Shown in pieces: positions 1 to 64,000 of a stretch of 64,000 nucleotides of DNA. Made by a program: the position numbers and the translations under genes. The DNA is from Escherichia phage ECO340P2. How positions within the stretch are numbered: position 1 is the stretch's first letter; the number at the start of each line of letters is the position of its first letter. The notes beneath the pieces were generated by a model. It ran no database searches and was not told the origin of the DNA. It worked only from the letters and a program-made list of their open reading frames with translations. The stretch lies in sequence record OP172792; one strand, written 5' to 3'.

Positions 1-34
1 TTTATTTACGTTTAAAAGAAGATGCTCAACATTC

Positions 35-47
35 CCGCCTGTGGCGG
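35..47. repeat. short GC hairpin CCGCC-tgt-GGCGG in non-coding left end
   Basis: inverted repeat read directly. Confidence 0.4.
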
Positions 48-171
48 TAACATTTCGCCCCCAAAAGTATTGACTTTTATTCTATTATGTGCATAGTGTG
101 CAATGTATCGGAATGATGATAATCATCCTCCCATTGCCCCCAATAATTATTGCCATGCTAATGATTTCATA

Positions 172-329
172 TTGTAACCATTACAATGATTATTGTTATT
201 GCGCTAATGCTATGATCTTGGTAATTACATATAATGCTAATAATAAGCCAGCGCAATGAGTGTAAGCGTCATTACGCTTGCAATCATTGCAAGCTACGCA
301 GTAACAAGAAATAACCATCACCGATGGTT
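172..329. repeat. cluster of perfect palindromes (TTGTAAccaTTACAA 172-186; AAGCGTcattACGCTT 264-279; GCTTGCAATcATTGCAAGC 276-294; AACCATCaccGATGGTT 313-329)
   Basis: inverted repeats read directly; region has no credible ORF. Confidence 0.6.
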
Positions 330-910
330 ATGATTGTTGGGGTGTAGTTGGCTTATTATTAGCTCGCTATGTGTCCGGCATAGCGTGCTAATGATGATCC
401 TGGGAATGATTCATTTTGTAATTATTTCATTCAGTCACTATTATGGCAATAGTTATTATTTTAATGGTTTCGTTTGTTATTGTTCGTTAGTTGGTTGTTT
501 TGTCGTGTTATCGTTATCTTGCTTACTATTTATCATGGTTTGATTGTTTGTCGTTATCAATCATCTTGCTATTATTCCTTTGATTATGATTAGTTTGCTT
601 ATTGTTTTAGGTTGTTTGTTGGTTAGTTGTTGCGAACTATTATCAACATTATAATTATGCGCTTATACTGCATAGATAATCATTGATAGATGATAATGGT
701 TATCATTGCACTAACCAGGAAGGAAAACAGTGTTTTTGATGGTTTGTTGTTGGTTGTTGATCGATTTTAACCGTTCTAAATAGCTCTCTAACAGCCTGTT
801 TCCCTGGGAGGTATGGTTATTCGTTTAATGGTTGATTAGCTCGATACCGCGATTTATTCAATTTTGTTCTGTGTCGGTTTTTCATAGGCGAAAGCTATCA
901 ACATTGTTCG

Positions 911-950
911 GGCAAAAAGAAAGGGCGCTTGGTGCGCCCCTTGTTTTGTT
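911..950 (-). terminator. intrinsic terminator (GGGCGCttggtGCGCCC + T-run) downstream of first early gene
   Basis: GC stem followed by TTTCTTTTT on minus strand. Confidence 0.6.
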
Positions 951-955
951 GTCGC

Positions 956-1375
956 TTATAACGCTTCATAGATTGAGTAGATCCGGTTTGCCAGGTCGTT
1001 ACGAAAGCGGAATTTTTCATCACGTTTGATCATCAGATCCTTAAAACCGCATTCTTTCAGTGCTTCATTAACTTTATGGCGGCAAACGTTCATATTATCC
1101 TGCGCGTCACCAATAAACTTATTGCTGTGATGCATTGCTTTGATCTCTTCCTCTAATACCAGGGCAACTACACGGATCGGATCAAGCTGATATGCGGTAA
1201 CATCCATGCGGCATTGTAGACGGCTTTTAACATCGTTTACCGGATATACTGCAACCTCTTCCCCGTCAACGTTCACAATAACCAATTTACCATCGATTTC
1301 GAAGCCTTTGGCGGCGCTACCGTGACAAAAAGCGTTATCGAAGGAGTAAGCTGGATTATTTGATTTAATGTTCAT
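956..1375 (-). CDS. hypothetical early protein
   Basis: ORF track 956..1459 trimmed to internal ATG at 1375 with AAAGGAT RBS; the upstream part overlaps its own promoter. Confidence 0.5.
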   Translation of the reverse strand: MNIKSNNPAYSFDNAFCHGSAAKGFEIDGKLVIVNVDGEEVAVYPVNDVKSRLQCRMDVTAYQLDPIRVVALVLEEEIKAMHHSNKFIGDAQDNMNVCRHKVNEALKECGFKDLMIKRDEKFRFRNDLANRIYSIYEAL

Positions 1376-1415
1376 AGTGTTATCCTTTGTTTCGTTGTTT
1401 GCTGCCAGTGAATTA

Positions 1416-1444
1416 AATATAATATAACGCCGATCCCCTGTCAA
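1416..1444 (-). promoter_or_regulatory. sigma70-like promoter TTGACA-N17-TATATT
   Basis: hexamers read on minus strand; -35 flanked by CCCCT/AGGGG inverted repeat. Confidence 0.55.
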
Positions 1445-1469
1445 TAGGGGATAGCGCATTATTTACATT

Positions 1470-1500
1470 TCTTTACGTTAAAGGGCGCTTAGTGCGCCCT
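1470..1500 (-). terminator. terminator-like hairpin GGGCGCttagtGCGCCC
   Basis: same hairpin family as 911-950 and 6544-6571; weak T-run. Confidence 0.4.
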
Positions 1501-1509
1501 TGTATAATC

Positions 1510-1878
1510 TTACTTTGTGCTGTTGTAAACGTTATCGCGTTCAACCATCACGGCAAGGCGGATCAGTTGATCAGTTGTATCGCGTAAATTGTCGGGCCAT
1601 GTTTTACTGTTCCAGCTATCCAGGTTTGATTGTATATAGGTTTCAATGGCTTGATCCATATTATCAAACAAGTTTTCCTCCAGGCTCTCGGCTGTTTCAC
1701 ACTGGAAAGCATTAGCGACACTATTAATCAATAAGCAAGCCAGTAAATCAGCATTACGCCAATTTTTACGGATAGTTTCATCTGTCAAATAACCAACGAG
1801 ATTAACCTTTGCGCCAGTGGTTGACGTTGCGATCACTTCTTGTGCTTTTTCAAGTGCTTTAATTGCTGATTTGCTCAT
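1510..1878 (-). CDS. hypothetical early protein
   Basis: ORF with AAGAGGAAAAG RBS. Confidence 0.55.
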   Translation of the reverse strand: MSKSAIKALEKAQEVIATSTTGAKVNLVGYLTDETIRKNWRNADLLACLLINSVANAFQCETAESLEENLFDNMDQAIETYIQSNLDSWNSKTWPDNLRDTTDQLIRLAVMVERDNVYNSTK

Positions 1879-1892
1879 CTTCTTTTCCTCTT

Positions 1893-1955
1893 TGTGGGCT
1901 TGCTGTATTGCTCGCCCTACGCAATAACTATAAGTTAACAGGAGAAATAAAGCAA
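1893..1955 (-). promoter_or_regulatory. early promoter (TTGCTT-N17-TATAGT) with degenerate leader hairpin
   Basis: promoter-like hexamers and cgtagggcg leader motif. Confidence 0.4.
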
Positions 1956-1956
1956 G

Positions 1957-2190
1957 CTATTTTTTATAAAATTTTTCTGCTGTGATATTCTTCCCAGTAG
2001 GCTTAACCACTTGCAAGATCTTATCATGTGCCGAACGTCCAAAAGAGTAAGATCCGTACACGGTAAACCAATAATCCCCGTTCGGTTGAACGGTTACGGC
2101 GGCGTACGGTGTACCTCTTTCATTATCCCCGATAAAGTGAGAAACATTACCGTTAACATTTGGTTTAGTGCTTTTAATTTGTTCGATCAT
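1957..2190 (-). CDS. hypothetical early protein
   Basis: ORF with TAGGAGT RBS. Confidence 0.55.
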   Translation of the reverse strand: MIEQIKSTKPNVNGNVSHFIGDNERGTPYAAVTVQPNGDYWFTVYGSYSFGRSAHDKILQVVKPTGKNITAEKFYKK

Positions 2191-2208
2191 GATATGACTC
2201 CTAAATCA

Positions 2209-2267
2209 GGCGGGAAACATTCCCGCCCTACGTGATAAATGATAATGTAAGCGTGATCCGGTGTCAA
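2209..2267 (-). promoter_or_regulatory. early promoter + leader hairpin unit (TTGACA-N17-TATCAT; hairpin GGCGGGAAacaTTCCCGCC 2209-2227)
   Basis: read on minus strand; member of repeated module. Confidence 0.6.
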
Positions 2268-2579
2268 TAGGTAGGATTGTAAAGATTTGATAGTTTATCT
2301 CTTTGATGTTTTGTTGTTTGATAGATGTTAGCTATCAATATATAGCGGGGTCGTCCGGTGATTATCTTCCCCTGCTCCCAGGTGCCGCCCGTTCAATAAG
2401 TATAACAAAAAACAGGACAAAAACAAGCCCTGTTTATTTATCTTAAAACCAGTTGCCAACCGTTTCCAATAGGTCACTGACTACCAGGACAACATTAATC
2501 AGCACATATTCAACCAGGAAGGGAATAAGCGCCAGCGTTGCTACTACGATCCCCATTGTGATGATTACCTTTCTCATGG

Positions 2580-2864
2580 TTAGCGGCTTATGTAGGCTTT
2601 ACCGTTTACGGTCATCGGTATGGCTTCAAGGTCGGGATCTTCTTTAAGGTCGCGTGCAAGCTCACCGCACCGGATACCCTCGAAGCCGTGATATTCTGTC
2701 TCGCCATCCTTGAAAGTTTTAGCGGCAAGGCATAGGCGGTAATTAACGCCGATCCGGTTTACTGCGTTAATGTCGGTTAGTGTGATAGATTCCGGCAACT
2801 CTTTAGCCACTACAGGCGCGTTAATACCAACAACCAGGGCAACTACTGCGATCATCTTTTTCAT
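2580..2864 (-). CDS. small secreted protein (signal peptide)
   Basis: N-terminal MKKMIAVVALVVGINAPVVA; RBS GGAAGAGGA. Confidence 0.55.
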   Translation of the reverse strand: MKKMIAVVALVVGINAPVVAKELPESITLTDINAVNRIGVNYRLCLAAKTFKDGETEYHGFEGIRCGELARDLKEDPDLEAIPMTVNGKAYISR

Positions 2865-2896
2865 GCTGTCTATCCTCTTCCTATTGCGTTTAATGG

Positions 2897-2910
2897 GGGC
2901 GTTACCGCCC
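2897..2910 (-). promoter_or_regulatory. leader hairpin GGGCGttacCGCCC (promoter overlaps upstream gene end)
   Basis: hairpin of the repeated family immediately upstream of RBS. Confidence 0.45.
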
Positions 2911-2920
2911 TGCTTATGGT

Positions 2921-3157
2921 TTATTGATTGATGTTATGATGAAAGTTATTTTCTTCAATAGCTTTTAAAATAAAAGCCGTGATCGCTTTCGTGTCTACTT
3001 GTTCGAACGTATCAGAATAACACCAATAATAATCATCCCCTACTTTAGGCGGGTAAACTTGGACAAGGAGATCGCCACCTGGTTGATCTATAAGCTCAAC
3101 ATGCAAGCCGGATGATTCGGCGGTTTTAACGGCGTGTAATACTGTTGCTATACTCAT
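2921..3157 (-). CDS. hypothetical early protein
   Basis: ORF with AAAGGGAAAG RBS. Confidence 0.55.
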   Translation of the reverse strand: MSIATVLHAVKTAESSGLHVELIDQPGGDLLVQVYPPKVGDDYYWCYSDTFEQVDTKAITAFILKAIEENNFHHNINQ

Positions 3158-3177
3158 AATCTTTCCCTTTCTGATGT

Positions 3178-3193
3178 GGGGCGTTGCCGCCCC
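3178..3193 (-). promoter_or_regulatory. leader hairpin GGGGCGttgcCGCCCC
   Basis: hairpin of repeated family. Confidence 0.45.
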
Positions 3194-3201
3194 TTTGTTG
3201 A

Positions 3202-3501
3202 TTAGATCGCTGTTTCCAGTAGTTCGGCTAACGTTTTACCGCCTGATAGTTGGTCTAATGTTTGCTCTTCTGGCAAGAAATTAGCGGACACTAAACCTAC
3301 TTGATCCCCTTTGTGCCAATTAGCCTGGCGGGTGATGCCATCCTTCAAAGATTTTATCGCCATAGTGCAACCATCGCCAAATGATTCATTTTTATGATCC
3401 ATCACTTCATAAGCGCCCAGCTTGCTACTGTTAGGTACCATTAACATAAATACATCACCAACAATCAGTTTTTCTACGGTAATAATAGCGATAGTTTCCA
3501 T
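3202..3501 (-). CDS. hypothetical early protein
   Basis: ORF with GAGGAAAG RBS. Confidence 0.55.
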   Translation of the reverse strand: METIAIITVEKLIVGDVFMLMVPNSSKLGAYEVMDHKNESFGDGCTMAIKSLKDGITRQANWHKGDQVGLVSANFLPEEQTLDQLSGGKTLAELLETAI

Positions 3502-3519
3502 TTTACTTTCCTCATTATC

Positions 3520-3576
3520 GGCGGCACCATTGCCGCCCTACGTGGTAAATATTAGCACACTGGCGATCTGTGTCAA
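3520..3576 (-). promoter_or_regulatory. early promoter + leader hairpin unit (TTGACA-N16-TAATAT; hairpin GGCGGCAccatTGCCGCC 3520-3537)
   Basis: canonical copy of the module. Confidence 0.65.
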
Positions 3577-3582
3577 TACTTT

Positions 3583-3969
3583 TTATTCAATATAAATCAA
3601 ATTATCTTCACCAATGTAAGCCGACACGTTCGGCATAAACTTAGCTGCATTGGTTAGGCGGTTGGCTGTGTTAGTGGTGTATATTTCAGGGCGATCCCAA
3701 AAGCCTACGCCGTGACCGTTACGGGTAAAATGTAAATCATTCCCGATCTGGTTGGCTGTTGCGCCGTCGCTCATTGCCTCAGAGATAGCGGCAAGATTAG
3801 CATTAATAAAGGCTGTTACATCCTGGGCGATCCGTTGATCTGCGCTAGGAGAAAAATCATAATCGTCTAAGTTATCAATAAAATTACCTTCATGATCCCT
3901 TGCTGATTCAGCAAAAATAAAGGCTTCTTTATAGCCGTTGATGATTTCAATAATGATTTCTGTTTTCAT
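3583..3969 (-). CDS. hypothetical early protein
   Basis: ORF; start overlaps stop of upstream gene (translational coupling). Confidence 0.55.
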   Translation of the reverse strand: MKTEIIIEIINGYKEAFIFAESARDHEGNFIDNLDDYDFSPSADQRIAQDVTAFINANLAAISEAMSDGATANQIGNDLHFTRNGHGVGFWDRPEIYTTNTANRLTNAAKFMPNVSAYIGEDNLIYIE

Positions 3970-4181
3970 GCTGTACGCTCGACAATAATAATAGTTTGCG
4001 GGATCTCGTTTTCTACTACTAACAAGGCTTTTTTCTGTGTGATAGATATTTTAACACGTTGTAAAGTAGCGGTAAAATCTTTCATTTCATTATGCGCGGA
4101 TTTAGTACAATGCCAGATCTCAGGCTTACCAACTTGTAAGCCGCGTAAAAATTCCGTTTTGCCTGTTTTGTTCGTGATCAT
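3966..4181 (-). CDS. hypothetical early protein
   Basis: ORF; ATG at 4181 with TAAGGTGA RBS (track uses GTG at 4190). Confidence 0.5.
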   Translation of the reverse strand: MITNKTGKTEFLRGLQVGKPEIWHCTKSAHNEMKDFTATLQRVKISITQKKALLVVENEIPQTIIIVERTA

Positions 4182-4191
4182 TTGTTTCACC

Positions 4192-4296
4192 TTAACCGAT
4201 ACCGTGGGAAGATAGGATCATATTAGCCATAGTTGCAACTACTCCAACCGATAACGCCAGGCCAACCACTGCAACCGTGAAAATTTTCTCTAACAT
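4192..4296 (-). CDS. small hydrophobic membrane peptide (34 aa)
   Basis: track ORF 4192..4395 trimmed; its upstream part runs through the leader hairpin and promoter; hydrophobic sequence. Confidence 0.4.
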   Translation of the reverse strand: MLEKIFTVAVVGLALSVGVVATMANMILSSHGIG

Positions 4297-4314
4297 GATT
4301 CTACCCTCATTAAT

Positions 4315-4377
4315 GGGCGTTGCACCATTGCCCCGCCCTACGTAATACACTTTACTAGATAACAAATTATTGTCAAG
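4315..4377 (-). promoter_or_regulatory. early promoter + irregular leader hairpin unit
   Basis: TGTCAA at 4372-4377 (minus-strand TTGACA); hairpin with enlarged loop containing caccattgcc. Confidence 0.5.
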
Positions 4378-4379
4378 CT

Positions 4380-4517
4380 TTATTTTACTTCCCAAACGGA
4401 AAATTCGCTGCCTGTTGGGATCATTTTTTTAATCTTGTTTGCTGCCGCTACCAGGTCAACGGCTTGTACTGTAATAATATAACCAATTGTCGAGGCTGTT
4501 GCGTTGAAAGTTTTCAT
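4380..4517 (-). CDS. hypothetical small early protein (45 aa)
   Basis: hand-translated ORF below track size cut-off, sits in a gap between genes. Confidence 0.4.
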   Translation of the reverse strand: MKTFNATASTIGYIITVQAVDLVAAANKIKKMIPTGSEFSVWEVK

Positions 4518-4536
4518 TATATTGCCCTTTAATACA

Positions 4537-4554
4537 GGCGGGATTAATCCCGCC
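4537..4554 (-). promoter_or_regulatory. leader hairpin GGCGGGAttaaTCCCGCC
   Basis: perfect palindrome 7 nt after stop of upstream gene. Confidence 0.45.
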
Positions 4555-4561
4555 TTTTTGA

Positions 4562-4732
4562 TTACTCTTCATTATCGCCGTTATAGTATTCAATGCCGTT
4601 TTCATCGGTTACGGTGATGTTAACGCCACCGATAGCAACACGATCACGGGCAAACGTCATAGCTTCATTTAAATCTTCAGACCAAAAAATATTGTGACCT
4701 TTGCGCGATACATAAAACATAGTCGGGATCAT
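4562..4732 (-). CDS. hypothetical small early protein (56 aa)
   Basis: track ORF 4562..4816 trimmed to ATG after leader hairpin. Confidence 0.5.
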   Translation of the reverse strand: MIPTMFYVSRKGHNIFWSEDLNEAMTFARDRVAIGGVNITVTDENGIEYYNGDNEE

Positions 4733-4755
4733 GATTTGTTTCTCTTCTGTTATGA

Positions 4756-4816
4756 GCGGTGGACCATTCCGCCGCCCTATGTGGTAAACTTTACTACGTT
4801 GTTTGCCTGCTGTCAA
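4756..4816 (-). promoter_or_regulatory. early promoter + leader hairpin unit (variant hairpin GGCGGtGGACCAttCCGCCGCC)
   Basis: TGTCAA at 4811-4816; hairpin variant. Confidence 0.5.
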
Positions 4817-4817
4817 A

Positions 4818-5102
4818 CTATTTTTTAATGTTTTGCCCTACAAAATCGATCACTTCCTTAAGCTGTCTCTCTGTCATGATCGTACCTGGTAACTCTTCTT
4901 TAATTTCTTCCGGTAAATAGATATTACCGCGCCAGGTTAACAAACAACCGTTTTGATCTTCGCAGATAGAATAAGAAAACATCCACTCGCAATCATTTTC
5001 AAGCTCCCAAAAACACAAAAAGTCTTCTTTCCCTAAGTTTTCAACGGTTAAACATAATCCGCGACGTGCTGCATAATTAGTTAGGCTTTTTGTGATTTTC
5101 AT
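4818..5102 (-). CDS. hypothetical early protein
   Basis: track ORF trimmed to ATG 5102 with AGAAGAGAGAAAAA RBS. Confidence 0.5.
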   Translation of the reverse strand: MKITKSLTNYAARRGLCLTVENLGKEDFLCFWELENDCEWMFSYSICEDQNGCLLTWRGNIYLPEEIKEELPGTIMTERQLKEVIDFVGQNIKK

Positions 5103-5123
5103 GATTTTTCTCTCTTCTTGTGA

Positions 5124-5179
5124 GCGGCACCATTGCCGCCCTACAAGATACATATTACCAGATTAAGCGGACTTGTCAA
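5124..5179 (-). promoter_or_regulatory. early promoter + leader hairpin unit (hairpin GCGGCAccatTGCCGC)
   Basis: TGTCAA 5174-5179. Confidence 0.6.
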
Positions 5180-5300
5180 ACTATTTTTTCTTTTTCTTTG
5201 CTTTCAATCGTCTAAGGTTACGGCTGGACTTATTGCGCAAGGCGCTTAGATCGTCGTACCCTTTCCATGCTTGCATATCTTTCGGATTCATGTTATCCCC

Positions 5301-5462
5301 TTACTTGTTAGCCGGATCATATACCAGGACCGCGCCGCTTGCTTTCACGCTTTCCGCTTCATAGTTGCGCAGATCGTTTTCTGTAAGATTGAGCGCGATC
5401 ACTTCCTCGATCTCAACGCCAGCGGCAAGGGCGATCTCTTTGATAATATCTGTTGTTTTCAT
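5301..5462 (-). CDS. hypothetical small early protein
   Basis: track ORF trimmed to ATG 5462 with AAGGTG RBS. Confidence 0.45.
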   Translation of the reverse strand: MKTTDIIKEIALAAGVEIEEVIALNLTENDLRNYEAESVKASGAVLVYDPANK

Positions 5463-5472
5463 GGTGTGCACC

Positions 5473-5592
5473 TTATAAGATGATTGATAAGATAGTGACA
5501 ACGAAAGCGATTATACTGATGGCAAATGTCATCTTTTTACCTTCGGATACTGCCGGATTTTCTACCGTGTATTCTACTGTGTACTTGCTCAT
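5473..5592 (-). CDS. small hydrophobic membrane peptide (39 aa)
   Basis: hand-translated ORF below track size cut-off; hydrophobic C-terminal half. Confidence 0.4.
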   Translation of the reverse strand: MSKYTVEYTVENPAVSEGKKMTFAISIIAFVVTILSIIL

Positions 5593-5614
5593 CGTGTAAT
5601 CCTCTCGTTTGCTT

Positions 5615-5677
5615 TGGGAACTATTCCCGCCGCCCTATGAATTAAATATACACTATCTCAAAATGATTGCAAGCCTT
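5615..5677 (-). promoter_or_regulatory. early promoter (TTGCAA-N16-TATATT) + leader hairpin GGGAActaTTCCC
   Basis: read on minus strand. Confidence 0.5.
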
Positions 5678-5690
5678 TTTCTAAATTATT

Positions 5691-5975
5691 TTATTCAGTA
5701 AACAAACCATCATTTACAACGGCGGCGATGATCTCCCGTGCCATTGATTCAGGGAAAGGGGCGCTATAGTCCTGGCTTGTCTCATCGGTATCGGTGATCC
5801 AATGATAAGCTAACGAGTAAAAGCCTTTACTAACTGTTTTCAGTGAGATGATGATCACTCGGTCAAGCTTATTGGTGAATGTTGCCGTTAATGTGTTACC
5901 CTCCTGCGTCATGTTGGACAAGTAAGCGAGATCATTAATCAGGGAAAACATTAGCACGGTGTTAGCTTTACTCAT
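5691..5975 (-). CDS. hypothetical early protein
   Basis: track ORF trimmed to ATG 5975 with GAGGA RBS. Confidence 0.5.
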   Translation of the reverse strand: MSKANTVLMFSLINDLAYLSNMTQEGNTLTATFTNKLDRVIIISLKTVSKGFYSLAYHWITDTDETSQDYSAPFPESMAREIIAAVVNDGLFTE

Positions 5976-6005
5976 GATTGCATCCTCAAAGGGGCGCGGC
6001 ACCAT

Positions 6006-6060
6006 TGCCGCCCTACACGATAACTATAACACAATGTAAAACAGGGTCAACCTTTATTTT
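6006..6060 (-). promoter_or_regulatory. early promoter (TTGACC-N16-TATAGT) + leader hairpin
   Basis: read on minus strand. Confidence 0.55.
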
Positions 6061-6253
6061 TCCACGGTGTCAGCTTGTTAATCATTGGTGATAAATAGCG
6101 TTTACCAACGTAAAACAGTACGCCAACTGATGCAACGGCGGCGACCTCATGCATAGCCGACGGGAAACGGGTATCATAATAAGATCCAATAATAGCAATA
6201 GCGGCAACGGCTGCAACGTCGATAATGATTTTCTCTTGTTTTGCGGTGATCAT
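6047..6253 (-). CDS. small membrane protein
   Basis: hydrophobic segment AAVAAIAIIGSYY; RBS AAAAGG. Confidence 0.5.
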   Translation of the reverse strand: MITAKQEKIIIDVAAVAAIAIIGSYYDTRFPSAMHEVAAVASVGVLFYVGKRYLSPMINKLTPWKNKG

Positions 6254-6275
6254 AGTATTTACCTTTTTGTATGGT

Positions 6276-6332
6276 GGGGAACTATTCCCCGCCTGATGTA
6301 ATACAGTTTAACAGGTCCGGTTATGGTGTCAA
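6276..6332 (-). promoter_or_regulatory. early promoter + leader hairpin unit (GGGGAActaTTCCCC)
   Basis: TGTCAA 6327-6332. Confidence 0.55.
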
Positions 6333-6338
6333 CCACTT

Positions 6339-6524
6339 TTAAAGATATTTTATGCTAATGACGTTTTCAGGTTTTACCTTGTTATGATGTGCATCAACAT
6401 AGATCAAACCATCGTCAGAAAAGCCCAGGATCACGCCCTGCGCGATAAAACCGTACTCGTCACGGTAACGCACGGCTATTTTTAATGTTGCGTTGTAGGC
6501 TGTTTTAAGCTCGTTTAAAGTCAT
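6339..6524 (-). CDS. hypothetical small early protein
   Basis: ORF with GAGGATAAACAAAA RBS. Confidence 0.5.
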   Translation of the reverse strand: MTLNELKTAYNATLKIAVRYRDEYGFIAQGVILGFSDDGLIYVDAHHNKVKPENVISIKYL

Positions 6525-6543
6525 TTTTGTTTATCCTCTACAT

Positions 6544-6571
6544 GTAAAAAGAAAGGGCGCTTGATGCGCCC
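6544..6571 (-). terminator. intrinsic terminator/attenuator (GGGCGCatcaaGCGCCC + TTTCTTTTT) between two co-directional early genes
   Basis: GC stem plus T-run on minus strand. Confidence 0.55.
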
Positions 6572-6579
6572 TTGTTATG

Positions 6580-6726
6580 TTAATCCTCTAAATCCATCCA
6601 ATTATATTTGTCACTCTTCCCGCGCTTTGTTTTATTACGCTTGTCACCTTTGCGGATCACTTCCTCGTTCCAGGCCTTGCGGATCTTGGAAGATTGAATT
6701 TTTTCTGCGCGATTAGATGTATTCAT
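6580..6726 (-). CDS. small basic protein (48 aa)
   Basis: hand-translated ORF; Lys/Arg-rich. Confidence 0.4.
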   Translation of the reverse strand: MNTSNRAEKIQSSKIRKAWNEEVIRKGDKRNKTKRGKSDKYNWMDLED

Positions 6727-6746
6727 TTTGTTTCCTCTTTATATGA

Positions 6747-6799
6747 GCGGCACCATTGCCGCTATATTGTTAATTTAAACTGTTTTGTAAAATTGTCAA
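6747..6799 (-). promoter_or_regulatory. early promoter (TTGACA-N16-TAAATT) + leader hairpin
   Basis: read on minus strand. Confidence 0.6.
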
Positions 6800-6805
6800 G
6801 GTTTA

Positions 6806-7159
6806 TCATTCATAAGAGCAAGCAAGGATCACGCCTGCAATATAAAGCCAATAATTTTCCCTTTCTCGTTGGATTTTATCATCGCTGCTATTCTCTTTAA
6901 TGTATCCCCAGGATGTTAACAGGCGATCAATTTCCCAATATTCGAAAGCGATATTGATATCTGATGGCAAACCTTGTAACCATGATGCAAGTGCTTTAAC
7001 AATACTATAATTAAAACGTGATTGGTTATCAGGGTACCAGTACTCGGAATTAAAACGGCGCATCAATTCCGCGATCTTCTCTTTTTCGGTTGTAATACCA
7101 TAATCATTAAAATCGATAGCGGCAAGGATGTACTCTTTAATTGCATTTTGTGCTTTCAT
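6806..7159 (-). CDS. hypothetical early protein
   Basis: ORF with AAAGAGAGAAAGACC RBS. Confidence 0.55.
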   Translation of the reverse strand: MKAQNAIKEYILAAIDFNDYGITTEKEKIAELMRRFNSEYWYPDNQSRFNYSIVKALASWLQGLPSDINIAFEYWEIDRLLTSWGYIKENSSDDKIQRERENYWLYIAGVILACSYE

Positions 7160-7178
7160 GGTCTTTCTCTCTTTTTGA

Positions 7179-7235
7179 GCGGGAACTATTCCCGCCCTAC
7201 GTGTAACAGTTTACTGAAAATTAAATCCGTGTCAA
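7179..7235 (-). promoter_or_regulatory. early promoter (TTGACA-N16-TAAACT) + leader hairpin GCGGGAActaTTCCCGC
   Basis: read on minus strand. Confidence 0.6.
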
Positions 7236-7238
7236 GCT

Positions 7239-7460
7239 TTATTTTGTTACTACCATTTGGTACCCTGTTTCAATGTTAGTAAATACTGTTATCCCGTCCT
7301 GGCGTTCACTCATTAGCATACAAGGCGCTAACATCCTTTCTACTGCCTTGCACTCATTGTAAACGGCGGTTATGTCTCCTGCGGCCTTGTCTTCTGTGGT
7401 GAATGTATCGTTTACGTAAACCTGACCAGCGACAACGGTGACAATAGCGAAAGTGATCAT
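7239..7460 (-). CDS. hypothetical small early protein
   Basis: ORF; shares RBS and first 5 codons (MITFA) with gene 7535..7702. Confidence 0.5.
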   Translation of the reverse strand: MITFAIVTVVAGQVYVNDTFTTEDKAAGDITAVYNECKAVERMLAPCMLMSERQDGITVFTNIETGYQMVVTK

Positions 7461-7493
7461 GGTGTTTCCTTGTTAGTAGTGGTTTCTCTTCTC

Positions 7494-7532
7494 TATAGCG
7501 CCCATTGTAAGGCGCTATAACGAAAAGTCAAC
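7494..7532 (-). promoter_or_regulatory. promoter TTGACT-N16-TACAAT embedded in a hairpin (TATAGCGCC/GGCGCTATA)
   Basis: -10 lies in the loop of a 9-bp inverted repeat. Confidence 0.45.
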
Positions 7533-7534
7533 GA

Positions 7535-7702
7535 TTATTTTTTAAGGCTTAAAGTACCTAACTTGTCAGCATGACGCAGACCAGGGAAGATCCATTTGCC
7601 TGACTCATCTTTCACCGGGGCTTTAAGCGTAGCGCCCAGGTTGGCGGCGTTAACTTTACGTGCAACGTTGCGAGCGGCTTCACGGGTAGCGAAAGTGATC
7701 AT
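7535..7702 (-). CDS. hypothetical small early protein (55 aa)
   Basis: hand-translated ORF below track size cut-off. Confidence 0.4.
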   Translation of the reverse strand: MITFATREAARNVARKVNAANLGATLKAPVKDESGKWIFPGLRHADKLGTLSLKK

Positions 7703-7726
7703 GGTGTTTTCCTCTTCTCTTTGTTA

Positions 7727-7788
7727 GGCGGTGGACCATTCCGCCGCCTTGATGTAATACAGTTTACTTTATTTTATTAAGATTGCAA
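7727..7788 (-). promoter_or_regulatory. early promoter (TTGCAA) + variant leader hairpin
   Basis: same hairpin variant as 4756-4776. Confidence 0.5.
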
Positions 7789-7794
7789 GCGGTT

Positions 7795-8010
7795 TTATGA
7801 AATAATTGTCAAAGTAAAATCATAAGACTGATTTAATTTATATTGTACTTTATTGCCGTAGTAGTCACCTTTACGTAAAGATCCGCGAATACCTATCACA
7901 TCCTTTACATCTTTAAGACTTTTTACGCCTGTAATGTCTTTATTGAAATACTCGTCATCTGAAAATAAAACTTGACTTGCATTTTTTAACAGTGTGCGGA
8001 TATTAGCCAT
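7795..8010 (-). CDS. hypothetical small early protein
   Basis: track ORF trimmed to ATG 8010. Confidence 0.5.
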   Translation of the reverse strand: MANIRTLLKNASQVLFSDDEYFNKDITGVKSLKDVKDVIGIRGSLRKGDYYGNKVQYKLNQSYDFTLTIIS

Positions 8011-8031
8011 CGTGATAATCTCTCTTCTTGT

Positions 8032-8089
8032 TGGCGGCACCATTGCCGCCCTACGTAATACAGTTTACTCTTTTTCTTTCCAGTGTCAA
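8032..8089 (-). promoter_or_regulatory. early promoter (TTGACA-N16-TAAACT) + leader hairpin GGCGGCAccatTGCCGCC
   Basis: canonical copy. Confidence 0.65.
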
Positions 8090-8098
8090 CAATCTTTT

Positions 8099-8326
8099 TC
8101 AGATTATTTCATCCAGGCATAACAGGCGATCAACGTTGAGATCGGTTAGGCTGATGGTTGGCACCTGGTAGGATTCGATGTACTCAACACTAGCCCATTG
8201 CCCGAAATTAGCGACCGCCCAGCTATTCAAGGAAGATTGCAGATCATCCCCTTTCTTCTCGGTGATAACTGCTACTGTCTGGAAGTTGCCAACGGTGCCG
8301 GATACGCGAACAATAATGATAGCCAT
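8099..8326 (-). CDS. hypothetical small early protein
   Basis: ORF with AGAAGAGAGAAA RBS. Confidence 0.55.
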   Translation of the reverse strand: MAIIIVRVSGTVGNFQTVAVITEKKGDDLQSSLNSWAVANFGQWASVEYIESYQVPTISLTDLNVDRLLCLDEII

Positions 8327-8350
8327 GATGATTTCTCTCTTCTGTTAGGC

Positions 8351-8405
8351 GGGGCGCTTGTCGCCCCTATGTGATACATTTTACACTAATTTAAAACGTT
8401 GTCAA
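8351..8405 (-). promoter_or_regulatory. early promoter + leader hairpin GGGGCGcttgtCGCCCC
   Basis: TGTCAA 8400-8405. Confidence 0.55.
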
Positions 8406-8414
8406 CTGCTTTTA

Positions 8415-8654
8415 TTACATTCCAACCATTGCGGCGCGGATACTGGATTTACTGAACTTGTAACCGTCTGGCGTTTTATCTTGTCCAGTTTGTTCCAGAA
8501 ATAACATCATATGACGGGCTGCATCATTACGATTAGTATTAGCGTCGATAAACTCTTTCGCCAACCGATATAATGACTCATCGTTATTAATCCAAAGGCT
8601 TACATTCCAATGAGTTTTATTTTTGTGACCTAAGAACATTTTTGATTTAGCCAT
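8415..8654 (-). CDS. hypothetical early protein
   Basis: track ORF trimmed to ATG 8654 downstream of leader hairpin. Confidence 0.5.
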   Translation of the reverse strand: MAKSKMFLGHKNKTHWNVSLWINNDESLYRLAKEFIDANTNRNDAARHMMLFLEQTGQDKTPDGYKFSKSSIRAAMVGM

Positions 8655-8688
8655 GATGTTAATCTCTTTTTCAGTGAGGCGGGAACTA

Positions 8689-8747
8689 TTCCCGCTCTCG
8701 ATGTAAAACATTTTACGCTTTTTCTTTCTGTTGTCAATGCTTTTTAT
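8689..8747 (-). promoter_or_regulatory. early promoter + leader hairpin GCGGGAActaTTCCCGC
   Basis: TGTCAA 8742-8747. Confidence 0.55.
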
Positions 8748-9109
8748 AAATCTTTTTTACGTTTAACATCGCTTGCATGACTGTATACAGTGATCCCATT
8801 GTCACGGCAAAAACGGGAAAGATATGTGCCGCGTGAAAACTCCTTGCCTTCAAGGTTGATAACCTTGCTAAATTCTTCCAGGGCGACGGTATCAAAATGA
8901 TCACCATAACCATATTGAAACGGAACGTTAACCACTTGAATCAATTTACCGCCGATCTCAACGTCAACCATTAAAGAAAAATATGTGTTACCGTAGGACT
9001 GTTGAAACCAGCGACGGGCGCTAATATGCACCGCCTCAATGCTGGATAGTTCAATTTTAGCAGTATTAGCCAAGGTAGCATAAGCGGAAACATTGATATT
9101 AATAGCCAT
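8744..9109 (-). CDS. hypothetical early protein
   Basis: ORF with AAAAGG RBS. Confidence 0.55.
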   Translation of the reverse strand: MAININVSAYATLANTAKIELSSIEAVHISARRWFQQSYGNTYFSLMVDVEIGGKLIQVVNVPFQYGYGDHFDTVALEEFSKVINLEGKEFSRGTYLSRFCRDNGITVYSHASDVKRKKDL

Positions 9110-9129
9110 GATGATAACCTTTTATTGTT

Positions 9130-9186
9130 GGCGGCACCATTGCCGCCCTACGTGATAAACTATACCAGAATTTTAAATAGTGTCAA
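9130..9186 (-). promoter_or_regulatory. early promoter + leader hairpin GGCGGCAccatTGCCGCC
   Basis: TGTCAA 9181-9186. Confidence 0.65.
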
Positions 9187-9192
9187 ATGTTT

Positions 9193-9555
9193 TTATTCGT
9201 AAATTTTGCCGCTTTCTACCCATACCGTAACACGGCGCATATTATCCCAAGTGTCTTGATCCAAGTTTAAGCCGTGCAACTCTTCGGTACTTCCCAGACC
9301 AGGTACCGCCTTGTTGTAAGTTGCATATAAGCGCCCTTGATACTCATACGCCAGGGTGAGATCCGTTTGAATCATCTTTTTAAGCATAGCGTTAAGCATC
9401 ATATTAGCGGCATGTTGATCACGTTTTAGCGGTAACATGTCAATAAGGGCGCGATAAGCTGAAATATGAATATCAACCGTTTCACGTGGTAAATTTTTCA
9501 TATCATCGCGGAAAGATACCAGATTAAACATGATAGTATTGATTTGCTTGCTCAT
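9193..9555 (-). CDS. hypothetical early protein
   Basis: ORF with AAAAAGGG RBS. Confidence 0.55.
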   Translation of the reverse strand: MSKQINTIMFNLVSFRDDMKNLPRETVDIHISAYRALIDMLPLKRDQHAANMMLNAMLKKMIQTDLTLAYEYQGRLYATYNKAVPGLGSTEELHGLNLDQDTWDNMRRVTVWVESGKIYE

Positions 9556-9566
9556 TGTGTTACCCT

Positions 9567-9627
9567 TTTTTGTTTTGGCGGGGAAGTATTCCGCCGCCCT
9601 ATGTGATACATCTTATCAGATTAAAAA
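9567..9627 (-). promoter_or_regulatory. early promoter (TTGACA-N16-TAAGAT) + leader hairpin
   Basis: read on minus strand. Confidence 0.6.
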
Positions 9628-9658
9628 ACGTTGTCAAGAATATTTTTAAAAATAATTT

Positions 9659-9940
9659 TTAGCTATATGATCCGCACCGCTCGCAATAGTGATCATCGTC
9701 GTCATCTGCCACCTGGCTGATAAAGTGATCAACCTTCATTTTCAGGTTATTATAATTGTTTTCAACTTCTTTTAATCTTTCTTGGTAGTATTCCAGGGCT
9801 TCAACATATGCCGCCTCAGCCGTTTTTTCACGCATAGCTAAATTCATGCCGCGCGTATCATCGTACAGCCAAAAACCATCAGTGCATTCACTCATTGAAA
9901 GCGTAGGGCTTAACTCTTTATGACTAATTACCTTGCTCAT
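9659..9940 (-). CDS. hypothetical early protein (C-terminal CxxC)
   Basis: track ORF trimmed to ATG 9940. Confidence 0.45.
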   Translation of the reverse strand: MSKVISHKELSPTLSMSECTDGFWLYDDTRGMNLAMREKTAEAAYVEALEYYQERLKEVENNYNNLKMKVDHFISQVADDDDDHYCERCGSYS

Positions 9941-9950
9941 AGTGTGCGCC

Positions 9951-10055
9951 TTATAGAAGGATTGAAATAACAATTGCTACAGTGATCCACACTGGAACGG
10001 CTAGAATGATAGCGTTAATCGTTCCAACCGTCAAGCTATTTTCTTTATTAATCAT
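9951..10055 (-). CDS. small hydrophobic membrane peptide (34 aa)
   Basis: hand-translated ORF directly after leader hairpin. Confidence 0.4.
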   Translation of the reverse strand: MINKENSLTVGTINAIILAVPVWITVAIVISILL

Positions 10056-10084
10056 TGTAAACCTTTTATATAATTTCACTATGA

Positions 10085-10141
10085 GCGGCACCATTGCCGC
10101 CCTACGTGGTAAATATTATGCTAGTGGCGGCGATATGTCAA
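10085..10141 (-). promoter_or_regulatory. early promoter (TTGACA-N17-TAATAT) + leader hairpin
   Basis: read on minus strand. Confidence 0.6.
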
Positions 10142-10695
10142 AGGCTATTTTCAAAGTTTTCTAGCGCGATCCTTTTTTCTTCCTCTGTCGGCTGATAATC
10201 AGGAAAAGCATCAATACACAACAACGGCGGGATCTCTTCGTACTCTTCCTCTTCCGTTGTCTCCTCGTCTTCCTCCTGGGCTATGGCTGCAATTTTGGCT
10301 AATTTTCTTTCAGCTTGAATCAGTTTACCATCAAGTACATTTTTTGCCATGTTGTAAGCGGTCCAGGTGATGCGCTTATTTTCCAGGGCTTCATCAAGCG
10401 CCGCTATCTTGCTGGGATATTCATCAAGGACACGAAAAGCCGGATCAACCTTGTACAAAGGATTATCTTTCGCGCCGTCGCTAGGATCTTCCGCACTGGA
10501 TAAATCAGCGTTACCATTTGCCAGCCAACCAGGGCGCACATGACGCGCTTTTACGTTGCCGTTACTACGTGCTAACCTGTTACCTATTTGCTCACCACTA
10601 TAGCCCGTTGATTCATCGACAAGATGATCGGGAATGATGCGCGGATCATCTGCCTCATGCTTTACCCAAGACTGGATCACATATTCACGCCCCAT
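10138..10695 (-). CDS. hypothetical early protein with acidic stretch
   Basis: ORF; ATG 10695 with AAGGTGG RBS; EEDEETTEEEEYEE run. Confidence 0.55.
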   Translation of the reverse strand: MGREYVIQSWVKHEADDPRIIPDHLVDESTGYSGEQIGNRLARSNGNVKARHVRPGWLANGNADLSSAEDPSDGAKDNPLYKVDPAFRVLDEYPSKIAALDEALENKRITWTAYNMAKNVLDGKLIQAERKLAKIAAIAQEEDEETTEEEEYEEIPPLLCIDAFPDYQPTEEEKRIALENFENSL

Positions 10696-10696
10696 A

Positions 10697-10954
10697 TTAA
10701 CCACCTTTTTTCAACAATTGACATACTTTAAAAAGACTTGCGGAATCCTTGCAAGGGTAGAAAGATGTACGATAGTCACGTACGCCAACCTTGCGGATCT
10801 CGATGTTCTCGCATGTTGTTTGATCAAAGATATTTATTTCATCACGCCCCCTTATATAAACATAGTGAGGATGGATCAAAGCATACTTAGCTAATCTGTA
10901 AAAAGCGTTATCTTTGAACGCGATCACGTGACCTTTTAACTTGATGTAAAACAT
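10697..10954 (-). CDS. hypothetical early protein
   Basis: ORF with TAAGGTGA RBS. Confidence 0.55.
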   Translation of the reverse strand: MFYIKLKGHVIAFKDNAFYRLAKYALIHPHYVYIRGRDEINIFDQTTCENIEIRKVGVRDYRTSFYPCKDSASLFKVCQLLKKGG

Positions 10955-10978
10955 TTTGTCACCTTACAAATAGCGGGA

Positions 10979-11034
10979 ACTATTCCCGCCTTATGCAACA
11001 TATTAGTAAATTATTCGCTAATGTCAAGCCTTAA
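10979..11034 (-). promoter_or_regulatory. early promoter + leader hairpin GCGGGAActaTTCCCGC
   Basis: TGTCAA 11029-11034. Confidence 0.55.
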
Positions 11035-11303
11035 AGCAAAAATGCTACATCTTGCGCTTTTAGTGTAGTGTCAACCATTTTCGGGCTTTTATAATCAACA
11101 AACCGCGCGGTTTTTTCAATAGCGAAACCTAAATAATCTTGCTTGTTGAAATTACATTCTTTCTTAAATGTTTCCCGCGCCACGGCGATCGCTGCGTCCA
11201 GGGATAAACGACCATCAATATTAATATTAGCGAAAGATCCGCCACCGCTCATAGGTTTACCAGTGGTGCCAGTTACAATCATTGTTGCGCTATATGATGC
11301 CAT
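11031..11303 (-). CDS. hypothetical early protein
   Basis: ORF with AGAAGAGAGAAAAA RBS. Confidence 0.55.
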   Translation of the reverse strand: MASYSATMIVTGTTGKPMSGGGSFANINIDGRLSLDAAIAVARETFKKECNFNKQDYLGFAIEKTARFVDYKSPKMVDTTLKAQDVAFLL

Positions 11304-11326
11304 GATTTTTCTCTCTTCTGTTAGGC

Positions 11327-11382
11327 GGGGCGCTTGTCGCCCCTATGTGATACATCTTATCAGGTTGTTGCCTGTTGTCAAT
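11327..11382 (-). promoter_or_regulatory. early promoter + leader hairpin GGGGCGcttgtCGCCCC
   Basis: TGTCAA 11377-11382. Confidence 0.55.
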
Positions 11383-11387
11383 ACTTT

Positions 11388-11585
11388 TTATTCAAGCCCT
11401 ACGATATGCAAAACACGGCGATCAGCAATAGCGTGCTGGTCTTCTGTTATAACGCACATTTCTACCAGTGAATCAAGAAAGGAAAGCACAGTAATATATT
11501 CGTCATCGGGTACACTCATTTCATTAGTACCGTTTACCATTACGTTGATTTGTCCTGCTTTCGCTACAATGTGCAATGTTGCCAT
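11388..11585 (-). CDS. hypothetical small early protein
   Basis: ORF with GGAG RBS. Confidence 0.5.
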   Translation of the reverse strand: MATLHIVAKAGQINVMVNGTNEMSVPDDEYITVLSFLDSLVEMCVITEDQHAIADRRVLHIVGLE

Positions 11586-11780
11586 GATCTTAACTCCAGG
11601 TGATAAATGATGTTTTTGTTTGTTGACGGTGGATTATGGAGATCCTCACCTTTGCCCGTCCTACATTGCACCCTCCTGTTGTTTATTGTCGTTGTGCCTC
11701 GCCCCCCTCGACAAGATGAATACTACGCTACCCCCTGGCGAACGTCAATCACTTTTCAATCTTTTTCATTTCTTTTTTGC

Positions 11781-11809
11781 TTGCTATCTATAAAGGAAAG
11801 GGCTATTAT
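11781..11809 (+). promoter_or_regulatory. sigma70-like promoter TTGCTA-N17-TATTAT
   Basis: hexamers read directly. Confidence 0.45.
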
Positions 11810-11856
11810 CTTTCTACCGCGCCAACCAGGGCGCACAACAAAGAAAGGGCGACACC

Positions 11857-12120
11857 ATGACTACTACATTACATCTTATGCACTCGTTAGGCTGGCAAGG
11901 CGGCACGGTGCACCAAGTAGCAAGCGCAACGGGCTTAAAGGTTGAAACCGTGCTTACCCTGGGCGATCATAAGGTGGAAGAGATAGACCATTTTGATCCG
12001 TTTGCTGATGGTTATTTGTGGGCGCTCAGTGGCGGCGGGGAAAGCAAGATCCCGCCAGGGGCGCGGGGCGATATGTATTTTTGGTTAGGTGTCCTCTCCT
12101 GGCAAGAAAACAAAAAATAA
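11857..12120 (+). CDS. hypothetical protein in GC-rich island (possible moron)
   Basis: 87-aa ORF with AAAGGG RBS; local GC clearly above flanking DNA. Confidence 0.35.
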   Translation: MTTTLHLMHSLGWQGGTVHQVASATGLKVETVLTLGDHKVEEIDHFDPFADGYLWALSGGGESKIPPGARGDMYFWLGVLSWQENKK

Positions 12121-12122
12121 TC

Positions 12123-12151
12123 TTGACAAGCCCAGGGATCGGGCTTATACT
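12123..12151 (+). promoter_or_regulatory. sigma70-like promoter TTGACA-N17-TATACT
   Basis: near-consensus hexamers; no credible ORF downstream. Confidence 0.55.
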
Positions 12152-12378
12152 GCTTTACATACAGAAGAGGAAGCGCCACCCCACGGCGTAAAGGCGGGGC
12201 TAACATACCAGGGCGCTGGTTGGAAGGTTGATCGCCGGGAGGCTGGACGCTATACATTTGTAAAGAAATGTAAAGACTAAAATAATTGCTTGCTTTCCAG
12301 GGTAGATCTGTTATTCTTATTACATGGCGAGGGGACACGGGAGCGCGAGACAAACACCACTCCTGCGCGTCATTCCCT

Positions 12379-12541
12379 AAATGAGAATGATTATCATTTA
12401 CCTTCTTAAATAAGAATCAATCTCATTTGAGTAGTTGAATGAGAATCATTCCTATTCGCAAAGTGAGAATAAGTCTCATTTACAACATTAAATGCGAATC
12501 AATCTCATTTGCATTTACATATGAGAATTGTTCTCATTCTC
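12379..12541. repeat. six palindromic iteron/operator-like sites (approx. AAATGAGAAT-N3-5-TCTCATTT)
   Basis: sites at about 12379, 12409, 12437, 12460, 12488, 12519; the last (ATGAGAAttgTTCTCAT) is a perfect palindrome. Confidence 0.6.
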
Positions 12542-12560
12542 ACCTGCATAAAAATTTTTG

Positions 12561-12600
12561 TAAACTTTAAATTTTGCTTTTGTACTTTCATTTTTGTAAA
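12561..12600. repeat. AT-rich 40-bp direct repeat, copy 1
   Basis: about 35/40 identity with 12700-12739. Confidence 0.55.
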
Positions 12601-12699
12601 AGCAAAAAAACTTTAAATACTGTGGGCGCGCAAAATTTTTAAAATTTTCCTTGACTTTTAAGTCTTATTCTTGTATGTAACATTTTAAGATAATTTTCC

Positions 12700-12739
12700 T
12701 AAACTTTAAATTTTGGTTTTCAACTTTCACTTTTGTAAA
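12700..12739. repeat. AT-rich 40-bp direct repeat, copy 2
   Basis: about 35/40 identity with 12561-12600. Confidence 0.55.
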
Positions 12740-12888
12740 TTCTTAAAAAGTTTAAATAATTTGAGGAATTTTTGAGATAACAGATAGTGAGAATTTGAGA
12801 TAACCTTTAATCTTGTTGGTAAACCTTCAGGAACCCATCTAGATCAAATCCTAGCGATGCAAACTGAAAAGATAAGTGTTCGTATAGG

Positions 12889-12933
12889 ACAAAATAATAG
12901 GCTCTCTACAGTGCTGTAGGAGCCTTATTTCTG
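12889..12933. terminator. bidirectional intrinsic terminator (AGGCTCtCTACAG-tg-CTGTAGGAGCCT flanked by T-runs)
   Basis: 12-bp stem with T-rich tracts on both strands; downstream of the leftward operon ending at 12990. Confidence 0.6.
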
Positions 12934-12989
12934 TGCTACAAAGTGACACCTTTGTTTTAAAAATGAAAAAAGTTAAAATATCACAAATA

Positions 12990-13523
12990 TCATCTTTGCG
13001 GTATTTTGTCTGGGAAAAGTATTTCTATCAGCTTGTTATGATATTTACCTAAAAGATTCTGCCCTTTCCAGGTGGCAGGGTTTAGCACCCCTGGTTCATA
13101 CATCCCCATTCCAATTCCGTATACCTTATCGTAAGGACTTGCTTCAACAAATGTTTTGTATTGATATAGACGTAAATCGGCATACAAGTCTGGATTCTGT
13201 ACATACTTCAAGCATAAGCCTCGCATTACAATACGCTCACGATTCTCTTCCCATACTTTGTTATCGAAGCCAGCTACTGCCCTACCCATACGTTTGTAAT
13301 AAGCTTGTATCTTCTCATCTTCTCGTTTTAAACTATGAGTCAGAATAGCCTGTGCAGTGCTGTGGTCATTAAAAAGCAAAGCTTTACGCCACATCATATA
13401 TTGTTCTACACAGTTAAATGTTTCATTGTATCCTAGCTCCGTCTCTGTAAATGGTGCAAGATACCAATTACTAAACACATCTTTATGTGAAAAGAAGAAT
13501 ACATATTCATCAGTTATTCTCAT
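12990..13523 (-). CDS. NADAR (YbiA-like, DUF1768) domain protein; putative ADP-ribosyl/N-glycoside hydrolase
   Basis: recalled YbiA-family pattern: FFFS..FSNWY..PF, EQYMMWRKALLF, YYKRMGRAV, C-terminal LGKYHNKL; AGGAGG RBS. Confidence 0.7.
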   Translation of the reverse strand: MRITDEYVFFFSHKDVFSNWYLAPFTETELGYNETFNCVEQYMMWRKALLFNDHSTAQAILTHSLKREDEKIQAYYKRMGRAVAGFDNKVWEENRERIVMRGLCLKYVQNPDLYADLRLYQYKTFVEASPYDKVYGIGMGMYEPGVLNPATWKGQNLLGKYHNKLIEILFPDKIPQR

Positions 13524-13698
13524 TTTTCATACCTCCTAAGACTTCAGCTTGCCCGTCTTGAAAAGCTTTCATCAGAACTATCTTAAGATTGACTTCCAAA
13601 CGTTCTTCATCCTTTCTATAACAATCCAACACTGCCTTAAGTTCATCATAGTGGTTCAGGATAGGTTTAAAGATTTCATGATCTGCTAAACGTGCCAT
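13510..13698 (-). CDS. hypothetical protein
   Basis: ORF in operon. Confidence 0.5.
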   Translation of the reverse strand: MARLADHEIFKPILNHYDELKAVLDCYRKDEERLEVNLKIVLMKAFQDGQAEVLGGMKNENN

Positions 13699-13711
13699 AG
13701 TTCCTCCTTTG

Positions 13712-14077
13712 TTAGTCCATCCACCAGTAGCCGTAAACCGCGTCTGCGTCGATGAGTTTGTGTTTGTTGTTCCGCATGTAGTCTAAGATAAGTAGACGTT
13801 TATTGTATCTGGAGAGATTATGACCCTCTTTTCCGCCATAGTCAAAATATTTTGCAAGATCTTTACATTCAAACAAAATTAGTTCAGGAGTTTCCTCACA
13901 CTGGTCTGTCTGGTACACTTGACGAATGATCATGTATACATCATCGTCTTCCGCTAAATGCTCTACTGGTCCACATCCAGCAGGAACAAATTCATAATCC
14001 CATCGAATCAGATGTGTCTCTACTGCTTCAAAGAAGTCCATTCTTTCGTTGCGCATAATTTGAACGTCAACTAACAT
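13712..14077 (-). CDS. hypothetical protein
   Basis: ORF in operon. Confidence 0.5.
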   Translation of the reverse strand: MLVDVQIMRNERMDFFEAVETHLIRWDYEFVPAGCGPVEHLAEDDDVYMIIRQVYQTDQCEETPELILFECKDLAKYFDYGGKEGHNLSRYNKRLLILDYMRNNKHKLIDADAVYGYWWMD

Positions 14078-15279
14078 GTTTCCTCCTGTAATGTTCCACC
14101 ATAAAGTTTATAAATATTTTGTATTGATGCCATGCAAGATAACTCCACTGTCTCTGTGTAGCCATCTGGCATAGAATATTTGCTCACTGCTTCCGTGTGA
14201 AGGACACGCTTACAACGCTTTTCTGCATCTTTGCATTGCTTCACAGTAGGGAAGTGCCACACTTGGCTCTGTTTCATAGTAAACACATTACGACTATTTT
14301 GTTCTTTGATACGGCGATTACTATTATTAGCAATACCAAACTTCAGTGCACAGATAATATCTTGCTCATCGTAAATATAATTAATGTAGGCTTGTTGTTG
14401 ATTCATACCTGCACAACCAGGGCAACCACACCCCTTATTTAACCAATTGTTAGCACTACACACATGTTTCCCATGATCCTTGCAACCATATTCAAAATCC
14501 CCAAGTATAGAAGCTTTCCCGATCCACCCCAACCACACGTACCCTCTACGTTCTACGTCACTTTTTGCTCTAAATGTCACCTCTTCTTCAGAATATTTGT
14601 AACTGGCAGAACAACGACAAGGGCGCATACCCTGTTTTAATGAACTACCTCTACCGATAAAATATCCCGTTCCTACCCCAGCTTTGGAAAACTCATCTAT
14701 AGCACAGATAGGGCAAAATACACTCCAAAGTATTTCGCTCCTCCCAGCTTTTTCCCCTGTATTAGTGAAGGTAGTGCCTTCGGGAAACACACCCGTACTC
14801 ATGAAATCTTGTATGTGCTGATCGTCTGAAAGCTTATTGTGTTTACCTATACCCTCTAAACGACAAACTGGACAACCTTGTTTATTATTCTTAAAGTTGT
14901 CTATGGTAGATGTGTTAAACTCGTGACCCCTATCACAACGTAAGATTACTCGTGTCTTTTTAGCTTTCAGCCATTCTCCGTAGATACCCAAGAAGCGCCA
15001 ACCTCTTTTTAACGCTTCTTCTTCACACTCTTTCTCTTGGTCCTCTCTGCTCTTCGTTCTCTTCTCCCTTTTTGTTAATTCACCACAAGAAGGGCAAGAC
15101 TTCCCACTTTTAAAGTTAGATATTTTACAAGTATCCCATACACCGTGCACAGGACATTCTATCAGGAGTTTAGTCTCACACCCTTTCCATTCTTTATGGC
15201 CTAAAATTTTATATCCTTTAGAGAGAGCTATGATCTCGCATTCTGCTTTATATTCTTCCCAACTTTTAGCTTTACTCAT
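14071..15279 (-). CDS. Cys-rich protein with three tandem zinc-ribbon-like repeats
   Basis: three repeats of C-x-x-HG-x-[WF]...NF...G-x-x-CP-x-C (CPVHGVW..CPSCG; CDRGHEF..CPVCR; CKDHGKH..CPGC). Confidence 0.55.
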   Translation of the reverse strand: MSKAKSWEEYKAECEIIALSKGYKILGHKEWKGCETKLLIECPVHGVWDTCKISNFKSGKSCPSCGELTKREKRTKSREDQEKECEEEALKRGWRFLGIYGEWLKAKKTRVILRCDRGHEFNTSTIDNFKNNKQGCPVCRLEGIGKHNKLSDDQHIQDFMSTGVFPEGTTFTNTGEKAGRSEILWSVFCPICAIDEFSKAGVGTGYFIGRGSSLKQGMRPCRCSASYKYSEEEVTFRAKSDVERRGYVWLGWIGKASILGDFEYGCKDHGKHVCSANNWLNKGCGCPGCAGMNQQQAYINYIYDEQDIICALKFGIANNSNRRIKEQNSRNVFTMKQSQVWHFPTVKQCKDAEKRCKRVLHTEAVSKYSMPDGYTETVELSCMASIQNIYKLYGGTLQEETC

Positions 15280-15320
15280 GATTTCATCCTATAAGAAATG
15301 CCCCTTGCGGGGCATCTTTA

Positions 15321-16460
15321 TTAGAACACGCTACCCAGTGTGGTGGAACGTTGTGTTACAGGCTCCAGCACCACTCGCAGAGTGTTTCCTGGCGTAGTGC
15401 TCATAACCAGAATCTTACCACCTTCAATCAGATCACAAGTTAGACCATCAGCCGTTGCACATAGATCAATATGTGGATCACCATCTTCATCTAGGATAAC
15501 ATAACTATTGGTTTCCATTGCTTCCACTTCATCATCTTTCAAGCTTTGTAGATAGATGTTCAGGGAACAAGCACCCGACAAAAACTTAGTAGGGGTAAAG
15601 TCGTGCCAGTTATTGATCCAATTCACCTTCAGGGTTTTGCCATTAGCTACGATAGAAGCCACATTCCATTTAGCATCGTTGCCTAAAGAAATACCCATCA
15701 TTTCAAGACATTCTTTAAAAGTCATTTTTGGATAGAAATTCAATTCTTCTACAATGCCTTGAATAACATCGAAAGACAACTCTGTGCTAACATCCCATAA
15801 ACGTTGGAAGTTATCTACGTGCTTTTTATTTACCAAGTTCTTATCTAAGTAATCTAACATAGTTTCACTAGACAGTTTATCGTAATTGAAACTGTAATAG
15901 ATACGACTAGGACGGTTTACAAAATATTCCGAGATATAACCACTATTTTTAGTGAGGATGTAAAGTTTATTCCCACTTCCTGTTCCATCCAACAAGGTCA
16001 ACAGTGCTTCCTGATCTTCTTTCTTAGCGTACACTTTATCAAATTCGTCAAATAAAACAACAGCACGATCTGTAATTTTACTCATAAATTCTAAGAAGCC
16101 AGCATCTGTGTAAGGCTGTGTAACCAAAATGGTTGGAATACCTAAACCTTCTGTGGACATTAGAGACATGCTAATTAGTTTAGCTAACATCGTCTTACCA
16201 CTGCCTTTTGTCCCTGTCAGTAACACTCCAGTATTTTTACCTTCTTTACTACGACGAGCAAATGTTTTAATAACATGTGCGGCGCGGTCTTTAGTTTCCC
16301 CATAAAGAGTGTTCGGAAGAGAGAAACTTTCACCACGCACTAAAGAGTAGTTACCGTGCGGATCGCAGTTGACAACCCAAACTCCAGCAGGAAGTTTATT
16401 AGCTTCAACGCCATATTCCTTATTTACAACAGCGACATCTCCAAAAATAGTGTATTTCAT
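15321..16460 (-). CDS. AAA-type ATPase
   Basis: Walker A LLTGTKGSGKTMLAKL and Walker B VVLFDEFDK. Confidence 0.7.
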   Translation of the reverse strand: MKYTIFGDVAVVNKEYGVEANKLPAGVWVVNCDPHGNYSLVRGESFSLPNTLYGETKDRAAHVIKTFARRSKEGKNTGVLLTGTKGSGKTMLAKLISMSLMSTEGLGIPTILVTQPYTDAGFLEFMSKITDRAVVLFDEFDKVYAKKEDQEALLTLLDGTGSGNKLYILTKNSGYISEYFVNRPSRIYYSFNYDKLSSETMLDYLDKNLVNKKHVDNFQRLWDVSTELSFDVIQGIVEELNFYPKMTFKECLEMMGISLGNDAKWNVASIVANGKTLKVNWINNWHDFTPTKFLSGACSLNIYLQSLKDDEVEAMETNSYVILDEDGDPHIDLCATADGLTCDLIEGGKILVMSTTPGNTLRVVLEPVTQRSTTLGSVF

Positions 16461-16816
16461 TAGAACGTTTCTCCTTTTAAAATAATTACTGTAAACTTTG
16501 CAGTTTTTTCACTCTTAATATTCTTGACTAATAAGTATTCTCCTCCAGGGGCATCTTTGTATTGTTTAATAGCTACTATTTCATTTTTGCAAGTAGCTAT
16601 AATCGAATAAAAAGGACGTTCCGTGTTATCTTCTTTTCCTGTATATGCCTCAACATCTTTGCACTCTTCTAGAACACCATTCCCAGGTGTATAGTAAAAC
16701 TTGTTGCCTGTGATCACAACATCTTTACCAATATCTGTTTTAACTGCTACAAATTTTTGAGCGTAAGTGGTGAAGCTTACGGTAGCCAGCAATGTGGCTA
16801 AGATTAGTTTTTTCAT
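16460..16816 (-). CDS. secreted protein (signal peptide)
   Basis: MKKLILATLLATVSFTTYA after trimming track ORF to ATG 16816. Confidence 0.55.
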   Translation of the reverse strand: MKKLILATLLATVSFTTYAQKFVAVKTDIGKDVVITGNKFYYTPGNGVLEECKDVEAYTGKEDNTERPFYSIIATCKNEIVAIKQYKDAPGGEYLLVKNIKSEKTAKFTVIILKGETF

Positions 16817-16827
16817 AAACTTCCCTC

Positions 16828-16992
16828 CTATTCCCACAACATACAAATCGCAGCGACAAACATATTAGCAATAGCCGCACCAAGAACTATAAACATCGCC
16901 AGTTCAGAACAATATTCACCAACCAGAGGGGATACTATTGCACAGAGTAATCCCAATGTCAAACACAAGTTGATGATGAAGTTTAAAATCAT
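16828..16992 (-). CDS. small membrane protein (54 aa)
   Basis: hand-translated hydrophobic ORF in gap. Confidence 0.4.
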   Translation of the reverse strand: MILNFIINLCLTLGLLCAIVSPLVGEYCSELAMFIVLGAAIANMFVAAICMLWE

Positions 16993-17001
16993 ACTCTCTC
17001 C

Positions 17002-17193
17002 TTACAACCAACCTTTTGCCTGATAGCCTTTAGAAAATCCATCTTCCCATTCTTCGAATTCCTTTTTGTGTGTCATTGGACAGTATGGATTTACTTTATT
17101 AAACATACCAAACTTGAATCCTGCTGTATACCCTTTCTTAAAAGCTGTTGATTCTAAAGAGATCATATTCTTTCTCCTCTTAGAACTCGACAA
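17002..17193 (-). CDS. hypothetical protein
   Basis: ORF in operon. Confidence 0.5.
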   Translation of the reverse strand: MSSSKRRKNMISLESTAFKKGYTAGFKFGMFNKVNPYCPMTHKKEFEEWEDGFSKGYQAKGWL

Positions 17194-17431
17194 TAGTTTT
17201 GTCTAAATGTTCTGCTTCGACTTGGGATAATGTTAACACCTGCACCAAACCTCTGTCAATACCAATTTTAATGACTTGCAAATAATCACCAAAAAGATCT
17301 GATAAAGAAATAGCATGTTCCGTAACTACAATAACTTCATTACCTTTAGTGTATTCTTTCCACACCCGACCACATTTATAAATGTAATCTTTCTGATCTT
17401 CAGTAATCATTTTAGGTTTGATACTTAACAT
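17180..17431 (-). CDS. hypothetical protein
   Basis: ORF in operon. Confidence 0.5.
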   Translation of the reverse strand: MLSIKPKMITEDQKDYIYKCGRVWKEYTKGNEVIVVTEHAISLSDLFGDYLQVIKIGIDRGLVQVLTLSQVEAEHLDKTIVEF

Positions 17432-17775
17432 TACATACTCCCGTATTCTGGTTCAATATTATGTTTACGACAAATAGTATCCCAACGTTCATTACCAAAA
17501 CCAAAACTTCTTCCATGTAGAGCGTTAAATGCGAAATGCTCTGCCAACCACAATACTACATCATCAGGATCTGTGTCAAGAGGAATTCTAAACTCTCGGT
17601 CATAACGCATACGCAGAATAAAATCCTTATCATCTTCAAGGAGATACATGTAACTTTTAGCCCGTGATGCCAAATCAAAGAAAGGAGGCTCATCTTTCCA
17701 AACGTGACGCTCAACTTCAACACCATGATCAACTACCAAAGTGGCAATTACATCTCTCATCTCTTTACTAAACAT
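17431..17775 (-). CDS. hypothetical protein
   Basis: ORF in operon. Confidence 0.5.
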   Translation of the reverse strand: MFSKEMRDVIATLVVDHGVEVERHVWKDEPPFFDLASRAKSYMYLLEDDKDFILRMRYDREFRIPLDTDPDDVVLWLAEHFAFNALHGRSFGFGNERWDTICRKHNIEPEYGSM

Positions 17776-17784
17776 ATTTCCTCC

Positions 17785-17973
17785 TCAACTAATCAGTTCG
17801 GCTGCTTTACACAGGTACACAACTAACGGATTCAAAGCAAAACCAATCCCAGCTAAAATCTTAACTTTATTACTTTCTGCTTGCATTAACGAAACAGCAA
17901 ACCCAACTACAGTAACAATCATGAATATCATTAAGAACATATAAGTGATTTCACCAGACATATTTAGCTCCAA
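17785..17973 (-). CDS. small membrane protein (two hydrophobic segments)
   Basis: hydrophobic helices; overlaps next gene start. Confidence 0.5.
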   Translation of the reverse strand: MELNMSGEITYMFLMIFMIVTVVGFAVSLMQAESNKVKILAGIGFALNPLVVYLCKAAELIS

Positions 17974-18323
17974 AGATTATCAAAATAGCGAGCAAATAAA
18001 AGACGACCTTGTAATCGTGCTTCTCGTTCCTCTTCAGTATACACGATTTCTGGATGACCACAATCAATAAATGCATTTTCCATAGCTTCCAGAATGTCCA
18101 ACCATTCCTTTTTCCCTTTGGCTTCTTCCTCATCTGTATATGGTGCACTTTTGTTTGGACATACATTGTGCATCACTTTGGTCGGAATCATGACAAACGT
18201 GCTTTTGTTTGCCTTCTCACGGAAGGCTTTAAGCCCTTTGTAAATCACCTCGCCCAAGGCTGCATCTAAATCCATGAGATCATTTTCTTCTATTTGAATT
18301 TCATCATGTACAATTTTCATCAC
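17964..18323 (-). CDS. hypothetical protein
   Basis: ORF in operon. Confidence 0.5.
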   Translation of the reverse strand: MMKIVHDEIQIEENDLMDLDAALGEVIYKGLKAFREKANKSTFVMIPTKVMHNVCPNKSAPYTDEEEAKGKKEWLDILEAMENAFIDCGHPEIVYTEEEREARLQGRLLFARYFDNLWS

Positions 18324-18604
18324 ACCTTCTCCCGCTCTGCGTCCAATTTCAACAAGAAGGCGGCATACTCTTCTGAACCTTGATGCAAGAACATACGATA
18401 AGAACTTACCAGTTTCTTCGTCGTTGTATAACGTTCCATTTCACCAACAACTCCAGTACCAAGAGTGTAGAGCACAACACCTTCGACTCCAACATGGGTT
18501 ACTACTTCAACCAAATCTGTGTTATCCCAATGGTAGTTAGGTGACACAATAAGATCGCCCACTGCCAGTTTAATGTTTGCTGCTTCGTCTTGTGAATAAT
18601 ACAT
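18320..18604 (-). CDS. hypothetical protein
   Basis: ORF in operon. Confidence 0.5.
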   Translation of the reverse strand: MYYSQDEAANIKLAVGDLIVSPNYHWDNTDLVEVVTHVGVEGVVLYTLGTGVVGEMERYTTTKKLVSSYRMFLHQGSEEYAAFLLKLDAEREKV

Positions 18605-18616
18605 TTGGTTCTCCTC

Positions 18617-18910
18617 TCACATTAAGACACGTTTTGTGTTGATGGGAGCATTATCAAACATGTTAAGAACATTGTCAAGCAGTTTTACTAATTCATTTGT
18701 AATTTGTTCTTTTGAACGGGAGGAAGTGAGCACTTTGCTTTCACCAACGATATGCATAACTTTTATAGGAGCATCTAAAATAATGTTGTGCTGACGATCC
18801 TCTTCAAAAGAAGCCAACCATTTCTCGTTGTTACCGTGTAAGGCTACAATCACACCAAAACCGTTAATTGTTTCAGAAATATTCTTAGTTGCTAAAGTAA
18901 TGTTCATCAT
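18617..18910 (-). CDS. hypothetical protein (first gene of leftward operon)
   Basis: ORF with AAGAGAGGTAG RBS. Confidence 0.55.
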   Translation of the reverse strand: MMNITLATKNISETINGFGVIVALHGNNEKWLASFEEDRQHNIILDAPIKVMHIVGESKVLTSSRSKEQITNELVKLLDNVLNMFDNAPINTKRVLM

Positions 18911-18935
18911 CTACCTCTCTTGTTAATGTTCATAC

Positions 18936-18963
18936 ATGATACCTGAAAATAATTTCAGATCAA
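18936..18963 (-). promoter_or_regulatory. leftward promoter TTGATC-N16-TATCAT
   Basis: hexamers on minus strand; back-to-back with rightward promoter. Confidence 0.5.
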
Positions 18964-18966
18964 GTA

Positions 18967-18994
18967 TTGACATGCTTTTTAGTCCTGTTAAGAT
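18967..18994 (+). promoter_or_regulatory. rightward promoter TTGACA-N16-TAAGAT
   Basis: hexamers read directly; 30 nt upstream of gene at 19025. Confidence 0.6.
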
Positions 18995-19024
18995 CAACTC
19001 ATACAAAACGAGAGGAGAAAACAA

Positions 19025-19459
19025 ATGCAAAACATCAAACTAACTTGGACCGAAGCTAAAGAAGCAATGAAGGAAGGTAGACGTGTTGAGCACAGCTATT
19101 TTTGCGGTGGCGAATGGTTTGAGATGCGAGATGGTGTTATTCTCGACGAACACGGTTATAACATGGAAACTTGGTTCAGAGGGGAAGCTTGGCAAGAAAA
19201 TGATTGGTCGGTAATTGAAAAAGAAGACAGTAAGGAAGAAGGGGTGTTGTCTAATGTAGAACGCGAGATGAGGGAAACAAAGATGCCTGCTTTGGATTTT
19301 GTATACCTGGAAGAACTTGTGGCAGCCTCTTTTGTAGCAGGGCATCTTTGGAAGACACCTGTTAGCCGACTGGAGAACCAAAATAACCCGTCTGCTCGTA
19401 ATCACAAGCTTTATAAGGGTAAAGGTCACAACAAATTAAAGAAAGGAAAGAAGAAATGA
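19025..19459 (+). CDS. DUF2829-like (Tad2-like) domain protein with Lys-rich C-terminus
   Basis: N-terminal KLTWTEAKEAMKEGRRV...W...EAWQENDWSVIE resembles DUF2829 pattern from memory. Confidence 0.5.
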   Translation: MQNIKLTWTEAKEAMKEGRRVEHSYFCGGEWFEMRDGVILDEHGYNMETWFRGEAWQENDWSVIEKEDSKEEGVLSNVEREMRETKMPALDFVYLEELVAASFVAGHLWKTPVSRLENQNNPSARNHKLYKGKGHNKLKKGKKK

Positions 19460-19602
19460 TCTACAAAAACAAGTTCACTGGTTGTCTCCGTAAATTTATC
19501 GATAAGAAAGGGTATGTTTCTCTTGACAACGGGGTTACATGGACAGAGAATGGCACTTCAGAACAGTTGATCAAAGCTTTGTCTTACTACGAGGAGGTTT
19601 AA
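19456..19602 (+). CDS. hypothetical small protein (48 aa)
   Basis: hand-translated ORF filling gap; ATGA overlap with upstream stop. Confidence 0.45.
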   Translation: MIYKNKFTGCLRKFIDKKGYVSLDNGVTWTENGTSEQLIKALSYYEEV

Positions 19603-19926
19603 ATGTCAAACAGTCTGTTTAGCGTGTCAATTGCACCACGTGTCAATATCCGTTGTCAGTTTGTTACTTTACCTGGTGTAACGCATATCGCATTAGAATA
19701 CGATCCCCGCTCACGAGACAACCCAATCACAGGGAAAATTGATTGTGCTTATGGGAACTTTGTTATGGATCACCAAACCCTCTTATGCTGTGTGCAACGC
19801 TTACAGGCAGGATCTTTATACATCTTTAAGAAAACGGTGTTCCAAGAGATTGCTCAAGCAGTTGAAAGTGGTATGGAGACTCTTAACGCTATGATTGAAG
19901 CAGCCAACAAGAAGGAGGTTTTATGA
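19603..19926 (+). CDS. hypothetical protein
   Basis: ORF with GGAGG RBS. Confidence 0.55.
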   Translation: MSNSLFSVSIAPRVNIRCQFVTLPGVTHIALEYDPRSRDNPITGKIDCAYGNFVMDHQTLLCCVQRLQAGSLYIFKKTVFQEIAQAVESGMETLNAMIEAANKKEVL

Positions 19927-20183
19927 CACTTTATCACGTAACTACAGAAGGCGACTGTGAAGGCCGCACTACAAAAGATTTGGGGTATGTTGAAGCAGAT
20001 TCACCTGAACATGCTATCAAATACCTGCATTCCATCGGGAAGTATGCGGGTTATGAGTATACTATCTATGAGGTTGAAATTATTAACCTTATACAAGTGG
20101 CAACTCCTATGGCAGAGTTGAAACATCTTAAGGCAAAAGTAAGACCTGGTATAGTGTCCGATTACAAAGGGGAAGTAAAGTGA
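19923..20183 (+). CDS. hypothetical protein
   Basis: ORF with AAGGAGG RBS. Confidence 0.55.
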   Translation: MTLYHVTTEGDCEGRTTKDLGYVEADSPEHAIKYLHSIGKYAGYEYTIYEVEIINLIQVATPMAELKHLKAKVRPGIVSDYKGEVK

Positions 20184-20392
20184 GTGGATGGATTAAAGTA
20201 TCTGGTACCGAGGATGTTCCTATCGGAGAGTGGCTTGTAATCATGGCAAACGGCAAGAAGGGATTCTGTGAAGTTAACAAAACACGCAATGGCACGATAG
20301 CTGTTATCAATGGTCATTTTTATTTTGACTTGGCACCTGTGATCGCATATCATGCACTACCAACATATGAAGAGGAGATTAACAATGGCTAA
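20180..20392 (+). CDS. hypothetical protein
   Basis: ORF, translationally coupled. Confidence 0.5.
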   Translation: MSGWIKVSGTEDVPIGEWLVIMANGKKGFCEVNKTRNGTIAVINGHFYFDLAPVIAYHALPTYEEEINNG

Positions 20393-20708
20393 CAAAGGAC
20401 CACATGTATATACTGCACTGGTAAAGCACTTGAACAAAGAACGTAACAGGATCATTGCAGATTATCGTAAATTTAAACGTAGTAGTCTAAATCGTAAATA
20501 CATGCCACATGCAGCTTTTGACGCTACACGTGCAGTATTTCGTGCAAAGATTGCGGAAATGGATAATCTGCTTAAGCTTGCACGATTATCTATTCATGCA
20601 TCCAAAGTAACAGGAGTCACTCACTTCTTTGACTTCGATACTAAAGCACTATATGCACCAGAAGCAGGTGAACAATTGATTTATCTGCTTACCAAAAATA
20701 AGTGTTGA
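20385..20708 (+). CDS. hypothetical basic protein
   Basis: track ORF trimmed to ATG 20385 with GGAG RBS. Confidence 0.5.
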   Translation: MANKGPHVYTALVKHLNKERNRIIADYRKFKRSSLNRKYMPHAAFDATRAVFRAKIAEMDNLLKLARLSIHASKVTGVTHFFDFDTKALYAPEAGEQLIYLLTKNKC

Positions 20709-20733
20709 CTTTTTTCAAAAAATATGCTACCCT
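20705..20733 (+). promoter_or_regulatory. possible promoter (TTGACT; -10 ambiguous)
   Basis: TTGACT at 20705; weak -10. Confidence 0.3.
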
Positions 20734-20780
20734 AACCCCGAAGGGTCGAGCGATAGCGAGTATAGATTATGTAATAGATT

Positions 20781-20860
20781 AATCTCTATCGTTAGATGTT
20801 CGAAGAACAGAGATTTAAGTACTTGTTCTTATCGGTAGATGATCGTAAGATCAAGAACAA
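20781..20860 (+). promoter_or_regulatory. two tandem stem-loops with near-identical loops in 5' UTR
   Basis: AATCTCT...AGAGATT (20781-20815) and TTGTTCTTATC...GATcAAGAACAA (20823-20860); loops share ATCG(T/G)TAGATG(T/A)TCG(A/T)AAG. Confidence 0.5.
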
Positions 20861-20877
20861 TAATAGGAGAGTGTGTT

Positions 20878-21075
20878 ATGTTAGTCAGTGGGACACTACC
20901 TGATTCTAACGGTAATCAGATCACTATTGATTGGTTTCCTGGTACGGGTACACTAGATCTAACTGCTGAATGGTCTGGTGATATTTATGGAGAAGGTGTA
21001 CTATCATTGTCTACAGAACAAATGATCATCCTTCGTGACTTCTTAATTAGTTTAGATCTAGGAGAAAACAAATGA
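20878..21075 (+). CDS. hypothetical protein
   Basis: track ORF trimmed to ATG 20878 with AGGAGAG RBS. Confidence 0.5.
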   Translation: MLVSGTLPDSNGNQITIDWFPGTGTLDLTAEWSGDIYGEGVLSLSTEQMIILRDFLISLDLGENK

Positions 21076-21341
21076 GTAAAACTTCTGTCGAGTTTATCGA
21101 GAAATCCCCTATTCCAAAGCTATACCGTTTAGCTGAAATTGAACCTATGTCTGTTTTCTACTACTACATTGCAGAAGTAGATGAACAAGAACGGGAATAC
21201 TATTTGGCTACAGACACAGGTGCAGTGTGCTTAACAGGCTCTCGTGCAGGAGAATACATTGTAAACAGTCGTTTTAATGAAGCAGACTCTTGTTGGGCTA
21301 AGGTTGAAACTAAGATTGTCATCAACATCACCAATCATTAA
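21072..21341 (+). CDS. hypothetical protein
   Basis: ORF with GGAGAAAA RBS. Confidence 0.55.
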   Translation: MSKTSVEFIEKSPIPKLYRLAEIEPMSVFYYYIAEVDEQEREYYLATDTGAVCLTGSRAGEYIVNSRFNEADSCWAKVETKIVINITNH

Positions 21342-21363
21342 GACTAATCTGACAAAGAGTTAC

Positions 21364-21393
21364 TTGACATGTGCAAAGCTCTTTGTGTAGAAT
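21364..21393 (+). promoter_or_regulatory. promoter TTGACA-N18-TAGAAT
   Basis: hexamers read directly; -35 flanked by CAAAGAG/CTCTTTG inverted repeat. Confidence 0.55.
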
Positions 21394-21423
21394 AAAGATT
21401 CACTTACTAAGGAGATTTTATAA

Positions 21424-21621
21424 ATGGCTACAAAGAAACAGAAAATGAAATGTCTTACTCTTACTGAACTGGGTCAAGCTTCCAACTGCATCACTGTTGG
21501 TAAGATTTATTCTACAGTTCTTGATAAAGACAACAACAGTTTTACTTTCAAAGATGATAACGGAAACCCTCAAGTTGGAATCTACCCTTCCTGTGCTTTT
21601 GGTACTTGGGAAAAAGTGTAA
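21424..21621 (+). CDS. hypothetical protein
   Basis: ORF with AAGGAG RBS. Confidence 0.55.
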   Translation: MATKKQKMKCLTLTELGQASNCITVGKIYSTVLDKDNNSFTFKDDNGNPQVGIYPSCAFGTWEKV

Positions 21622-21664
21622 CTAATTAGAGGGTATACTTGTAAACAAGATTAAGGAGGCATTT

Positions 21665-21838
21665 ATGGGAGATAAACAAAGTAACATCCGTTACGCGCTT
21701 TATGGAAGAATGGGTGCAGATTGTGAATGGATGCTTCTGTCGCAACGTATACCCTCTTACAAAGAGGCTCTTGAAAAAAGAGACTATTATAAACAAACAT
21801 GGCGTTTTGTCATTTGTAAACACTATTTGGAGGCGTGA
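21665..21838 (+). CDS. hypothetical small protein (57 aa)
   Basis: hand-translated ORF with AAGGAGG RBS. Confidence 0.45.
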   Translation: MGDKQSNIRYALYGRMGADCEWMLLSQRIPSYKEALEKRDYYKQTWRFVICKHYLEA

Positions 21839-22146
21839 TGAGCACATTATCATTAGCGGTTACGGTACATCAATATTATGAAGAGGCTGTGAAAGATTCA
21901 GAAAACCCTTCTACATTGGTGTTTGAAGATCGGACTGGTCTTAAATGGGTAGAATCTTGTGGTGAACTTTACTTTTGGTATCCACAAGGTTGCACAAGTA
22001 ATTCTAATTTGTACAGTTACGAATTGGAGTATCGTGCGCCTGTAGACGAAGATGATAATTATATCATGTATTACGTTAATAATGGTTGCGGTGAAATGTT
22101 TAATGTAGTATTCTCTAAAGCCTTGAAGTCCGACGAGGAGATGTGA
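21838..22146 (+). CDS. hypothetical protein
   Basis: ORF; ATG 21838 overlaps upstream stop. Confidence 0.5.
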   Translation: MSTLSLAVTVHQYYEEAVKDSENPSTLVFEDRTGLKWVESCGELYFWYPQGCTSNSNLYSYELEYRAPVDEDDNYIMYYVNNGCGEMFNVVFSKALKSDEEM

Positions 22147-22505
22147 TGAGAAAAGTGCTGCTTGCCTTGATGTTATTAGCCTCTGCTGGTGTTTTTGCTC
22201 GTGACGGCTTTAAGGTTGGGGCAGATCGCACTAAATTCTTCACATGGTTCGGAGGTGAAGCACTTTACCAAGATGGTAAAGATAAAATAAAATGTAAGTA
22301 TGTAGAAACATTAAAAGGTGTAGATGATTGGGGTGATGCTTATCAAGCAACAGGCTTCTCTTGTAAGAAACACCTTTACATTGTAGTAAAAGAGTTTCAA
22401 GATATAAATAAACAACTTTTTATTTTAGTAGATCCTAGTAAATTTGATGAACGGACAGCTTATGAAGTTGACATGTTCTTAGAATACAAGAAGGAGGAAA
22501 AATGA
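22143..22505 (+). CDS. secreted protein (signal peptide)
   Basis: MMRKVLLALMLLASAGVFA; GAGGAG RBS. Confidence 0.55.
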   Translation: MMRKVLLALMLLASAGVFARDGFKVGADRTKFFTWFGGEALYQDGKDKIKCKYVETLKGVDDWGDAYQATGFSCKKHLYIVVKEFQDINKQLFILVDPSKFDERTAYEVDMFLEYKKEEK

Positions 22506-22864
22506 GAGAAACGATTGTAGATGTTGTTATTAATGGTCAACGTTATGTGCCTGTGGTAGAGAAAGCTGAACCAGATGCTTTAGATGTTGTCTTTGAAGAT
22601 GATGATCTTGGTACTGTCACTGTGCGTGAATATTTCAGACGACTACTATCTACACTTTGGGAAGAAGAAGATAGTTTCAGTGGAAAGCGTCCTTTCGGTA
22701 ACTCTTGCTGGCAGTTCGATTTGATTATTGGTTTGATCGATGCTGGCTACCTGGAGGGTAAAGTTTATCGTGACGAAGATGGTGGCATAGAAGATACCGA
22801 CTATGATCGGGAAGAAGCAGATAAACTCATCCAAGGTCTGATCGCACGTATGTGTTTAGGTTAA
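22502..22864 (+). CDS. hypothetical acidic protein
   Basis: ORF with AAGGAGG RBS. Confidence 0.55.
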   Translation: MRETIVDVVINGQRYVPVVEKAEPDALDVVFEDDDLGTVTVREYFRRLLSTLWEEEDSFSGKRPFGNSCWQFDLIIGLIDAGYLEGKVYRDEDGGIEDTDYDREEADKLIQGLIARMCLG

Positions 22865-22865
22865 T

Positions 22866-23234
22866 ATGAAGGTATTAAACTTTTACCATTTAGGCAAAAC
22901 AATCCCAGAAGGTGCTATTTATATTGGTAGAGCAATGCCACACATGGGACTAAAAGCCTCCAAGTTTGCAAACCCTTTTAAGTTAAAAGATGATGAACCA
23001 CGAGGATCAACTATACAAAAGTATAAAGAGTGGTTGTGGGAGCAAATTCGTTGTGGTAAGATCACTCTTGAAGATTTATTAGAATTAGAAGGGAAAGATT
23101 TAGTTTGCTTCTGCTCACCTCAACCCTGTCATGGAGATGTATTGGTAGCAGCCGTGGCTTGGGCTAGAAAAGAGTGGGACAAAAGGCATCCTACTTATGT
23201 AGACAACTATTGGATTTGGGAGGAGAATTTTTGA
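22866..23234 (+). CDS. conserved hypothetical protein (possibly DUF4326-like, PCHGD motif)
   Basis: YHLGK...IYIGR...FANPF...CFCSPQPCHGDVL; family assignment from memory, uncertain. Confidence 0.4.
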   Translation: MKVLNFYHLGKTIPEGAIYIGRAMPHMGLKASKFANPFKLKDDEPRGSTIQKYKEWLWEQIRCGKITLEDLLELEGKDLVCFCSPQPCHGDVLVAAVAWARKEWDKRHPTYVDNYWIWEENF

Positions 23235-23584
23235 AAAATATTATTGATGTAGATGTGTTTGGTATCACAGCACTACAAGACAAACAAGCAACATTGTATT
23301 ATCATAAAAAAGAAGACCAAGCTTATATCTACATCGGGGCAGAAAAGTTTGGTGTCGGAGACATGGCTTTAAATGTCGAAGGAGATCTTCCTTTAGAACA
23401 AAAGTTGAAAGTTTTTCGTTTCACAGGAGATATTAAACTGGATGGCGTTATTGCAATCCTACAAGAAGAGCATTATTATATGGTAACTTTCGTTACTCCT
23501 GCTTTCTCTGGCCTTAATGGAGAAGAAGCTCTTAACGATGTTATTATCTTAAAGATTGGTAATGCTTTAAACGATGTAAATTAA
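23231..23584 (+). CDS. hypothetical protein
   Basis: ORF; probable TTG start after GGAGGAG RBS. Confidence 0.45.
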   Translation: MKNIIDVDVFGITALQDKQATLYYHKKEDQAYIYIGAEKFGVGDMALNVEGDLPLEQKLKVFRFTGDIKLDGVIAILQEEHYYMVTFVTPAFSGLNGEEALNDVIILKIGNALNDVN

Positions 23585-23598
23585 AGGAGGGAGTGAGT

Positions 23599-24108
23599 AT
23601 GTTCTTTGATGCAAATTCTCTTTTTGTATCTACAGCAGGGCAGTCTGCTGTTAATGCAGAATTTGAGGAAAGAGAAGAATGGATCGATAATCACAACTAT
23701 GATCCAAGTAATCTAAACTGGTGCAGTTTGGATGTTGGTAATCTTAGTCGAGATAATGCACTTAGAGCATACTACTCTGTATACACTGTTGACAATCTTT
23801 ACCAATACTACGTGTTTCGTAGTCTTATTGTTAATCTTAACTTAGCTGGACGTTTAAAGAACAATAAGGCATTCACATTAGGACATTATATTCCCTTCCG
23901 TAAAGGTGGTGTGCATTTTCCATGTAATTGGATTATTCAAACACGAAAAGAAAACAGTTTAGCAGGAGATACCATGCCAAGATTTAAAGATAAGTGGACA
24001 TGGGAAAAACAAATGGGATACATTAATGCACATTTGCCACCTAATCTAAAAGAACCTTACGCCAGCAGAGCTAAGGAAATGATGAGGATTGTCAAGAGTT
24101 TTTATTAA
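23599..24108 (+). CDS. hypothetical protein
   Basis: ORF with AAAGGAGGGAG RBS. Confidence 0.55.
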   Translation: MFFDANSLFVSTAGQSAVNAEFEEREEWIDNHNYDPSNLNWCSLDVGNLSRDNALRAYYSVYTVDNLYQYYVFRSLIVNLNLAGRLKNNKAFTLGHYIPFRKGGVHFPCNWIIQTRKENSLAGDTMPRFKDKWTWEKQMGYINAHLPPNLKEPYASRAKEMMRIVKSFY

Positions 24109-24122
24109 GAGAGGAGAAATAC

Positions 24123-25715
24123 GTGTCTACACAATTGAGTTTTACACCTACCGATGAACAATATGCTATTGAAAGCGGGTATAAAGAAAATCGTTTCGTT
24201 ACAATTCAAGCTAAATCTGGATCAGGTAAAACGTCAACACTGTATATGTTGGCTAATGGCACAAATGACAGTATTCTATACCTGGCATTTAATAAAAGTA
24301 TGGCAGAGGAAGCTCGACGTAAAATGCCGCCTAACGTTATGTGCCGAACACTACATTCAATCTGTTACCAACGTCTTCCACAAAACCTTCGACACAAGTT
24401 GTCTCGTCCAGAAGGTCAGTATGTTAACGTAGCTGGAACGGGTAGTGAGATTGCCAAGAAATTCAAGATTCAGAACTTGATCGATAAGAATGGTAAAGTG
24501 CTGCTGACTCGTGCAATGATCGGGTTAATGGTAAAACAAACTTTAGCTAAATATGAGTTTTCTGACGATGAACATATTGGACATAAACATTTTCCTAAAG
24601 TGCACATGTCAGACCTAAAACGTAAAAACATCAACGAACAAAAACTTATTAACGAAGTTGTTAAATATGCCAAGCAACTTTGGCGTGAGCGTATTGATCC
24701 TAAATCAGAAACCATTATGACTCATGATACCTATGTGAAACTCTTTGAATTGAGTAAAGAAGATTTAGGGTATGATATTATTTTCGGAGATGAATTCCAG
24801 GATGTTAACCCTGCATTTCTGTCTATCCTTCGCAATGCTAAATCGGCTAAACGTATTGTTGTTGTGGGTGATGAATTTCAGAGTATTTATCAGTTCCGTG
24901 GAAGCCAGAATATGATGAAGCAAACGGCTACATATGGGGTCGAGTTGCCTCTGACAGCTTGTTTTCGCTTTGGTCCTAAAGTTGCGGACATTGCCAATGC
25001 GATCCTTTCTGATCGCTCACCTCTGAAGCATCCGCTGGTAGGCAAAGGTTATGATACTGTCACCGGAAGTTTTCATTCTGATGTGGTAGATTATAGTAAA
25101 CCTTACACCATTATTTTCCGTAAGAATTTGACTTTGTTGCTCGAAGCTATGGACCGAATTGCTAACGGAGAAGAAATTATTATTAACGTAGATACCAAAG
25201 ACTTCATTTCTATGGTTGACAGTGTTAATGCTTTACGTAGAGGGGATTTGGACAAAGTTAAACATGAGACAGTTCTACCTTACACTTCTTGGGAAGAGTT
25301 TGTAGAGTGTGCAGAATCAGATCCTGATGCAAAACGACTTTTAAACATTGTTGTCTCTGGTAAAGCTAATAATATTGCATACACTTTACGTATGCATCGT
25401 AACTCGCCAACGGCTAAAGTTACTTTAACTACAGCCCATAAATCAAAAGGTTTGGAGTGGGATCAGGTTATTGTTGCAAATGACTTCCCTTCCAACTATG
25501 ATAAGAAGGGTGAGTGGGTAGGTCTTGAAGAGTCAGAACGAAATCTTCTGTATGTTGCACATACACGTTGTATTAAATGTCTGCAATGGAACCGGACTGT
25601 TCAAGAAATTTTAGACATGCATCGTTTAGGTAAGAGCACGGCTCCTGTATCCGAAGAAGATAAGCTTATAGCTGCCCTTGCTCGTAAGATTAATCAAATC
25701 AGAGAGGATCGTTAA
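24123..25715 (+). CDS. UvrD/Rep-family (superfamily 1) DNA helicase
   Basis: Walker A QAKSGSGKTST; GDEFQDVNP; VVVGDEFQSIYQFRG. Confidence 0.75.
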   Translation: MSTQLSFTPTDEQYAIESGYKENRFVTIQAKSGSGKTSTLYMLANGTNDSILYLAFNKSMAEEARRKMPPNVMCRTLHSICYQRLPQNLRHKLSRPEGQYVNVAGTGSEIAKKFKIQNLIDKNGKVLLTRAMIGLMVKQTLAKYEFSDDEHIGHKHFPKVHMSDLKRKNINEQKLINEVVKYAKQLWRERIDPKSETIMTHDTYVKLFELSKEDLGYDIIFGDEFQDVNPAFLSILRNAKSAKRIVVVGDEFQSIYQFRGSQNMMKQTATYGVELPLTACFRFGPKVADIANAILSDRSPLKHPLVGKGYDTVTGSFHSDVVDYSKPYTIIFRKNLTLLLEAMDRIANGEEIIINVDTKDFISMVDSVNALRRGDLDKVKHETVLPYTSWEEFVECAESDPDAKRLLNIVVSGKANNIAYTLRMHRNSPTAKVTLTTAHKSKGLEWDQVIVANDFPSNYDKKGEWVGLEESERNLLYVAHTRCIKCLQWNRTVQEILDMHRLGKSTAPVSEEDKLIAALARKINQIREDR

Positions 25716-25967
25716 ATGGCAGGGTATCACATAATAAACATTAAGAAACAACCTTATGGAAGCATAGAAAAGATTAAAGAGGAAGTAGAAGAACTTTTTG
25801 ATGCTGTTGAACAGGATTGTAAAATAATGCAACTTGTTGAATTATCAGATATCATAGGTGCTGTCGAGGGCGTTTTAGAACAACAGTTCCCAGATATGAC
25901 TTTACAAGATCTGATCATTATGTCAAACATTACTAAACGTGCTTTCCGCACAGGAGGGAGGTCATGA
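25716..25967 (+). CDS. possible MazG-like nucleotide pyrophosphohydrolase
   Basis: EEVEELFDA...ELSDIIGAVEGVLEQ resembles MazG EExGE/ExxD pattern; weak. Confidence 0.35.
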   Translation: MAGYHIINIKKQPYGSIEKIKEEVEELFDAVEQDCKIMQLVELSDIIGAVEGVLEQQFPDMTLQDLIIMSNITKRAFRTGGRS

Positions 25968-26518
25968 ACGTAGCTGTTATTGCTCAAGCTATTGATTACT
26001 ATGGGCGATTTGCGGAGATGTTGGAAGTCCCTTATCTTGTAGATGCGGATATCCTTGCATATACATTACCAGAAGGTAAAGAGGATCGACCCTTGGGGCA
26101 TCTTAATGGTAAGTTCTACGTAGCCAGTGCAGAGCAGTCTTTCCTCCAGATGGAGAAAGATGGGTTTGAATTTTCAACAGATCATCCTTATATGGCTCTA
26201 ACACCTTGCTACCGAACAGAGGAAGAATTGGATGATGTTCATTTTAACATTTTCTTAAAATTGGAAATTATTGAGTTTTATCCAGGAGCATCCGTCAAAG
26301 AATATGCTGAAACTATGCGCTATTTCTTTTGGACGTATTACAAAGTTCAAACTCAAATCATAGAGACAGATATTGGTCTTGACGTGGAAGATATGTATGG
26401 GTTAGAATTAGGTTCGTTTGGGATGAGAACTTCTCCACAAGGTCATCCATATTTATACGCCACTGGTATCGCAGAGCCTAGGGCATCTATTGCAATAAAA
26501 CGAGGAGGATTATTATGA
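25964..26518 (+). CDS. hypothetical protein
   Basis: ORF in operon. Confidence 0.5.
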   Translation: MNVAVIAQAIDYYGRFAEMLEVPYLVDADILAYTLPEGKEDRPLGHLNGKFYVASAEQSFLQMEKDGFEFSTDHPYMALTPCYRTEEELDDVHFNIFLKLEIIEFYPGASVKEYAETMRYFFWTYYKVQTQIIETDIGLDVEDMYGLELGSFGMRTSPQGHPYLYATGIAEPRASIAIKRGGLL

Positions 26519-27858
26519 ATGTATATGCACATAAGCAAGATTTGGTAACAGCGGCAAACAATCGTGGCTTGTTTGATAGTCTTTGCAAAGCTATTGAGAT
26601 TGCATATGGTTGGACCAAAGAGACAGATCCTAAACTTACAGGAAAGTATGCTCTTTTACACGGTTGCACAAATTTTCCATACATCTGTCACACAGTTGGG
26701 ACCGATGAATTTACTGGAGATCCGACAGTAGGAGATAATGAACTGCGTTTTACAGGAGATGCAATGCTAGATTTAATTCTTAAGAAAACTAAAATGCTAA
26801 AAATTGAAGATGTTTACACAGACACTAGTAACCTTTCCGAAGAAGAAATTGAAGAAATGATTACTACTTTCAATAATACAACAGGGAAGAGTTTTTGGAC
26901 TAAAAGCGACGCTTCCCGTCTTAAACGAGTAGACCCTGCTATTCCAGAAGACGGTAAGAAGTATCGAAAAGTTATCTTTTACGATAAAATGGCAGGTCTG
27001 GATGCTCTACATCTTGAGTGTGGAAGCCTTGTGCCTCCGACTGTTAGAGAACATGAGTTTGCAGTTGAGGTTGAAGCACAGGAGTTTAAAGATATGTTTT
27101 ATACTAAGCATGTAAGAAAAGTAGAAGATGTGGAACAACAAAAAGAGACTTTTGAACCAGAAGACACAGAGCCTACCTATATTCCTAATACAGGTATTCA
27201 ACCTTGTGAGGACTTTGTTCAAGTCCGTTACAAAAATGGTGTTTTAGAAGTATGCAAAGCCAACCACTTTGAATGGGAGAAATACGATAGTGAATGGCAA
27301 ATTGAAGAATATTTTGTTCTCCCAAGAACAGCAAAATACCAAGCCCATATTGGAGGTAGACGTCCTTGTGATGGTCCTGTTAATGTTCTTTTTCGAAATG
27401 GTGATAAAGGGAAAGGTTTGGCAGAGACATTTTATTGGAGCCACTCTGGAGATGGATCAGATATTGTAGGCTATATTAAACTTAACCCATCTCCACGTTA
27501 CCGCAAGCGTCGTCAGAAGCCGCCAGTAGGTAAGAAGAGTGTCGTTCGTGTCCTCTACACTACACAACAGACATACACATTTAAAAACGTTGTTGATGTG
27601 CAAGTAACCGAAGAGCGGGTTTATATCCAGTATGATCGTGAAGTTACAGAGGGTATCAAAGAATCGGTTACTACCGAAATTGAAAATAAACTTGTTATGG
27701 CGATCATTGTGGAAGAAAGTAAAGTAGAGAACGGTAGAGCCTATACTATTCGTGATAGCTTCTTACGTAATATCGACGGAACTTGGGATTATAATGGACA
27801 CGATGGGACCGCTGTAAAGAACGGTAAGATCATGGGAAGACAATTCCTCTCCAAATGA
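26515..27858 (+). CDS. hypothetical protein (447 aa)
   Basis: ORF with GAGGAGG RBS. Confidence 0.55.
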   Translation: MNVYAHKQDLVTAANNRGLFDSLCKAIEIAYGWTKETDPKLTGKYALLHGCTNFPYICHTVGTDEFTGDPTVGDNELRFTGDAMLDLILKKTKMLKIEDVYTDTSNLSEEEIEEMITTFNNTTGKSFWTKSDASRLKRVDPAIPEDGKKYRKVIFYDKMAGLDALHLECGSLVPPTVREHEFAVEVEAQEFKDMFYTKHVRKVEDVEQQKETFEPEDTEPTYIPNTGIQPCEDFVQVRYKNGVLEVCKANHFEWEKYDSEWQIEEYFVLPRTAKYQAHIGGRRPCDGPVNVLFRNGDKGKGLAETFYWSHSGDGSDIVGYIKLNPSPRYRKRRQKPPVGKKSVVRVLYTTQQTYTFKNVVDVQVTEERVYIQYDREVTEGIKESVTTEIENKLVMAIIVEESKVENGRAYTIRDSFLRNIDGTWDYNGHDGTAVKNGKIMGRQFLSK

Positions 27859-27866
27859 TAAAACTT

Positions 27867-27891
27867 AAAGGCGCACTTTGCGCCTTTTTTG
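27867..27891 (+). terminator. intrinsic terminator GGCGCActtTGCGCC + TTTTTT
   Basis: GC stem followed by T6. Confidence 0.7.
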
Positions 27892-27961
27892 ATTTCCCTC
27901 AAAGCTTTTTTCGGTTGGAAGAGGTAGAATAATAGTTCTACTCACAAAATAAGGATTAATA

Positions 27962-29776
27962 ATGAAAGATTTGTACCAAGATGTTTTTTCTTTTTTAGAT
28001 CGCACTTCAGAAACATACACTAGAGAGAATGCAAACAAACCTTCCCACCTCGTTAACACGCACAGGGATCTCTTGGCTGGGATTTTAAGCAAACATATGG
28101 CAATGACCCAGATACTGCCAAAAAGCTTGTCAGAATGGCATACAGAAGGTTTTGGACATATTCACGACTTGGATTATCTACTCTCCCCTCTTACAAACTG
28201 TTGTCTTGTTAATTATCAAGATATGTTAGAGAATGGTTTTAAGATCGGTGCTGCACAGATAGAAAAACCAAAATCTATTGGAGTAGCTACTACAGTGCTA
28301 ACTCAAATCATCCAAGCTGTTGCCTCCAGTCAGTACGGAGGTCAGACGTGTGCACACATTGACAAGGGTCTTAGCCCTTATGTTGAAGCTAGTTTCCTTA
28401 AAAACATGGAGATAACCAAACGTCGCTACGGTTGTTATGCAAGGAAAGAAGCCCTGGAAATGACCGAACAAGATGTATATGATGCTATGCAAACTCTCTT
28501 GTATCAGGTTAATACTTTAATGAGTGTTAATGGACAATCTCCTTTTATTACAATCAGCATGGGTCTGGACACTTCTGTTTTCGGCAGAATGATTACAGCT
28601 AACTATCTTAAAGTGCATAGTAACGGTCTAGGCAAAGATCATGTAACGCCTGTATTCCCTAAAGTTATTTTCTTTTTACAAGAAGGTGTTAACATGAAAC
28701 CTGGTGATCCTAATTACGACCTTAAGCAACAAGCTTTGGCATGTTGTGCTGATCGTATTTATCCAGATTTTATTTCTGTTCCTTTGAACAAAGAAGTTAC
28801 AGGATCAGCAGATGGTACCGTTACGAGTATGGGTTGTCGTTCCTTTTTGTCGTACTATGCCACCGAACAAGGAGAAAAATATGATGGACGATTCAACCTT
28901 GGAGTAGTTTCTATCAACTTGCCTCTGATTGCTGCGGAAGCGAGAAGTAAAGGAGAATCTTTCACCGATCTTCTTAATAAACATATGGAGATAGCCTACG
29001 ATGCTCACATGCTACGTGTAAACCGTATTAGACATACCAAAGCATCTGAAAACCCTATTCTTTTCATGGAAGGGGCTTTAGCTCGTTTAAATGCCAACGA
29101 TGAAATTGGTGTTTTGTTTGAAGGTGGTTATGCTTCTATTAGTATAGGTTATGTAGGTCTTGCCGAAGCTTTGGAAATCCTTTATCCAGAAGAAAAAGAT
29201 AAAAAGGAATTGGGTAAAAACATTCTGCAACATATGAAAGATGTGTGTGCTGTGTTTAAAGAACGATCTAAGCTGGCGTTTAGTCTCTATGGAACTCCAG
29301 CAGAATCCTTGTGCTATAAATTTGCAACAGCTTTAAATGAAAAATATCCAGGGCTGGTAGAAAGAGACTATCTTACTAATTCTTTTCATCAACCTGTGTG
29401 GTTGGTAACAAATCCTTTTGAAAAATGGGATTATGAAGCAGGTTTTGCACAGATTAGTAATGGTGGTAACATAAGTTATGTCGAAACACCAAACTTAAAG
29501 AATAACTTAGAAGCTTTGGAGACTTTAGTAGACTACGCTTATGAACATATTCACTACTTTGGTATTAATCAGCCCGTGGATCAATGCTTTAAATGTGGTT
29601 TTCATGGAGAATTTAAGGCAACGGCTAAAGGGTTTGAGTGTCCTGATTGTGGCAACCATGAAGAAGAAACTATTTCTGTAGTTAGACGTGTATCAGGGTA
29701 TCTTTCTGCCCCTAATTCACGACCTTACAATAAAGGTAAAATGCAGGAAGTTTTGCAAAGGGAGAAACATCTTTGA
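27962..29776 (+). CDS. nrdD: anaerobic ribonucleoside-triphosphate reductase
   Basis: C-terminal zinc ribbon CFKCG...CPDCG and glycyl-radical motif RRVSGY. Confidence 0.8.
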   Translation: MKDLYQDVFSFLDRTSETYTRENANKPSHLVNTHRDLLAGILSKHMAMTQILPKSLSEWHTEGFGHIHDLDYLLSPLTNCCLVNYQDMLENGFKIGAAQIEKPKSIGVATTVLTQIIQAVASSQYGGQTCAHIDKGLSPYVEASFLKNMEITKRRYGCYARKEALEMTEQDVYDAMQTLLYQVNTLMSVNGQSPFITISMGLDTSVFGRMITANYLKVHSNGLGKDHVTPVFPKVIFFLQEGVNMKPGDPNYDLKQQALACCADRIYPDFISVPLNKEVTGSADGTVTSMGCRSFLSYYATEQGEKYDGRFNLGVVSINLPLIAAEARSKGESFTDLLNKHMEIAYDAHMLRVNRIRHTKASENPILFMEGALARLNANDEIGVLFEGGYASISIGYVGLAEALEILYPEEKDKKELGKNILQHMKDVCAVFKERSKLAFSLYGTPAESLCYKFATALNEKYPGLVERDYLTNSFHQPVWLVTNPFEKWDYEAGFAQISNGGNISYVETPNLKNNLEALETLVDYAYEHIHYFGINQPVDQCFKCGFHGEFKATAKGFECPDCGNHEEETISVVRRVSGYLSAPNSRPYNKGKMQEVLQREKHL

Positions 29777-30243
29777 ATTTTGCGGGATACGAACCTGTAG
29801 ATCTTATTAATGGTGAGGGAGTTAGGTGCTCCCTCTGGGTTAGTGGTTGTAGCCACGGTTGTCGTGGCTGTTTTAACCAGAAAGCCTGGTCTTATTCTTA
29901 TGGGAAACCGTTCACTCACGAAAATGTAGAGCAAGTTTTAAAAGATTTGTCAAGACCGTTTGTAAAAGGTTTAACAATTTTAGGAGGAGAACCATTAGAT
30001 CCGCAGAATATTGACAATGTTCAAAACCTTATAGAAAAGGTTAGAGACGTCTATGGGTCAAGCAAAGATATAATGGTGTATACAGGATATACTTTTGAGG
30101 AAGTGCCTTTGTATATTAAAAATCTTGTTGACATTATTGTAGACGGAAAGTATGAAATAAACAATCCAACTACAAAACCTTTCAGAGGGTCAGATAATCA
30201 AAGATTATGGACCAAAACGGCAAGTGGTTGGCAATCAGATTAA
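29773..30243 (+). CDS. nrdG: anaerobic RNR activating protein (radical SAM)
   Basis: CSHGCRGC radical-SAM cysteine triad; directly downstream of nrdD; TTG start. Confidence 0.75.
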   Translation: MNFAGYEPVDLINGEGVRCSLWVSGCSHGCRGCFNQKAWSYSYGKPFTHENVEQVLKDLSRPFVKGLTILGGEPLDPQNIDNVQNLIEKVRDVYGSSKDIMVYTGYTFEEVPLYIKNLVDIIVDGKYEINNPTTKPFRGSDNQRLWTKTASGWQSD

Positions 30244-30256
30244 CTTAGGAGGTTTT

Positions 30257-30448
30257 ATGGTTACATACTTTGCTGTAGGAGATAAAGTAGGGACGGCAGG
30301 AGAACTTTTGAAGAACAGTGATCGGGACGTTAAGGACATTCTTGCAACCCTTGTAGATATTTTACAAAGAAAAGAGTTGCTTTCTGATCGAGATGTTGCT
30401 AAATTACTTGATATCGGAGGAGATGAACTTCAAAGACTTCCATTTTAA
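30257..30448 (+). CDS. hypothetical small protein
   Basis: track ORF trimmed to ATG 30257 with AGGAGG RBS. Confidence 0.5.
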   Translation: MVTYFAVGDKVGTAGELLKNSDRDVKDILATLVDILQRKELLSDRDVAKLLDIGGDELQRLPF

Positions 30449-30463
30449 GTGAGGAGATAAGTA

Positions 30464-31069
30464 ATGCAACATAGTGTAGTAGTTAACATGCCAAATAACG
30501 GGGATAAATCTTTTGGTATCCCTGCTAAAAAAGTGTGGAAAGCCCATTTTCATCTTACTTTATCTAACGTTAGTTCTGAAGAGTTGATGGAAGCAGCTAA
30601 GATCATTGGTGCCAAATGCACAACAATTGATTTACATCGGGATACAAAGTCTCAACGTGATCGTATGCTAACAAAGTATCAAAGCGATCTCGACACTACT
30701 TTAATGTTGCAGTGTGTAGAAAAACTTGAGAATGCAGGTTTCAATGTTGTTCGTTACAAACTGGAACGAATGTTTAAACATGTTGCCTGTGTTCTTTTCA
30801 TGGATCTAAGTAAAGAAAATTATGGAGAAGTTCACATTAAGACTTCAGCAAGTGATCCTGAAGTAGAAACAAACTTCTTCCGTATTTCTTCTAATGTTGA
30901 AGAAATTGACTACCGATTTTATAATGCTCGCTTATATTCCGCAGAAGATAAGTTGCGTTTCAATGAAGCATATGATATGCTCTTGAACAGCGGGATACAG
31001 ATAAAAGGCTACCACATAGAACAAGTTGTGGTAGACAGTAACTTAAATCTTGATGCATGGTGGGCCTAA
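30464..31069 (+). CDS. hypothetical protein (weak 2H-phosphoesterase-like HxTx motif)
   Basis: single HLTL motif near N-terminus; second motif not canonical. Confidence 0.45.
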   Translation: MQHSVVVNMPNNGDKSFGIPAKKVWKAHFHLTLSNVSSEELMEAAKIIGAKCTTIDLHRDTKSQRDRMLTKYQSDLDTTLMLQCVEKLENAGFNVVRYKLERMFKHVACVLFMDLSKENYGEVHIKTSASDPEVETNFFRISSNVEEIDYRFYNARLYSAEDKLRFNEAYDMLLNSGIQIKGYHIEQVVVDSNLNLDAWWA

Positions 31070-31070
31070 T

Positions 31071-31727
31071 ATGACAATAAAACATATCTCTTTTGATGTA
31101 TGGAACACTCTTATTTCTACCAATCAAAACTATGCAGATGCACGTACGCATACTATCGCCACTTATGGTAGAATGTCTGAACGTGCAGCCAAAGAAGCAT
31201 ACAAAGATGCCAAAGAAATCATGGATAATGCTGCACTAAATGGGTGTGCAGAGGGTGTAGCATATGCATGGAATATGTTGGGAAGAAAGATAGGTTTAAC
31301 CCCTGTAGAATCTGCACAAATGCGTTTTGAGTGTGAACAATGGTTTCTTAAATTTCCTCCACATATTGCCTTAGATTTGCCAGTTTGTTTGCTATATTTG
31401 TCTGGTAAATATGACCTTAGTATTAAAAGCAATACTAATTTTATATCTGGGGATATTTTGCGTCGTGCTTGTATGTTTGACAGTTGGAATTGTTTTGAAT
31501 TTATGCATTTTTCAGACGAACATCTGTTGTGTAAACCAGATCCTAGATTCTTTGTTAGGACAGCCACATATTCAAGCATTCCTTTGAGGGCTGAAGAGAT
31601 TTTACATGTTGGGGACAGCGAAGAATTTGATGGTAAATGTGTTGACATAGGGATTAACTTCTGTCATATTAAGAACCCTAACGACTTACTAGAGAAACTT
31701 AAAAGAGGAGAAATTGTAAATGCGTAA
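31071..31727 (+). CDS. HAD-superfamily hydrolase (phosphatase-like)
   Basis: HAD motifs: FDVWNTL (I), SIKSN (II), KPDP (III), VGDSEEFD (IV). Confidence 0.65.
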   Translation: MTIKHISFDVWNTLISTNQNYADARTHTIATYGRMSERAAKEAYKDAKEIMDNAALNGCAEGVAYAWNMLGRKIGLTPVESAQMRFECEQWFLKFPPHIALDLPVCLLYLSGKYDLSIKSNTNFISGDILRRACMFDSWNCFEFMHFSDEHLLCKPDPRFFVRTATYSSIPLRAEEILHVGDSEEFDGKCVDIGINFCHIKNPNDLLEKLKRGEIVNA

Positions 31728-32547
31728 TCAAACTCAAATTTTTGCAAACAAATTTGATGATCTGGAAACTGCTACTTTTGATATCAAAGACTATTCAAAA
31801 TTGAAATTTGGTAGTAACCAGGCTGCGCGTCGTATGGGTAAAGAATTGGCCCTTCAGTTTTTTGCTCAAGTAGCAATGAAACATATTGGGGAACAATTTG
31901 TTATCATCCCTTCTCCTTATAACCATGTGCATAATGCTGCAACAATGATGACAGATCATTTTATTAATTACTTTAATATGTTGCAAGCACAATATGATCA
32001 AGGTCGTTCAGCAGAACTGGATATTATTCATCGTAAAGTTAGCTATATCAACGATTATGGTTTCTTGGATAAAGCTAGTCGTAAGAAACTTATTGATGGG
32101 GATACATTCTACTGCAACAAAGAATTCTGGGGTGATAAGAAGCTTGTGTTCATTGATGATGTAAATATCACTGGAACTCATGAAGACAAACTGATTGAGA
32201 TCCTTGATGAAAATCAAGTTAAAAATGATGTTTACTTCTTGTATTTTGCAAAATATGAAGGTAATCAAGCAGATACCGAAGCTAAACTGAATTTTAACTA
32301 TATTAATACACCAGAAGCATTTGTTAAAATGATTAATGAAGAACGTGATGCACAGTGTCTTGTTCGTCCTATTAAGTATCTTATGGGTCAAAATCACGAA
32401 GACTTCAAAATCATTCTTAGCCAATTGCCACACTACTATGTAGAGCAGCTTTTCTTCGGATGTTTGGGAGAAGGTTACAACCGAATTGCAAAGTATGCTG
32501 AAAACTTTGAGTTCTTGGATCGTTACACAAAACAACATATTCTGTGA
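31720..32547 (+). CDS. type I phosphoribosyltransferase-fold protein
   Basis: PRPP-binding loop KLVFIDDVNITGTHEDK. Confidence 0.6.
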   Translation: MRNQTQIFANKFDDLETATFDIKDYSKLKFGSNQAARRMGKELALQFFAQVAMKHIGEQFVIIPSPYNHVHNAATMMTDHFINYFNMLQAQYDQGRSAELDIIHRKVSYINDYGFLDKASRKKLIDGDTFYCNKEFWGDKKLVFIDDVNITGTHEDKLIEILDENQVKNDVYFLYFAKYEGNQADTEAKLNFNYINTPEAFVKMINEERDAQCLVRPIKYLMGQNHEDFKIILSQLPHYYVEQLFFGCLGEGYNRIAKYAENFEFLDRYTKQHIL

Positions 32548-32560
32548 TAAGGATCTAAAA

Positions 32561-33046
32561 ATGCTTAAAATGAAAACAGGTAATCTTATTGATGCCGCTA
32601 AAGCAGGGGAAGTAACGGTTATTGCTCATTGTTGTAATTGTATGTGTAACATGGGGGCAGGTATTGCCCCACAAATAAAATATGCGTTTCCATATGCATA
32701 CGAAGCAGATTTAGCTACAGGAGCAGGAAACCAGAAAAAGCTTGGTTCTTTTAGTTTAGGAGAACCAGAAGATTATCCTAATCCTATGGTATACAACCTT
32801 TATGGACAATATCGTTATGGATATAATAGTAAAGGTCGTCAATTAGATTATGATGCACTGTATGATGCTCTTGCAGCTATGGCAATGGACTTACACAATT
32901 ACGATAAAGGAGATCAACCAGCACATAAGATTGGTCTACCTATGATAGGTGCAGGTCATGCTGGAGGTAATTGGGCTATCATTGAAGTCATGATCAAAGA
33001 AACTTTAGTAAAAGCTGGTCACGATGTGACTATTTATAAACTTTAA
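32561..33046 (+). CDS. macro-domain protein (TARG1/Poa1p/DarG-like)
   Basis: VIAHCCNCMCNMGAGIAPQIKYAF matches recalled TARG1-type macro signature (hC.s.d..MGaGIA..F). Confidence 0.65.
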   Translation: MLKMKTGNLIDAAKAGEVTVIAHCCNCMCNMGAGIAPQIKYAFPYAYEADLATGAGNQKKLGSFSLGEPEDYPNPMVYNLYGQYRYGYNSKGRQLDYDALYDALAAMAMDLHNYDKGDQPAHKIGLPMIGAGHAGGNWAIIEVMIKETLVKAGHDVTIYKL

Positions 33047-33058
33047 GAGGAGATTAGT

Positions 33059-33280
33059 ATGGGTGTTTTTGCAGGTATTGTTGCGGTGGTAGGGTTTTTT
33101 GTTATTGCTTTTATGCTTAGTTTGATCCCAGCTTGGTTACTGTTGCTGGCTTACAACTATGTTGCTGAAGTTATGGGTCATGCAGATATCACTGTTCCAG
33201 TAACCTTCTGGACCGTGGTTTGTGTTTCGTTTATTCTGGCTGTATTACGAGGAATCTTTTCCTCTAGTTCTTCTAAGTAA
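33059..33280 (+). CDS. small membrane protein
   Basis: two hydrophobic helices; GAGGAG RBS. Confidence 0.55.
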   Translation: MGVFAGIVAVVGFFVIAFMLSLIPAWLLLLAYNYVAEVMGHADITVPVTFWTVVCVSFILAVLRGIFSSSSSK

Positions 33281-33300
33281 ATTTAAAACAGATGGAGGGC

Positions 33301-33525
33301 ATGATGAAAGTAGCTGTAGTAGAAACGGATACAGACTATCATGGAGCTTATGTTGACACCAAGATAATGGAATTCCCTTCTATGTTGGAGGCTGAAACCT
33401 GGTGTGATACAAGGTCTAGTAAAGGAAGTGCTTATTTTATCGACAAAAGCTTAACCAAAGCTTTGAACGAAGAGGAAAAGCCTAAGAAAGAGCCAGAAAA
33501 TAATATCAGCTTATCTTGGTATTAA
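33301..33525 (+). CDS. hypothetical protein
   Basis: ORF with GGAGGG RBS. Confidence 0.5.
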   Translation: MMKVAVVETDTDYHGAYVDTKIMEFPSMLEAETWCDTRSSKGSAYFIDKSLTKALNEEEKPKKEPENNISLSWY

Positions 33526-33528
33526 CTG

Positions 33529-33587
33529 TTGACAAGCTTTTTAAAAAGAGTAAGATATATCACATGAAGCGGGGAATAGTTCCCCGC
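33529..33587 (+). promoter_or_regulatory. promoter TTGACA-N16-TAAGAT + leader hairpin GCGGGGAAtagTTCCCCGC (same module as early genes, plus strand)
   Basis: hexamers and hairpin read directly; 18 nt upstream of terC RBS. Confidence 0.6.
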
Positions 33588-33604
33588 AAAGAGAGGAGAA
33601 AAGA

Positions 33605-34579
33605 ATGCAACTTGGTTTCCCAATTATTGATGTAGTTGTTTTAGTTGGTATTTTAGCATTGTCTATTGGTATCGATTTCTTTGGTCATAAAGAAAATAAA
33701 GAAATTGGAATCAAATCTGCTTTGCTTTGGTCTGTTTTTTGGATTGCTTTAGCTTTAGGGTATTACGCATTCATTTGGGTAGAACATGGTAAAGAATTTG
33801 CCGCGCTTTTCCTAAGTGGTTATGTGTTGGAAAAGAGTCTTTCTGTAGATAACCTAATGGTGTTCATGGCAATTTTTGCAAGCTTTGGAATTAAAAGCAC
33901 ACATCTCCAACATAAGATCTTACTTTGGGGGATTGCAGGAGCCATTGTCTTCCGAGGTATTTTTGTTGCAGCAGGCACCGCTTTGTTTAACCTTCATTGG
34001 TCGGTCCAAGTGTTGTTTGGTCTGATTGTAGCTTGGTCTGCCGTTGCTATTATCAAAGGGGGTGACGAAGAAGAGGATATTGATTACTCTAAACATTGGG
34101 CTGTTCGTTTAGTAGGTAAAGTTCTGCCTATGCACAATGCACTGGATGGTGAAAAGTTCATTACTATTAAGAATAGTATTAAATATGCAACCCCTGCTCT
34201 TCTTTGTGTGTTTGTTATTGAGCTTACAGATATTGTCTTCTCTTTTGATTCAGTTCCGGCTGTGATTGGTGTGACACAAGAACCTCTGCTAGTTTATTCT
34301 GCAATGCTGATGGCTGTTCTTGGCCTACGTGCACTTTTCTTTGTGTTAAGTGTAGCTGTGAAATATTTGGTTCACTTAGAGAAAGCTGTTGCTGTGGTTC
34401 TGGTGTTTGTTGGTGCTAAACTTATGTATCACCCGTTCGGTGAAACACTTCATGCCAAGTGGTCATTCCTCCCGCATGATATCTCTCCTAACGTAAGTTT
34501 AATGATTGTTCTAGGCACATTAGCTCTTGGTGTTATTGCAAGCTTTATCTTTCCTGAAAAAGAAGAAGCCACTGTTTAA
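33605..34579 (+). CDS. terC: TerC-family integral membrane protein
   Basis: multiple TM helices; SLSVDNLMVF and ELTDIVFSFDSVPAVIGVT signatures. Confidence 0.8.
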   Translation: MQLGFPIIDVVVLVGILALSIGIDFFGHKENKEIGIKSALLWSVFWIALALGYYAFIWVEHGKEFAALFLSGYVLEKSLSVDNLMVFMAIFASFGIKSTHLQHKILLWGIAGAIVFRGIFVAAGTALFNLHWSVQVLFGLIVAWSAVAIIKGGDEEEDIDYSKHWAVRLVGKVLPMHNALDGEKFITIKNSIKYATPALLCVFVIELTDIVFSFDSVPAVIGVTQEPLLVYSAMLMAVLGLRALFFVLSVAVKYLVHLEKAVAVVLVFVGAKLMYHPFGETLHAKWSFLPHDISPNVSLMIVLGTLALGVIASFIFPEKEEATV

Positions 34580-34584
34580 TAGAT

Positions 34585-34610
34585 GAGCCTCCTTCGGGAG
34601 GCTATTTTAT
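34585..34610 (+). terminator. intrinsic terminator AGCCTCCttcgGGAGGCT + T-run
   Basis: 7-bp GC stem, tetraloop, ATTTTAT. Confidence 0.65.
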
Positions 34611-34621
34611 AGGAGAGACTT

Positions 34622-34972
34622 ATGAGTAATTTTGATGAAATTCAAGAACTTGTTTGGGATTTATGTGGTGATGTGGATTACGTTTCGGACTATCTTTCAA
34701 AAGTTTACCCTGGGGTAAGCGTTATGATTGTGACAAAAGATCCAATTAACTTACCTCCTAATGTGGTAGCTTGTTGTGGAAGTGGTTCAGGAGAAGTGGA
34801 GCCTGTATCTCGTTGGGAATTAACTAAAGCCGTTTCAAAACGAAACGGTGAAGTTTTGAATATTGATATCGAGCAAATATGGACTTCTCCAGCAGCCAAA
34901 TGGAATGATCCAAATGGTTGGGATTTGTTCTTTTGGGATAATGAAACTGATGATGAGGTATTTTTAAAATGA
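34622..34972 (+). CDS. hypothetical protein
   Basis: ORF with GGAGAG RBS. Confidence 0.55.
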   Translation: MSNFDEIQELVWDLCGDVDYVSDYLSKVYPGVSVMIVTKDPINLPPNVVACCGSGSGEVEPVSRWELTKAVSKRNGEVLNIDIEQIWTSPAAKWNDPNGWDLFFWDNETDDEVFLK

Positions 34973-35155
34973 AATACTTGTTGGTTGTGTTTGAAAATAT
35001 TTGTTTTGCAATAGGTTTGTTTGTTGTAATTTTTGTATTGACAAGCGTAATCAACGGCAGTAAAGTGAGTTTATACCGAGATGGAGAGCAGCTTTATTGC
35101 TTCTCTGGAGATTTCAAACACAGATGTATTAATAGTCAAAACGAGGAAAGCAAAT

Positions 35156-35593
35156 ATGAAAAAACTAGCCCTGATTTTAATTGGTTGTATCTTTTTAACA
35201 GCTTGCGAGGATGAAACAAATCCTGCACAATACCAACAACCTCCTCAACAATACGCTCAACAAGGATCTGACGGAGATACAACTATTATCAACAATGGTG
35301 GCGGCTCTAGTAGTAGCGGTGTTGGGGAGTTTGCTACAGGTATGTTGTTAGGGCATATGATGAGCGGTGGTAGTAATCGTGGTGGCGGAGATTATAACGA
35401 TAACAGAACGATTATTAATAAACATTATAACACACCTAAACCAAAGACTAATTTTTATGGTAAACCTAAACAAGAGACAAAAACTTATGAAAAGCCGAGA
35501 CAAACTTTTAAAACAAATAGTAGCTATACAACTCGTAAATCTTACAGTAGCCCTTTAAGTAAAAAGAGTTCATCTCGTAGCAAGCGACGTTAA
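35156..35593 (+). CDS. lipoprotein with Gly/Ser-rich and basic C-terminal regions
   Basis: MKKLALILIGCIFLTAC lipobox after trimming to ATG 35156. Confidence 0.6.
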   Translation: MKKLALILIGCIFLTACEDETNPAQYQQPPQQYAQQGSDGDTTIINNGGGSSSSGVGEFATGMLLGHMMSGGSNRGGGDYNDNRTIINKHYNTPKPKTNFYGKPKQETKTYEKPRQTFKTNSSYTTRKSYSSPLSKKSSSRSKRR

Positions 35594-35607
35594 TAAGGAG
35601 AAAAACA

Positions 35608-36201
35608 ATGACAATTTCTATTCGTACTTCCATCGTAGGTGTTAAAAGGTTGCCTAATGCTTTGCAAATCACACGTGCTTTGAGGGATACGTTCTCTGCT
35701 GTGGATGAGCATAAAATGCTTGATAATCTCTCAAATTGGCCCTATTTTCATTATTTTAAAAATGAAGATGACGAGTTTATAGATGCTGTTTCTTATGGTT
35801 ATGATTTCGGTAAGGAGGTTTCTCCTGAAGAATTTGTAGCTACGGTATTCCCAAATGGTTTTCCTACTCGCAGCAAACGTAAAAAAGGACCAAAAAACAA
35901 GAAACGTGCTATTAATAAAGCTACCATTTTCTTTACTGATGGGACACAGTATACGATTAAAGATTTTGAAGAAGTATCTTATACAGCAGGTGGAAATCTT
36001 TCTTTCTACACCATCAAAAAACAAAACGCTACGTTCAGCCATGTTTCTAACATGATTGAAATGTTAGTAGAAGATATTGAAAGCGTGGCTGTGTTAGGTA
36101 TGCATAAAAGCTTTTTAATTACAAATATTTCAGATTTCAGTGCACGTTTATCTAGCCCTGATTTTGAAGCCACGACCACGCATTTCACTTTTAAGGTGTA
36201 A
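35608..36201 (+). CDS. hypothetical protein
   Basis: ORF with AAGGAG RBS. Confidence 0.55.
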   Translation: MTISIRTSIVGVKRLPNALQITRALRDTFSAVDEHKMLDNLSNWPYFHYFKNEDDEFIDAVSYGYDFGKEVSPEEFVATVFPNGFPTRSKRKKGPKNKKRAINKATIFFTDGTQYTIKDFEEVSYTAGGNLSFYTIKKQNATFSHVSNMIEMLVEDIESVAVLGMHKSFLITNISDFSARLSSPDFEATTTHFTFKV

Positions 36202-36204
36202 GTT

Positions 36205-36795
36205 ATGTATACCGAGAGAGACTTGCAACTCTTGTGGTGGGAAGTGATGCAGGAAATAAAAGAAGATTTTCCTGTTTACTACAACATGTTACGTGAAGCA
36301 GGATATAAAGCTTGCGTTAGAAACAAAGTGAATAACTCTTTTGGTTGGTGCAACTACCGAGATAAAATTGTTGTTGTAAATTGGCACTTGCATAAGAACT
36401 CTACAAGAGATATGATCGTGGATACAATGAAGCATGAAATTGCTCATGCTATTGATGGTTGTATGGGTAAGTTTAGTAGGCACGGTGCTCATTGGCAAAA
36501 ACTGGCAGCAGAATTAGGGGCTAATCCTAAAGCCACTTCCAAAGAGCCGTTGAACCACGAATATAAATATGTTCTTGTTCTGGTAGATAGGTTTGCGACA
36601 AGGTGTGTTAGAGGTTATAATCGTAAACCTAATCGCATGTACCCAGGTAAGCAACCTAATATGTGGTTGAAATCAGATAAAGAAGGGACCGAAGGAAAAT
36701 TATGGTTGTATAAATGGGACGATTGGGTTAAAGTAGCTAAAGAGTACGGTGTTTCACCATATATAAGAGATGCAGAAGAGGAGAATGAAGAATGA
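36205..36795 (+). CDS. SprT-like zinc metallopeptidase-domain protein
   Basis: HEIAHAIDG (HExxH) followed by HGAHW. Confidence 0.55.
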   Translation: MYTERDLQLLWWEVMQEIKEDFPVYYNMLREAGYKACVRNKVNNSFGWCNYRDKIVVVNWHLHKNSTRDMIVDTMKHEIAHAIDGCMGKFSRHGAHWQKLAAELGANPKATSKEPLNHEYKYVLVLVDRFATRCVRGYNRKPNRMYPGKQPNMWLKSDKEGTEGKLWLYKWDDWVKVAKEYGVSPYIRDAEEENEE

Positions 36796-37904
36796 CAAGT
36801 CCATTTTTAAAAGCAGCTACTGGTGGTCAGAAGAAGTCTGAAATGAGTGTATTCGCTGCAACAACAGATGCAAGTAAATCTGTATTCGCGCCAAGCGTGT
36901 TAGATGCCAGTCCTGTTTATGCACCAGCCGCACCGCAAGAAGTCCCAGTTTTGCCTTCTATGACCCGACAAGAGATCGAAGAGATTGGGGCAGAGGCAGG
37001 AACAACCTTGCGTTCCTTGAATGCCGAGGTATTAAAACATCAACGTAGTAATCAAGGCGATCAGATGAGTGAACGACTCACAGCTTTGATTAAACAGGCA
37101 AAACAACTTGATCCAAACTCTATTAAACAAAGCAAGGGTATTACTAAACTCATTAAAAAGGTCATGGGTATGAAAGAAGACCTGTTCGGGGAGTTTGATA
37201 ATGTTAATAACCGTATTGAAGAGTTAGTAAAGAACCTTCAAATGGATATTCGCAAAGAAGAAGATTCCTTAGTATATCTTGAAAAACTACATCAAGCTAT
37301 TGGACAATATGCTGCAAGTTTGAACCGAGATATGCAGCTTCTAACAGCAACCTATGAAAAAGAAGAGCAAGCTTTGGCTGCTCTTCCAGAAGATGCAGTA
37401 GAACAGCGACAAGTGATCCGAGATACTTTGGATCTTCTGGAGATTCGTATTGCGGATTTAAAAGCATTGCGCCTACTGTGTGTCCAAATGGGACCACGTG
37501 TACAAGGTATGCAAAAAGTTTCTGCAAGCTTAATGCGATCTGCGCGTAACATAGTAAATAATGTTATCCCTGCTTACTCTGCTAACTTCTCAATGTATAT
37601 TGAGAGCTTACGTCAAATGAAAGCCGCAGAAACACAGAATAACGTTCTTGATGAATTTAACCTGGCAATTAAATTAGGTAGTGATTTGGCTACACAAAAT
37701 CAGATTGAAGCCGCAGCATTGGCTAACCGTCAAGTGTTAGATATTGATACTCTGCGACACGATCAGGAAAACTTAGTTAAAATGCTGGAAGAAACAAATC
37801 GCATCAATACAGAAGCCCGTGCTGCTCGTGTTGATTATATTAATGAAGTTCAATCTCTGGAAGACGGGATGGTAGCTGCTGTAAAACGAGGACTTGGTAA
37901 ATGA
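36792..37904 (+). CDS. helical protein, possibly TelA/KlaA-like toxic-anion-resistance family
   Basis: 370-aa largely helical protein within Ter-like cluster; family call from context and composition only. Confidence 0.35.
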   Translation: MTSPFLKAATGGQKKSEMSVFAATTDASKSVFAPSVLDASPVYAPAAPQEVPVLPSMTRQEIEEIGAEAGTTLRSLNAEVLKHQRSNQGDQMSERLTALIKQAKQLDPNSIKQSKGITKLIKKVMGMKEDLFGEFDNVNNRIEELVKNLQMDIRKEEDSLVYLEKLHQAIGQYAASLNRDMQLLTATYEKEEQALAALPEDAVEQRQVIRDTLDLLEIRIADLKALRLLCVQMGPRVQGMQKVSASLMRSARNIVNNVIPAYSANFSMYIESLRQMKAAETQNNVLDEFNLAIKLGSDLATQNQIEAAALANRQVLDIDTLRHDQENLVKMLEETNRINTEARAARVDYINEVQSLEDGMVAAVKRGLGK

Positions 37905-38095
37905 GAATCCGTGTTTATATGATTGATGATAGCTTTGGTGTCCGTTATGATGACGAAAAACGATTCGCGCCGATTAGCGGCATACATCCCCTAAGTGTTT
38001 TGGCAGCTTGTCGTGATAAATATCTCTATGAAGCTTGTAATCATTTTGGTTTTGAGCTTCTTTCAGATGTAGAGTTTAATGAGGAGGAAGGATGA
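37901..38095 (+). CDS. hypothetical small protein
   Basis: ORF, coupled. Confidence 0.5.
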   Translation: MRIRVYMIDDSFGVRYDDEKRFAPISGIHPLSVLAACRDKYLYEACNHFGFELLSDVEFNEEEG

Positions 38096-38265
38096 AAATA
38101 TTACGCGTGAATATTGAAACCGCTTGGTGCGGATGTAATGAGGTTGTGGATATTGAAATTGAAGATGATATGTCTAAAGAGGATATAGAAGATCTTGCAC
38201 ACGAAACCTTTCAGGACTATTGTAGCTATGGGTTCCATATTTTAGAGGAGGAAGAAGATGTATAA
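38092..38265 (+). CDS. hypothetical small acidic protein (57 aa)
   Basis: hand-translated ORF with GAGGAGGAAGG RBS. Confidence 0.45.
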   Translation: MKILRVNIETAWCGCNEVVDIEIEDDMSKEDIEDLAHETFQDYCSYGFHILEEEEDV

Positions 38266-38656
38266 TCCAACAGGTATTCTTTTAAAACTCACAGTAACAG
38301 ATCCTACTCTTTTCACCAAGTTAGTCAGTGGTGAAGTCTATGAAGTAATGAAAGATGACGACGGTTGGTGTTATCTTTGTGGCTACTACCTCTGTGATGC
38401 AGAAGAGTTAGAATCCATTACAACTAAAGGTTTTTATGAAGAACCAGGCTTCCGTGTGGAAACTACACAGAAACCTGATACCATTACGTTGACTCGACAG
38501 GAACTGATCACAATCATTGAAGATGCTTTTATTGATGGTTGGAATACACAAGATAATGATTGGGGTGGACCTGAAGCTTTTCTAGAACATCATAAAGCTT
38601 ACGGAGAATTTTGTGAAACCACTGTAGCTCTTGATAATCTGAAGGAGGGTTTGTAA
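38258..38656 (+). CDS. hypothetical protein
   Basis: ORF with GGAGGAAG RBS. Confidence 0.55.
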   Translation: MYNPTGILLKLTVTDPTLFTKLVSGEVYEVMKDDDGWCYLCGYYLCDAEELESITTKGFYEEPGFRVETTQKPDTITLTRQELITIIEDAFIDGWNTQDNDWGGPEAFLEHHKAYGEFCETTVALDNLKEGL

Positions 38657-39219
38657 TGGGTTGTTTTAGCTTTTTGTGTAAGGAATCGGGCAAAGCTGCC
38701 CTTTCTACTTCTTTCGACGGATCGCCTTGCTATCTCTTTCTTTTGAAAGATGGTGTTGTTATTGAAGAGATGTATGGCAACTACGATAGTTATGGTTGTG
38801 TTTTCTCTGGAAAGGAGGACGAAAATGGCGTTCGTGAACGGTTTGATTGGGTTATGGATTGGAGTAAGGTTTGTGATTTGATGCATTCCTCAAATCCAAG
38901 GGACGGTATCGCTATGGTGCTGGAAGAGTACTTTACAGGTGAAATCCCTACAGAACAATCTGACAGAGATCCTAACCAAGGTTGGGGTGATGGTGAAGAA
39001 GATCCAGATTGTTTTTTCAGCACAGAAAAGAATAAGTTTAAACGTGTTGACAACCCTTATCACAAAGTGCATAATACTCTCATTGAAACAGAAGATGACA
39101 AGATGGAAATTGAAGAAGATGATCCTCTTGTAACACTTCCTATAAGCGAGTTACAAAAGATTACTAAAGAAGCTTACGATTTGGGCTTCAAAATTGGTAG
39201 AGGAGGTATGCGTGTTTAG
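38656..39219 (+). CDS. hypothetical acidic protein
   Basis: ORF with GGAGGG RBS. Confidence 0.55.
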   Translation: MGCFSFLCKESGKAALSTSFDGSPCYLFLLKDGVVIEEMYGNYDSYGCVFSGKEDENGVRERFDWVMDWSKVCDLMHSSNPRDGIAMVLEEYFTGEIPTEQSDRDPNQGWGDGEEDPDCFFSTEKNKFKRVDNPYHKVHNTLIETEDDKMEIEEDDPLVTLPISELQKITKEAYDLGFKIGRGGMRV

Positions 39220-39484
39220 ATTCAATATTCAAGAAGAAAAGTATAAGGATTTACCTGTTCCTTTCGAAGATCTTGACGTAGGGGATACATTCATGTATTA
39301 TGCTGCCTATGAAGATGCAGGGTTGGATACTTACATTAATTTGGTGTTCATTAAAAGTTCTCCAAACAGCGCAATCTGCATCAGTGGATCGCAACGAGGT
39401 TATACACATTGTATCCCGCCAGATACAAATATGGTGGAAGTAGATTTAGAAGTTACCAATATCACACTTAAGAAGGAGAAATAA
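39194..39484 (+). CDS. hypothetical protein, paralog of 40506..40775
   Basis: shared DLDVGDTF motif and C-terminal ..VT(N/G)ITLK. Confidence 0.55.
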   Translation: MVEEVCVFRFNIQEEKYKDLPVPFEDLDVGDTFMYYAAYEDAGLDTYINLVFIKSSPNSAICISGSQRGYTHCIPPDTNMVEVDLEVTNITLKKEK

Positions 39485-39485
39485 T

Positions 39486-40280
39486 ATGTCCGAGAAAATC
39501 AGCCTGAAAAAACGTCAAGAAAACCTTGCTTTCTCTCTGAAAAAGAATAAGAACCTGAATGAAGGTAAGATTGTTCTTCGTGTAGCATGTGCTCTAGATA
39601 TTTCTGGTAGTATGCATGGTCTATATGCTCGTGGAGTAGTGAGTGATTTTGTAGGTAAACTGCTCCCTTTTGGTATGCTGTTCGACGATAATGAACAAAT
39701 TGATATGTGGGCCTTCAATACAAGTTCTCAAGAGCTTACTCCAGCAACAGCAGACGTTTACGATGATTATGTTGGTAAATGTATGCGTAATGTTCGTATC
39801 GGAGGTGGAACAAATTACGCCCCTGTAATGGCAGATATCTACGATGAGTATTTTGGCACTGTTACCAAATATATTACCACTAAACAAGTGGTACAAGAGG
39901 AGGCTCCAAAGAAAGGCTTCTTTAATCGTCTGCTTGGTAAAACTGAAACAGTATCTGTAGAGCGTGAAAAGGTTGTAGCTGTATCTGAACCAGGTGCTGA
40001 CGTTACCCCTGGTGTTGTATTCTTCCAGACGGATGGTGAGAATGGTGATCCTAGTGCTGTTCGTCGTCTTATTGAAGAGAATAAGAATAAACCTATTTAT
40101 TGGTTCATGGTTGGCGTCGGTAATGAGAAGTTTGGCTTCCTGAAAGAACTGGCAAATGCTTATGATAATGTTGGTTTTATTGGCATTAAAGATTTAGACT
40201 TGACAGATTCAGAGCTTTATGACAAACTCTTATCTGAAGAGTTCGGAGAGTGGGTTGTTAAAGTAGGTGCTAAAAAATGA
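39486..40280 (+). CDS. von Willebrand factor A (vWA) domain protein, TerY-like
   Basis: MIDAS motif ALDISGSMHG; N-terminal KISLKK shared with TerD gene. Confidence 0.65.
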   Translation: MSEKISLKKRQENLAFSLKKNKNLNEGKIVLRVACALDISGSMHGLYARGVVSDFVGKLLPFGMLFDDNEQIDMWAFNTSSQELTPATADVYDDYVGKCMRNVRIGGGTNYAPVMADIYDEYFGTVTKYITTKQVVQEEAPKKGFFNRLLGKTETVSVEREKVVAVSEPGADVTPGVVFFQTDGENGDPSAVRRLIEENKNKPIYWFMVGVGNEKFGFLKELANAYDNVGFIGIKDLDLTDSELYDKLLSEEFGEWVVKVGAKK

Positions 40281-40525
40281 TCGACGAGCTTGCCTCTCAA
40301 GTCGTAGAAAATTATTGGCGCGAGAGAGAAGCTTTCATTATGCGCAGTCTCAAAGAATATTTCATTGGGACTGTGCGGATGGAAGATATTGTAAGTAGAG
40401 TAGAGATTCATGTATGGCCTGATTATGAAGAATGGGTTGACAAAGAAAATGAAAATGCTATAATTCTTCGTATATACAAACCGGAGATAACATTAGGAGG
40501 AAGAAGTGTTAAACTTCGAAATTGA
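40277..40525 (+). CDS. hypothetical protein
   Basis: ORF, coupled. Confidence 0.5.
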   Translation: MIDELASQVVENYWREREAFIMRSLKEYFIGTVRMEDIVSRVEIHVWPDYEEWVDKENENAIILRIYKPEITLGGRSVKLRN

Positions 40526-40775
40526 TGAGCAAAAAATAAATAAACGATGCCTTACCATTAAAGATTTGGATGTAGGAGATACTTTCGTCTATGAAAATGC
40601 ATTTGACGAAAATGGTTTAGACCTTAGTGAAGTCATTGTTTATTTAAAAGTAGATGATGGGGAAAATGATTATTCTGCTGTAGAATTAAACCATCATGCA
40701 CAATTAGTAGCAATCCAAAACACATCTAAGCTTTTGGAAGTAGAATTGACTGTAACTGGTATTACACTTAAATAA
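40506..40775 (+). CDS. hypothetical protein, paralog of 39194..39484
   Basis: DLDVGDTF motif. Confidence 0.55.
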   Translation: MLNFEIDEQKINKRCLTIKDLDVGDTFVYENAFDENGLDLSEVIVYLKVDDGENDYSAVELNHHAQLVAIQNTSKLLEVELTVTGITLK

Positions 40776-40790
40776 TAGAGGAGACAAAAG

Positions 40791-41393
40791 ATGACTGATA
40801 AAATTTCCCTGAAAAAAGGCTCTAGCGAAAAAATTTCCCTGAAGAAAGTTGCTCCGGCTCTGAAAGAACTGCGCCTGGAATTCTCTTGGAAATCTGATTC
40901 TAAACTGGATCTGGATGTAAGTGCACTGGTTTGTCGTCATAATGCCGCTGGCAATCCTGAAATGCTGTCTGCACGTCATCTGGTTTGCTATGCTAACAAG
41001 TTTGATCCTGAACGTTCTACCTTTGCTGGTGACGATGTTCGTGATGGGACTGGCAGCATGGAGCAGATTGATATTACTCTGGCTAAAATCTCTCCCGATG
41101 CACAAGAGATTGCCTTTGTTCTGACCATTGATGATGATACAGGTCTGAAACGTTTTGGTCATGCTTCTGAAGGTATGCTTAAAATCTTCGACTCCGAGTG
41201 TAATGTGGAAATTCTGGATTTTGACTTCCTGGCTCCTGAAGTAGCTGGCAACACAATCTGCCACGTGGCTTCCTTGGTTCGTGAAGATGGTGAATGGAAG
41301 CTGAAAGCATATGGTGTAGGTAAAGCTGGTCTGGATATTTGTGATGTGGTGATGGCCTTCGGTGGTAAAAAAGAATGGTATGAATGTCCATAA
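40791..41393 (+). CDS. terD: TerD-domain stress protein
   Basis: KISLKKG...ISLKK, DLDVSAL, GDDVRDGTG, MLKIFDSE, C-terminal WK..A.G.G.AGL. Confidence 0.75.
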   Translation: MTDKISLKKGSSEKISLKKVAPALKELRLEFSWKSDSKLDLDVSALVCRHNAAGNPEMLSARHLVCYANKFDPERSTFAGDDVRDGTGSMEQIDITLAKISPDAQEIAFVLTIDDDTGLKRFGHASEGMLKIFDSECNVEILDFDFLAPEVAGNTICHVASLVREDGEWKLKAYGVGKAGLDICDVVMAFGGKKEWYECP

Positions 41394-41411
41394 TAATTAA
41401 CAAATGATTTT

Positions 41412-41435
41412 GAGGGGGGAGAAATCCCCCTCTTG
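41412..41435 (+). terminator. hairpin GAGGGGGgagaaatCCCCCTC after terD
   Basis: 7-bp G/C stem; weak T-run. Confidence 0.5.
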
Positions 41436-41461
41436 CAATAAAGCCTCTATCGTGTTATACT
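41433..41461 (+). promoter_or_regulatory. promoter TTGCAA-N17-TATACT
   Basis: hexamers read directly. Confidence 0.5.
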
Positions 41462-41493
41462 AGAAGTTCGTTAACTTAAAAAGGAGGCAAAAT

Positions 41494-42015
41494 TTGCTGA
41501 TAAAAAACTTTGTAACAGTTGCGTTACTATCCTTAACTGCTTTTACATTTACACCTGTTGTGGCGAAAGCCGAAGCTGCAAACGTAAAAACCGCTAAAGT
41601 AGTTCACAAATGTACAAAGCAATATAATGATAAAATTCTATTAGCTTGTGCAATTTACGCAGAAGGTCGCGGTCTGGGTAAAAAAGGAATGAATGCCGTT
41701 GGGAATGTGGTAATCAATAGAAGAAATGATGCCTACTTTCCTAACACAGTCAGAGGAGTCTTGTTCCAGAAAGGACAATTTTCATATGCGAAAACTTTTA
41801 ACGTAACAGAGAAAGATAAGTGGCAGGAAGCAAAAGCAATAGCGGAGCGTTTACTTTATTTAGAGAAACATTTTCCTGAATTGCGATCTGTTTTAGATGT
41901 TACTAAAGGTGCTCTATACTTCAAGAAACGGAATATAAGGACACACTGGGAACGCGATATGCGTCTTGTTTATCGAGATAAAGTGCATGGTTTCTATCTA
42001 CCAAAGGAGAGTTAA
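41494..42015 (+). CDS. secreted cell-wall hydrolase, SleB/CwlJ-like (Hydrolase_2)
   Basis: signal peptide; CAIYAEGRG...GNVVINR...VRGVLFQKGQFS; TTG start after AGGAGG. Confidence 0.6.
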   Translation: MLIKNFVTVALLSLTAFTFTPVVAKAEAANVKTAKVVHKCTKQYNDKILLACAIYAEGRGLGKKGMNAVGNVVINRRNDAYFPNTVRGVLFQKGQFSYAKTFNVTEKDKWQEAKAIAERLLYLEKHFPELRSVLDVTKGALYFKKRNIRTHWERDMRLVYRDKVHGFYLPKES

Positions 42016-42016
42016 A

Positions 42017-42301
42017 ATGCAAGAAGATAATACTGTTGTTGTAGCAAGTTACCTGGTTGTCGGTCTTACCGAAGAGGATGTATACTACACCCGTAAACAT
42101 TTGGAAGCATACGCTACTTTGTTTATGGAAGATGAAAAGGATGTAGATAAATATAGCATTGATATGATCAACGACAGTATTTATCCTTGTATGGTTCTTA
42201 AAGTAGATGCTGTGTTGTGGGAGCGTTTTGCAAGGACTCATGATGCTGTAGAATGCTCCGCAGTAATGTCTCAAAACAACATTTTAGGGGAGATTCACTG
42301 A
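42017..42301 (+). CDS. hypothetical protein
   Basis: track ORF trimmed to ATG 42017. Confidence 0.5.
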   Translation: MQEDNTVVVASYLVVGLTEEDVYYTRKHLEAYATLFMEDEKDVDKYSIDMINDSIYPCMVLKVDAVLWERFARTHDAVECSAVMSQNNILGEIH

Positions 42302-42531
42302 TGGGAGAAGTCATTGAAGTCAATTTTCGCACTAAACAAAAAGTGCAAAAGTATGTCGTTATTAAAAACATTTGCGTTGTCTGCTTCAATACAGTAATAT
42401 ACGACTCACGACGCGGAGAAAACGAAAATGAACCTTACATTGAAATTTCTAAGAACAAAGGTCAATGTATTTGTAAGAACTGTGCAGTAGCTATTAAGGA
42501 GGTTGTAAATGAAAACGCTTGGGACCAATGA
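42301..42531 (+). CDS. hypothetical Cys-containing small protein
   Basis: CVVC...CKNC pairs; ATG 42301. Confidence 0.5.
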   Translation: MGEVIEVNFRTKQKVQKYVVIKNICVVCFNTVIYDSRRGENENEPYIEISKNKGQCICKNCAVAIKEVVNENAWDQ

Positions 42532-42700
42532 AACTGGCGAGATCTCTCTTCAAGAAGTGACAAACGACAAACTGATTAAACTACGAGATGTAGCTCGTGA
42601 CCATCTTCAAGAATCTTTTAAAGAATATATGGAAGCACGAGATCGTGTAATCCAGATCCAACAGGAAATGATTAAACGTGGGATTGTAGCCGACAGTTAA
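42509..42700 (+). CDS. hypothetical small protein
   Basis: ORF with GGAGG RBS. Confidence 0.5.
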   Translation: MKTLGTNETGEISLQEVTNDKLIKLRDVARDHLQESFKEYMEARDRVIQIQQEMIKRGIVADS

Positions 42701-42718
42701 TATAACGGAGGGGGGAGA

Positions 42719-43282
42719 ATGATTTATTATATTACTCCCTATCTGACAGGAAATATCGGCAAGGCTATTAATGAAGCCATTGCCGTTCTTCCAGATGATA
42801 GTTGGGTGTGTTTAAGAGATACTGATACAATGTTCCTTCTGCCTGATCAACCATCTATGTTGGAAGATCTTGTTATGTCAAACCCACCTTTTGATGTAAT
42901 AGGTGCAACTTGTAATAGACTAGGTAGTGGTTATCAGCTTTTCTCTAACCAAATTAATGATGACCCAGACATTCTAAACCATATAGAATATGCTAAAATT
43001 GCACGGGAATATCATAAAACAAACGTTGAAGAAGTTCCTTTTGGAACACCTTTAGCTGGTTTCTTTTTGCTTTTTAGAAAATCATTGTGGAATGAGATTC
43101 CTTTCGAAGAAAAATCTATCCAATTTGACTTAATTTTCTCTCGCACTTTACATGAAAAAGGAAAGAGGTTAGGATTGATGCGGGGAATGTATCTGTTCCA
43201 CATTTATAGGTTAGGTCAAACAAATCCTCAACGGTCTATAAACCATTTATTACACTGTCACGATCACAGTAAAACTATTTAG
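42719..43282 (+). CDS. possible glycosyltransferase (DxD-like DTD motif)
   Basis: LRDTDTMF motif; adjacent to other GT genes; weak. Confidence 0.35.
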   Translation: MIYYITPYLTGNIGKAINEAIAVLPDDSWVCLRDTDTMFLLPDQPSMLEDLVMSNPPFDVIGATCNRLGSGYQLFSNQINDDPDILNHIEYAKIAREYHKTNVEEVPFGTPLAGFFLLFRKSLWNEIPFEEKSIQFDLIFSRTLHEKGKRLGLMRGMYLFHIYRLGQTNPQRSINHLLHCHDHSKTI

Positions 43283-43290
43283 GAGAGAAA

Positions 43291-43974
43291 ATGGAAAATA
43301 TTAAAATCGGAGTAGGTGTTATCACTGTAGGTGTCCGTCCACTTAAAGATTACCTTGTAACAGATCCACGTGCAGATTTTCGAGTATTCAACGATCCAGA
43401 TCGTAAAGGTGTAGCTTATGCCAGGAATGAACTTATGCACCAGTTCTATGAAGAAGGTTATGATTATTGGTTTATTTTTGACGATGATTGTTACCCAGTT
43501 ATGGAGGGATGGGAAACATATTTTGTAGACCAAGCTATTTCTGGAAGATGGGATTTCTTTGGTATGCCGGAGTATTTCAAAGATAAAGTTGTCGGAAGCA
43601 AAGGAGAAGTTATTCTCTGGGAACTTGCAATGTGTCAATTTGCAATGTATTCTCGTGCCGTTGTTGAGAAGATGGGTTATTTCCGCCCTTACACTCACGG
43701 TTATGGTTTTGAAGATGCCGAATGGGGACACCGTTTGAAAGCTGCTGGTTTGAATCATGGTATTCAGGCAACACCTTGTCCACTTCGCATTATGGCTTAT
43801 ATTCACCCAGACGATGTTTTTGGAAACAATCCTATGCCTTTTGCTAATCTGACTAAAGAAGAGAAAGAAGCCGCTATTGGGATTAACTGGGAAGAATATA
43901 AAGCGTCTTTAGAGGATATTAAAAATGGGAAAATCCGACTTTCCTATGAGGAGGCAATGGCACATGTCAAATAA
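43291..43974 (+). CDS. GT-A fold (family 2-like) glycosyltransferase
   Basis: FIFDDDCYP and GYGFEDAEWGHRL. Confidence 0.55.
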   Translation: MENIKIGVGVITVGVRPLKDYLVTDPRADFRVFNDPDRKGVAYARNELMHQFYEEGYDYWFIFDDDCYPVMEGWETYFVDQAISGRWDFFGMPEYFKDKVVGSKGEVILWELAMCQFAMYSRAVVEKMGYFRPYTHGYGFEDAEWGHRLKAAGLNHGIQATPCPLRIMAYIHPDDVFGNNPMPFANLTKEEKEAAIGINWEEYKASLEDIKNGKIRLSYEEAMAHVK

Positions 43975-44911
43975 AAAATGGTCTAAACTAAAAATTGATG
44001 CAAAACCTCACAGCGGTTGTGATTATCATCGTATTGTTATGCCATTTGACAACAATAATTTTCAACCTAAAAAAGATATTGTTGTGTTTAACCGTATTCA
44101 CTCTAAAGGAGCAGAATACGTTCTGTCTTTGAAACGTCAAGGTGTTAAGATTGTTGTAGATTTAGATGATTTCTACCAACTTAATCCAGAACACTATTTA
44201 GCAAGTTTATATGAGTCAAACACCCATGCTATTGTAGCTATGGTTAAGCTTGCAGATGTGGTTATTGTGACTACGGAATACTTGGCATATAAAATCCGAC
44301 ATTTAAATAGAAATGTTGTTGTGATCCGAAATGCACTTCCTTTTGATAGTGGACAGTTCACTTTGTCAAATGATCGTTCGTCCGGTACCCCTGTTGTATG
44401 GGCTGGCGGCGCTAGTCATGAACCTGATTTACGACTGGTTTCTAATACTTTTGATGATGAACTTCTTACTATTGCAGGATATGAAGCTTCACAGAGCATC
44501 ACAGGGCAAGAATGGATTAAGATCCGTAGAAATTTACCAAATGCTAAATATAAAGCTGCCGTAAAAGATTTAGATAATTACATGAGTGTTTATGAGAGTC
44601 ATGCTATTGCTATAGCTCCTTTGGTAGATAATGATTTTAATAATTGTAAAAGTAATCTCAAAATCCTGGAAGCTGGAGCAAAAGGTATTCCGATTGTTTG
44701 TTCTAAGGTGTTACCTTATTTTAACCCTGTAGATGCTCGCGCTGTTGCTTATGCAGAGAATAAAGCAGAGTGGCATTACGAAATTGTTAAGCTTCTTCGC
44801 AATCCAAACTATCGGGAAGATCGTGGTTTGTTCTTGGCGGAACATGTTCGAACACATTATAATCTGGCAGATGCAAACGAGTTGCGACGCCAGGTTATTG
44901 AAAGTTTGTAG
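43964..44911 (+). CDS. GT-B fold glycosyltransferase (paralog 1)
   Basis: NCKSNLKILEAGAKGIPIVCS resembles GT4 E..G.P motif; paralogous to next gene. Confidence 0.55.
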   Translation: MSNKKWSKLKIDAKPHSGCDYHRIVMPFDNNNFQPKKDIVVFNRIHSKGAEYVLSLKRQGVKIVVDLDDFYQLNPEHYLASLYESNTHAIVAMVKLADVVIVTTEYLAYKIRHLNRNVVVIRNALPFDSGQFTLSNDRSSGTPVVWAGGASHEPDLRLVSNTFDDELLTIAGYEASQSITGQEWIKIRRNLPNAKYKAAVKDLDNYMSVYESHAIAIAPLVDNDFNNCKSNLKILEAGAKGIPIVCSKVLPYFNPVDARAVAYAENKAEWHYEIVKLLRNPNYREDRGLFLAEHVRTHYNLADANELRRQVIESL

Positions 44912-44918
44912 GTGAAGT

Positions 44919-45863
44919 ATGGGACAAATAATTCTTGACAATCGTAACGGAATCAATTATAGTGTCTGCGATTTCCATAGGGTAGTGCTGCCTTACTCAA
45001 GGCAGTTCTCTTCACAACCTAAACACAACGTTTTCGTTTTTAACGGAGTGCCAACAAAAGGTAAAGAGGGCTTTTTAGCCCTTAAAAACCTAGGCTTTAA
45101 AATGGTTATGGATTTGGATGACTCTTTAGTTATTCCAAAAGGACACATGTTAGAAGGTATTTTTGAATCAGGTATTCGTGAACATTTAAAATGGTTTTTA
45201 GAGCACAGTGACCTTGTTACAACTACGACACCTGCCTTGCAAGTTGAACTTTCACAATACAATGATAATGTGCACATAATCCCTAATGGACTTCCTTACG
45301 ATGAAGGTCAATTTGTGTTGACCCGTGATCGCTACTCCAAATCTCCTTTGGTCTGGGCTGGAAGTGAAACACATAAACAAGATTTGGCTATCTTGCCTGA
45401 TTTTGGTAAAGATCTTACAATATGTGGTTTTCGTAGGGATTCTGAAGTTTTAAGTAGTCGTGAATGGTCTGTAATCAGAGAAAATGTAGCACCAACTTGT
45501 GTTTATGAAGGTGTAAGACCATATTCCAACTACATGGAATCTTACGATGGTCATCAAATCAGTCTTGCACCATTAATCGATAACGTGTTTAATAATGCAA
45601 AAAGCAATCTTAAAATTCTTGAGGCAGGTGCTAAAGGTTTACCTTTAATCTGTTCTCCTCGTGAGAACTATCATACACAAGAGTTTAAAGATTTGTTATT
45701 CTTTGCTGAAACACCTTCCGAGTGGAAAGATATTACGGAATACTTATTAAGTGCTCCCGATGTTTGCATGGAGAAAGGATTAGCATTAGCTAAGTATGTC
45801 AGGACTCATTATCACATTGATGTGTTGAATGAGCGTCGTAGACTTTTATTTGAGGAGCTATAA
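44919..45863 (+). CDS. GT-B fold glycosyltransferase (paralog 2)
   Basis: NAKSNLKILEAGAKGLPLICS; N-terminal CDFHRVVLPY parallels CDYHRIVMPF. Confidence 0.55.
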   Translation: MGQIILDNRNGINYSVCDFHRVVLPYSRQFSSQPKHNVFVFNGVPTKGKEGFLALKNLGFKMVMDLDDSLVIPKGHMLEGIFESGIREHLKWFLEHSDLVTTTTPALQVELSQYNDNVHIIPNGLPYDEGQFVLTRDRYSKSPLVWAGSETHKQDLAILPDFGKDLTICGFRRDSEVLSSREWSVIRENVAPTCVYEGVRPYSNYMESYDGHQISLAPLIDNVFNNAKSNLKILEAGAKGLPLICSPRENYHTQEFKDLLFFAETPSEWKDITEYLLSAPDVCMEKGLALAKYVRTHYHIDVLNERRRLLFEEL

Positions 45864-46141
45864 TGATTAACACTTTTGATTTTGAATACACCACTCGTAA
45901 TGGGAAAACTTTAGTCGTGGAGGTGGATTACTATTATGAAGAACCTAATCCACTTTCTCGTGAAAGCGATTGGGACTACCACGGAGGGCTTTTAATTGAC
46001 GGTATTCGTTTTTATGAAGGATCTACAGAAGTTTTTGAAAAAGATTTAAATGTAACTGTGGCAGAAATTGCTTTTCAATTTAGAAAGCACATGGAAGAAC
46101 TAGAAGCAGAATATATGATGGAGACTAACGAACCATTTTAA
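45863..46141 (+). CDS. hypothetical protein
   Basis: ORF, coupled. Confidence 0.5.
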   Translation: MINTFDFEYTTRNGKTLVVEVDYYYEEPNPLSRESDWDYHGGLLIDGIRFYEGSTEVFEKDLNVTVAEIAFQFRKHMEELEAEYMMETNEPF

Positions 46142-46153
46142 CAGGAGAACAAA

Positions 46154-47932
46154 GTGTCGCACATTATAACTAAATATGGATTTGATGTTGATCTTAGCAA
46201 GGAAGGACATACAGGTTGTCCGCGCTGCATGAAAAATGGCAAGGATCGCTCTCGTAATAACCTGATGGTTTATGGATTAGATTCTAATGGAGAGCATAAA
46301 GGTGCTAAGTGCTTTGCGTGTGAATACACTATTCCTAGCGTAGAATGGTTACGAGAAAATGGTGAAGTTTTAGAAGAAGAGGAGGAGATTGTGGGTTCGG
46401 AATTTAATAAACAGATTCATCGTAAAATTGTTCAAGAAACATCAACCAACCCACGTGGTTATCGAGGCATTAAAGAAAAAGTTTCATCTTTCTATGGTGT
46501 TCGTTATGAATACCGTCAGGAAGGGGATCAGATGGTAGTAGAAAGCTGTTTATATCCAACTACTATCGGTAAAGAATTGGTTGGTTTCAAGCGTCGTATT
46601 CATCCTAAAGACTTCAGTAAGCCTATTGGTCAAGTAGGTAAAGATGTAGATCTTTTTGGACAAATTCGTTTTGCAGACCGTTCTCATACTGTTGTAATTA
46701 CAGGTGGTGAACACGATGCTCTGGCAGCTTATCAAATGCTGTCTGAAAACTTGGATAGTAAATATGAGCTTCCAGCAGTAGTAAGTGGCACAACTGGTGA
46801 AACCAGTATGTATAAACAAGTTCAGGCACAATATCCTTTCTTTGAAAAATTTAAGAAAATTATTGTTTGCATGGATAATGACAAAGCAGGTAATGAAGCA
46901 TTTGAAAATATTGTTAAGGTGCTGCCTCGTAACAAAGTATACCGTATGCAGATGGACCTTAAAGATGCCAATCAGTATCTGGAAGAAGGTCGTGCAAAAG
47001 ATTTCGTAAAAGCTTTTTGGAGTGCTCGTCTGTACACACCAGCAGGTGTTTATGCTTCCAACGTCTTGTATGAAGCTGCATTAGAATGCTTGGAATCCAA
47101 GATGATTACCTTGCCTCCTTTTATGCGTGTTGCTGCAAATATGCTGGGTGGTGGTTTAGTAGAAGAAGAGATTACAGTTATCCTGGCAAAGACTAGTATC
47201 GGTAAAACTTTGATGGTGAATGAGATCACCAAACATATTATCGTTGCGCACCCAGAACATACCCTAGGTATTCTGTCCTTGGAAGCAACTTATAAGAAAT
47301 ATTCTCGTAACCTGTTGTCCTCTTTCCTACACATTCCTCTACACAGGAAAACACCTGAAGAGAAATTTCAAATCTTGGAAGAGAATAAAGAAAAAATCCT
47401 AGATTTTTACGAAAGAGAAGATGGATCACCACGTTTTTATGTGTGTGATGATCGTGGAGCAGATGTGGAGTCTATCAAAGAAAAAGTTTTGGAGATGATC
47501 ATCTATTTTGGAGTAACAATTCTTGTTATCGACCCTTATTCTGATTTGCTTTCTGGTATGGATGTTCAAGCCCAGGAAGAGTTAGCAACATGGTTGAAGC
47601 GTATCATGAAAGAATATGCTATAACTATTATCGTCATCTCACACGTTAAGAAATCAGCTAATGGTGGCAATGAACACTTAACAGAAGACGATGCAATGGG
47701 TAGTAGTTTCTTGGCTAAAGGTGCTGGTATTACATTGGCTTTGGAACGAGATAAAGCTGCTGAAGACCCTGTAGAACGCAATACAACTCATTGCTTTATC
47801 CTAAAAAACCGTGAGTTCTCGGAAACTGGTCCGGCAGGGCAGTTTTACTATGACATTAGAACTGCAACTCTGCACGACAAAGAGCAGTATTTCAACAATC
47901 CTGCTAATTTGCCTACGGATAGCAACTACTAA
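46154..47932 (+). CDS. primase-helicase (Zn-ribbon + Toprim-like + DnaB-like helicase)
   Basis: N-terminal CPRC...CFAC; VVITGGEHDALAAY; Walker A KTSIGKT. Confidence 0.7.
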   Translation: MSHIITKYGFDVDLSKEGHTGCPRCMKNGKDRSRNNLMVYGLDSNGEHKGAKCFACEYTIPSVEWLRENGEVLEEEEEIVGSEFNKQIHRKIVQETSTNPRGYRGIKEKVSSFYGVRYEYRQEGDQMVVESCLYPTTIGKELVGFKRRIHPKDFSKPIGQVGKDVDLFGQIRFADRSHTVVITGGEHDALAAYQMLSENLDSKYELPAVVSGTTGETSMYKQVQAQYPFFEKFKKIIVCMDNDKAGNEAFENIVKVLPRNKVYRMQMDLKDANQYLEEGRAKDFVKAFWSARLYTPAGVYASNVLYEAALECLESKMITLPPFMRVAANMLGGGLVEEEITVILAKTSIGKTLMVNEITKHIIVAHPEHTLGILSLEATYKKYSRNLLSSFLHIPLHRKTPEEKFQILEENKEKILDFYEREDGSPRFYVCDDRGADVESIKEKVLEMIIYFGVTILVIDPYSDLLSGMDVQAQEELATWLKRIMKEYAITIIVISHVKKSANGGNEHLTEDDAMGSSFLAKGAGITLALERDKAAEDPVERNTTHCFILKNREFSETGPAGQFYYDIRTATLHDKEQYFNNPANLPTDSNY

Positions 47933-47950
47933 GGGCTTCGGCCCTTTTAT
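47931..47950 (+). terminator. intrinsic terminator AAGGGCttcgGCCCTT + TTTATT
   Basis: GC stem, tetraloop, T-run. Confidence 0.65.
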
Positions 47951-47951
47951 T

Positions 47952-47980
47952 AAAATACCTGTTGACAACTGTGCGGAAGG
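47952..47980 (+). promoter_or_regulatory. promoter TTGACA-N17-TATACT
   Basis: near-consensus hexamers. Confidence 0.6.
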
Positions 47981-48023
47981 GATTTATACTTGTCTCATCA
48001 ACCAAACAAGAGGAGAAGTAAAA

Positions 48024-48455
48024 ATGCGTATGACAATCGATCTGAATGCAAAAGTTAAAGCTGCTGGTGCTCTGGGTGCTGGTGTTATTAAACATAAACA
48101 AGCGTTGGCGTTTGCCATCCCACATATGATTGTTGAGGATCATCCTGAAGAGTTTGCTGTAAAAGTTGTTGAGAACAATGTCTCTGTTATTGAACATATC
48201 CCAACTGGACGTTCTTACCGTGTTGTTTCTTCTAAAGGTTTCCGTTTCGATGTAAGCCCTTCTTTCACAAAAGGGGCTGGTCGTAGTAAAGTAGGTATTC
48301 TTTCTTACAAATATTACATCAATAAAGTTGCAGATGGTGTTGCATTCTGTCGTGTAAGTGAGGGTAAAGTAGATATCATCTTTAAAAATACCAAAAACAT
48401 GGTTATTTCTGATGATGGTAAAGTTGACCTCACTATTGAGTTCGCTAACAACTAA
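48024..48455 (+). CDS. hypothetical protein
   Basis: track ORF 47811..48455 trimmed to ATG 48024 downstream of promoter, AGAGGAGAAG RBS. Confidence 0.55.
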   Translation: MRMTIDLNAKVKAAGALGAGVIKHKQALAFAIPHMIVEDHPEEFAVKVVENNVSVIEHIPTGRSYRVVSSKGFRFDVSPSFTKGAGRSKVGILSYKYYINKVADGVAFCRVSEGKVDIIFKNTKNMVISDDGKVDLTIEFANN

Positions 48456-48464
48456 GGAGGACTA

Positions 48465-49259
48465 TTGAGCAAGTTGAACACACTTGATCAATATTACACT
48501 AACCCCGCTTATGCGGGGTTCTTATGTGATAAGATCAAAGAAATTTTTGGAGAGGAAGCTAACTACGTAGAACCATCTGCGGGAGAAGGAGCTTTCTCTT
48601 CTTGTTTTAAAAACATAACTTCTTTTGATATTGACCCTAAGTTTGAAGATTGTATTGAGGCAGATTTTTTAGCCCAATCTGTTGAGTCTGTTGGTAGTGT
48701 AACTGCTTTTGTCGGTAATCCTCCATTTGGAAAAAATGCTAGTCTTGCCATTAAATTCTTTAACCATTGTGCTGAAATGCTAGATAACGAAGGTGGTATT
48801 TGTTTTATCTTGCCTCGCACATTTCAAAAAATCTTTTTTGCACACAAACTAAATCCCCACATGCATCTTCTTTACGAAGAAGAATGTCCAAAAGGATCTT
48901 TTATTCTTCATGGAGAACCTTGGGATGTTCCTTGTGTATTCCAGATATGGATTAAACGCAACGAGAAGCGTTCTCCCGTTGTTTTAGGAGAAAATCGACT
49001 ATTTGTATTAGGCAACAGTAAAGACTACGACATAGCCGTTAGGAGAGCGGGAGCAAGTGCAGGTAAAGTGTTATCAGAAGAAGATTCTTTATCTGAAGCG
49101 TCTACCTATTTTTTAAAAGCCTTGACTTCTGATCTTAAAACGCGTATCATTGAGGCTTACCCGTTACTTAAAGCTGAAGCTAGTAAAACTGCGGGAGTAA
49201 GAAGTTTAAGTTTAAAAGAACTTCAGTGGGTTCTGGAGAACATTAGAAAGGAGGAATAG
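48465..49259 (+). CDS. DNA N6-adenine methyltransferase (orphan)
   Basis: QYYTNP, EPSAGEGAF (motif I), VGNPPFGK (motif IV); TTG start; no adjacent endonuclease. Confidence 0.7.
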   Translation: MSKLNTLDQYYTNPAYAGFLCDKIKEIFGEEANYVEPSAGEGAFSSCFKNITSFDIDPKFEDCIEADFLAQSVESVGSVTAFVGNPPFGKNASLAIKFFNHCAEMLDNEGGICFILPRTFQKIFFAHKLNPHMHLLYEEECPKGSFILHGEPWDVPCVFQIWIKRNEKRSPVVLGENRLFVLGNSKDYDIAVRRAGASAGKVLSEEDSLSEASTYFLKALTSDLKTRIIEAYPLLKAEASKTAGVRSLSLKELQWVLENIRKEE

Positions 49260-52200
49260 TGAGTAAGTTTACATGGGATATTGAAGCAAACGGATTGTTG
49301 AATAATGACACTATTGATTATTTGGCTAGTCCTTATCGTCTCAAAGACACATTTCAAATGCACTGTATTGTCTTAGAGAACCATGAAACAGGAGAAATAG
49401 TAGCTTTCCACGATGGCCCTAAATACATTTTTGATGGGCGTCCTTATGAAGAATCAGATGGTAAATACACGTATGTTCTTAAAGAGTATGTGGCGCAAGA
49501 TTACACACATTTTCAACTAAAAGATTTCCCAGACTTTATTAATCATGAAGGTTATTTTCAAGACAAGCCGGAATATCTGGTTGAAATGGCTGTGGCACAT
49601 AACGGTATCAACTACGACTGGTTGGCTACAAAACTGTTTTACGGATTGGATTACAGTGTTAAATATAATACATGGGGTAAAAGCAAGGTAAAACTTATTG
49701 ACTCCTTGATTTTGAGTAAAGTGTTGAACCCAGATCGAAAGATTGAGGGCAAATCAGGACATAGCTTGGCAGCACTTTCTCGAAAGGCAGGTGGTGATGT
49801 AAAAATAGATTTCCGTAAAGAGATTCCAGAAGAAGATCGATTTAAGACTTTTGCTGCGGATATGCTTTATTACTGTATCTATGACAACAAAGCCAATACG
49901 AGCGTATATAATTACCTTATGGAAGAATGGGGTGATTATGATAAATGGGAAGGTCCGTTTGAACTTGAACAACGTGTAGCAGACATTATTACACGCCAGG
50001 AACACCGTGGGTTTGCTTTTAACATGAAGCAAGCAGAAGAGAACCTTGCTTTTTTGGATGCCGAAATGGAGCGTCTTCGTTTACTCGTTGAGCCTATTTT
50101 GCCACCTAAGCCAGCAACAAAAGGTTATCTTAAGGCTTTTATCCCACCTAAGTTGCAAATTAAAAAGAACTTAGAACCAACTAACCATATGATCAATTTT
50201 GCTAAGAAACATGATGGTCATTTGGAAGAGAGAGATGGGGACTGGTGGTTAGTTATGTTGGGGAAAGAGTGGAAACTGCCAGTTGCAGCAGACGAACCTT
50301 TATGTGATCCTCATATCCCTGCAACATTGAATGATACAACCCATATTAAAAACTGGCTTGTAGGTTTAGGTTGGGTACCATCAGAATATAAAGATAAAGA
50401 CTTGACTCTTAAATCTGGCACCAAGATTAAAAAGAGTGAGGAAGAACTTCAGAAAGGTATTCGAGCTTACGTTGAGCAAACTCTATCTTCTAATTTTTGT
50501 CAGGATCGTTGTGATCACCTTGAGTGCACACCGGAAACCTTAGAAAGGAAAATTCAAGAGCGTATAGCAAAAGGTAAAGGTCGCGGTCTTAAAGTGTTGA
50601 CTAACCCATGTTTTACCAAAGGTCAGGAAAAAGAAATTTGTCCTAACCTGCAAGCTTTGGGTGAGAAATTTCCTTATGCTACACAGATTGTAGAATACTT
50701 AACGTATAAACATCGTAGGAACTCTATTTTAGGTGGTGGTGCTGATTGGGAAGAAGACGAAGAAGATCAAGAATACGATAAAGGTTTCTTAGCCGCAGTA
50801 AGGGCGGATGGTCGTATTCCTACCCCAGCCGCTACATGTGATGCTGCAACCTCTCGTATGAAGCATAGGTCTGTCGCTAATATTCCTCGTGTTACATCTT
50901 TGTTTGGATGGGAGATGCGTAACCTGTTTGGTGTGGAGGTTCCTAAATACTTCCAGATCGGCTACGACTTCGACTCTTTGGAAGCAAAAATTGAATCACA
51001 CTACTGTGTGCCGATGGATGCTCAAGCTTTGACTCGTAAAGGTTGGGTAGGATATCACGACCTGAAGGAAGGGGATGAGATTTTAGGGTACAATGCTGAA
51101 ACAGGTCTGAAAGAATGGACTAAAGTAAAAGGTAAGGTCTTCTATAAAAATAGTAAGACGTTTGAGATTAAAGGGAAATCACACACTTACCGTGCAACAG
51201 CAGATCACCGTTGGTATGTTAATACCCGTAGTAAAGGGAATACTTATGTGCCTAAAGTCAGAACAACTGCCGAGCTTTGCACAGGAGATAACATTATTTG
51301 TAATGCTCCATTTAATATGGAACAAGATCAGGTAAATAGTTTAACTTCTGTTCAACAAGGTAAATGGGATGTTCCGTGGGTAGAACGTGTAGTTAATATG
51401 TCTCATGCCGAGCGTGTAGCTTTCTTGGAAGGTTTCTTGATTGCAGATGGTTACTGGCACGAACATAAACAAAAACCTGTTTGGCGTTGGGCGCAGAACC
51501 CAGGTGAACTTTTTGAAGCAGCTTTAACTGCCTCGTACCTGGTGCATGGAGGCAATATCTCTGTAGCTTTCAATACAAAAGAGCAGAAAGTAAAAGTGGC
51601 AACATTGACTAACCGCTCTCACATTCCTGTTCAAAGTTTGACTATTGAAGAGTGGGGTGTAGAGGATGTTTGGTGTCCACAAACAGAACTTGGTACGTGG
51701 GTCATGCGTCAGAAAGACTGCATTACCATCACAGGAAACTGTTGGCGGTACGAGCCGGAGCCACACGAGTATTGTAACGCTCTGTTGTTAGAGAAACCTA
51801 ATGATGTTCACACAATGATGGCAAAACGTATCACTGAAACTATCGGACGTAAATTTGAACGTAGTCCTGCTAAATCTGTTAAGTATGGTATTACCTATGG
51901 TGCACAAGCCGACAAGGTTGCTAAAACAATTGGTAGCGATAAGTTTACAGGTCAATTAGTGTTTGATGCTTTCTGGGAAGCTGCATTCCCATTGGCGCGT
52001 CTTAAAGAACGTTTAAACGATTTCTGGGTTAAGACTGGTAAACAATATGTTTTGGGTATTGACGGTCGTAAGGTTCCTACTCGTTCTGCTCACGCGATTC
52101 TTAACTCTCTGTTCCAAAGTGGTGGGGTTATCTGTGCTAAACGTGCAATGGTTATTTATGACGACATGATCGAAGAAGAAGGACTAAGTGTTGACTTCTT

Positions 52201-52591
52201 TAAAGATGACTGGAAGAATAAAGACTTCGTGCAACAAATGATTGCATATCACGATGAAGCCCAGCTTGAAGTTTCTCGTAACCTTGTAGAATTTAAATGG
52301 TTTTCACCTGAATCATTAGGTTGGAAGAAAGTAGACGATCCTGAAGAACAAAAGAAAATTGATAAAGAATGCCTTGCTAAAGTTGAAGAATGGAAGCATA
52401 ATAAGGAAAAAGAGACGGGACAAATTTGGGCTAACATTCATGAATCTCCCAAAGGTGGATGGTTTACAGCCTATAGTCGGGCAGGTGAACTTGCTGCCTT
52501 AGCTGTTACTAAGGCTGGAGAATTTTACAATCTTAATGTTCAGCTTACTGCCGGATATGATGTGGGTAATTCTTGGGCGTCCTGTCACTGA
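49259..52591 (+). CDS. family A DNA polymerase with 3'-5' exonuclease domain, interrupted by putative intein
   Basis: Exo I FTWDIEANGL; motif A-like GYDFDSLEAKI; motif B-like RSPAKSVKYGITYGAQ; 245-aa insertion between them; GTG start. Confidence 0.75.
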   Translation: MSKFTWDIEANGLLNNDTIDYLASPYRLKDTFQMHCIVLENHETGEIVAFHDGPKYIFDGRPYEESDGKYTYVLKEYVAQDYTHFQLKDFPDFINHEGYFQDKPEYLVEMAVAHNGINYDWLATKLFYGLDYSVKYNTWGKSKVKLIDSLILSKVLNPDRKIEGKSGHSLAALSRKAGGDVKIDFRKEIPEEDRFKTFAADMLYYCIYDNKANTSVYNYLMEEWGDYDKWEGPFELEQRVADIITRQEHRGFAFNMKQAEENLAFLDAEMERLRLLVEPILPPKPATKGYLKAFIPPKLQIKKNLEPTNHMINFAKKHDGHLEERDGDWWLVMLGKEWKLPVAADEPLCDPHIPATLNDTTHIKNWLVGLGWVPSEYKDKDLTLKSGTKIKKSEEELQKGIRAYVEQTLSSNFCQDRCDHLECTPETLERKIQERIAKGKGRGLKVLTNPCFTKGQEKEICPNLQALGEKFPYATQIVEYLTYKHRRNSILGGGADWEEDEEDQEYDKGFLAAVRADGRIPTPAATCDAATSRMKHRSVANIPRVTSLFGWEMRNLFGVEVPKYFQIGYDFDSLEAKIESHYCVPMDAQALTRKGWVGYHDLKEGDEILGYNAETGLKEWTKVKGKVFYKNSKTFEIKGKSHTYRATADHRWYVNTRSKGNTYVPKVRTTAELCTGDNIICNAPFNMEQDQVNSLTSVQQGKWDVPWVERVVNMSHAERVAFLEGFLIADGYWHEHKQKPVWRWAQNPGELFEAALTASYLVHGGNISVAFNTKEQKVKVATLTNRSHIPVQSLTIEEWGVEDVWCPQTELGTWVMRQKDCITITGNCWRYEPEPHEYCNALLLEKPNDVHTMMAKRITETIGRKFERSPAKSVKYGITYGAQADKVAKTIGSDKFTGQLVFDAFWEAAFPLARLKERLNDFWVKTGKQYVLGIDGRKVPTRSAHAILNSLFQSGGVICAKRAMVIYDDMIEEEGLSVDFFKDDWKNKDFVQQMIAYHDEAQLEVSRNLVEFKWFSPESLGWKKVDDPEEQKKIDKECLAKVEEWKHNKEKETGQIWANIHESPKGGWFTAYSRAGELAALAVTKAGEFYNLNVQLTAGYDVGNSWASCH
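51005..51739 (+). mobile_element. putative intein (245 aa) with LAGLIDADG-like motif inside the polymerase
   Basis: begins with Cys after motif A, TADH block, LEGFLIADGYW, ends ..ITGN followed by Cys; removal restores normal A-to-B spacing. Confidence 0.5.
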
Positions 52592-52609
52592 TCTAACATA
52601 TTGTTTTAT

Positions 52610-52630
52610 AAGGGGCTTCTGCCCCTTTAT
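52610..52630 (+). terminator. intrinsic terminator GGGGCttctGCCCC + TTTAT
   Basis: GC stem, tetraloop. Confidence 0.6.
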
Positions 52631-52640
52631 AGGAGGAGAT

Positions 52641-52832
52641 ATGCATTACGATTTAGATTGTCTTGGTATGCCTTACCTACCAGATGAATTCGAAGGTGAA
52701 GAAGAACGTGAATGGGACGATGGGGATATCCGTTGTTGGTCTTGTGGTAAAGATATGTCTTATGAACAACATATGCACAATGATGGTTTCTGCATACATT
52801 GTTATAATGAAATTGATCTGGAGGAAGATTAA
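52641..52832 (+). CDS. small zinc-ribbon protein
   Basis: CWSCG...CIHC; trimmed to ATG 52641 after GGAGGAG. Confidence 0.5.
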   Translation: MHYDLDCLGMPYLPDEFEGEEEREWDDGDIRCWSCGKDMSYEQHMHNDGFCIHCYNEIDLEED

Positions 52833-52999
52833 TGGGAAATGGTATCATGATTTGCTATAAAATTGTGCGTATTGTCGGAGACGAAGTTACCACTCGGTAT
52901 TTTATGATAGAGTCTCAAGCCGATGAGGTTTACAATGACTGGCTTGAAAAAGGTGGATACGATTTTGTATCTAAAGAAACTTTCCGTTTAGAAGTATAA
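52832..52999 (+). CDS. hypothetical small protein (55 aa)
   Basis: hand-translated ORF with GGAGGAAG RBS. Confidence 0.45.
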   Translation: MGNGIMICYKIVRIVGDEVTTRYFMIESQADEVYNDWLEKGGYDFVSKETFRLEV

Positions 53000-53009
53000 G
53001 GAGAAAACA

Positions 53010-53228
53010 ATGCGTAAATTAGTGAGCTTTAATGTTTCAATTCTTGTTGATGAACAAAATGAAGATGTTATTAAAGGTCTTGCAAATAAGATTGCAGGTG
53101 GAATGACGGAAGCTGAAGTGTGGGAAGAATGTGCTCGACTTTATGAGGAAGGTGTTATTGAGGTCTTAGGGGATGAGATTAATATGGACGATGTTGTAAA
53201 AGTAACTGTGGAGCGTATCAATGACTAA
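53010..53228 (+). CDS. hypothetical small protein
   Basis: ORF with AAGGAG RBS. Confidence 0.5.
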   Translation: MRKLVSFNVSILVDEQNEDVIKGLANKIAGGMTEAEVWEECARLYEEGVIEVLGDEINMDDVVKVTVERIND

Positions 53229-53814
53229 ATCAAAACAAATCAATATTGCCAAAGAAATTCTTACCATATTAAAGATCGCTGATCCTAATTCTGTCTTGGC
53301 TGGCGGTGCTGTTCGTGATTGGCGTATTCTTGATATTGCTGGACGTGATCTGGATTTCTATACATCCCTTCCTGCACATCGGACTGAAGAACAAATACAA
53401 GGATTAATTGCATCTGCTTTAATGGGAACCAATATTCGTAAACTAGGAAACAAAGAGGCTTCTGACAATTATGAAGGTGTTACTGGTCTTAAACACGTTT
53501 TTGAGTTTGAACGTGATGGTCAGCTTTGCAACCTTATGATTATGGAACCAAGCGTAATGACAACCTTTCTAAATGAGTTCGATCTGTCCATCTGCCAGGC
53601 TGCATTTGATGGGAAGGACTGTTATTATTCTAAAGATTTTGAAACAACCTTGGAAACAGGGATCTGCTTCTTGCACAAAGATGTTAGAGAAGATGCCAAA
53701 CATGTTATTAAAATTGCTACACGTTTCCCATATCTTCGTTTTGTGAAAGAGGTTAAGGTTCCACGTCCACCTCAAGTAGATACCAGATTGGAAGAAGATG
53801 ATATTCCTTGGTAA
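53221..53814 (+). CDS. minimal nucleotidyltransferase of CCA-adding/poly(A) polymerase head-domain type
   Basis: LAGGAVRDWRILDIAGRDLDFY matches GGxVRD...D.D signature; only 197 aa. Confidence 0.5.
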   Translation: MTKSKQINIAKEILTILKIADPNSVLAGGAVRDWRILDIAGRDLDFYTSLPAHRTEEQIQGLIASALMGTNIRKLGNKEASDNYEGVTGLKHVFEFERDGQLCNLMIMEPSVMTTFLNEFDLSICQAAFDGKDCYYSKDFETTLETGICFLHKDVREDAKHVIKIATRFPYLRFVKEVKVPRPPQVDTRLEEDDIPW

Positions 53815-53821
53815 TTAAAGC

Positions 53822-53851
53822 TTGACAATATTAAACATTTTATGATAGGAT
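53822..53851 (+). promoter_or_regulatory. promoter TTGACA-N18-TAGGAT
   Basis: hexamers read directly; ATG of next gene about 9 nt after -10. Confidence 0.45.
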
Positions 53852-53859
53852 AGCATTCA

Positions 53860-54252
53860 ATGACTGAACGTTCTAAGATAGCTGTTGAAACTGTTTATGG
53901 AAACTATACCAGTTTGACACTAGTTGAGAAAAATGTTGTAGGTCTTGACAACTCTTTTTATTTTCAAATTTTGGTTATTCAAGGTGGAAACAAGAAGCTA
54001 ACTGCTCGTGTCGAAACATCTGAAATAATTGAAACCACTGTTACAAACAAAGAATTCATTTCACTGCAAGATACAATCCGAAACGTTATAGACGAAGAAG
54101 GCAAAGCTGCCACAATTAAACTCGGAGGTTTCCCAGTGCAAATAGTTCATTTTCCTAATGGTGAAATTGGAGTTGGAATAGGTAAAGGTAAATACCTGTT
54201 AGAGCAAGATGATATGGAAAGACTCCGCTCTTTCTGTGCAAAATTAATGTAA
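53860..54252 (+). CDS. hypothetical protein
   Basis: ORF; no obvious RBS. Confidence 0.5.
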   Translation: MTERSKIAVETVYGNYTSLTLVEKNVVGLDNSFYFQILVIQGGNKKLTARVETSEIIETTVTNKEFISLQDTIRNVIDEEGKAATIKLGGFPVQIVHFPNGEIGVGIGKGKYLLEQDDMERLRSFCAKLM

Positions 54253-54268
54253 TGTAGAGGAGATAATA

Positions 54269-55201
54269 ATGTCCGTAATTAATACTGAAACTGATCGTAA
54301 AGGCAAAACCGTAACTTATGCAACTGGTATCGTAGACTACGTTAAACTGGATAAATTCGCTGAACCTAAAACTTTCCATTGGGAAGGAAAAACGATTGTT
54401 TCAACTCACCGAGCTTCTCTTGTTCTGAAAGAGAAAGGTGCTAAACCAGATGAGAAAGGTGTTTGGATTTCTCTTGGTGACATTGAACTGAAAGAAGGTT
54501 ATGAAAACCTGCAAGTCAAAGAAGGTGATAATTGGATCACTATTGAAAAAGGTGTAGAAGTAAGTATTGATATTGATCGCGTTGATAATAAAGGCGGTAA
54601 AACTTACTACAATACTAAAAAATCTCGTATTACAGTATTGTCTACCGAGGGTGTTCAGAAGTCTAACAAATCTTCTGGCAATAAAGGTTCCAACGATGCT
54701 GCTCCTAAGCAATCCTATAAAAAACGTGATACTGTAGGTCTGGAAACTGGTCACGCAGTAAATGGTGCACTGGAACTGATTCGTAATGGTGTTAAAGGCG
54801 ATGCTTTCGATATCGCTGGGGTTGTTCAATCTGCAACTGTCACGCTGAAATCGGAAATTGCTGAATCTCGTGGCGTTGATATTAATGATTATGATCTTGG
54901 GGCATCTGTTGGTCACGCTATCCTCAATGCTTGTAAAGACCATACCATTAAGACTGTATCTGTAGAAGATTTGATTGACTCTGCTCGTAAAGTTCTAGCT
55001 TTGTCTGATAAAGTTGCTGCTGCCATTCGTGGTTCCGTAGAACAACCTAAGAAAGAAGAGAAGAAAGAAGTTAAAAAGCCTGAACCACAACCAGAACCAA
55101 CTCCAAGCAATCAAGAAGAACCTCCAATGGACTTCGATGATGATATTCCATTTGCTCCTATTGGACTGCAATATGGTCGAAACTTCCTGCATTGCTTCTA
55201 A
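54269..55201 (+). CDS. SSB-like protein with acidic DDDIPF motif
   Basis: C-terminal region PMDFDDDIPF resembles SSB acidic tail, followed by 15 more residues. Confidence 0.45.
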   Translation: MSVINTETDRKGKTVTYATGIVDYVKLDKFAEPKTFHWEGKTIVSTHRASLVLKEKGAKPDEKGVWISLGDIELKEGYENLQVKEGDNWITIEKGVEVSIDIDRVDNKGGKTYYNTKKSRITVLSTEGVQKSNKSSGNKGSNDAAPKQSYKKRDTVGLETGHAVNGALELIRNGVKGDAFDIAGVVQSATVTLKSEIAESRGVDINDYDLGASVGHAILNACKDHTIKTVSVEDLIDSARKVLALSDKVAAAIRGSVEQPKKEEKKEVKKPEPQPEPTPSNQEEPPMDFDDDIPFAPIGLQYGRNFLHCF

Positions 55202-55235
55202 GGTTTGTTTCAAGTGCGTGAGGTTGAATGCTGAA

Positions 55236-55267
55236 TAAAAGAAAGGAGCCAAATGGCTCCTTTTCTT
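55236..55267. terminator. bidirectional terminator GGAGCCaaatGGCTCC between convergent operons
   Basis: 6-bp stem with T-runs on both strands. Confidence 0.7.
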
Positions 55268-57938
55268 ATTTATAACCCGAAGGAATATTATTATAATCAG
55301 AAAGTTTTGTGCAATACCTGAATAGGTAACTATTAGCTACTCCGCCTAATGTATTTGTTAATGTTGTTCCTGTTCCTGTAAGATTTGTGCATCCACTAAA
55401 GAAAGAAGATAATGCTCCACGTTTACCACAAACAGTTAACCCTGGGTTGTCATTAAAGATTTTATTAAAATCTGTAAGTGCTAAACAACCTTGGAATGTA
55501 GCTGTTAAAGAGGTCACTTTCGTTGGAATATTATCAAACATTCCTGCTGGAACTTCTGCAAGAGAGGTGCAATCTTTAAAGGTGTAAGAATATCTTGTAA
55601 CTTTTGATAGATTCTTAAATAAATCTGAAGGAATAGATGTTAAAGATGTACAACCTTCAAACGTGCTTGACATTGTTGTCATTGAAGGAAATAAAGCATC
55701 ACTGAATAATCCTTCAGGGATAGCTGTCAAACTTGTGCAGCCAGAGAAGATACCGCTTATAGATGTTCCGGTGTAAGATGTGTTACTAAAACAATCAGAA
55801 GTTATTCGTCTTAAGTTAGCACAACCTTTTAAGAATTGTGAGGCTGGGCTTGTAGAATAACCAATTCTGTTGCCGCCCCATAATTCTAAAAGATTTGGAT
55901 TTGCTTCCATAGACACATCAACACTATTCACTACTGAAGCACTTGCAAATTCAATAGCCAGTCTATATTCTCCTGCTGGATAACTATCCACTGTAGAGAA
56001 AGCTTTATTTCTAAATATTACTTTATTTGAAGGTATTACAACGTCATCCACTTTAACTACAAAGTTAGCTGGTGTGACAGTACCCGATAAAATTGGGAAC
56101 GTAATTGCCCCATCTGCCGAGTGGTTGAAATATCCGTTTAGAACCGTTAAACTACTACTCGGAGATGGAGCTAACTCCTTTCCCGCAACAGCATTCACCG
56201 TTAAATAAGAACTATCGGAAGCGGTAACAACACCTTGATACGTAGCTGTGCAACCAATCCTACAACCACCATCACCAACACCAGTTATTACACCAGTTGT
56301 AGGATCTACTGTAGCAACACTAGAATCTGTAGTTGTATATTCAACAACCATGCCAGGTAAGCTTGCTGCCCCTGTTGGCGTTATTTCTGCTACCATTGTT
56401 TGTGTTGTTCCTACATCCATCGCAGATAAGCTAGGGGTGTAAACACTCAATGTTGAAGCATATCCTCCAGAGGTATCTGATAAAGTTGTTCCTTCAGCGT
56501 TTAAGGCTGTCATACCTGCATCAAAACCACCTTCTGCATGGAAAGTCATTAAACCAGTAGATGATATTGTCATGTTTGCAGGGGCAGAAGAAGTGTATTT
56601 AATATTGAAAAGTTTACCTCCTTCTGGGCTAACAGAATGTGTCAACTGTTTAGTTCCACCTACAATACAAACTCCTAAAGAATCTGTAGTTAAGCTAGTT
56701 GCCAGCACATCTCCCGTAATCACAGAGCTTGCTATCGGTGTGAATTTATTATAATTTAGACCACTGTTGAACAGATACGAGGCTTTCCCATCTTTCCAAA
56801 TACCGGAATAATACATATCCCCGTTATAAACGAAAAAGGTTCCTTGATAACCTAATTGGTTAGTAATATCCATATTCAGCGTATGAACGCTTGTGAGCTT
56901 GTTTATATCCCAAGAACCCACTCCTTCAGGTTTAACTGGTTTTCCCACTTGGAGTGGATCTCCGCTCGCAGAATCATACCCCAAACCTAAGTTTGCAGTG
57001 TAGTTCTTACCAATAGCCCACAAGGAATTGTTGATCCCAACGAAAAAAGAGTGGCGGCTTGGTGGAAATTTCCATGTTGAGAAACCTGCTGCAAAGGTAT
57101 CCAGTTTAGTGTAGGTTGTTTCTGTATTAGACCTGACATATAAGTAGTTTACCGTGCCCGTACCACCAGAGGTGTCTCCTACAACTATTGTCTGGGAAAC
57201 TGTATTGATGTAATCTTTGACATACACTGTTTCAGTAGTGGATATCGTGGCATTGACAAAAGCGGTTGTTGTGTTATTATTACCTGCTAAACCTTTACTA
57301 GCTCCACAAACACGCAAGGTTCCCACATTGTTGACATAAGAGCATTGGTTGTAACCTGCATCAAAAGCAACTGCTGAACTTGTTATCTGACGAGGAGTAG
57401 AAACTTCGTTAGTAGTGCTTGCACCTAAACTACCTACTGTGTTTTGACCCGATCCATAAAGAACACCGCTATTCATTAACCAGAGAGTATTGTTATACCC
57501 TCCTTTAACCTCTTTAAGATTGGCTAAAGAAATAGTCCCTGTTATTACAGATGGAAAGCTGGTCCAAGTAGTTACACATGCATCCGTACCACCTGCTGCT
57601 ATAGATCCTACCAACCCTGCTGTCAATCCTGAATATTGCCATCCCCCACTGTTAGTTTTAATAACAAAACAACGATCTGCGGTAAACACATCCGCTACTA
57701 CAGTAGAAGCTAAGTGGAAATTATTGAATCGTGCACTACGAGTTCCATCTGCAATCTCACCAAAGAGGTTTGCGCCTTGAGTAAACAATCTACCATCATT
57801 AAGCAAAATTGCTAAACTGTTGTTAGAATTACCAGCGTTATCTGGGTAATCTAAAGTGATTACTTTTTTAACAATACCTGCTGGCAGAGGAACGACACCA
57901 GTGCTGGTCATAATAGTAAATATTGGAATTGGAAACAT
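55266..57938 (-). CDS. tail fibre / receptor-binding protein with C-terminal BspA-type leucine-rich repeats
   Basis: repeats F.GCTSLT.IP..LF near C-terminus; Gly/Thr/Ser-rich body. Confidence 0.5.
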   Translation of the reverse strand: MFPIPIFTIMTSTGVVPLPAGIVKKVITLDYPDNAGNSNNSLAILLNDGRLFTQGANLFGEIADGTRSARFNNFHLASTVVADVFTADRCFVIKTNSGGWQYSGLTAGLVGSIAAGGTDACVTTWTSFPSVITGTISLANLKEVKGGYNNTLWLMNSGVLYGSGQNTVGSLGASTTNEVSTPRQITSSAVAFDAGYNQCSYVNNVGTLRVCGASKGLAGNNNTTTAFVNATISTTETVYVKDYINTVSQTIVVGDTSGGTGTVNYLYVRSNTETTYTKLDTFAAGFSTWKFPPSRHSFFVGINNSLWAIGKNYTANLGLGYDSASGDPLQVGKPVKPEGVGSWDINKLTSVHTLNMDITNQLGYQGTFFVYNGDMYYSGIWKDGKASYLFNSGLNYNKFTPIASSVITGDVLATSLTTDSLGVCIVGGTKQLTHSVSPEGGKLFNIKYTSSAPANMTISSTGLMTFHAEGGFDAGMTALNAEGTTLSDTSGGYASTLSVYTPSLSAMDVGTTQTMVAEITPTGAASLPGMVVEYTTTDSSVATVDPTTGVITGVGDGGCRIGCTATYQGVVTASDSSYLTVNAVAGKELAPSPSSSLTVLNGYFNHSADGAITFPILSGTVTPANFVVKVDDVVIPSNKVIFRNKAFSTVDSYPAGEYRLAIEFASASVVNSVDVSMEANPNLLELWGGNRIGYSTSPASQFLKGCANLRRITSDCFSNTSYTGTSISGIFSGCTSLTAIPEGLFSDALFPSMTTMSSTFEGCTSLTSIPSDLFKNLSKVTRYSYTFKDCTSLAEVPAGMFDNIPTKVTSLTATFQGCLALTDFNKIFNDNPGLTVCGKRGALSSFFSGCTNLTGTGTTLTNTLGGVANSYLFRYCTKLSDYNNIPSGYK

Positions 57939-57949
57939 TTAAACCCTCC

Positions 57950-57975
57950 ATAAAAAGAAAGCCCCTTTCGGGGCT
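57950..57975 (-). terminator. intrinsic terminator GCCCCgaaaGGGGC + TTTCTTTTT
   Basis: GC stem plus T-run on minus strand. Confidence 0.7.
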
Positions 57976-57979
57976 TCTG

Positions 57980-60004
57980 TTATCGTGTTACAACAACCAT
58001 GTCCACGACATTACCCACACCAGGATACGTTAATTGCAAAATTGTTACTGCGTTAGCAGTAGTTGCTATTTCTGTATCATTCAGTGCTCCATAAGACGCA
58101 TCTAGTGTAACCGTGTGTCCCGTTGTATCTTGAATCAAATAAATCATTGCTGAAAACGCTTTAGGCTTTGTAGAGCCAGTGACACCAGGCCATGCTCCAA
58201 CTGTCAGAGCGTCAGTTACTGTAACAACATACATATTGGAAGTTCCAGAAGGAGTCCAAGATGCTCCAGAGTTGGCAGTAGTTGTTTCAAGTTCCATGAA
58301 ACCTGCTGTAACTTTAGTTGGTGTTATAGCTTCTGTAGGATCTGATCCTGATATTTCGATCCAGTTTCCATCAGAACGACCATACGTCAAGCCATCTTGA
58401 GGGGCTTCTGGTATACTAGGAAGAGTGCCTATAAGTATCCACGTAGAAGAATCTGTTTTCTTAAACACTGCTCCAGTGTTAGTATTGAAGGCGTAATCAT
58501 TGATAACACCGTCTCCTGCGACTGGATTAGTTGTTGCTACAAACCACTGTGCGCCGTCCTTACCGTTGGTCCCATCAGTACCATTGGTTCCGTTTGTTCC
58601 AGGATCACCCTTATCTCCTTTATCCCCTTTTTCACCTTTGTCACCTTTAATACTTCCCATGTCAACAAAAGATGCGGAATTAGTGTCTTGATCGTAGGTA
58701 TAGATGTAAAGATTACTAGTGTCTTCAGTTAAATAGGCATCACCATAGTTATTATAAACAGGGAGAGCTTCACTGTTCGGAACATGACCTTTAGCTGTAA
58801 TTGATGTTCCTCCAAGACTGCCAACATTCATCCATTCCGTAGCATCTTGAATCCAAACATACAAATCATTATTAATTTTATATGCATCACCTACTTCTCC
58901 AGTAGGAGGAAGTTCAGCTTCACTGTTCAGAACCCCGATAATCTCTAAGCCTGATCCTGTTGCACCCACTGGTCCTTGTGGACCTAGTTCACCTTGTGGA
59001 CCTCGCTCTCCTTGATCACCCTTGTCTCCTTTTGGACCTTTAAGTGAGGCAATAAAATCTACTTCTGTCCCTTCATTACCAGCATCCAGCCAACTTTGAT
59101 ATGCAGATTTCCCTTCATCTCCATCTGTTCCATCAAGACCGTCTTTACCTGCCTCACCTTGTGGACCTTGAGGACCAACAATATTACCCATGTTGACCCA
59201 AGCTGTCCCATTAGAGACATAAAGATTACCATTGATAGAATAAGCTTGGCTTACGTTTTCAGAGTTAGGTTGTGGTAAGTTACTTGTAGAAGGCAAATCC
59301 CCACGATAATCAAAACCGTTGGCGTTAACACCAGGTGCTCCCTGTGGCCCTGTAGGACCAACATCACCTTTATCACCTTTTATAGAGGTAAGAAAATCAT
59401 AAACAGATCCTGTATTACCATCTGCCAACCATACCTCGTAAGCTGATTTACCTTCTGGCCCAAGAGAAGAAATAAGTTTCCAAACAGAACCATCCCAAGC
59501 GTAGATTACATCACCTACGATATAACCATCCCCTGCAACGTTACCTGTGGATGGTAGTTCACTAGTGCTTGCTAATGATCCTTTAATATTAAGTTGAGCA
59601 CCAGTATCCCCTTTCAAAGAAGCAAGCCATTGTGCTTCTGTTCCAACAAAACCATTATCAAGTGCGATCTGATAAGCCGATTTACCAGCTTCAGGTATTG
59701 TTTCCGACAGATCATCAATTTGTTGCTGCATTGCCGTAAACTTGGCATTGATAATTGCTATATCATCAGCGGTCCCAACACTTTGCCATGCAAGGGAAGA
59801 AATACCACCTGTGGTGGCTGGCGTAGAGTTTGCTGGAACTACTTTAGGAAAAGTTCCTTTCCATTGGTAATAATTCCCTTCTGCTGCTAACAGCAAAACT
59901 TCACGGGAATTACGTAATGTAAAACCTGCCTCAAAGCTGCGACGTTTTCGATAAGTAGCTTCTACCAGATCGGCTATCGCACTATTAGGTCTTGTTAAAT
60001 TCAT
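57980..60004 (-). CDS. collagen-like tail fibre protein
   Basis: multiple G-X-Y runs (GDKGDQGERGPQGELGPQGPVGATG) and repeated KSAY(E/Q)..WL..G modules. Confidence 0.6.
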   Translation of the reverse strand: MNLTRPNSAIADLVEATYRKRRSFEAGFTLRNSREVLLLAAEGNYYQWKGTFPKVVPANSTPATTGGISSLAWQSVGTADDIAIINAKFTAMQQQIDDLSETIPEAGKSAYQIALDNGFVGTEAQWLASLKGDTGAQLNIKGSLASTSELPSTGNVAGDGYIVGDVIYAWDGSVWKLISSLGPEGKSAYEVWLADGNTGSVYDFLTSIKGDKGDVGPTGPQGAPGVNANGFDYRGDLPSTSNLPQPNSENVSQAYSINGNLYVSNGTAWVNMGNIVGPQGPQGEAGKDGLDGTDGDEGKSAYQSWLDAGNEGTEVDFIASLKGPKGDKGDQGERGPQGELGPQGPVGATGSGLEIIGVLNSEAELPPTGEVGDAYKINNDLYVWIQDATEWMNVGSLGGTSITAKGHVPNSEALPVYNNYGDAYLTEDTSNLYIYTYDQDTNSASFVDMGSIKGDKGEKGDKGDKGDPGTNGTNGTDGTNGKDGAQWFVATTNPVAGDGVINDYAFNTNTGAVFKKTDSSTWILIGTLPSIPEAPQDGLTYGRSDGNWIEISGSDPTEAITPTKVTAGFMELETTTANSGASWTPSGTSNMYVVTVTDALTVGAWPGVTGSTKPKAFSAMIYLIQDTTGHTVTLDASYGALNDTEIATTANAVTILQLTYPGVGNVVDMVVVTR

Positions 60005-60040
60005 TTATCTCTCCTATCATTAGACCATTCTATTGGAAGA

Positions 60041-60060
60041 AGAGGGGGGATTCCCCCTCT
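60041..60060 (-). terminator. possible terminator hairpin GAGGGGGGAttCCCCCTC
   Basis: GC stem; weak T-run. Confidence 0.4.
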
Positions 60061-60066
60061 ATTCCA

Positions 60067-63000
60067 TTAGGTTGTTGGCACATCTACTACTGGCGTTGGG
60101 CGAATAACCGCAGTATTACCTACAGAAACATTACTGGAATCATTAGGTATGGTTTTAATTCTAACTCCAGCACTTGTAGGCGTTACAATGGGATCTGCAA
60201 TGTCTATTTTAACTGGGTTAGTCCACGTATCATTATCTTGATAAGGTGCACGAGTAATAACTGTGTCCAAATCTGCTCCACCTACGCCAGCACCAGGAAT
60301 ACGGATACGTGTCCCTGCTGACAGAGGGTAATGATACAACCAAGAAGCATTTGTTGCTGTCCCGTTAGGAGTCAAGTTCTGTGTCAGGAAGGTATCTCCT
60401 GCTTGTGTAGCTCGAATACCGAAAGCTGGGATATCTGGAATATATGCCCCACTTGTTGTTACAAGGAAGAACGTATTATCCGCCTTGACTATCATATCAC
60501 CTTTGTCAAACTCTTTCCCTGTTGGGAAATGCATTCCATCAATGTTTCGACTAGGATTAGGCTCTAAGTAATAAACTTTGCCCGTTGTCCCTACAATAGC
60601 TCCAATACCACCTGCGATATTGGTATACATATTAGCTTCAACATTACAGTTGACACGATGAATATCCGAGTAACGGCAACGGCTCCACTGTGGACGACCA
60701 GTAACCATCGTCTTGCCATCTGGGTAACAGTTTACGTTAACCATTTCAAGAACAGATTTTTCTCTACGGAAGAATCCATCATAAAATGTCCCTGGACCAG
60801 ATTCAGGTTGACCAACACAATCGAAGATATTACAGGTGATGTTAGACATTGAAAGCCAAGAAGCTATACCGAACAACTGCAATGCAGCGCAACGAATATT
60901 TTCAAAGCTAACTCTGTTTTCATAACCTGGCCCAGCGGAAACTCCCGCAAAAACACGCCCAGTTTTGGTGTGAATGTTACGAACAGAATAGTTAAAGCAT
61001 GGGTTTGAAGGTCTACCCTGTGCCGGAACTACCGGATTACCCTCTTCGTCCAGAACTGCGTTAGTTCCCCACTCCAAATAAATCATACGGATATTACTTG
61101 CAAGTGTGCTACCGTCTGTTTTAGGCTCTCCATAAACACCGTCAATCGTAAAATCTTTACTTCCATACATTACAACTGCGCCAGTTGCCAAACCTGTCCC
61201 AACAGATACAGTCTGGTCTGGATCGCCATGAATGTTTTCGATAGAGATATTACGACCAACTTCTACGTGGACAATCTGACGACAACGTTTTGCAAAAACG
61301 TTACGAATTGTAATATTCTTGCAATATTGATCATCAGGGATTCCGTAACCATATGGTCCTTTACCAGCTACACCGATACCGATACCCCAGTTGGACAGAG
61401 GAATAGGAGCGTTAGTCCCATCGATATTAGACAGGTAAATATTCTCAATCACACAACCATCGTCATAATGTTTATTGATGACGTTCAGTTCTATTGCATC
61501 ACCTTGCATGTCCATGAAGGTAAGGTTACGGAAGACACCACGTGTTACTGGTTCCCCTGTTCCTTGTTGAAGGATGCCGTACAACCCGTTTTTAAAAGTA
61601 CAGTTATCAATTTCAAAAGTACCTGATATTGGGTTGCCTTGGAATACCAAGCTACCAACTTGACCTGGGCGAGGAGCACCGTCCCACAAACAATCGAACA
61701 TGCGCACAGCACCACCCCAATACATAACACGAGAGTTACGGAAAGTTGTGCCTTCTACTGTAGCATTCTGCACACGATAGTCGCGTTGACCACGGAACAC
61801 ACCACCACGCAAAGTGATATCTTGAATATCAAAAGAGCTTGTCGTGAAAGTCATATCGCAACCGTAAGCATCGAGAATCTTACTTTTCGAAGCTTTTGCT
61901 GCTAACAGTGCCGCCTGGAAAGCTGCTTCTGGTGTGGTATAGGTAGTTGTATTGTTAGCAAATTCGGACAAGTAAACAACATCGAATAAATCGTTGTATG
62001 TTCCACCACGAGGGGTTAACAGTCCTTCTGTATTAGTTAAAACCCATGCATTTGGACCTAATCCACCGCTTGTCTCCAATGTATCGGAGGCCAAAATACT
62101 TTTTGGTAAACTTCCAGCCCAACGATAACGACCAGCACCACGTCCAATCGTCTGATTTTTAGCTGTCAGAGTTACGTTGTTACCAAAGCTTGTAGGCAAA
62201 TGAACAAACTGTCCACGTTCAACAGCTAGTGCAGAAAGATCTACAGACCCCCCAGAATAAGTCATTACTCCAGAAACAGACAAGGATGTTAAAGTTCCTG
62301 TGATGTTAGGAGGTAATGTGTAGGAAGACTGTGCTACTGGATCATACAGAGCTTTAATCCCTGTTAACGATTGACCTGCTGTTGCGTAAGCCACCTCATC
62401 ATCTAACAAACCATATTTACGAGCAATAGTTTGCAGAGGGACTTTATCCATGCTTTCTGTTAGTTCTTCCGTTTTTGTTTCTAAACTAACAAGACGGTTC
62501 TCTAGATTAGGATCTGTATCTGCTGAAGCTACGATTTTACCAATATAAGCAAAAAGCTTGTTTGGCAGTCCTGTTGCAGGATCGTGTCCCAAAGGTTCAG
62601 ATAAGATGATCTTACTATCTTCTATACGGAAAGCTTCCCCCAGAACCTGAATAACACCATTGATCGTAACAATAGCACTATCAAAGATGTAAGGAGGACT
62701 AATTACTGTTTCATAACCAGTTGCACCAGAATATACCCAAGGGGTGACTTCTGTTGCCAATTGTTCTGTCTTCAGTCCCCACAATACCCAGTTGTTATCT
62801 CCTACTGGAGTCCCTTGCATAGGGATAGGGTTAACCAATGTAGCGTTAGGAGCATAGTAATAACCGCTCAATACTCCATTCTGGAAATAACGAAGTTGGT
62901 TAAAAACCGTTTCATTTGTGCCTTGCGCCCAATCCAATGGGCTTTTAAAGAAAAAGTTATCAACAAGGGCTTTTCTCAGGGTTGGTATCAATCCTGATTC

Positions 63001-63120
63001 TGTCTCAATACTTTCTGTCGCACTTCCATTAATAACATCATGAAGTTGATTGGACGAGAAAATAACCAGATCTACGCCCTGTTCAAGAGACGTTGCTGGA
63101 TACGTTGGGAATGTTGCCAT
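60067..63120 (-). CDS. tail fibre/tailspike protein, probable right-handed beta-helix
   Basis: 1017 aa; Asn/Gly/Thr-rich repeats such as NITIRNVFAKRCRQIVHVEVGRNISIENIH. Confidence 0.5.
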   Translation of the reverse strand: MATFPTYPATSLEQGVDLVIFSSNQLHDVINGSATESIETESGLIPTLRKALVDNFFFKSPLDWAQGTNETVFNQLRYFQNGVLSGYYYAPNATLVNPIPMQGTPVGDNNWVLWGLKTEQLATEVTPWVYSGATGYETVISPPYIFDSAIVTINGVIQVLGEAFRIEDSKIILSEPLGHDPATGLPNKLFAYIGKIVASADTDPNLENRLVSLETKTEELTESMDKVPLQTIARKYGLLDDEVAYATAGQSLTGIKALYDPVAQSSYTLPPNITGTLTSLSVSGVMTYSGGSVDLSALAVERGQFVHLPTSFGNNVTLTAKNQTIGRGAGRYRWAGSLPKSILASDTLETSGGLGPNAWVLTNTEGLLTPRGGTYNDLFDVVYLSEFANNTTTYTTPEAAFQAALLAAKASKSKILDAYGCDMTFTTSSFDIQDITLRGGVFRGQRDYRVQNATVEGTTFRNSRVMYWGGAVRMFDCLWDGAPRPGQVGSLVFQGNPISGTFEIDNCTFKNGLYGILQQGTGEPVTRGVFRNLTFMDMQGDAIELNVINKHYDDGCVIENIYLSNIDGTNAPIPLSNWGIGIGVAGKGPYGYGIPDDQYCKNITIRNVFAKRCRQIVHVEVGRNISIENIHGDPDQTVSVGTGLATGAVVMYGSKDFTIDGVYGEPKTDGSTLASNIRMIYLEWGTNAVLDEEGNPVVPAQGRPSNPCFNYSVRNIHTKTGRVFAGVSAGPGYENRVSFENIRCAALQLFGIASWLSMSNITCNIFDCVGQPESGPGTFYDGFFRREKSVLEMVNVNCYPDGKTMVTGRPQWSRCRYSDIHRVNCNVEANMYTNIAGGIGAIVGTTGKVYYLEPNPSRNIDGMHFPTGKEFDKGDMIVKADNTFFLVTTSGAYIPDIPAFGIRATQAGDTFLTQNLTPNGTATNASWLYHYPLSAGTRIRIPGAGVGGADLDTVITRAPYQDNDTWTNPVKIDIADPIVTPTSAGVRIKTIPNDSSNVSVGNTAVIRPTPVVDVPTT

Positions 63121-63123
63121 TAA

Positions 63124-63459
63124 TTACCCCTTATTCTGTGTACGTTTAACTATGTCATCTAGCATCATTTGGATAGTCGCATTCTTGAGGTCCATAATCT
63201 TTTCAATTTTTTGCTCAAGAGTGTTATTATTTGCCATTAATGTAGAGTTAATTTGATTTAGCATCTGGGTAAGTTCGGCTTTAGTTGCATAAGTTGATTC
63301 AACAAAGACCAACTTCTTCTCTAGCTCTCGACTTTTCTCCTCCATTTCCTCAAGATCAGAGCCGAATTTATCCATTTTTTGTTTGAAAAAGAACCAGATG
63401 ACTCCGATTAAAGGGATTATTGCATCCTTTGCAAGTCCCCATGCTTCTTGAAATTCCAT
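63124..63459 (-). CDS. membrane-anchored coiled-coil protein
   Basis: N-terminal TM segment then charged helical region. Confidence 0.5.
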   Translation of the reverse strand: MEFQEAWGLAKDAIIPLIGVIWFFFKQKMDKFGSDLEEMEEKSRELEKKLVFVESTYATKAELTQMLNQINSTLMANNNTLEQKIEKIMDLKNATIQMMLDDIVKRTQNKG

Positions 63460-63468
63460 AATGATCCC

Positions 63469-63960
63469 TTATTCCGTTGGTAATGTAGGCCAATCTATAG
63501 TGTAAGGATAGTCTTTTTGAAGCGGAACACGGTTTAGTTTAACCACATAAACTTGAAGATTTTTAAGATAAGCTAATTCATCTTCAGTAGCCATTTCTAA
63601 ATCTTTAGCATACTGTAAAGGTGTTATAAGTGCTACCGCTGTTTCTTGTAAAGAGCGAATTTTTGCACTAGCTTGTGTCATCAACTCTTCACGGGAATAC
63701 TCTTTATCCTTAAGAGTCAAAGTTTCTAAATCCAGAACCTTGTTTCTAATATCCTCAAAAGTGTCTATATTAAAGTCCACTTGTGCTATAGAAAGATCTT
63801 CAGGGCAAAGTAATGTAGGATCAGTGTTCCAAAACACAATACGATTTTGATCGTCAAAAACGACTTTCATTTTATCGTTATTGAATTCTGTGCTACGTAA
63901 ATCATACCAATCGTAACCTTGATCGCAACGAAGAAAAAGAATGTTCTCTACTTCTACCAA
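63469..63960 (-). CDS. hypothetical protein
   Basis: ORF upstream of tail-fibre genes. Confidence 0.5.
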   Translation of the reverse strand: MVEVENILFLRCDQGYDWYDLRSTEFNNDKMKVVFDDQNRIVFWNTDPTLLCPEDLSIAQVDFNIDTFEDIRNKVLDLETLTLKDKEYSREELMTQASAKIRSLQETAVALITPLQYAKDLEMATEDELAYLKNLQVYVVKLNRVPLQKDYPYTIDWPTLPTE

Positions 63961-64000
63961 TTCTTTTAGTTCGGGATCTTCGGGAATATATCTTTTAAAA

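Follow-up and report, generated by a model that had tools for sequence, protein, structure and literature searches.

Three large genes at the distal end of a phage tail block raise the question of whether their products form a branched or multi-receptor adsorption apparatus. They occupy positions 55266–63120 of a 64,000-nucleotide stretch of Escherichia phage ECO340P2 (OP172792), which is referred to here as the window, and are called A, B and C in the order of their coordinates. The original prediction assigned them to a BspA-type leucine-rich-repeat (LRR) protein, a collagen-like fibre and a probable beta-helix tailspike, respectively, and saw in them three distinct receptor-binding architectures. 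The region is very probably the distal end of the Phapecoctavirus late tail and baseplate block, and the three products are in all likelihood three of the phage's several receptor-binding proteins. The trio is real but ordinary, in that it is the already annotated end of a known tail-fibre cluster.

The locus and its relatives

As Table 1 shows, the three genes are minus-strand open reading frames (ORFs) with ATG starts, of lengths far above chance expectation. They lie at exactly the coordinates first given for them and converge on rightward replication genes, where an SSB-like ORF ends at 55201. A Shine-Dalgarno-like sequence can be read directly in the sequence 5' of each, and the GC skew changes sign approximately where the SSB-like gene and gene A converge. 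The window belongs to a Phapecoctavirus (Stephanstirmvirinae) genome, that of a phAPEC8-like E. coli myophage. Across all 7855 bases, phAPEC8 (NC_020079), Mt1B1_P17 and ∼60 other Phapecoctavirus genomes show 96–98.5% nucleotide identity, with ∼98.5% for Escherichia phage Mt1B1_P17 (NC_052662). Proteins A, B and C are 98–100% identical to annotated proteins of deposited Phapecoctavirus genomes, where they are listed under tail protein (A), tail fiber protein (B) and colanic acid degradation (C).

Five relatives, drawn from two genera, preserve the gene order short tail fibre, chaperone, small protein, C, B, A. The chaperone gene at the window edge (Pfam Caudo_TAP, E 2e-13; phrog_136, E 5.9e-36) is the partner of a short tail fibre gene outside the window; in Mt1B1_P17 the chaperone gene measures 546 nt and comes after a 353-aa tail fibre gene. 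The trio is not the whole adsorption apparatus: just past the right window edge, the relatives encode further fibre proteins, namely the short tail fibre, one of 958 aa and several smaller ones. The small 111-aa protein is annotated as a lipoprotein, but its translation has no lipobox, since it has no cysteine; an N-terminal hydrophobic stretch is followed by charged, heptad-like sequence, and the protein is kept at the same position in both Phapecoctavirus and Justusliebigvirus. Some relatives have a homing endonuclease gene beside gene A, whereas this window has none.

Table 1. Features of the three-gene region and its flanks, in window coordinates
Feature	Position	Strand	Evidence or remark
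Two-way hairpin terminator	55241-55264	.	Found on both strands, between converging SSB-like gene and gene A
Gene A, modular adhesin-like tail protein, 890 aa	55266-57938	-	phrog_11922 'tail protein', E 0
Gene A residues 585-890, exchangeable tip: beta-sandwich (598-670) and BspA/DUF285-like LRR (~700-890)	55269-56186	-	
Gene A residues 410-584, two Big_2 Ig-like domains (stalk)	56187-56711	-	Pfam Big_2, E 1.6e-8
Gene A residues 7-401, seven-bladed RCC1-like beta-propeller	56736-57920	-	28 strands in model
Hairpin and T-run, terminator candidate 3' of gene B	57958-57977	-	Equivalents annotated in phAPEC8 and Schickermooser
Gene B, collagen-like bead-on-a-string tail fibre, 674 aa	57980-60004	-	phrog_15437, E 0; Pfam Collagen, Tail_spike_N
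Gene B residues 530-674, foldon-like motif (530-552) and distal tip domain (558-674)	57983-58417	-	
Gene B residues 210-486, collagen-like region	58547-59377	-	G-X-Y runs 210-227, 277-300, 323-352, 454-486
Gene B residues 12-77, Tail_spike_N (D2-like) module, presumed docking end	59774-59971	-	Pfam PF18668, E 1.3e-19
Short GC hairpin 3' of gene C, weak terminator candidate	60045-60057	-	Terminator annotated at equivalent position in Schickermooser
Gene C, predicted colanic-acid-degrading tailspike, 1017 aa	60067-63120	-	phrog_6117, E 6.8e-283; PDB 6E0V, E 1.5e-78
Gene C residues 426-1000, predicted colanidase catalytic body and C-terminal domain	60121-61845	-	Versus 6E0V chain A residues 95-623
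Gene C residues 226-372, tandem D1-D2 N-terminal tailspike module (CBA120 TSP / G7C gp63.1 type)	62005-62445	-	
Gene C residues 11-127, putative baseplate-docking domain	62740-63090	-	phiTE long tail fibre match
111-aa protein annotated 'lipoprotein'	63124-63459	-	phrog_15210, E 4.3e-70; 3 nt before gene C start
Tail fibre assembly chaperone (lambda gpK / Caudo_TAP type), cut by window edge	63469-64000	-	

Gene C resembles the phi92 colanidase

The beta-helix tailspike that had been foreseen for gene C agrees with its homology to a solved structure. The product, which is 99–100% identical in 60 phage records, is a homologue and the apparent counterpart of phi92 gp150 (PDB 6E0V), a colanidase reported to cleave colanic acid (PMC13450770). 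The alignment to 6E0V contains long identical blocks, such as 'GDAIELNV' and 'NWGIGIGVAG.GPYG', and the catalytic body is ∼45% identical to that of phi92. The Pfam Beta_helix profile scores 16.1 bits against a cut-off of 25.9, and the fold is predicted from the homology to 6E0V.

Two modules precede the catalytic body. Residues 11–127 match residues 14–132 of the phiTE long tail fibre (PDB 9CUY chain g, E 2.6e-19), a fibre that has been modelled with its residues 14–171 on wedge 2A and the sheath initiator (PMC11972413); the same segment is 76–84% identical to the Justusliebigvirus alia colanidase. Residues 226–372 match PDB entries 4QNL, 5W6F, 4OJ5 and 5W6H at E 1e-26 to 1e-30, with a Pfam Tail_spike_N match at E 2.4e-9. 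N-terminal D1-D2 modules homologous to this segment and to residues 12–77 of B are found in the tailspikes that form the branched complexes of CBA120 (TSP1–4) and G7C (gp63.1 and gp66); these belong to another virus family and to a different baseplate. The D1-D2 module is missing from the phi92-like colanidase of alia, which is 213 residues shorter, and a global alignment of the two proteins falls to 10–20% identity over residues 200–500, the module included. Compared with phi92, the Phapecoctavirus C protein has an extra stretch of ∼225 residues with a CBA120-type D1-D2 module. In the tail genes here, no T4 gp10-like docking domain, the kind that builds the CBA120 and G7C complexes, is clearly found; C residues 121–176 give the only sign, weakly matching adaptor and fibre proteins of podophages (7Y22_e, E 3.5e-4; 9K4A; 23SH).

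Gene C most likely encodes a trimeric tailspike. Its first ∼130 residues would dock on the outer baseplate wedge, as those of the phiTE long tail fibre do, and its beta-helix body would cut colanic acid, the slime exopolysaccharide behind which the cell surface is otherwise hidden.

Gene B encodes a collagen-like fibre

The collagen-like fibre of the original prediction is recovered in gene B, in which Pfam Collagen reaches 46.4 bits, above its cut-off of 27.2 (E 3.3e-12), and a regular-expression scan of the translation finds four G-X-Y runs of 6, 8, 10 and 11 triplets. These runs alternate with beta beads and GKSAY helical knots. Gene B corresponds to TfpM2 of PMC12695924. Aligned over 98% of its length, it shares ∼59% identity with tail fibre proteins of Justusliebigvirus, whose genes likewise follow that of the colanidase, and synteny with alia makes it the apparent counterpart of phi92 gp151. 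In the AF2 monomer the globular beads have a pLDDT of ∼80 and the G-X-Y linkers one of <50. The low values are as expected, because a G-X-Y segment needs three chains and a monomer was modelled.

The two ends of the protein have relatives of different kinds. Residues 12–77 match tailspike N-terminal domains in the PDB at E 1.8e-13 to 2.6e-5, and Foldseek pairs them with CBA120 TSP1 and TSP3 at 34–40% identity. This is a tailspike-type docking module and not a baseplate anchor, and B therefore probably hangs on another fibre protein. Near the opposite end, the foldon-like motif 'IPEAPQDGLTYGRSDGNWIEI' lies within residues 503–552, which match a fibritin foldon fusion (PDB 1V1H) at E 9.3e-4; the alia homologue has a Pfam Fibritin_C match below the cut-off. 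The tip (residues 561–671) matches residues 681–790 of the phiTE long fibre (PDB 9CUY chain g, E 1.7e-8), and the C-terminus matches phrog_4549 (E 1.8e-40). We picture B as a trimeric fibre in which collagen-like triple-helix segments would alternate with beta beads and small helical knots. The foldon-like motif would close the fibre, and a small tip domain of the phiTE long-fibre kind would stand at its end.

Gene A is a modular protein with an exchangeable tip

The assignment of gene A to a BspA-type LRR protein describes only part of it. Seven 'F-x-G-C-x-x-L' repeats (residues 706, 734, 763, 790, 818, 850 and 876, at a spacing of 26–32) fill the last ∼190 residues, and they share with BspA/DUF285 and internalin-like adhesins the consensus 'GC-x-s-L-t-x-i-P'. 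The isolated tip does not reach the family cut-offs, however, scoring 17.4 bits against 27.7 for LRR_5 (PF13306) and 15.3 against 25 for DUF285. Its profile matches a designed LRR (4PSJ, E 3.6e-6) and LRRTM (5A5C, E 1.1e-4), which are weak matches in the same direction, and hhalign aligns it, again weakly, with the DUF285-type tips of relatives (86% probability, E 4.6e-6, 54 columns). The first ∼670 residues are predicted to form a propeller of the RCC1 type, a pair of Big_2 Ig-like domains and a beta-sandwich, all of which are present in the confident AF2 model (mean pLDDT 84.9) along with the LRR-like C-terminal region.

Foldseek matches the modelled propeller to UVR8, RPGR, HERC2 and RCC1 at E 3e-13 to 1e-8 and a target-normalised TM of ∼0.70 (UVR8: E 3e-13, TM 0.70). 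The Pfam RCC1 repeat passes its cut-off (23.8 bits against 21.7), while WD40_RLD scores 38.4 against a cut-off of 150. Similar propellers are found by a BFVD search in phage proteins annotated as tail fibres, for example those of Pseudomonas phages Littlefix and PollyC. The Ig-like domains are 66% identical to residues 16–188 of alia gp033. The order in the chain is a short conserved N-terminal peptide, the RCC1-like propeller, two Ig-like stalk domains and an exchangeable tip of ∼306 residues. LRR and Ig-like domains are combined in bacterial adhesins as well, but relative to internalins their order in A is reversed, with Ig before LRR, and a propeller stands ahead of both. As modelled, gene A, which corresponds to TfpM1 of PMC12695924, does not have the makeup of an ordinary trimeric fibre and resembles a bacterial adhesin. 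Structure prediction, which had been suggested as a check on whether these proteins are fibre-like, gives beads and linkers for B and an adhesin-like protein for A.

Comparison with related phages, another check suggested, locates the variable module in A. Against phAPEC8, Schickermooser and nieznany, identity drops from 94–100% to 12–32% after residue ∼585, a break that coincides exactly with where the second Ig domain ends. The tip is swapped wholesale in about half of the close relatives, and the tip DNA of this phage is found in 35 phage records. B and C show almost no variation within the genus. The alternative tip, carried by phAPEC8, Schickermooser and nieznany, shares 63% identity with the C-terminus of the protein that phi92-like phages encode at this position, and more distant relatives have a third type with a clear DUF285 domain (E 1e-36 to 1e-43).

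A proposed multivalent apparatus of the phi92 type

A, B and C do carry unrelated binding architectures. The branched or multi-receptor apparatus proposed for them matches the published model of phi92, and so the idea is not new, having been published in 2012 and repeated since. The 'Swiss army knife' adsorption apparatus of phi92 and other Stephanstirmvirinae is attributed to Schwarzer et al. 2012, as cited in PMC8594841, and a multivalent, partly branched apparatus is the model of the subfamily from phi92 cryo-EM (PMC8594841, PMC13450770, PMC10844046), with three fibre sets per wedge, one of them attached to the base of another (PMC13450770). Phi92 is a member of the same subfamily and shares the whole gene order, from short tail fibre, chaperone and small protein to colanidase, collagen-like fibre and Ig-domain protein. 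Compared with the phi92-like third protein, gene A has an inserted propeller and, in this phage, an LRR-like tip in place of the phi92-like one. Phapecoctaviruses AV125 and AV126 are reported to lack the phi92 endosialidase gp143 (PMC10844046).

For the phage studied here, branching is suggested by domain homology, and we infer the trimer state, the virion location, the docking partners and all ligands. The literature examined yielded neither proteomic nor microscopic evidence from virions for the A, B or C protein of any Phapecoctavirus. Resistance genetics of the near-identical phage 536_P1 yielded only loss of the LPS core and capsule overproduction, from which no receptor can be assigned to A, B or C (PMC11495123). 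Together with the short tail fibre, the three proteins would provide several ways to hold and clear surface glycans before commitment at the LPS core.

Alternative arrangements

The homologies of B and C could also be read as those of a split Vequintavirinae long tail fibre, with C as the anchor and B as the tip. B would be docked on C in one branched appendage, a candidate for the unassigned fibre II of phi92, and A would be attached separately through its N-terminal peptide. In Pectobacterium phage phiTE (Vequintavirinae) both ends of the long tail fibre are in one 793-aa protein, whereas the phiTE-like ends here are on two proteins with unrelated middles, a predicted colanidase beta-helix in C and a collagen-like shaft in B. 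One chain, 9CUY_g, matches both the N-terminus of C and the C-terminus of B, and the single family phrog_4549 matches both proteins; B has no baseplate anchor of its own, and the two genes are adjacent in both genera. C residues 121–176 resemble the small domain after the anchor in podophage fibre and adaptor proteins, and the N-terminal peptide of A (MFPIPIF) is kept in alia gp033 (MYPIPLF) although the alia protein has no propeller. The phi92-like colanidase lacks D1-D2, however, though its neighbour keeps Tail_spike_N, and D1-D2 therefore cannot be the shared docking site. Moreover, the published fit of gp150 and gp151 into the fibre II density failed, the predicted models misfitting this low-resolution density (PMC13450770). 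We consider this arrangement possible, though rather doubtful.

It is unlikely that gene B, and possibly A, encodes a head fibre or capsid decoration for weak reversible adhesion to cell or mucosal glycans, a role that has been proposed for the Pa223 capsid spike and for decoration proteins with Ig domains. That idea draws on the top Foldseek match of the B model, the Pa223 capsid spike gp52 (9NY6, E 5.8e-5), which phi92 gp151 and gp140 likewise resemble (PMC13450770), on the poor fit of gp150 and gp151 to fibre II just mentioned, and on the Ig domains of A, which match phrog_215, 'structural protein with Ig domain, head and packaging' (E 1.3e-21). Ig domains of the Big_2 type occur as decorations of capsids and tail tubes as well (matches to phrog_215 and phrog_28902). 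The similarity to the Pa223 spike is weak, however (query-normalised TM 0.13, rmsd 22 Å), and A and B close the baseplate and tail-fibre block and share its strand; the N-terminus of B is a module found elsewhere in tailspikes, and its tip is that of a fibre resolved on a baseplate, that of phiTE. Less probable still is a gene A product outside the virion, secreted or intracellular, that modifies the host surface or acts on DNA in the manner of RCC1-type proteins. Phage RCC1-like proteins are often annotated as DNA condensation proteins (PMC7247149; BFVD names), a DNA-acting role has been speculated for them in jumbo phages, and the literature examined gave no proteomic evidence for A. Yet Pfam and PHROG scans of A find neither a signal peptide nor a DNA-binding domain, a tip that is exchanged at a domain boundary while the backbones stay 97% identical is the mark of a receptor-binding protein, and the Vequintavirus homologues of A are annotated as lateral tail fibre proteins.

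Locus Organization and Relatives

The original prediction of three long minus-strand tail genes in a row holds: the ORFs of genes A, B, and C coincide exactly with the predicted positions (see table). Direct reading of the sequence places a Shine-Dalgarno-like sequence upstream of A and of B, and a small upstream ORF stops just 3 nt ahead of C. Each of the three genes is followed by a candidate hairpin terminator. The one behind A (55241-55264) is bidirectional and parts A from the converging rightward replication genes, a boundary that coincides with a switch in the sign of the GC skew.

Coordinates of the three tail genes and of the domains within the gene A product
Feature	Coordinates	Strand	Description	Basis
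Gene A, adhesin-like	55266-57938	-	ATG-initiated ORF, 890 aa	
Gene B, collagen-like fiber	57980-60004	-	ATG-initiated ORF, 674 aa	
Gene C, colanidase tailspike	60067-63120	-	ATG-initiated ORF, 1017 aa	
A, base	residues 7-401		seven-bladed propeller, 28 strands	AF2 model
A, stalk	residues 410-584		two Big_2 Ig-like domains	Pfam
A, sandwich	residues 598-670		beta-sandwich	AF2 model
A, repeats	residues ~700-890		seven F-x-G-C-x-x-L repeats, spacing 26-32 residues	

A megablast search with 7855 bases of the region matched 70 phage records, 68 of them with a query coverage of 80% or more. The top match, at 98.5% identity, is Escherichia phage Mt1B1_P17 (Phapecoctavirus, Stephanstirmvirinae), whose record labels A, B, and C as tail protein, tail fiber protein, and colanic acid degradation, respectively. 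In Mt1B1_P17 the three genes form the distal end of a long block on one strand, which outward from C encodes a small protein, a tail fiber assembly protein, a 353-aa tail fiber, and baseplate wedge proteins, and farther out a 958-aa tail protein, the proteins of the baseplate hub and spike, the tape measure protein, and the sheath. From the content of this block, A, B, and C are three of at least six fiber-type genes, the others lying beyond the right edge of the window.

Several smaller features of the neighborhood were also observed. Between the SSB-like gene and gene A, an endonuclease gene is present in Mt1B1_P17 (sequence L001, 19566-19973) and in its relative nieznany (sequence L005, 9277-9771); window positions 55201-55266 are without it, only 65 nt that include the bidirectional terminator being left. 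Mobile endonuclease genes appear to use this junction as a landing site. The 111-aa ORF at 63124-63459 (minus strand) is labeled a lipoprotein in relatives and has a hydrophobic N-terminal stretch followed by charged, coiled-coil-like sequence; since it contains no cysteine, and hence no lipobox, we reject that label. In two genera the ORF keeps this site, between the fiber chaperone and the colanidase. Finally, within the baseplate block of Mt1B1_P17, the 687-aa "hypothetical protein" gp127 (L001, 32193-34256, outside the window) gives Pfam matches to the TIM-barrel (E 1.1e-79) and N-terminal domains of "non-contractile tail sheath protein" and to a Calx-beta domain; the sheath family is unexpected in a contractile-tailed phage.

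Gene C Encodes a Probable Colanidase-Type Tailspike

Residues 426-1000 of C align to the crystallized phi92 protein gp150 (PDB 6E0V, E 1.5e-78), and PHROG 6117, "colanic acid degradation", matches C at E 6.8e-283. According to biochemical work cited in the 2026 phi92 paper (PMC13450770), gp150 cuts colanic acid at the glucose-fucose linkage. Nearer the N-terminus of C, residues 226-372 are matched by the tandem N-terminal domains found in CBA120 (TSP1, TSP3, TSP4) and in G7C gp63.1 (E 1e-26 to 1e-30). This stretch is missing from the phi92-like colanidase, the protein of the phi92-like Justusliebigvirus phage alia being 804 aa long, and global alignment of C with the alia protein gives 10-20% identity over residues 200-500. 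Among Phapecoctavirus genomes, C is remarkably constant: every 50-residue block is 98-100% identical to its counterparts in the four genomes compared, and 60 phage records contain a version of the protein with 99% identity or more.

The N-terminus of C points to its place on the virion. Residues 11-127 align to residues 14-132 of the phiTE long tail fiber (PDB 9CUY chain g, E 2.6e-19), phiTE being a Pectobacterium phage of the Vequintavirinae. Since residues 14-171 of the phiTE fiber have been modeled on wedge 2A and the sheath initiator (PMC11972413), C probably docks straight onto the baseplate wedge. A trimeric tailspike anchored there would clear colanic acid and so allow the phage to reach the surface.

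Gene B Encodes a Collagen-Like Fiber

The assignment of B as a collagen-like fiber is borne out by Pfam, which identifies Collagen (E 3.3e-12) and, at residues 12-77, Tail_spike_N (E 1.3e-19), and by four G-X-Y runs of 6, 8, 10, and 11 triplets in the translation. Three "GKSAY...LKG" knots are also present, as is a motif, IPEAPQDGLTYGRSDGNWIEI, that resembles the T4 fibritin foldon and is picked up by the foldon fusion 1V1H in the PDB (E 9.3e-4). The AF2 monomer model consists of globular beads (pLDDT ~80) separated by low-confidence G-X-Y linkers, the collagen linkers being disordered, and its pTM is low at 0.27; such a bead-and-linker model would be expected of a chain that requires two partners. 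Fold searching with this monomer yields local matches only. Tail fiber proteins of phi92-like phages share ~59% identity with B along 98% of its length, and alia carries a B-type fiber in the equivalent place, directly after the colanidase gene. Within Phapecoctavirus B varies little, save for a patch at residues 300-400 in nieznany.

The B model finds its best fold match in a capsid spike, that of Pseudomonas phage Pa223 (E 5.8e-5, low TM), and the phi92 paper notes a like resemblance for gp151 (PMC13450770), so that a location of B on the head is an unlikely alternative. The position of the gene and both ends of the protein nevertheless favor the tail. The C-terminal end, residues 561-671, matches the C-terminus of the phiTE long fiber (residues 681-790, E 1.7e-8), and one PHROG family, phrog_4549, is matched both by C (near the N-terminus) and by B (at the C-terminus). 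As a tail protein, B would be a trimeric, flexible, collagen-jointed fiber with a putative surface-binding tip, and since it has no baseplate anchor of its own it probably hangs on another fiber protein. As a general rule, docking of B on the D1-D2 module of C is rejected, since this module is missing from phi92-like colanidases and the neighboring fiber still carries Tail_spike_N.

In phiTE the long fiber is one protein, whereas its two ends are found here on two, C and B, and this distribution suggests that B and C may make up one branched appendage. The long fiber of Vequintavirinae would have been split in Stephanstirmvirinae; its baseplate anchor would here bear the colanidase, and its distal tip would now be carried by the collagen-like fiber docked on C. 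The B-C pair could then correspond to fiber II of phi92-like virions.

Gene A Combines a Conserved Backbone with an Exchangeable Tip

A sequence search of solved structures with A returned only weak RCC1 and LRR matches, and its architecture was therefore taken from an AF2 model built with 29 homologues as input (mean pLDDT 84.9, a confident model). The propeller retrieves UVR8, RPGR, HERC2, and RCC1 in Foldseek (E 3e-13 to 1e-8) with a target-normalized TM of ~0.70. In BFVD, RCC1-like propellers occur in phage proteins annotated as tail fibers, one with a T7 tail-fiber N-terminal domain; a literature search combining RCC1 domains with phage tail fibers found nothing directly relevant. The propeller dominates whole-model fold searches against PDB and BFVD, and the LRR tip was assessed by profile searches rather than by fold search. 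The repeats score 17.4 bits against Pfam LRR_5 (BspA type; cut-off 27.7) and 15.3 against DUF285 (cut-off 25), both below cut-off, yet the tip profile finds the LRR proteins 4PSJ (E 3.6e-6) and 5A5C (E 1.1e-4) in the PDB and aligns with 86% probability to the unambiguous DUF285 tips found in more distant relatives. We therefore describe the tip as LRR-like, of the BspA/DUF285 class, and not as a proven member of either family. The prediction that A is a BspA-type leucine-rich-repeat protein thus survives for the terminal repeats in this weaker form, but the rest of the protein is propeller, Ig domains, and beta-sandwich.

Comparison with related phages identifies the module that varies, as the original prediction had proposed to ask. 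It is the final ~306 residues of gene A; the products of B and C are nearly constant, and within Phapecoctavirus the block swap is confined to this segment of A. In comparisons with phAPEC8, Schickermooser, and nieznany, the identity of A is 94-100% as far as residue ~585 and 12-32% beyond it, the break falling exactly behind the second Ig domain. No similarity is detectable between the alternative tip and the LRR tip. DNA of the LRR tip occurs in roughly half of the related set (35 phage records), and metagenome relatives contribute a third tip type, DUF285, as well as shorter forms that end behind the Ig domains. A conserved backbone with a tip exchanged at a domain boundary is a pattern typical of receptor-binding proteins. 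The idea that the last residues of B covary with the A tip is unsupported, the differences in B being just two point substitutions.

The alternative, phAPEC8-type tip is 63% identical to the C-terminus of a 939-aa alia protein in the equivalent position, gp033 (sequence L002, 13457-16276). The N-terminus of gp033 reads MYPIPLF, compared with MFPIPIF in A, and leads directly into the same two Ig domains (66% identity to A), the propeller being absent; at its C-terminus gp033 has the kind of tip found in the alternative form of A, not the LRR-like tip of the window. A has been published as TfpM1 and described as missing from Justusliebigvirus (PMC12695924), a claim that is only partly right, as gp033 is by sequence a partial homologue at the same locus.

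A would be pictured as a non-fibrous, adhesin-like receptor-binding protein, held via its short N-terminal peptide, with a propeller base, an Ig stalk, and an exchangeable plug-in tip. With at least three unrelated kinds of tip (LRR-like, DUF285, and phi92-like), it may be the main host-range switch in the genus.

Relation to the Published Fiber Model

According to papers that cite it, the 2012 report on phi92 (Schwarzer et al.) described three coexpressed sets of lateral fibers and the picture of a "nanosized Swiss army knife", which several papers repeat for Phapecoctavirus (PMC8594841, PMC10844046, PMC12210895). In the 2026 cryo-EM study, three fiber sets are seen per wedge, with fiber II joined to the base of fiber I; gp15, gp140, gp150, and gp151 are candidates for fiber II, but the predicted models fit poorly and the gene is not assigned (PMC13450770). 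The proposal of a branched or multi-receptor adsorption apparatus is partly supported, in that it fits this model, but it is not new: it is a rediscovery of what was already known. What the present comparison gives directly is domain content, homologies, gene order, and the pattern of variation. Its additions are modest, namely the domain map of A, the three-way tip polymorphism, and the placement of the two phiTE long-fiber ends on two proteins. The composite reading, in which B and C form a split long fiber that is fiber II and the host-range switch is A, an adhesin with a plug-in tip, is put forward tentatively, as a possible but somewhat unlikely whole.

Irreversible binding is thought to be due to the short tail fiber at the LPS outer core (PMC8594841), and mutants that resist 536_P1, a near-identical phage, have lesions in LPS-core genes or overproduce capsule, which acts as a shield (PMC11495123). 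These findings are consistent with A, B, and C being accessory and glycan-directed rather than essential receptor binders.

Phapecoctaviruses, which serve in cocktails for therapy and biocontrol, are among the coliphages with the broadest host range (PMC10844046, PMC11495123); the assignment of individual fiber proteins to ligands is not yet demonstrated (PMC8594841, PMC10844046). Three details are useful for host-range engineering: the terminal block of A (~306 residues) is the one segment swapped as a unit within the genus, this unit may be LRR-like or phi92-like, and the colanidase bears the baseplate anchor known from the phiTE structure. Together they indicate where modules may be cut and pasted, and they suggest which protein to try first in the unassigned fiber density of phi92. 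If true, the split-fiber and plug-in-tip reading would be moderately interesting to those who study phage structure or engineer host range.

Additional Observations

The DNA polymerase ORF at 49259-52591 (plus strand) encodes 1110 aa, compared with 865 aa in Mt1B1_P17, and contains a 244-residue in-frame insertion at ~51008-51739 between flanks that are 99-100% identical. The insertion begins with Cys (CVPMDAQ...), and ends in ...ITGN followed by Cys. Its Pfam matches, to Intein_splicing (E 0.0077) and LAGLIDADG_3 (E 0.16), are weak; the insertion resembles an intein that retains the remnant of a homing endonuclease.

Among the megablast and C protein matches, several near-identical records are labeled as Acinetobacter, Klebsiella, Campylobacter, or Pseudomonas phages, one example being vB_AbaM_ABPW7, in which the gene C protein is 100% identical. 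Either the host range is remarkably wide, or the host labels or cultures were contaminated with E. coli phage.
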